A stretch of 19,283 nucleotides of DNA from Bdellovibrionota bacterium. GTDB taxonomy: Bacteria; Bdellovibrionota_C; UBA2361; JBGSMV01. Of this stretch, positions 1-19,283 are shown piece after piece. How positions within the stretch are numbered: position 1 is the first letter of the stretch; each line of letters opens with the position of its first letter. The stretch covers positions 1 to 19,283 of the forward strand of contig JBIKWF010000085.1 of assembly GCA_044356455.1 (NCBI GenBank). Direction: 5' to 3'. The notes under the pieces are model-generated. The model was not told the origin of the DNA. It made no database searches and saw only the letters and a program-made list of their open reading frames with translations. The position numbers were made by a program, and so were the translations under genes.

Positions 1-170
1 ACCCCCGGCAAGAAAAAGAGAAGTTCCCGCAGCGGTATCATTCATGGCGAGTTTCCAAGTGGTCTCGGGTTCTTCCTTTTCTATTGCCACCACAATATGT
101 AGTGCTGAAAGTCTTCTACGGGACAGACTCCTCGGGGGCCTCTGAAGAACCTTGATATTTTATTTTTACT

Positions 171-243
171 CTCTGTGATCTCGGTGTCCTCTGTGGTTTT
201 TCAACAATTTAAATCAACCACCGAGAGCACCGAGTCGACAGAG
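171..243. repeat. Imperfect inverted repeat built from 9-nt periodic CTC(T/G)GTGNN units (REP-like palindrome; possible terminator of the fibre gene)
   Basis: Left arm CTCTGTGATCTCGGTGTCCTCTGTGGTT (171-198) and right arm AACCACCGAGAGCACCGAGTCGACAGAG (216-243) pair at 22/28 positions around an AT-rich loop. It lies 20 nt past the stop of the 264..3626 gene. Confidence 0.75.
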
Positions 244-263
244 CTGACTTTTTCAGAGATTCC

Positions 264-3200
264 CTAGCGCAGGGTCACCAGCGCTACTACCGCCCCAGAG
301 TCCCCTTCAAGGGGCTCAAGAGCAATACCAACAATGACATCTCCCTCTTCAGCTCGCTTTCCTACGCCGGGAACTGAGGACGGGGTAATTCTATCGCCAA
401 CTTCAATCGCCCCATTTTCATTATTGACTTTCACAGGTACGCGGCCAGCAAGCGCTAAAGGTACTCTCTTATAACCAATCAGCTCGTCACGTCTAAATCC
501 GCCAAGGGTAATACCAGGGTCAGTGGAAACGATGCCAAGCACGCGCTTATTCTCAGAGCTCTTTCCCCTACTTCTTGTAACAAAAGGAACATAGCCCCAC
601 TCAAAGCGAGCGCAGGCAAGGTTCCCGTCAGCCCCCTTGCCGCGTTCTGCACATCTCTGAGCTTTACTGGAATCGGCAACTACAATGTCGCCCGCTTCGA
701 CTGAATCACCCTCCCGAATCGGGAACTCCTCAGCTAAGTCTATTCCAGTAATAGAGGTGCCCTCGGCATAAATATTCCCCGCGGTACGCGACGCTGATTG
801 GCAATCAAGAGAGTTATCATCAACACATAGCGCGCCAGCACCAATGACGAGAGAGCCTGTTGGGATATCAGAATCTGTGGCAATCCCTGCTGAGCTACCA
901 ATAGCGACACTCCCTGCCCTAAAAATCGCGGCAAGGTTGGCATCAGCACCGGAAGCAGAAACGTCGAGTCCGGTGGCTAAGGTAGTAGCGGCCGTTCCCG
1001 TTTGTCCTACTGCCGTCACTACCAATCCCGTGTTTGAGATGTCTCCGCCCGTTGCTCCCGAGCGAGTAGACGCAATCTCTACGGTCGTCAACTGGTCAGT
1101 TCCTGTCGTAACTACACCTGTACTTTGGTAACTAAAACTTGCTCCAAGCCGCACATCGGCTGACGTGGAGGCATTTGAGAGATCAACGTCTAGGGCATTC
1201 TGTGGAGTAGAAGTCCCGATTCCAACGAAGCCAGACGGGAATATCGCCGCGTAATTAGAATCGCCGCCACTTGCCGAAGCCCTGAGCGCCGTGGCAGTCG
1301 AAGTGCCTCCCCCGTCATCGGTGACGCTAATATCGAGCCCAGTGGTACCGATAGTTCCGCCTGAGGCACCTGACCTTGCAATATTGAGATCCAGGCCGAT
1401 CGTAGCATCGGTCCCAGAGGCAACGCTGCCGCTGTCGGTCACATTGAGCTCATTGCCAACTTCGGTTGCAGCAGTAGAGGAGGCTGAAGTGAATACCGTG
1501 TCAAGGATAGCGGAAGGTGTAGAAGTCCCAATTCCTACTCTCCCCCCGCTAAAGAGAGCAGCATAGTTGGTGTCAGCCCCGCCCACGCTTACGTCGATGC
1601 CTGTGACTTTAGTGCTCGCGGCTCCGCCCGTATCGCCTGTCACTGTTACTTGTAGCCCGCGGCTATCTATGGTGCCGCCCGTTGCTCCTGTGCGCGTTAA
1701 ATCGACATCAACTCCAATGGTGGTGTCAGTGCCTGTGCTTACGACTCCGGTGTCGGCAAAGCTAAAGCTCGCTCCCGATTGGCTCCCCGCCGTTCCAGAG
1801 GCAGTCGAAAAGGCGGTATCAAGAAATGCCGTCGGGCTATTTGTTCCGAGCCCGATCTTACCAGTGCCATTTGGCACGATAGCAAAATCTTGGTTAGCAC
1901 CCGTTGTGATATCAGTGCTCACGCCTGAAAAGGTGTGCTGACTAGTCCATGTGGGAGCTACTGCTTGGTCCAAACTAAGCGTAGCTGCAAGGCCCTCCGT
2001 CCCAGTGGTGCCTAAGGTGATTCCGGTACCCGATGCAATTGAGGAAATATAGCCTCCTGTCGTATGCGTTCCGAGAGCGATGAGATCGTTGAGACTTGTT
2101 ACACCGATGCCCCCGTTTGCAACGGGTAGCGTACCGGAAACCTCGGATGCGAGACTAATAGAATTCCCCAGTAGTGAAACCTCCCCAGCGAGGCGCGAGT
2201 TTGAAACCGTCCCGGTGCTGAGATTCGAAGCATTGAGTCCTGTGAGATTTGCGCCACTTACCGCAGGTAGCTGCGCAGAGCTATTAAGCTGCACGATATC
2301 ATTTGCGGTGGTTCCCACATCCACCGCAAGAGTCACCGCGCCCGTGGTGCCTCCCCCAGTCAGCCCGGTTCCTGCAGTAACGCCTGTAATGTCACCTCCT
2401 GCAGCCTGCTGAGAAAGATTCACTCCATTAAAATAGAGATCCCCTCCCGTATTATAGAGTTTGTTGGTAGTCACTCCAGGAGCACCCCCTGGCTCAAGGT
2501 GCATGCGCCCATCGATGTGCAGAACTTCGCTTGAGGAGGCAAGCGTGCCCACATTAATCCCAGAGCTAAAGGAGTGAACACCTGCCCACGTGGGCGTCAC
2601 GGAAGTATCGAGTGACACCGTCACTGCACTTCCCTCAGATCCCGAAGAAGGAGAGACTGATATCCCTGTTCCACCTCCTACCGTGGCTACGTAGTTGCCT
2701 GTCGTGTTTGTTCCAAGTGCAAGCAAGTCTGAAAGTGAAGAGGCGCCCGTTCCGCCATTCGCGATAGGGAGTACCCCGCTTACCTCCGAGGATAGGCCGA
2801 TGCTAGAACCAAGGAGCGACACGCTTCCTGGAAGACGCGCGGCACTTACCGTACCCGAGCTTAAACTCGTCGCGTTGAGAGCGGTTAGATTTGCGCCGCT
2901 TACTGCTGGCAGCTCAGCACTTCCATTGAGCTGCACCATCTTTCCGGCGCTCGTTCCTGCATCCACGCTCAGCGTGACATTTCCGGAAGTTCCGCCTCCT
3001 GCGAGCCCACTGCCCGCGGTCACTCCCGTTAGAGCCCCAGAAGAATCAAGGCCAACTTGCTGGCCGTTCCAGTATAAGTTTCCCGCTAAGTTATAAAGTC
3101 GCCCTGAGGTCTCGCTCGGCGCAGTTACCTCTCCAAGATGAAGACGCCCGGCAATTTCGAGAGCTTCGTCTGGATCGGAAACACCGATACCAACGTTACC

Positions 3201-3626
3201 ACCCTGAAAAATTGCGCAGTAATTGTTATCGGCGCCGCTTGTCTGAACCGAGAGGCCCGTATTGGTGGAATCTCCTCCCGCATCCCCCACAACAGAAAGA
3301 CTCATACCGGTAGTGTTAATGACACCCCCAGTGGCATTAAGCCGATTAACACTTAAATCAACGCCGATCGTGGAGTCGGCGCCGCTTGCCACAGGGCCTG
3401 TGTCCTGCACGGAGACCGAGCTGCCGACGGTAAGACCTGCCGTAGCGCTGGTGCTCGTCGCACTAGTCGCAAGGGTCGCGATGGCGGTTTCCTTTTTAGT
3501 GCAGGTGGTAGGGCGCGCGATCACGGCTCCAGTTTTCTTCACTTTGCAGAGGACATCTGCTCGAAGTTCTCCCGCTCCGCTAAGAACGGCGACAAGTGAT
3601 CCACATGCTAGAATTGCTTTACGCAT
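264..3626 (-). CDS. Secreted Gly/Ser/Thr-rich repeat fibre/adhesin (phage tail-fibre-like) with C-terminal peptidase G2-like intramolecular chaperone-type domain
   Basis: 1120-aa ORF with GAGGG RBS and a signal-peptide-like N-terminus. It has repeated G(N/R/F)VGIG motifs and two VTAGxGLxGGGTxGxVTLxVDxGT..VQLNxSAxLPAVSGANLT blocks. The C-terminus carries the signature DLAEEF..GDIVV..GIVSTDPG..LALAGRVPVKVNNENGAIEVGDRI..GIALE. Confidence 0.85.
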   Translation of the reverse strand: MRKAILACGSLVAVLSGAGELRADVLCKVKKTGAVIARPTTCTKKETAIATLATSATSTSATAGLTVGSSVSVQDTGPVASGADSTIGVDLSVNRLNATGGVINTTGMSLSVVGDAGGDSTNTGLSVQTSGADNNYCAIFQGGNVGIGVSDPDEALEIAGRLHLGEVTAPSETSGRLYNLAGNLYWNGQQVGLDSSGALTGVTAGSGLAGGGTSGNVTLSVDAGTSAGKMVQLNGSAELPAVSGANLTALNATSLSSGTVSAARLPGSVSLLGSSIGLSSEVSGVLPIANGGTGASSLSDLLALGTNTTGNYVATVGGGTGISVSPSSGSEGSAVTVSLDTSVTPTWAGVHSFSSGINVGTLASSSEVLHIDGRMHLEPGGAPGVTTNKLYNTGGDLYFNGVNLSQQAAGGDITGVTAGTGLTGGGTTGAVTLAVDVGTTANDIVQLNSSAQLPAVSGANLTGLNASNLSTGTVSNSRLAGEVSLLGNSISLASEVSGTLPVANGGIGVTSLNDLIALGTHTTGGYISSIASGTGITLGTTGTEGLAATLSLDQAVAPTWTSQHTFSGVSTDITTGANQDFAIVPNGTGKIGLGTNSPTAFLDTAFSTASGTAGSQSGASFSFADTGVVSTGTDTTIGVDVDLTRTGATGGTIDSRGLQVTVTGDTGGAASTKVTGIDVSVGGADTNYAALFSGGRVGIGTSTPSAILDTVFTSASSTAATEVGNELNVTDSGSVASGTDATIGLDLNIARSGASGGTIGTTGLDISVTDDGGGTSTATALRASASGGDSNYAAIFPSGFVGIGTSTPQNALDVDLSNASTSADVRLGASFSYQSTGVVTTGTDQLTTVEIASTRSGATGGDISNTGLVVTAVGQTGTAATTLATGLDVSASGADANLAAIFRAGSVAIGSSAGIATDSDIPTGSLVIGAGALCVDDNSLDCQSASRTAGNIYAEGTSITGIDLAEEFPIREGDSVEAGDIVVADSSKAQRCAERGKGADGNLACARFEWGYVPFVTRSRGKSSENKRVLGIVSTDPGITLGGFRRDELIGYKRVPLALAGRVPVKVNNENGAIEVGDRITPSSVPGVGKRAEEGDVIVGIALEPLEGDSGAVVALVTLR

Positions 3627-3647
3627 AGCTACCCTCGATCAAAAACA

Positions 3648-6600
3648 TTATGCACATGCCGTTTGCGACTTGTTGGCCTTAGTACCTTTCTTGCAGGCGA
3701 CACAGGCAGTTGCCCCTCTCGACTCGGAGACCATTCCCTTGGGGCACTTTAAACATGCCACGCCACCGGCATTAGGTGAGTAAGTTCCCGCCGGACAAAG
3801 CGCACATGAAGAACTTCCCATTACTGAGCTCACCGCGCCCGCTGGGCATTCAATGTAGGACGAGGCGCCGCGCGTTGGGACATACCCTCCTCGAGGCGCG
3901 GCCAAGCAGTCAGAGCCGCCCGCAAGGGGCGCGTACGTTCCGACTCCGCACTTGGTGCAGGAGGTGGAACCTGCCGCTGAATACGAACCGGCAGCGCAGG
4001 TAGCACAGGTTGTTCCGCCCACAGAACTGGAGAAGGTTCCTGCAGCGCACGTAGTGCAGGCGACGCTTCCCGTGTTCGGCGCAATAGTTCCCGCACTGCA
4101 AGAGCTGCAGACCGCTGAACTTGGGAAAGAAGCAAAGGTACCTAGAGAACACGCCACGCAGGCAGAGGAGCCTTCCGCTGAGTAGAATCCTGCGGGACAT
4201 GCGGTGCAGGTCGAAGCATGCGCGGCGCTAAAAGTCCCCGCGGCGCACTTGGCGCAGGTTACGCTGCCAAATTCTGGGCTATATGTTCCAGCTTCACAAT
4301 CAGTGCAGGCGGAAAGTCCTTCGCCTTCCCCCCGCGTCCCTGGCGCACAAGCTGCGCAAGAACTGCCGCCTACGCTCGCCGAAAAGGTACCGGTCCCACA
4401 GGTTATACACTCTGTCTGGGAAGGATTTGCATAGGAGCCTAAGGGACAAACAGTGCAAGCCTCTGCTCCACTTGACGAAATAAAGCCTGAGGGGCAGTCA
4501 ACACAGGAGGATGCTCCGGCGCTCGGTTGGTAGGTTCCTGCCGCACATTGATTGCATGAATTCGAGCTCGGGGAGGCCGAGAACGTGCCTGGGCCGCAGG
4601 CACTACAACTTGAGCTTTCTGCGCCAGAAAAATATCCCGCTGGACAAACAGCGCAGCTCTTTGCTCCTGGTCCACTAAACGTGCCTGGATCGCAATCTTC
4701 ACACGTAGTTGAGGCTGGATCGCTCGAGAAAGTTCCAGGAGAACATTCTTTGCAGCTGATACCGTTGCTAAAGTTTACTGCGGTGCCTGGGGGGCAGTCC
4801 TTACACGTGCTAGCTCCGAGACTGTCAGTAAAGCTTCCCGTCCCACAGGGTGCGCAGCTTGACATGCCGGGTGAAGAAGTAAATGTGCCAAGTGGACATG
4901 GCTGACATACGGCATCTCCTGGTCCCGAAAAAGTTCCAGCGGGGCACGTGAGACACTCTCCCAGCCCTGCCCCTGGCGCATAAGTACCTCCACTACATGG
5001 AGCACAAGTTTGAGACCCTGATGAGGCTGCAATCGTCCCTGGCGCACAAAGAGAGCATGAAGCTGCACCTTCAGACGCCGAAACACTTCCCACGGGACAA
5101 GGGGTACACGCCGCCTGCCCGGAAGGCGCATAACTTCCCGGATTACATGCCGTGCAGCTTGTTTGCGCAGAAAGCGGTTGAACGGTACCTGCAGGACACG
5201 CCGTACACGCACTTATTCCCGTGAAAGCCCCAAAAGTGCCGGGCCCGCATGGTAAGCATGAGCTGCCGCCTTCGGACGGCATGTAATGTCCCAGCGAGCA
5301 CGGATCGCAGATCGAAGCTCCCCCCGCAGAGAAACGTCCCGCAGGGCACAACGCACACGTAGTAGCTCCTGTTCCTTCCGTGAAAGTCCCACTCGGACAG
5401 TTTATACAAAGTTGAGCGCCAGAATTAGGCTGATAGGTTCCCGCGCCACATTCCTGACAGGAGGCAGCCCCAGACGAAGAGGAAAAAGATCCGGAAGCGC
5501 AATTAAAACATGTAGTAGCCCCAGTATCGGGTGCGAATCGGCCCGCAGGGCACTGAGCACAAGCACGCCCTCCGCTTACGATGCTATACGTCCCCACCGC
5601 ACACTCGGTGCACGAGGTTGCACCAGGAGCAGCGGCAACAGTACCTGGGGAACAGGCATCGCAAGTAGAGGAGCCGATAGTTGGAGAAAAACTTCCCGCA
5701 GCGCACTGTATACATAGGGCAGCTCCCATAGTTCCGGAGAAAGACCCGCTGGGGCATGGAGTACAGGACACTCCTCCTGGAGATGCCGAAAATTCTCCCG
5801 GATCGCAGGGAGTGCACGTGTCATTGCCATCGCCTGTAGAAACTTGGCCTGCCGGACAATCAAAGCAAGCACTCATGCCTGAGCTTGGAGCGTACTTCCC
5901 CGCCGGGCACTGTGAACAAGTGACACTTCCAGGACTTGCACTTGCCGAGCCCACGGCGCAATCAAGACAGATGCTTGCCCCTAACGATGGAGCATACTTG
6001 CCTGGCTGACAGTCTTGGCAGGCAGAGGCCTTGGCCACAGAAGAGAAGGTGCCCGCGGCGCACTCTTCGCAGCTATCTCCCGTCGCAGATGGCACATGGC
6101 CAGTGCCACAGGCATCGCAGATACCAAGTTCAGGAACAAGATATTCATCTGAGCTACAGGTGCTCGGGCAAAAACTAAAATTCCCGTCTTTCAGAAGATG
6201 CGCAACCTTACCGCAGCGGCCCAGGGCTGCCCCACACTCTTCATCTGCCTGACAAATGCTACCAAGCGTAGCTCCGCCCGAGACAGCAACACAGGTGTTG
6301 TTGAGATTAGATAGTGCCGTCGCTACCAAAGGAATAAGCTGCAACGGATAAGCAACAGAAACCTGAGCCTGACAGGAAAGTCCCTGGGGGTAGGCATTTA
6401 AAGAATCGACTAACTGAAAAACGTCAGCCGGAGTTGGAGAGAATAGAAGCCCCGTATCAGAGTAGCTAAGATCCGCCCCCCCAAAACAGGGAAGGGAAAC
6501 TGCTTCGATAAGATCAATGAGGGCCCTATCTAAAAGCGCGGAGGAGCCCCTTGCATACACATCTAGAGAGACACTACCGACCGTAGAATTTCCAGAATCA

Positions 6601-6974
6601 AGAACCCCACGTGCACAAAGGCCACTTCCTTCTACTACCAATGCCCGGCGACAGGCATTTGCCGCTATCGTGGTTGCTGATTGATCGCACTGGATATACG
6701 CGTTTACACAATCTGCGATGGCTTCGCTGCGCGCCTCAATAAAGGCCCGCGACGCCGTAGTTAAGGCAACCGAACAATTATGCGAAGCACTGTCCACTTG
6801 ATTCGTGGGAGCTGAATCATCTCCGCCGAGAGCGTGCGCAATGGGCGAAATGATGAAGGCAGAAACAAGAAGGTTGAAAAGAAGGAAAAACACGCAACTC
6901 TTCAAGGCTGTTCTTGAAAACGCGGCGCTCCGAATGTTCTCTATCAGAATGAAAGGCCGAAAATGTACCCGCAT
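3648..6974 (-). CDS. Secreted cysteine-rich repeat protein (Ephrin_rec_like/GCC2_GCC3-type CxxCxxG repeats)
   Basis: The ORF is open to 7034; the first ATG is at 6974 and the true start is uncertain. A hydrophobic signal-like segment FFLLFNLLVSAFIISPIAHA is followed by a ~220-aa Cys-containing domain. Then come about 840 aa of ~17-aa units CxxCxAGT(F/Y)SxxxGxxx. The gene ends 21 nt upstream of the fibre gene start. Confidence 0.85.
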   Translation of the reverse strand: MRVHFRPFILIENIRSAAFSRTALKSCVFFLLFNLLVSAFIISPIAHALGGDDSAPTNQVDSASHNCSVALTTASRAFIEARSEAIADCVNAYIQCDQSATTIAANACRRALVVEGSGLCARGVLDSGNSTVGSVSLDVYARGSSALLDRALIDLIEAVSLPCFGGADLSYSDTGLLFSPTPADVFQLVDSLNAYPQGLSCQAQVSVAYPLQLIPLVATALSNLNNTCVAVSGGATLGSICQADEECGAALGRCGKVAHLLKDGNFSFCPSTCSSDEYLVPELGICDACGTGHVPSATGDSCEECAAGTFSSVAKASACQDCQPGKYAPSLGASICLDCAVGSASASPGSVTCSQCPAGKYAPSSGMSACFDCPAGQVSTGDGNDTCTPCDPGEFSASPGGVSCTPCPSGSFSGTMGAALCIQCAAGSFSPTIGSSTCDACSPGTVAAAPGATSCTECAVGTYSIVSGGRACAQCPAGRFAPDTGATTCFNCASGSFSSSSGAASCQECGAGTYQPNSGAQLCINCPSGTFTEGTGATTCALCPAGRFSAGGASICDPCSLGHYMPSEGGSSCLPCGPGTFGAFTGISACTACPAGTVQPLSAQTSCTACNPGSYAPSGQAACTPCPVGSVSASEGAASCSLCAPGTIAASSGSQTCAPCSGGTYAPGAGLGECLTCPAGTFSGPGDAVCQPCPLGTFTSSPGMSSCAPCGTGSFTDSLGASTCKDCPPGTAVNFSNGISCKECSPGTFSSDPASTTCEDCDPGTFSGPGAKSCAVCPAGYFSGAESSSCSACGPGTFSASPSSNSCNQCAAGTYQPSAGASSCVDCPSGFISSSGAEACTVCPLGSYANPSQTECITCGTGTFSASVGGSSCAACAPGTRGEGEGLSACTDCEAGTYSPEFGSVTCAKCAAGTFSAAHASTCTACPAGFYSAEGSSACVACSLGTFASFPSSAVCSSCSAGTIAPNTGSVACTTCAAGTFSSSVGGTTCATCAAGSYSAAGSTSCTKCGVGTYAPLAGGSDCLAAPRGGYVPTRGASSYIECPAGAVSSVMGSSSCALCPAGTYSPNAGGVACLKCPKGMVSESRGATACVACKKGTKANKSQTACA

Positions 6975-7193
6975 GAGGAGTTCAGGCTCCAATGATGCTA
7001 AAGATGCTACTTGCAAGCGCCTTCCCAATCGCAAGCGACTGAGAAGTTAAAATGGGCGCCAGAATAAGACCGCTAATCTATCAGCTCGAACCTATACTTT
7101 CTCGATTCCTCGTTTGTACCTCTCTGTCAGAGCCTTCGCTACAACCAGAATAGGTTCGATGTCCCTTTACACCATATCGATGCAAACATCGTC

Positions 7194-8894
7194 TCACCCC
7201 ATGCATTGAAGTGATAGAAGCTTAGATGCCAGCTCCTCGAGACCCTCAGCCTTAACTTTCAAAAGAGCTTCTCTAATTCCAGGGCTCAGGTTCTCCCCCC
7301 AGGTCCCATCGCAGCCGCGCTGAAGGAGCCCCTGAGCAAGGCGCATAAAGTCAGTGCGCCCTGAAGCTGCGAAAGGATCAAGGGCAACAAGCCTTGCCCA
7401 TTCCCGAAGTGCAGCTCCTGGCTGCTGTAAGTGATAGAAGGCAAGCCCTAGGTGATAGCGGGCAGCCCCGTAGTCTGGAGAGGAATCTAAGGCCTTTTGG
7501 AAATAGCTCACCGATTCTGCAATACGACCGTCGGTCGCAAGAAACGCACCAGCATTATTGAGCGCAGTTGCATATCTGGGATTAACGCGCAGCGCCTCCT
7601 CATATTGTTCGAACGCTTCCTTCCTTCTTCCCATTCGCTCGTATACCACCCCAAGGTTGGTCGAGATAAAGAAGTTATCCGGGGCAACTTTAAGTGTATG
7701 CGTAAAGAGAGGGACGCTCGATAGCCACATTGGCACAGACAGCCTTGTGAGCACGGCTAAGCCAAGAACCAAAGCACAAGCCATGACTGTCAAACTACGC
7801 CTCCATGCCCCGCACATCTCAGCGCCAAGAGCGCTCACACCAACAATGAGCCCGATATGAGGCAAATAGCTCCAGCGGTCAGCAACCTGCTGCCAGCCTA
7901 CTTGGATAAATCCAATGACCGGGAGCAGCGCAATTAAAAACCAGAGCCAAGAGAATAGAAGGTAAGGCCGACTAGTCCGATAAAAGAACGCCCAACCGGT
8001 TATAACGATAAGCGCTACTACCGCGCCTGCTCCTAGTCCCCCAGGAAGGTCTCGAAGCGGATAAAAGATTCCAAGATGAACCGGCCAAAAGAGTTTACCC
8101 AAATAGATAAGGTAACCCGCAGCAGCATTGGCAACACGAGCCTCAAGACCGAGAACTCCCGCCGCTTTAAGGCCCCCGGCTGCCTCTTGCCCAACGATTG
8201 CCGCTACCGCCGCTGCGAGCGAAAGCAGCAGGAGCGGTGCCGTATCAAAGAGAATCTCTCGCAAGGCCCGTCGATTCTTCGAAAGAAACCACTCGACCAG
8301 AAAAAAGAGAAAAGGGGCCACGACCAAGGTCGGCTTTGCAAGCAGTCCTAAACAAAGCGCTCCCGCACTCCCCCACCACCAGGATTTCCTTAGCCCATCC
8401 AGGTAGCGCGCGTAGCAAGCGAGGGCCAAAGAGAAGGCCACGAGCGCTAACACATCCTTACGCTGAGACACCCAAAGTACCGATTCAAGCCGAAGGGGAT
8501 GGACCGCAAACACCGCGGCAACAAAGAGCGCGCGCCAATTTCCAAAGGACAAGGTGCGTAAAGCGGCGCACAAGAGTACGGCCGAGAAGGCATGAAAGAT
8601 CACATTTTCTACCCGCATGGCAAATGGGCTAAGCCCAAAGATTTGCACATCCAGCATCAAGGAGAGCCACGTGAGGGGGTGCCAGTGACCACTATGCACC
8701 TTGGTGAAGGCCCACAAGACACCTTCCCAGGTAACGCCGCCCAGCACATGCGGGTTTTCGGTAATATACTCATTATCATCGAGCAGGATGAACTCTCCTG
8801 CCTCTAAGGGCAGCAGAGCACCAAAAGCGAGGAGCATGAGAACAAGAGCAGGGAACCAGAACGTTCCGCTTAGCTTTGTAAGAGTTGTTTGCAT
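7194..8894 (-). CDS. TMTC-like GT-C membrane glycosyltransferase (putative protein O-mannosyltransferase) with C-terminal TPR repeats
   Basis: Motifs LLDDNEYITEN, WHPLTWLS, FAVHPLRLESVLWVSQRKDVL, LLAKP, YLGKLFWP and QVADRWSYLP, multiple TM segments, then TPRs (NLGVVYERMG..YEEAL..P). The start is moved to ATG 8894 (MQTT) because the longer ORF overlaps the divergent gene. Confidence 0.88.
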   Translation of the reverse strand: MQTTLTKLSGTFWFPALVLMLLAFGALLPLEAGEFILLDDNEYITENPHVLGGVTWEGVLWAFTKVHSGHWHPLTWLSLMLDVQIFGLSPFAMRVENVIFHAFSAVLLCAALRTLSFGNWRALFVAAVFAVHPLRLESVLWVSQRKDVLALVAFSLALACYARYLDGLRKSWWWGSAGALCLGLLAKPTLVVAPFLFFLVEWFLSKNRRALREILFDTAPLLLLSLAAAVAAIVGQEAAGGLKAAGVLGLEARVANAAAGYLIYLGKLFWPVHLGIFYPLRDLPGGLGAGAVVALIVITGWAFFYRTSRPYLLFSWLWFLIALLPVIGFIQVGWQQVADRWSYLPHIGLIVGVSALGAEMCGAWRRSLTVMACALVLGLAVLTRLSVPMWLSSVPLFTHTLKVAPDNFFISTNLGVVYERMGRRKEAFEQYEEALRVNPRYATALNNAGAFLATDGRIAESVSYFQKALDSSPDYGAARYHLGLAFYHLQQPGAALREWARLVALDPFAASGRTDFMRLAQGLLQRGCDGTWGENLSPGIREALLKVKAEGLEELASKLLSLQCMG

Positions 8895-8979
8895 GGGAAA
8901 CTTCGTCACGCTAAGAGTGCTAGCGGTACACGAAGAATGACACAAGAGAAAAGCACATATCGAGTGGAGGTTGTGCGTA

Positions 8980-10410
8980 ATGCAGCCTGCTCTTAAGGAA
9001 CCCCTTGAATCTCGGGACGCCCTGGCCTTCAGGCGCATCCTCTTTGCTATCTGCCCTACCGGCGCCTATTGCCGCGAGGACCGCTGTCAGTCTTTTTTCT
9101 CGTACGAACTTATCCCCACGATGCGAGCTCCTCTTGAGGAGTGTGAAGCAGCAGGGGCAATTCGCGCGGCAGGCGGGCGCGCTATTGTCATTGACGCACC
9201 CGCAGAGGGAATTGCAGGAGACTTATTTCTCACGCGAGTCAAAGAGGCGTCTCCCGACCTTATTATTATAGTCGCCACGTTCGGGACTCTTGAGGCTGAT
9301 TTAGCCTGGGCAGCGCGGTTTAAATCTGCCTTTCCAGAGATTCCCGTGGGAATGCGAGGAGCGCCTTGCTACACCCATGACAGAGACATTCTCGCAAGAA
9401 CCCCTGAGCTCGATTTCTGTTTAAAGGGCGAGTACGAAACTATTTTCGATGCAATCACCAAGAATGGATATCATGGAGCACCAGGAGTCACCTATCGCTC
9501 AGCGAGCTCTGTGATCCCCGCAACGTCTATCCCTCGCATCATGGACCTTGATAGTCTTCCGCTCCCCGACCGCTCAGCGGTGAATGGCAAACTCTATAAG
9601 GTGCGAGGACTCGGCGTCTCTCAGGCCACGATTCGCGTGCAGCGTGGCTGCCCCTTCCCCTGCTCTTACTGCTTGGTTCATACCGTAAGCGGAAACGAAG
9701 CTCGCCACCGCTCTCCTGCCCACATCGCTTCCGAAATGCGCAGCTTGATGGAGGCAGGAACTTCTTGCTTCTATCTTCGAGCGGATACTTTTACCCTAGA
9801 CCGCAGGTGGGTTCTCGAGCTCTGCGAGGCATTAGTAAGGGAGTGTCCCGGCGCCCAGTGGGTAACCACCACGCGCGCCGACCGTGTTGATGACGAGCTC
9901 ATCCGAGCTATGGCACGAGCGGGATGTTATGGACTTAGCTTTGGGCTCGATGTTGCAAGTAAGACCATTGCCCAAAAGGTCCACAAATATGCCAAACCCG
10001 AAGTGGCGCAGCAGGCCTTTAGGGCCTGCGATAGGGCGAATATTATTGGACTTGCCTATCTAATGATTGGGTTTCTCTGGGAGACTGAAGAGACGCTCGC
10101 CGAAACGGAGCAGTTCATTAGGTTTGTGAGGCCCGACTTACTGACGGTCCATTTCGCCCATCCTTATCCAGGCACACAGTATTACGAGGATTTTCTTCGC
10201 GCAGGAGCCTCCGTCATATCGCCTCGGGCACAGGCTGAGCCAGCCTTGGAAACAACAGGAGTCTCTGCGAAGGATCTAGAACGCACCGCGCGGCGCTGGT
10301 TACGTGAGCATTACCTTAGGCCGAGTGTTTTGTACTCTCTTTCCCGAAAGGGCACCCGTATCTTCTTTCGTAGACTTAAGTATTCTTGCCAAGACGTCAG
10401 AGGCTTTTAG
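8980..10410 (+). CDS. Cobalamin (B12)-binding domain radical SAM protein
   Basis: RGCPFPCSYC (CxxxCxxC), ADTFT, TRADRVD, MARAGC..SFG, MIGFLWET and PYPGT motifs, with an N-terminal B12-binding-like Rossmann segment. GGAGG RBS at 8966-8970 precedes ATG 8980. Confidence 0.92.
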   Translation: MQPALKEPLESRDALAFRRILFAICPTGAYCREDRCQSFFSYELIPTMRAPLEECEAAGAIRAAGGRAIVIDAPAEGIAGDLFLTRVKEASPDLIIIVATFGTLEADLAWAARFKSAFPEIPVGMRGAPCYTHDRDILARTPELDFCLKGEYETIFDAITKNGYHGAPGVTYRSASSVIPATSIPRIMDLDSLPLPDRSAVNGKLYKVRGLGVSQATIRVQRGCPFPCSYCLVHTVSGNEARHRSPAHIASEMRSLMEAGTSCFYLRADTFTLDRRWVLELCEALVRECPGAQWVTTTRADRVDDELIRAMARAGCYGLSFGLDVASKTIAQKVHKYAKPEVAQQAFRACDRANIIGLAYLMIGFLWETEETLAETEQFIRFVRPDLLTVHFAHPYPGTQYYEDFLRAGASVISPRAQAEPALETTGVSAKDLERTARRWLREHYLRPSVLYSLSRKGTRIFFRRLKYSCQDVRGF

Positions 10411-10547
10411 GGTCTCGGGTGATTGAGTAAGATTTTGGAGCACAGGATTTACCCCAACGCCCTGAATCTATTGCAAAGAATGATTTTCTCGGACTCCAAT
10501 CATTAAAGACTCCCCGATTTTCTAGGCTGAAACGACCGACATCATCT

Positions 10548-10568
10548 GTAATACTATTACTAGTAATA
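10548..10568. promoter_or_regulatory. Overlapping palindromes, probable autoregulatory operator of the TA operon
   Basis: GTAATA-C-TATTAC (10548-10560) overlaps the perfect palindrome TATTACTAGTAATA (10555-10568), directly before the AGGAG RBS (10571-10575) of the antitoxin. Confidence 0.7.
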
Positions 10569-10581
10569 CTAGGAGTCTCGC

Positions 10582-10812
10582 ATGCGAGTAACATCAAAGG
10601 GGCAAGTTACCATCCCACAAGAGCTTCGGCGTAAGGCCAACATTGTTCCTGAGTCCGAGGTCGAATTTTGGTTTGAAAACGGAGTGATTCACTTGCGAAA
10701 GAAAGTGTCAGGCAAGAGTGGTCGTGGGCTAAAGGTCGTAGCGCGAATGAAAGCGAGCGCGAAGATTTCAATGTCTACTGAACAAATCATGAAGTTAACG
10801 CGTGGCGAGTAA
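10582..10812 (+). CDS. vapB: AbrB/MazE/SpoVT-family DNA-binding antitoxin (VapB-like)
   Basis: N-terminus MRVTSKGQVTIPQELRRK..PESEVEF, C-terminus MSTEQIMKLTRGE. AGGAG RBS; the stop overlaps the next start (TAATG). Confidence 0.92.
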   Translation: MRVTSKGQVTIPQELRRKANIVPESEVEFWFENGVIHLRKKVSGKSGRGLKVVARMKASAKISMSTEQIMKLTRGE

Positions 10813-11042
10813 TGAATTACACCTTTATTGACAGCAATGTCGTGATAGACATTCTGTCAGAAAATAAGGAGTGGCACATACTTAGTGCCACCCACTTTAG
10901 TTGTGATGGGCAATTGAGACAGCCCAACTCGGACGAAGCGACCGTGCCCTACAAAGTTTGGTTAAGCAATTGTATTTATAGAATCTTCTTCAAGCAGAAG
11001 GAGAGCCTCAAGCGGCCTTCTTTCCAGCCCTCTTCGGCTTAA
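10812..11042 (+). pseudogene. vapC: Truncated PIN-domain toxin (VapC-like); only the first ~23 codons are PIN-like
   Basis: MNYTFIDSNVVIDILSENKEW matches the start of a PIN domain and is translationally coupled to vapB. Similarity is lost at ~10881, where the repeat end TTAGTGCCACCCACT begins. The ORF is 76 aa versus ~130 aa for a full VapC, and no later PIN motifs are seen. Confidence 0.8.
10882..10896 (+). repeat. Isolated left end of the 98/99-bp repeat family
   Basis: TTAGTGCCACCCACT is identical (15/15) to 16717-16731 and 13/15 identical to 11241-11255. Confidence 0.75.
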
Positions 11043-11160
11043 GTGCTAGCTCTAGTCCGAGTCTATCGAGAACTGTGGTCTGAACAACATTCTCCTTTAG
11101 GCAGCAACCACCGCCCTGCACCAGGTGCTTGGCTCAGATAGTCAATTCTCCGCCGCTCGT

Positions 11161-11207
11161 CCTCACCGGCCTGCCGGTGAGGCGCTAAACCAGCCCCTCG
11201 CAGGGGC
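11161..11207. other. Two adjacent GC-rich hairpins (REP-like or terminator-like)
   Basis: CCTCACCGGC-CT-GCCGGTGAGG (11161-11182) and GCCCCT-CGC-AGGGGC (11193-11207), between convergent genes. Neither has a clear U-tract. Confidence 0.55.
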
Positions 11208-11232
11208 GGCATCTTGGCGTAGAACCGGCTCC

Positions 11233-11330
11233 CGCGCGGATTAGTGCCCTCCACTAACGTGACGATCTCTATGTCAGCTAGATTGGGGGAAGTTCAGTGA
11301 TTGGCATTCGAAATAGTTGGGGTAAACCAG
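11233..11330 (+). repeat. 98-bp intergenic repeat, copy 1
   Basis: Aligns by eye to 16709-16807 with 10 substitutions and 1 gap. It starts with the hairpin TTAGTG-N5-CACTAA and ends TCGAAATAGTTGGGGTAAACCAG. Confidence 0.93.
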
Positions 11331-11345
11331 CGAAGGAGCAATCGG

Positions 11346-13781
11346 CTACAACTTCGCCATCTCTTCAAGCTGAGCAAGCTCATTATCGCGTGAATCTTGA
11401 TATTCCATAACAGCGCTCGCTATCACCCACCCGTATTGCAACCTTAACGCCTTGGAGTACGGCTCAAGATAGGCTTTAAAATCTTCAACCGCACTACCGT
11501 CCTGCAATCGGGAATCCACTTTTTTTAGAGCCTCTCCAAGCGCTTGAGCGATTGTCTCCGATGTTACTATGGTAAGCCGGCCCGTTTCTTCAGCAAATTT
11601 TTTTGCGTGCCGATTAACATTCCAAGCGCCTTCGAATCCCAGTATCTTCGGGCAAGATCCACTGTAAATCGGTTCGGCTAGATTGCGATCTTCGCCCACG
11701 ATCGCGATGTCCGCCGACGCGAACAAATCCTTGAGCTCACCACGAGTGTTGAGAATAACAATATCGAAATCCGAAAAGCTCTTCCCTTCGCAAATTGAGT
11801 CGCCGCGGTTACGGTCGTCTTCGCTGCGAATACCTACCTTAAATCCCAAGTTTTTCAGGTCTTCTGCCAATGCACTGCTAGGCTGTCTTAGAGCCAGAAT
11901 TGTCAATGATTTTTGCTCACCACCCCTTGTTGCTTTTAATGCCTCCACTACATCTAGCGTTTCGCACAGGGATGGACTCGCTACTATTACTACTGCTCGT
12001 GGATCATTGATCAATTTATCACGTGTTTTTCCTCCGGCGGGCGTAGCCGCGGAGAGAAATTTTAGCGGTGAGTATGGAAGATTTACTCCTGAAATGGACC
12101 CATCGCGGGCTCTTGCTAGAACTATTTCATGGTGGTCACTAAACGTGATCAGCGGATAAAGAAATTCATCGCGAGGAGGAAGGTTCATGGCGTCGAGCCC
12201 AGGGTCTTTGCGTCCTTCATGATAGGTACGATTCTTAACTCGATCTTCACCTAGCTCTAGAAGCGCCATAGCATTCCGGATGGAAAACGTTGCGGCTACC
12301 TCATAGTTGTTAAACAAAAGCTGGTAGCGAATAGGAAGTGAGCCGAAGTCAATGTGGCCACCTGTAGTAAGATATTTCTCAACTCCATCTACTCGACCGA
12401 GCGCGCTCAAAGCGATGAGAGTGTTCAGCGGATCCAGTTCAAAAGCGTGCGCCAACGAACCATCGCGAATACAATCCGTCTTTCCTAGCTTTTCGATTCC
12501 TCGCTCAAAGTCTCCAAAAAACTTTCGGTTAGAGAACATACCTAGTACACGCTTTTCCTGATATGGCGAGAGGTTTGCCTTCTCGGCTCCCACCAAAGCA
12601 AGGACATCCTTAAGTATACCGGGGTCGCACATACCTGGAGTAGCGAGGCAAAAATACAAAAACTCGACTGGCTGCTCCTTGAGCATTCGGCAAGACTCAA
12701 GAAAGCCAAGCTCTGCAATCACACTTTCGATTCTTTTTGGTGAAAGCGGGGAATTTACTGACACGAAAACGTGGGGGAAACTTCTTAATGCCCTTTCTGC
12801 ATCATCCTGCCCGAACCTGGATACTAGATACTTAAAGCTTTCAAATTGATCGATCTGACCTAAAAGACTCTTCTCATAGGTGTTGTTAATTTTTATAATC
12901 GTATCGAGAATCAGCCGCGGTAGCTTTCCAATGGCTGTTCTGCTCGGACCACAAAGCAACTCCCGAATGTCGCAACCTTTCGCCATTCGAGCCAACGATT
13001 CTAAGACAAAGTTAGGAGCAATTTCTATCAATGTCGAAAGTTGCGTTTCTGCTCCGTCAAGGTTCGCCCGATTCTCCCTTAACTCTATTAAGGAATTGAA
13101 ATCAGCGATCCGTTTGGAATTTTGAAAAATGTTAATAAGTTGCCGAGTTGATGTCGCACTCGAACCGGAAATCGAGACGGCAAAAATATTTATAGCCTGA
13201 ACATTCTCGTCAATCGCTGAGTGGCAACTATCAGAATACCCTTTAGACAATACCTCAATGGCCATGTCTTCACTGAGGCCGCCCACAGTGGCCCTTAATC
13301 TCAGTCGAAAGTCAGCCTCGCTGATGAGTCTTTCCGCTACCAGATCTGCTAGACCCGGGGACTTCGTACAAAGTTTGGAAACTATAGAGAGCTCGGACTC
13401 GTCAAGACTTAGCGGCCCACCATGGTGGAGTGCTATAAGCCTGGTGAGTGGGCCGCACGGTTCGCAGAACAGTCTGGAAACATCACTGTAGGAGTAGGTG
13501 TTTTGAAGCTCCCCTTCGGAATGTCGTGATAGGCGATCAACGATCAACTTCTCAACCGTCCAAAGACCGTGCAAAGCAATTGCTTCGTTGAGTAACACAA
13601 CTGACCCAGAGCGTTCGGTCAAAGCCTCAGCGATATTTTTGCTGCCGATGCCTAAATCAGAGATTGATGGGAGGTAGTCTTCAGGCAAGTGTTGACCGAT
13701 CAGACTCTTGGCGCGAATAACTTCCGAGAAGCGATCTTCCTCGCTTTTTGTTTGTGAAGGCGGAGAAATATTTGCGTTCAT
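11346..13781 (-). CDS. Hypothetical 811-aa protein: unknown helical N-terminal region fused to a divergent WaaA/KdtA-like (Kdo transferase, GT-B) C-terminal domain
   Basis: The C-terminal third has SPLKF, VVIVAS, LTILALRQP and DIVILNTRGELKDLFASADIAIVG..RNLAEP. These occur in the same order as the WaaA motifs GNLKFD, WIAAST, LILVPRHP and DTMGELxxLYxxADxAFVGG..HNxLEP. The N-terminal ~500 aa are unrecognised. Confidence 0.7.
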   Translation of the reverse strand: MNANISPPSQTKSEEDRFSEVIRAKSLIGQHLPEDYLPSISDLGIGSKNIAEALTERSGSVVLLNEAIALHGLWTVEKLIVDRLSRHSEGELQNTYSYSDVSRLFCEPCGPLTRLIALHHGGPLSLDESELSIVSKLCTKSPGLADLVAERLISEADFRLRLRATVGGLSEDMAIEVLSKGYSDSCHSAIDENVQAINIFAVSISGSSATSTRQLINIFQNSKRIADFNSLIELRENRANLDGAETQLSTLIEIAPNFVLESLARMAKGCDIRELLCGPSRTAIGKLPRLILDTIIKINNTYEKSLLGQIDQFESFKYLVSRFGQDDAERALRSFPHVFVSVNSPLSPKRIESVIAELGFLESCRMLKEQPVEFLYFCLATPGMCDPGILKDVLALVGAEKANLSPYQEKRVLGMFSNRKFFGDFERGIEKLGKTDCIRDGSLAHAFELDPLNTLIALSALGRVDGVEKYLTTGGHIDFGSLPIRYQLLFNNYEVAATFSIRNAMALLELGEDRVKNRTYHEGRKDPGLDAMNLPPRDEFLYPLITFSDHHEIVLARARDGSISGVNLPYSPLKFLSAATPAGGKTRDKLINDPRAVVIVASPSLCETLDVVEALKATRGGEQKSLTILALRQPSSALAEDLKNLGFKVGIRSEDDRNRGDSICEGKSFSDFDIVILNTRGELKDLFASADIAIVGEDRNLAEPIYSGSCPKILGFEGAWNVNRHAKKFAEETGRLTIVTSETIAQALGEALKKVDSRLQDGSAVEDFKAYLEPYSKALRLQYGWVIASAVMEYQDSRDNELAQLEEMAKL

Positions 13782-13826
13782 GTCAATTAGTTATGCCGCT
13801 GTGGACGGTTCGTGTTGCATTGTCGC

Positions 13827-13860
13827 TTGCCCCTTCTCTGGTCCACCCCAACTTTTTCAA
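13827..13860 (-). repeat. Inverted copy of the GTTGGGGT-core motif
   Basis: The reverse complement TTGAAAAAGTTGGGGTGGACCAGAGAAGGGGCAA matches 11308-11341 (TCGAAATAGTTGGGGTAAACCAGCGAAGGAGCAA) at 28/34. Confidence 0.88.
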
Positions 13861-13942
13861 CTCATCATTTCGGCGGCAACTTATGACGCATTCCCAATAA
13901 TTTTTAAACTTTTAATCGGAATTTGAGGAGGTGAGGTAGGTC

Positions 13943-13971
13943 TGATTCGCAATCGAAATAGTTGGGGTGCA
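13943..13971 (+). repeat. Partial (right-end) copy of the repeat
   Basis: TGATTCGCAATCGAAATAGTTGGGGT matches 11298-11323 at 24/26 and is followed by GCA, as at 15213-15224. Confidence 0.85.
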
Positions 13972-14054
13972 ACAGACGTCTCCTATGGCGCAGAACGAGA
14001 AAGAGTTAATGAATCTGGAGGGGCTGCGGGCTAATTGAATTAATCTTTAAGCTG

Positions 14055-15143
14055 TTATCGCGAGAGCACATCCCTAAGCCACTTCTTATTCTCCTGGACT
14101 ATTTTTGCGAGGTACCTTCCTCTTGCAAGTGATTTTTTAGAGTTCTCAATCATAAAATCTGGGAGGGAGTCACCAATAAGCTTGTCAATGTGTGCTGAAA
14201 CTCTTTTAATTTGATTGACTGCTTTTGTATGCGCTCTACCAATAGCAGCGATTACCGAGGCTTCAGACGTAAATGAATCTTCTGGCGAAGCGATACCTAC
14301 AACGTATGCAAGTGCAATAGTCCGCTCAACTTGAAGTACACCAAGCGTCATTTCATTTACTGCGGTGGCATAAATATCCTTCCAGTTTTGCAAGTGTCTG
14401 AACTCGGGATGCTGAGATATATCTTCCTTTCTGGCGTGTATATTAAAGTCATATTCCCCTGAGCTACACTCTTCTAGCTTCTCAGATACAATTTCAGCAT
14501 GTTTCTCTGATTCGGGAGTGTTACGAAGCCATTCTTCTGTCCGCTCACTTCCACTAACTAATAGGATTGCTTCATAACCAAGGCGCTCACGTTGAATTTG
14601 TGGATTGTTTAATCGTTTTAAATGAGACACCAATTCTTTCAGTGAAAATCCCCCCTCTTGGTCTGGTATTGTAAATGCATCTGAACTTTCACAAAATTCT
14701 TTGAATGCTGCTCTCTCAGGGTTACTTTCTTGACCTGAGGCCATTAGGTGGAGCGAGTATAGGGAAGCAAGCAATTTATAATTCGGCAGAATTTCCGGTG
14801 TTTCTAGACCTGCAGTGGGTACTTCAGACTTTCTTCTCCTTTTATGTGCAGTCGGCTTAGTCAATTCTGCAATCGTTACCTCAATAGAAACGATGGGCTC
14901 ATCTACCGTTGATTCTCCGTATAGTGACTCTTTAACTACCTGACCTATCAGCCTTTGAAATTGAGTTACCAAAAGTCCAATTTGCGCCTTAGTAAGCGCA
15001 GGCAATCCCATTTTGTGGAGCGAATCAGCTATCGATTCAATTTCTTCATTTTCTTTGATGGCACGCAGTGCGTCAGCGGAATTACAGAGATATTCTCTTT
15101 TTAGATCGAGCACATCTGCGACTAGGTTTTGATCAACTCTCAT
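14055..15143 (-). CDS. Hypothetical alpha-helical protein (orphan, ~362 aa)
   Basis: Long ORF with charged, helical composition, visibly more AT-rich than the fibre genes. First ATG at 15143 (MRVDQN). No recognisable family motif. Confidence 0.75.
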   Translation of the reverse strand: MRVDQNLVADVLDLKREYLCNSADALRAIKENEEIESIADSLHKMGLPALTKAQIGLLVTQFQRLIGQVVKESLYGESTVDEPIVSIEVTIAELTKPTAHKRRRKSEVPTAGLETPEILPNYKLLASLYSLHLMASGQESNPERAAFKEFCESSDAFTIPDQEGGFSLKELVSHLKRLNNPQIQRERLGYEAILLVSGSERTEEWLRNTPESEKHAEIVSEKLEECSSGEYDFNIHARKEDISQHPEFRHLQNWKDIYATAVNEMTLGVLQVERTIALAYVVGIASPEDSFTSEASVIAAIGRAHTKAVNQIKRVSAHIDKLIGDSLPDFMIENSKKSLARGRYLAKIVQENKKWLRDVLSR

Positions 15144-15212
15144 ATACCTATGAAGTCCGTCACAAAAGGGAAAGAAACATCCGTTCTTATTTTGGCAAAC
15201 TAGAAACAAAGA

Positions 15213-15224
15213 AGTTGGGGTGCA
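15213..15224 (+). repeat. Short core copy of the motif (AGTTGGGGTGCA)
   Basis: 12/12 identical to 13960-13971; intergenic, 70 nt upstream of the 15143 start. Confidence 0.6.
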
Positions 15225-15298
15225 GGAGGTCGAAGGCTGCGGCCTCCAAATTTTGGCTGCCCCTGATGTACAAGCGTTATGGAGGCGGCGGGAAACGT

Positions 15299-15521
15299 GT
15301 GCCGTAAGGCGGCACTTTCTGGTGCTGCGCTGCGAAGCATCGTGCGAGGATGATTCGAACTCGCAAGGTAAGACTCGCTCAACTGGATACCTGCCAGGCT
15401 ACAATGTTGAGTGCCTCAAGGCAGATCGTCACTGCTAACCAGCTAAAAAAACGCATTTTTTCACCACCTTCGTTTCTCTGAAGCTAGGCTCAGCCTGCGC
15501 TATAATGCCGCCCTACGGCAC
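15299..15521. repeat. Inverted pair of short palindromes (REP-doublet-like)
   Basis: GTGCCGTAAGGCGGCA (15299-15314) and TGCCGCCCTACGGCAC (15506-15521) are reverse complements at 15/16, and each is itself a hairpin. Confidence 0.65.
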
Positions 15522-15728
15522 CTTCTGCCCGCGGTCCGCATAACATCCCCGCAACCAAGAGCAAGACGAGGCGTTCGAGTTGGCACTCATGGCGGTAACG
15601 GGAGACGCGATTCCCTTTCGAAAATGACCGGAGACAATTTTAGCAGAGCAAGGGCTCCCCTACTCCGCCCGAGAATAACTTTCAAAAGAGTGCTGATGAC
15701 AACTGCGTAGAGCGAGGGGAGGACGTCG

Positions 15729-15848
15729 ATGAGCGATTCACTGTACGAGCAATTTAGAGAGCTATTAGAAGGCGACACTCTTTCTCCCGAAGAGAAGGAA
15801 GAGCTAAGTCGAAAAATTCTTTCAATTATATTTGGAGACATGGAGTAG
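15729..15848 (+). CDS. Small acidic helical protein (39 aa), not in the ORF track
   Basis: MSDSLYEQFRELLEGDTLSPEEKEELSRKILSIIFGDME*. Strong GAGGGGAGG RBS just upstream; the stop lies 2 nt before the ATG of the next gene. Confidence 0.65.
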   Translation: MSDSLYEQFRELLEGDTLSPEEKEELSRKILSIIFGDME

Positions 15849-15850
15849 TC

Positions 15851-16585
15851 ATGGATCCGCAGAAAATATCACCAGGAGCCCAGTCCGACATATCAAGGCT
15901 TACCAAAGGGGAGGACCGGGCTGACGTTGCGCTCGATGCGCTTCAGGATTGCGATCTGACCCCGACGCAGATTCGGAAACTTACACGGTTGCTCCGTTCG
16001 GAACAAATTAAGCAGAGTCGCGTTTTACCGCGCCTTGTTGACGGAAAGGAAATTGTAACGGTTGATGAGGCGCTCCGCCCTAGGCTGGAGATGCCTCGTG
16101 ACGCCGAACAATTTAAATTCCCAGAAATTACACCTGTCGGTCGGCTACAAAAGAGCACTGTCGATGGCCATATTGCCGTATCCGGCAAAGTCGCGATTGG
16201 TTCTTGGGTCTTCAATACACTTCTCTCTGAAGGATCATTTGGCAAAACAGTAGAAGAGCAAAGGGCGTATGCCGAACGGTTTGGCTACCAACTTGTGAGC
16301 CCCGAGGTGCATCGTGTGTATGTAGAAACGCTTATTAGAAATTCGCGCCATGGTTCCGCAGCTGATAGCTATGCCCTTGAGATTTACAGACAGCGCTACG
16401 TTCGGGGTTGGGAAAGAGGATTTAGCGTTGAGCTTGTTGAGGACCTCTCCGGTGGCCATTTGGATCTTAATCCTGTCAAGCCGGAACCATTCCCTGACTT
16501 GGGATTCGGATTGGGTAGTAAGACCGCCGGTGCATTGTTCATTAGCCGAGAGTCGAGTGAGAGATATAGGCGCGAAAGGACATAG
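15851..16585 (+). CDS. Hypothetical protein (244 aa, orphan)
   Basis: ATG with GGAG RBS at 15842-15845 and protein-like composition. No family recognised. Confidence 0.72.
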   Translation: MDPQKISPGAQSDISRLTKGEDRADVALDALQDCDLTPTQIRKLTRLLRSEQIKQSRVLPRLVDGKEIVTVDEALRPRLEMPRDAEQFKFPEITPVGRLQKSTVDGHIAVSGKVAIGSWVFNTLLSEGSFGKTVEEQRAYAERFGYQLVSPEVHRVYVETLIRNSRHGSAADSYALEIYRQRYVRGWERGFSVELVEDLSGGHLDLNPVKPEPFPDLGFGLGSKTAGALFISRESSERYRRERT

Positions 16586-16708
16586 GCGCGGTCGGAAAAC
16601 TTGAAACAACAGATAATAAGAATGTGGTCCTGCTTAACACTCAGTAGATGCGTGATCCACGGCGGCATCGAGTTAAGCAGAGACCCGCGCTGATTCCACA
16701 ATGAGGCG

Positions 16709-16807
16709 CGCGCGGATTAGTGCCACCCACTAAAGTGACTATCTCTGTGTCAGCTAGAGCGGGCGAAGGTCAGTGATTGGCATTCGAAATAGTTGGGGGT
16801 GAACCAG
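16709..16807 (+). repeat. 99-bp intergenic repeat, copy 2
   Basis: About 89% identical to 11233-11330 in the same orientation. Like copy 1, it lies just beyond the stop codon of a minus-strand gene. Confidence 0.93.
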
Positions 16808-16842
16808 TTAGTGCGGGCGCTTGTTCTAGGAGGGCTCCTAGA

Positions 16843-18397
16843 TTAGTCGGGGAAGCAAGTATTACCGTGAAAATCAGTGTCATAACTCGGATTAATCACG
16901 CCGTAGCAGGTCAATGTCCCAGCCCCACCCTCGTTGAGCGTCAATCCATCGAGCAATTCAGAGAATCGTGCGGTAACGGTTGCCGAAGCGGCTGCCACAA
17001 CCGTCTCATTAGGCGCGCCGTTCGCCTGAATAGACGAGTGCAAAATATTAACACGGGTCCCGGCTCCGCTTCCGCGGACGCAGCCCACGTCCGGTGGTCC
17101 GTTCAGAGAACAAGTTACTGATGTGTTTCTCACGGTTACTGTGCTGCCCCCGGATGCCGTGATGCCGATCGCTAAGCCTGAGCCGTTTTCACCGATGGCG
17201 ACGGAGGAGTTCTCAACGGTCAAGCGCGCAACTCCCTCGTTTGAAATTCCAGTGGCCGCAGTCGACGGAAATGTAACCGCAATCTGCGCGTTTCGCATAG
17301 TAATCGAACCAGCGTTGAGGATACGGACTGCAGTTAGGGAGGTGTTTGAAAACGCGAAGATCCGAAGCTGTGTCACCTCTAAATTCGCATCAGAGAACCG
17401 CACAGGCACAGTCGAGGTCCCTTGGCTAAAGTATCTGAGTCACCCCATCGATTGTTGCCTGCGAGTCCTCAACGTCGATCGCAAAGCCGTCGTTATCCTC
17501 GGCGATCTCTAACAAGATGTCCTTGAGTGCAACACCGTTCGCTGTATCGATGCTAATGGTACGAGGGGATGCTGCGCGGTTGTCAAAAATTAATAGGTTC
17601 GAAGCCGAAGAATCACTCTGCATCAGAAGCACCCCATCGTCGTTTGCGTTCACCAGAAACGTGGCGTTGGTCCCGCTACCCACCAAGCTAATACCGGGGC
17701 TTGCCGTGATGCGGCTCGTAATAGAGTAGGTACCGGGCGCAAGGTAGATAACCGCTGGGTTATCCGCATCGGTCCCATCAGCTACCGCAGTGGTGATGGC
17801 GGTTGAGATGGAGCTTACGGGCCCCCCGGGAGCGACGTAGTAGACCATCGCTGGCGACAGTGTCGCATCGATAGTTCCTACCGTTGTCTGCAGCGTGGAA
17901 ATGGCGCTGTTTGCCGTTGAAACGGAACTGAGGAGGCCAGTGATACTCGTCGCTTGACCCGACACGGTGGATGAGAGCGAGGCGACGGTAGCGTTAGTAG
18001 TAGCTAGTCCCGATGTAAGAGTTGCTATGCTCGCCGTGTGTCCTGCTACAGTTGGTGAGAGACCTGCAACGACACTGGAGGTGGACTGCAAGTCAGAGGT
18101 TAAGGTCGAGATGTTCCCGTTTGCGGCCGTAACACTGCTTGAGAGCGTTGAGATGTTGGTGTTCGAATCTGCAAGTGAAGCGGTAAGATTATTGAGCGGT
18201 GTCGAGTAGGCTGATGCGGCGAATTTCGTTTCGCTCTTTTTGCACCTAACTCTCAGTGTGATCGCACCCGTTGTGTTATTTACGCACGCTACCTTTGGCG
18301 GAGTAGCGGCGAAGCTCATGCTCGGCTGACAAAGGGTAAGCATGAGAGCAAAACAAAGTACGAAGCGGCGCTGGTGAAAACCGGACTTGGATTTCAT
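16843..18397 (-). pseudogene. Secreted fibre/tailspike-like protein (signal peptide, Cys motif, coiled-coil stalk, pectin-lyase-like beta-helix) split by one frameshift near 17430-17440
   Basis: ORF 17426..18397 has a signal peptide, heptads (ISTLSSSVTAANGNISTLTSDL) and a beta-helix start (YVAPGG..SISTAI..VIYLAPGTY). Beta-strand repeats continue in another frame (LRYFSQGTSTVPVRFSDANLEV..) to the stop at 16843. It could be a real lesion or a sequencing error. Confidence 0.78.
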
Positions 18398-18499
18398 AGG
18401 CTATGTTCTTCAATACAGTGAGCATTCATCTGCCTTTCTTTCTATTCACTCGGTTTTTCGGCTTGATACCTTGAGTGGAAGTGGCAATCCGGGTGACGT

Positions 18500-18790
18500 A
18501 ATTGGTGGGAACACCGAGCAGGCGTCCCGTTTGGATGAAACGCGGTTACTGAATAAGAGAGGCATTCGCAGAAAGCCCACAGGCAGACGTGATCTAACGC
18601 GTAGACATGGGAGTTGTAATGAGGGGTTGGATGAGAGTACGTCAGGGTAGCCATCAGCATTCACATCTCCAATCAGAGCAACCCCGCCGCCAAGGGCAGG
18701 ACGTGCGCTTTCAACAACGGTATCGCCCGAAGAGAAAGTCGAATCTGCCGTCGCTGTTGCGATCTAGAAGTCTGGGAGATCGTGAATCGT
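18500..18790 (-). pseudogene. Degenerate FG-GAP/VCBS repeat gene fragment
   Basis: LDRNSDGRFDFLFG (about 18726-18767) and ALIGDVNADGYPDVL (about 18635-18679) are in different frames, with VTAFHPNGT further downstream in the other frame. No start or intact ORF; boundaries are approximate. Confidence 0.55.
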
Positions 18791-18826
18791 ATCAAGGGGG
18801 GTATCCCCGAGGGCTTGGGCTTAATC

Positions 18827-19249
18827 CTAGCCTTCTATTGGGTGTGTTACCCAACTGTTCAACCAGTAACTAACCAGTCCGTTAATGGAAATTGCAAGAA
18901 GAATGAGAATTGTCCAACGCAAACCTCTTTCAGAATATTCCCAGGGGAATTTTCCCCTTCGAAAGCAGATCCAAATAGCAATCGAAAGCGGAATTAGGGC
19001 AAAAAACAATCCCACGACACCGGTGAATACACGTTCAATTGCCTCCACTATTAAGAAGTCAGGAAGAACTTTACAGTCACAAGTTACACCGGCCGGGCAC
19101 GTGGGGTTAGGGCACTGTTTAAAGTAAGCACTCCACACTCCCACTTGCCCCAAGAAAAGTACAAGTTTCAGAAACAGCAAGGCGCAGTAAGACACAACCA
19201 ATTGAAGGAGAAATCCCAGAATTGAATTAGCAAATTTGACTTCCCCCAT
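18827..19249 (-). CDS. Small membrane protein (3 predicted TM helices) with a Cys-rich loop
   Basis: 140 aa with GAGG RBS, three hydrophobic segments and the loop CPNPTCPAGVTCDC between TM1 and TM2. Confidence 0.7.
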   Translation of the reverse strand: MGEVKFANSILGFLLQLVVSYCALLFLKLVLFLGQVGVWSAYFKQCPNPTCPAGVTCDCKVLPDFLIVEAIERVFTGVVGLFFALIPLSIAIWICFRRGKFPWEYSERGLRWTILILLAISINGLVSYWLNSWVTHPIEG

Positions 19250-19283
19250 TTGGGCCTCTGCTGAAGATTAACGCTAGATACCC

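Follow-up and report, generated by a model that had tools for sequence, protein, structure and literature searches.

Motif sites between the genes

The word GTTGGGG lies at six intergenic positions within 6.36 kb of the window (the whole 19,283-nt stretch of DNA that was analysed), and the question raised by this locus is whether such sites delimit gene cassettes. An earlier note on this DNA had proposed a dedicated recombination system by which single genes would be captured and shuffled. In a recount, all six words were found where that note had placed them, and the first 10 kb proved to be free of the word, as it had claimed. The frequency of GTTGGGG in the whole genome was 0.111 per kb, which gives 0.71 expected in 6.36 kb; the Poisson probability of six was 9e-5, for a region picked post hoc. 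Exact copies of the longer sequence GAAATAGTTGGGG were located at 11310, 13955 and 16786, and a copy with a single mismatch at 13846-13858. When up to three mismatches were allowed, the sequence gave 12 matches compared with 4.43 in shuffled sequences, and none of 200 shuffles reached 12.

A matrix of the motif, termed type A, was built from 19 seeds taken genome-wide. Four window sites scored, in order, 22.4, 34.1, 28.7 and 19.7 bits, and the site at 16792 reached 35.8 bits after one extra G was allowed. The word at 10452-10458 scored -6.2, near the median of -7.2 for 158 genomic GTTGGGGT words, and is therefore probably a chance occurrence, or otherwise no more than a decayed type A end; the other five sites were real. 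Running the matrix on the genome, as the earlier note had suggested, yielded 31 sites of at least 18 bits (none in the reversed control), and the motif was found outside the array too.

The type A motif consists of AAAAAGTTGGGGTGNAC followed by a tail of about 10 nt. A second type of end, type B (AGTGGGTGGCAC), which belongs to a sister element and occurs three times in the window, and a 99-nt direct repeat with 89% identity had been missed at first reading. The motif-bearing DNA of the window is made up of one A/A mini-element, two mini-elements that are B/A hybrids and two ends that stand alone. The motif was also considered as a protein-coding repeat (KKLGCTK), but this was rejected, since 4 of 59 sites were inside long ORFs, compared with 74% of the genome. 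The features of the region, from 5' to 3', were as follows.

10452..10458, minus strand: GTTGGGG word named in the earlier note, matrix score -6.2
10582..10812, plus strand: vapB-like AbrB/MazE antitoxin gene, 76 aa (PF04014, E 2.4e-9)
10812..10880, plus strand: 5' remnant of vapC (PIN), truncated after about codon 22
10875..10896, minus strand: type B end standing alone, with its core at 10885-10896, a tail of 10 nt at 10875-10884 and its interior rightward
11080..11190, plus strand: transposase gene remnant, 71-77% DNA identity to transposase-coding stretches of G000:C178 and G001
11233..11330, plus strand: first copy of the hybrid mini-element, with a decayed B end on the left (11241-11255) and a type A end on the right (11310-11330)
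11346..13781, minus strand: 811-aa orphan gene, C-terminus weakly glycosyltransferase-like, GC 47.5%
13830..13976, no strand: A/A mini-element, with ends at 13830-13858 on the left (minus strand, complete tail) and at 13955-13976 on the right
14055..15143, minus strand: 362-aa orphan gene, GC 42%
15208..15226, plus strand: lone decayed type A end, score 19.7
15256..15544, no strand: ORF-poor segment after an attC-like 3' half, complementary 39-nt arms 15276-15314 and 15506-15544
15851..16585, plus strand: 244-aa near-orphan gene, single relative with 36% identity
16709..16814, plus strand: second copy of the hybrid mini-element, with a B end on the left (16717-16731) and, on the right, an A end that has one extra G (16786-16807)
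16843..18397, minus strand: fibre/adhesin-like gene, two adjacent ORFs of 323 and 188 aa

The vapBC module described earlier was confirmed for its antitoxin gene, whose plasmid homologues are positioned ahead of PIN/VapC genes, and not for vapC, which is interrupted after about codon 22. An ORF of 76 aa that starts as vapC runs on to 11042, into element DNA; its similarity to a 137-aa VapC is limited to residues 1-34, and no alignment with a second PIN protein was obtained. The lone type B end at this break is an exact AGTGGGTGGCACTAA. From its motifs, the remnant at 11080..11190 is presumably that of an IS91-family-like transposase gene, and the start of the segment at 15256 is one that we take to resemble an attC 3' half.

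The 811-aa, 362-aa and 244-aa genes were orphans or nearly so, in agreement with the earlier note; the GC content of the first two is in the lowest 2%, and the 362-aa protein had no usable match in the Atlas. Two full-length A ends face the 811-aa gene and form a 35-nt inverted repeat with 83% identity. The ends of the A/A mini-element (scores 34.1 and 28.7) pair with each other when folded (z -1.87), whereas folding of the hybrid mini-elements was at the level of shuffled sequences (z 0.46 and -0.96). The start codon of the 362-aa gene is located about 65 nt inward of the lone A end, an arrangement also seen for the transposase gene of autonomous elements. The tail of hybrid copy 2 was also found in elements on contig C23.

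Parent elements and their transposases

The type A motif was shown to form the terminal inverted repeats of IS-like elements, which encode a RAYT-like Y1-HUH transposase of about 325 aa. On contigs C29, C88 and C179, an A end is located 71 nt upstream of a gene for an NHVH...YFYANP protein, and these copies share 93-96% DNA identity with one another. All A-type transposase copies in the source genome run off contig ends, and flanking on both sides by the exact, outward-facing 13-mer was seen in relatives only (G064:C55, G065:C227, G074:C67 and G074:C166; four loci, three relatives). Complete copies on C140 and C84, with 97% protein identity, are bracketed by B ends. Two end types with separate transposases were shown to be present together in one genome, and the autonomous copies to be multi-copy and free of target duplication. 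The genome contains 31 A and 28 B sites across 28 contigs, and the element family was found in 72 of the 91 genomes of the order. The motif therefore matches the ends of an uncatalogued IS elsewhere in the genome, which speaks against the dedicated gene-shuffling system: the sites have the orientation of element ends and combine in pairs as mini-elements. Nor were they confined to the borders of orphan genes, since flagellin, ABC binding protein, TPR protein and AAA ATPase genes also adjoin them.

The transposase carries NHxH, W[EQ], Y---NP and SS motifs, and H60, H62, Y121, N125 and P126 were invariant across 25 sequences. It matched NF047646 at E 1e-8 to 1e-11, under the profile cut-off. The top structural match of its model (pLDDT 91) was E. 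coli TnpA-REP (PDB 4ER8, E 2.7e-7), with which the predicted core fold appears to be shared. At E up to 1, no HTH or Bac_DnaA_C Pfam match was found in the C-terminus of three proteins. A PF01797 search of the genome returned three genes, all of them away from A sites, and did not detect the enzymes in question, which were identified via ORFs at contig ends; a first scan of genome contigs with the C29 protein confirmed nothing. The prediction that a RAYT/Y1-HUH enzyme encoded outside the window acts in trans agrees with the transposase genes of these elements on other contigs. In a quick enzyme tree (end labels assigned by eye, some loosely), type A required five changes. End type thus does not track the enzyme tree cleanly, so the enzyme acting on the window sites is not fixed.

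Integron cassette arrays contain attC sites with RYYYAAC/GTTRRRY hairpins and R and L boxes at gene ends. Like them, the present array has short repeats that separate unrelated genes, as well as a toxin-antitoxin module, but its repeats are transposon ends in mixed orientation, and RYYYAAC/GTTRRRY hairpin sites are lacking; the earlier statement that the motif is not a canonical attC thus held, the sites matching RAYT/Y1-HUH element ends. It is very improbable that the motif is a symmetrical recombination site and the genes between are cassettes excised as circles and reinserted. The gene-sized spacing of the sites, the toxin-antitoxin module, an integron integrase on C92 and the attC-like half beside 15214 would agree with such a system. 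However, the sites are of two unrelated types, mixed in orientation, pair as ends and match transposase termini. A heuristic attC scan gave three matches in the genome compared with two in the control, and none in the window, and no empty-site or circle joints were found in four low-depth contig sets.

Behaviour of the ends

Reiterated ends in relatives were surveyed at 12 loci chosen for this feature. Of 38 units, 36 stopped 9-14 nt past the core, the 9-nt lower bound being imposed by the test, while their inner starts varied, reaching 1-156 nt inward. Reiterated ends were thus shown to stop at a common outer limit, some 10 nt beyond the 13-nt core, and to have variable inner starts. Seventeen elements were taken for a target-duplication test and one was dropped as incomplete; in the 16 complete elements no duplication was detected, the longest shared word being 5.25 nt compared with 5.57 nt in mismatched pairs. 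Micro-duplications were found on the outer flank of 14 of 59 sites and on the inner side of 3 of 59 (random, 5.5%); they affected 10 of 28 B sites, and at A sites (4 of 31) were not clearly raised.

The terminal inverted repeats are typical of DDE elements, and one might regard the mini-elements as MITEs moved by a DDE transposase or by ordinary recombination, with an incidental link to Y1 enzymes. This is hardly credible: the 16 complete elements lack target duplication, all complete elements inspected with these ends encode a Y1 protein, and across the order the end sequence varies with the element family.

Of 47 elements, 29 had a neighbour within 8 kb compared with 5.6 expected under a uniform null, with both ends of one complete element counted as neighbours. 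On C16, C23, C51 and C100, the copies on the same contig were each other's sole long matches. Therefore, the mini-elements were shown to copy locally.

The fixed outer stop, the variable inner start and the lack of target duplication fit a chemistry of nicking, extension and rejoining. Probably, the window sites are ends of Y1-HUH elements bounded by terminal inverted repeats, left as mini-elements and lone ends by such a process. An enzyme supplied in trans would bind the core of an element end and nick single-stranded DNA at a position placed about 10 nt outside the core. The 5' end of the element would be kept as a phosphotyrosine, presumably on the CCCCAACT-bearing strand, and the freed 3'-OH would be extended by host polymerase. 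Rejoining of the held end to a 3'-OH further inside would produce tandem reiteration of the end, and rejoining further outside an adjacent deletion, as in vapC; rejoining at a distance of a few kb would let mini-elements hop locally. In dispensable islands, insertions between genes would persist, so ends would build up between orphan genes without any need to delimit them. The same amplification by nicking, extension and rejoining has been proposed for E. coli BIMEs (PMC3333891, Fig. 7B).

Strains, relatives and the question of gene capture

In the related strain X7, a difference was located exactly at the predicted B terminus within vapC, 8-10 nt past the B core; the two loose ends (10875/10876) are each covered by one contig and unbridged. 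The 244-aa and fibre genes were uncovered in X7, at low depth and with no contig joining across. In a diverged strain, sequence runs across both 10451 and 11316, with the same surroundings. Joints at the sites, expected from the earlier proposal as breakpoints or empty sites, were not found in the four runs (low-depth contig sets), and whole-gene movement between sites was not seen. The X7 breakpoint at a predicted element terminus nevertheless keeps a weaker version of the capture idea alive. There were no syntenic relatives: in 41 relatives and five family genomes, the only matches were to a radical SAM gene and to the IS91-like remnant. With flanks only about 70% identical, empty-site tests were unsuccessful in genus g11.

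In this weaker version, which is unlikely, the ends would also act as one-ended joining sites of the IS91/ISCR or Helitron kind and import foreign genes, either by joining the held 5' end to incoming DNA or by copying from one end through a neighbouring gene; the island would have grown through such capture. Five good A and three B ends stand at nearly all module boundaries of the low-GC island, and a private mini-element is present in direct copies on either side of orphan blocks in the window and on C16 and C100. C29 and C88 have the same mini-element and the same transposase end but differ in the genes that lie between the two. Duplicated toxin-antitoxin DNA on C106 is arranged in segments that start or stop at or near B ends; a similar array is present on G066:C40, and the 35-nt inverted repeat facing the 811-aa gene exceeds the usual tail length. 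However, the nine repeat-anchored local duplications found among 193 contained element DNA only, in no case a whole gene. The window genes have no paralogue elsewhere in the genome, and the sole distant homologue of the 811-aa gene is on a 3.4-kb contig without an A or B end. Clusters in G017 were end modules where read (nine regions, two in full), and the low-depth contig sets gave no joints. Genome-wide, the GC content of genes next to sites was lower by just 1 point, and of 12 such genes picked by hand, 6 belong to Pfam families.

Mobilisation of adjacent genes has been demonstrated for IS91 (PMC13181058), not for the present elements. Both share HUH chemistry, the lack of target duplication and aberrant products with one fixed and one variable end. 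IS91/ISCR differs in its unlike ends (oriIS and terIS), whereas the same inverted motif is present at both ends here, and in a larger transposase unrelated to the present enzyme.

Thus, the array is an undescribed variant of TIRtron/TIRYT elements, not a demonstrated cassette system. The hybrid-ended mini-elements suggest cross-recognition between two enzymes. It is conceivable, though doubtful, that each terminal repeat is an independent rolling-circle-type origin, that mixed A/B ends are usable by one enzyme or by a pair, and that the nicking and rejoining by which ends are reiterated also splices unrelated DNA onto them. If so, orphan ends would build accessory-gene islands by HUH-driven capture without an integrase or paired ends. 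Capture of neighbouring genes would be an unrecognised route to variable islands; if there is none, the locus is a caution that litter of transposon ends mimics a cassette array.

Comparison with known systems

No match to Rfam was found for positions 10300-19283, and metagenome pattern scans gave none. A viral scan gave 21 matches, all single and likely due to chance. A cassette role for these ends was absent from the portions of the literature searched.

As far as the available text of Di Nocera, De Gregorio and Rocco 2013 (PMC3733652) goes, TIRtrons/TIRYTs have, as here, a gene for a RAYT-like tyrosine transposase between inverted repeats unrelated to REPs, and free repeats that are single, dimeric or clustered, in moderate numbers. 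GGGGWSAS is common to many, not all, TIRs described there; the core here is AGTTGGGGTGNAC or AGTGGGTGGCAC, and by position counts it reads GGGGTGNAC, which differs from GGGGWSAS. Near-identical multi-copy elements, hybrid ends and fixed-terminus reiteration, present here, are not reported in that text, where TIRYTs are named from sequence only and given no mechanism.

TnpA-Y1 subclass 2.1 (Quentin et al. 2018, PMC6006769) corresponds to RAYT group 1 (Bertels et al. 2017, PMC5581495). It shares with the present enzyme the NHxH, W[EQ] and Y---NP motifs, SS after the tyrosine, a HuH-to-Y distance of 59 and the lack of REP hairpins. It differs in length (median 238 aa, compared with about 325-330 aa here), in its Bac_DnaA_C/HTH tail, in place of which a W..G.....WPPG tail was found, and in intragenomic identity (mean 49%, compared with 97-100%). 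Subclass 2.3 matches in length but has a 55-aa core insertion absent here.

The flanks read here have no GTAG-footed hairpin, unlike those of REPtrons, and whereas tnpA-REP is described as a single locus (PMC3333891), the present gene is multi-copy and mobile-looking. The element family looks actively mobile, unlike domesticated RAYTs. The 278 repeats of G017 are in BIME-like arrays, and cleavage away from the bound motif, as described for TnpA-REP/BIME (Ton-Hoang et al. 2012, PMC3333891), fits the reiterated ends. These predict cleavage about 10 nt outside the 13-nt core, so movement and amplification by RAYT-type enzymes are directly testable with short substrates. A conserved cleavage site between C and T, like that of TnpA-REP, agreed by eye with only part of the tails.

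Type A repeat and the associated transposase

The presence of six GTTGGGG words between positions 10448 and 16807, and of none in the first 10 kb, was confirmed. GAAATAGTTGGGG was found exactly at three of these sites, and the type A motif reads AAAAAGTTGGGGTGNAC, then CA(G/A) and a short tail. With a matrix derived from 19 seeds, 31 sites of at least 18 bits were detected in the 4.7-Mb genome versus 0 in the reversed genome. The sites had been treated in the earlier note as one motif family; this held for five of them, whereas the word at 10452-10458 scored -6.2 and was probably the single chance word expected across the span. Type A is therefore a genome-wide repeat. The exact 13-mer was found in 25 of the 91 genomes of the order.

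Contigs C29, C88 and C179 of the source genome each terminated in a near-identical copy of one gene, with the gene start 71 nt inward of a type A site, in line with one of the earlier suggestions, a RAYT/Y1 HUH enzyme acting in trans. The C29-type protein carried NHVH and YFYANP motifs and matched Y1_Tnp and the NCBIfam RAYT model weakly, below the cut-off in both cases. Residues H60, H62, Y121, N125 and P126 were invariant across 25 relatives, and the structure model of a sister protein (pLDDT 91) had E. coli TnpA-REP 4ER8 as its top match (E 2.7e-7). The family was detected in 72 of the 91 genomes, and its close relatives among named records were largely from Bdellovibrionota. At four loci in three relatives' genomes, the exact 13-mer faced outward on both sides of the transposase gene. 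The type A motif is thus the terminal inverted repeat of a transposase-encoding element. It matches the ends of an uncatalogued IS-like element elsewhere in the genome, which counts against the cassette reading.

Type B ends and miniature elements

Two complete sister elements (C140 and C84) were bounded by AGTGGGTGGCAC, designated type B; their proteins were 97% identical to each other and 42% identical to the C29 enzyme. The type B 11-mer occurred in 28 copies versus 1 in the control. The window contained three type B copies, one of them decayed, and a 99-nt direct repeat (89% identity) at 11233-11330 and 16709-16807.

Element ends and miniature elements in the window
10875-10896: lone type B end
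11233-11330: hybrid mini-element, B left end and A right end
13830-13976: A/A mini-element
15208-15226: lone type A end
16709-16807: second copy of the hybrid mini-element

Among the copies of a 120-nt A/A mini-element (contigs C29, C88 and C19), homology was confined to the repeat-to-repeat span; therefore, such units move independently. Mini-elements on C16, C23, C51 and C100 had long matches only within their own contigs.

The likeness of the window vapC to a 137-aa VapC was confined to the first residues. Over a 695-nt stretch at the radical SAM/vapB border, related strain X7 showed 31 differences; it had 75-nt loose ends at 10875 and 10876, the upstream one of which, by reading, carried on the VapC frame. 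The breakpoint, represented by one contig on each side, lay 8-10 nt beyond the type B core, at the predicted terminus.

Comparison with known systems

The anatomy of the elements matches that of TIRtrons/TIRYT (PMC3733652), and the elements are probably allied to TnpA-Y1 subclass 2.1 (PMC6006769). Unlike these kinds, they have neither a GGGGWSAS word nor an HTH tail, encode an enzyme of about 325 aa and include near-identical multi-copy genes. Their probable mode of working resembles that of RAYT/BIME or IS91-type systems; on the membership tests applied, they fell outside REPtrons, IS91 and integrons. The comparison literature also included PMC5581495, PMC13181058, PMC10288648 and bioRxiv 10.1101/2020.03.09.984088. 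The term TIRYT/TIRtron occurred in two separate works within the literature searched. The window feature is real and quite likely represents the termini of an undescribed TIRtron variant together with its miniature copies.

Possible gene capture by element ends

It was also considered whether the ends capture genes, as the earlier note proposed for single genes. Element ends lay at nearly all module boundaries of the window, two window genes were within the lowest 2% of GC, and the genes were, as had been noted, orphans or nearly so; moreover, orphan blocks on three contigs were flanked by private mini-elements, and toxin-antitoxin DNA was duplicated near B ends on C106. However, end-anchored local direct duplications, though in excess (9/193, against an expectation of 0.42 and a maximum of 5 across 500 shuffles), comprised element DNA only in all nine cases, no paralogue of the window genes was found elsewhere in the genome, joints were not found at any site in four contig sets, and X7 spanned 10451 and 11316 without change. 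The 51 site-neighbouring genes were close in GC content to the remaining genes (51.9% versus 52.9%), and 6 of 12 hand-picked neighbouring genes belonged to Pfam families. Although an integron integrase was present on C92, heuristic scanning of the window for attC gave no hit, in line with the earlier distinction of the motif from attC. Literature searches found no cassette role for these ends. Capture is a rather unlikely addition to the TIRtron-variant reading.

Element dynamics

Target duplication was absent at sixteen complete elements (17 taken, one left out as incomplete). Only 4 of 59 element sites lay inside long ORFs versus 74% of the genome, as expected from insertions that survive. 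Elements were clustered, with a neighbour within 8 kb for 29 of 47 versus 5.6 expected under a uniform null. Short duplications in this genome occurred at the outer flank of 14/59 sites and the inner flank of 3/59 (random, 5.5%), the outer excess coming mostly from B sites. Tandem reiteration of ends was frequent. At 12 loci picked for reiterated ends, 36 of 38 A units terminated 9-14 nt beyond the core, the 9-nt floor being imposed by the test itself, and the inner start varied (1-156 nt).

A HUH enzyme that made its nick about 10 nt beyond the sequence it binds and retained the 5' end, with the free 3'-OH extended before the ends were rejoined, would leave both a fixed outer end and a variable inner start. 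Such a scheme was put forward for BIMEs by Ton-Hoang et al. (PMC3333891, Fig. 7B), and by analogy this chemistry probably extends to these elements. Rejoining to a 3'-OH beyond the element would cause loss of flanking DNA, as may have happened in the window vapC.

Additional observations

The 2.6-Mb genome of relative G017 contained 278 exact B-type repeats, stand-alone arrays of 4-20 repeats and six near-identical elements whose left ends carried repeat-plus-module arrays (45-90 nt modules, order varying). Relative G029 had a third end type, GTAGCCNGGCTAC, with telomere-like runs at element left ends (up to about ten units of 20-27 nt each). Tandem repeats containing GGTCGCGGCACC and GTAGCCCCGGTAC words at 20587-29989 of source contig C190 are probably arrays of additional end types. 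C106 carried a higBA and PIN toxin-antitoxin array, partly duplicated, with four same-orientation B ends. A multi-copy element of about 510 nt (L219:11881-12390, on contig C40 of relative G066, which has a similar array of ends) had no Rfam match at the gathering score and occurred in most of 35 genomes searched, many in genus g11.

In the window, the lone A end was followed, within 15256-15544, by an apparent attC-like half and then by an ORF-poor stretch whose 39-nt arms are complementary. A fibre/adhesin-like gene at 16843-18397 was seemingly split into ORFs of 323 and 188 aa, 17 nt apart. The bacterial protein encoded at 3648-7034 (1128 aa) contains 22 ephrin-receptor-like cysteine-rich repeats; a 1120-aa orphan adjoins it. 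Flagellin-like genes were often seen beside element ends (C100, C113, C23 and C19 of the source genome; G064:C55 and G020:C100 in relatives).
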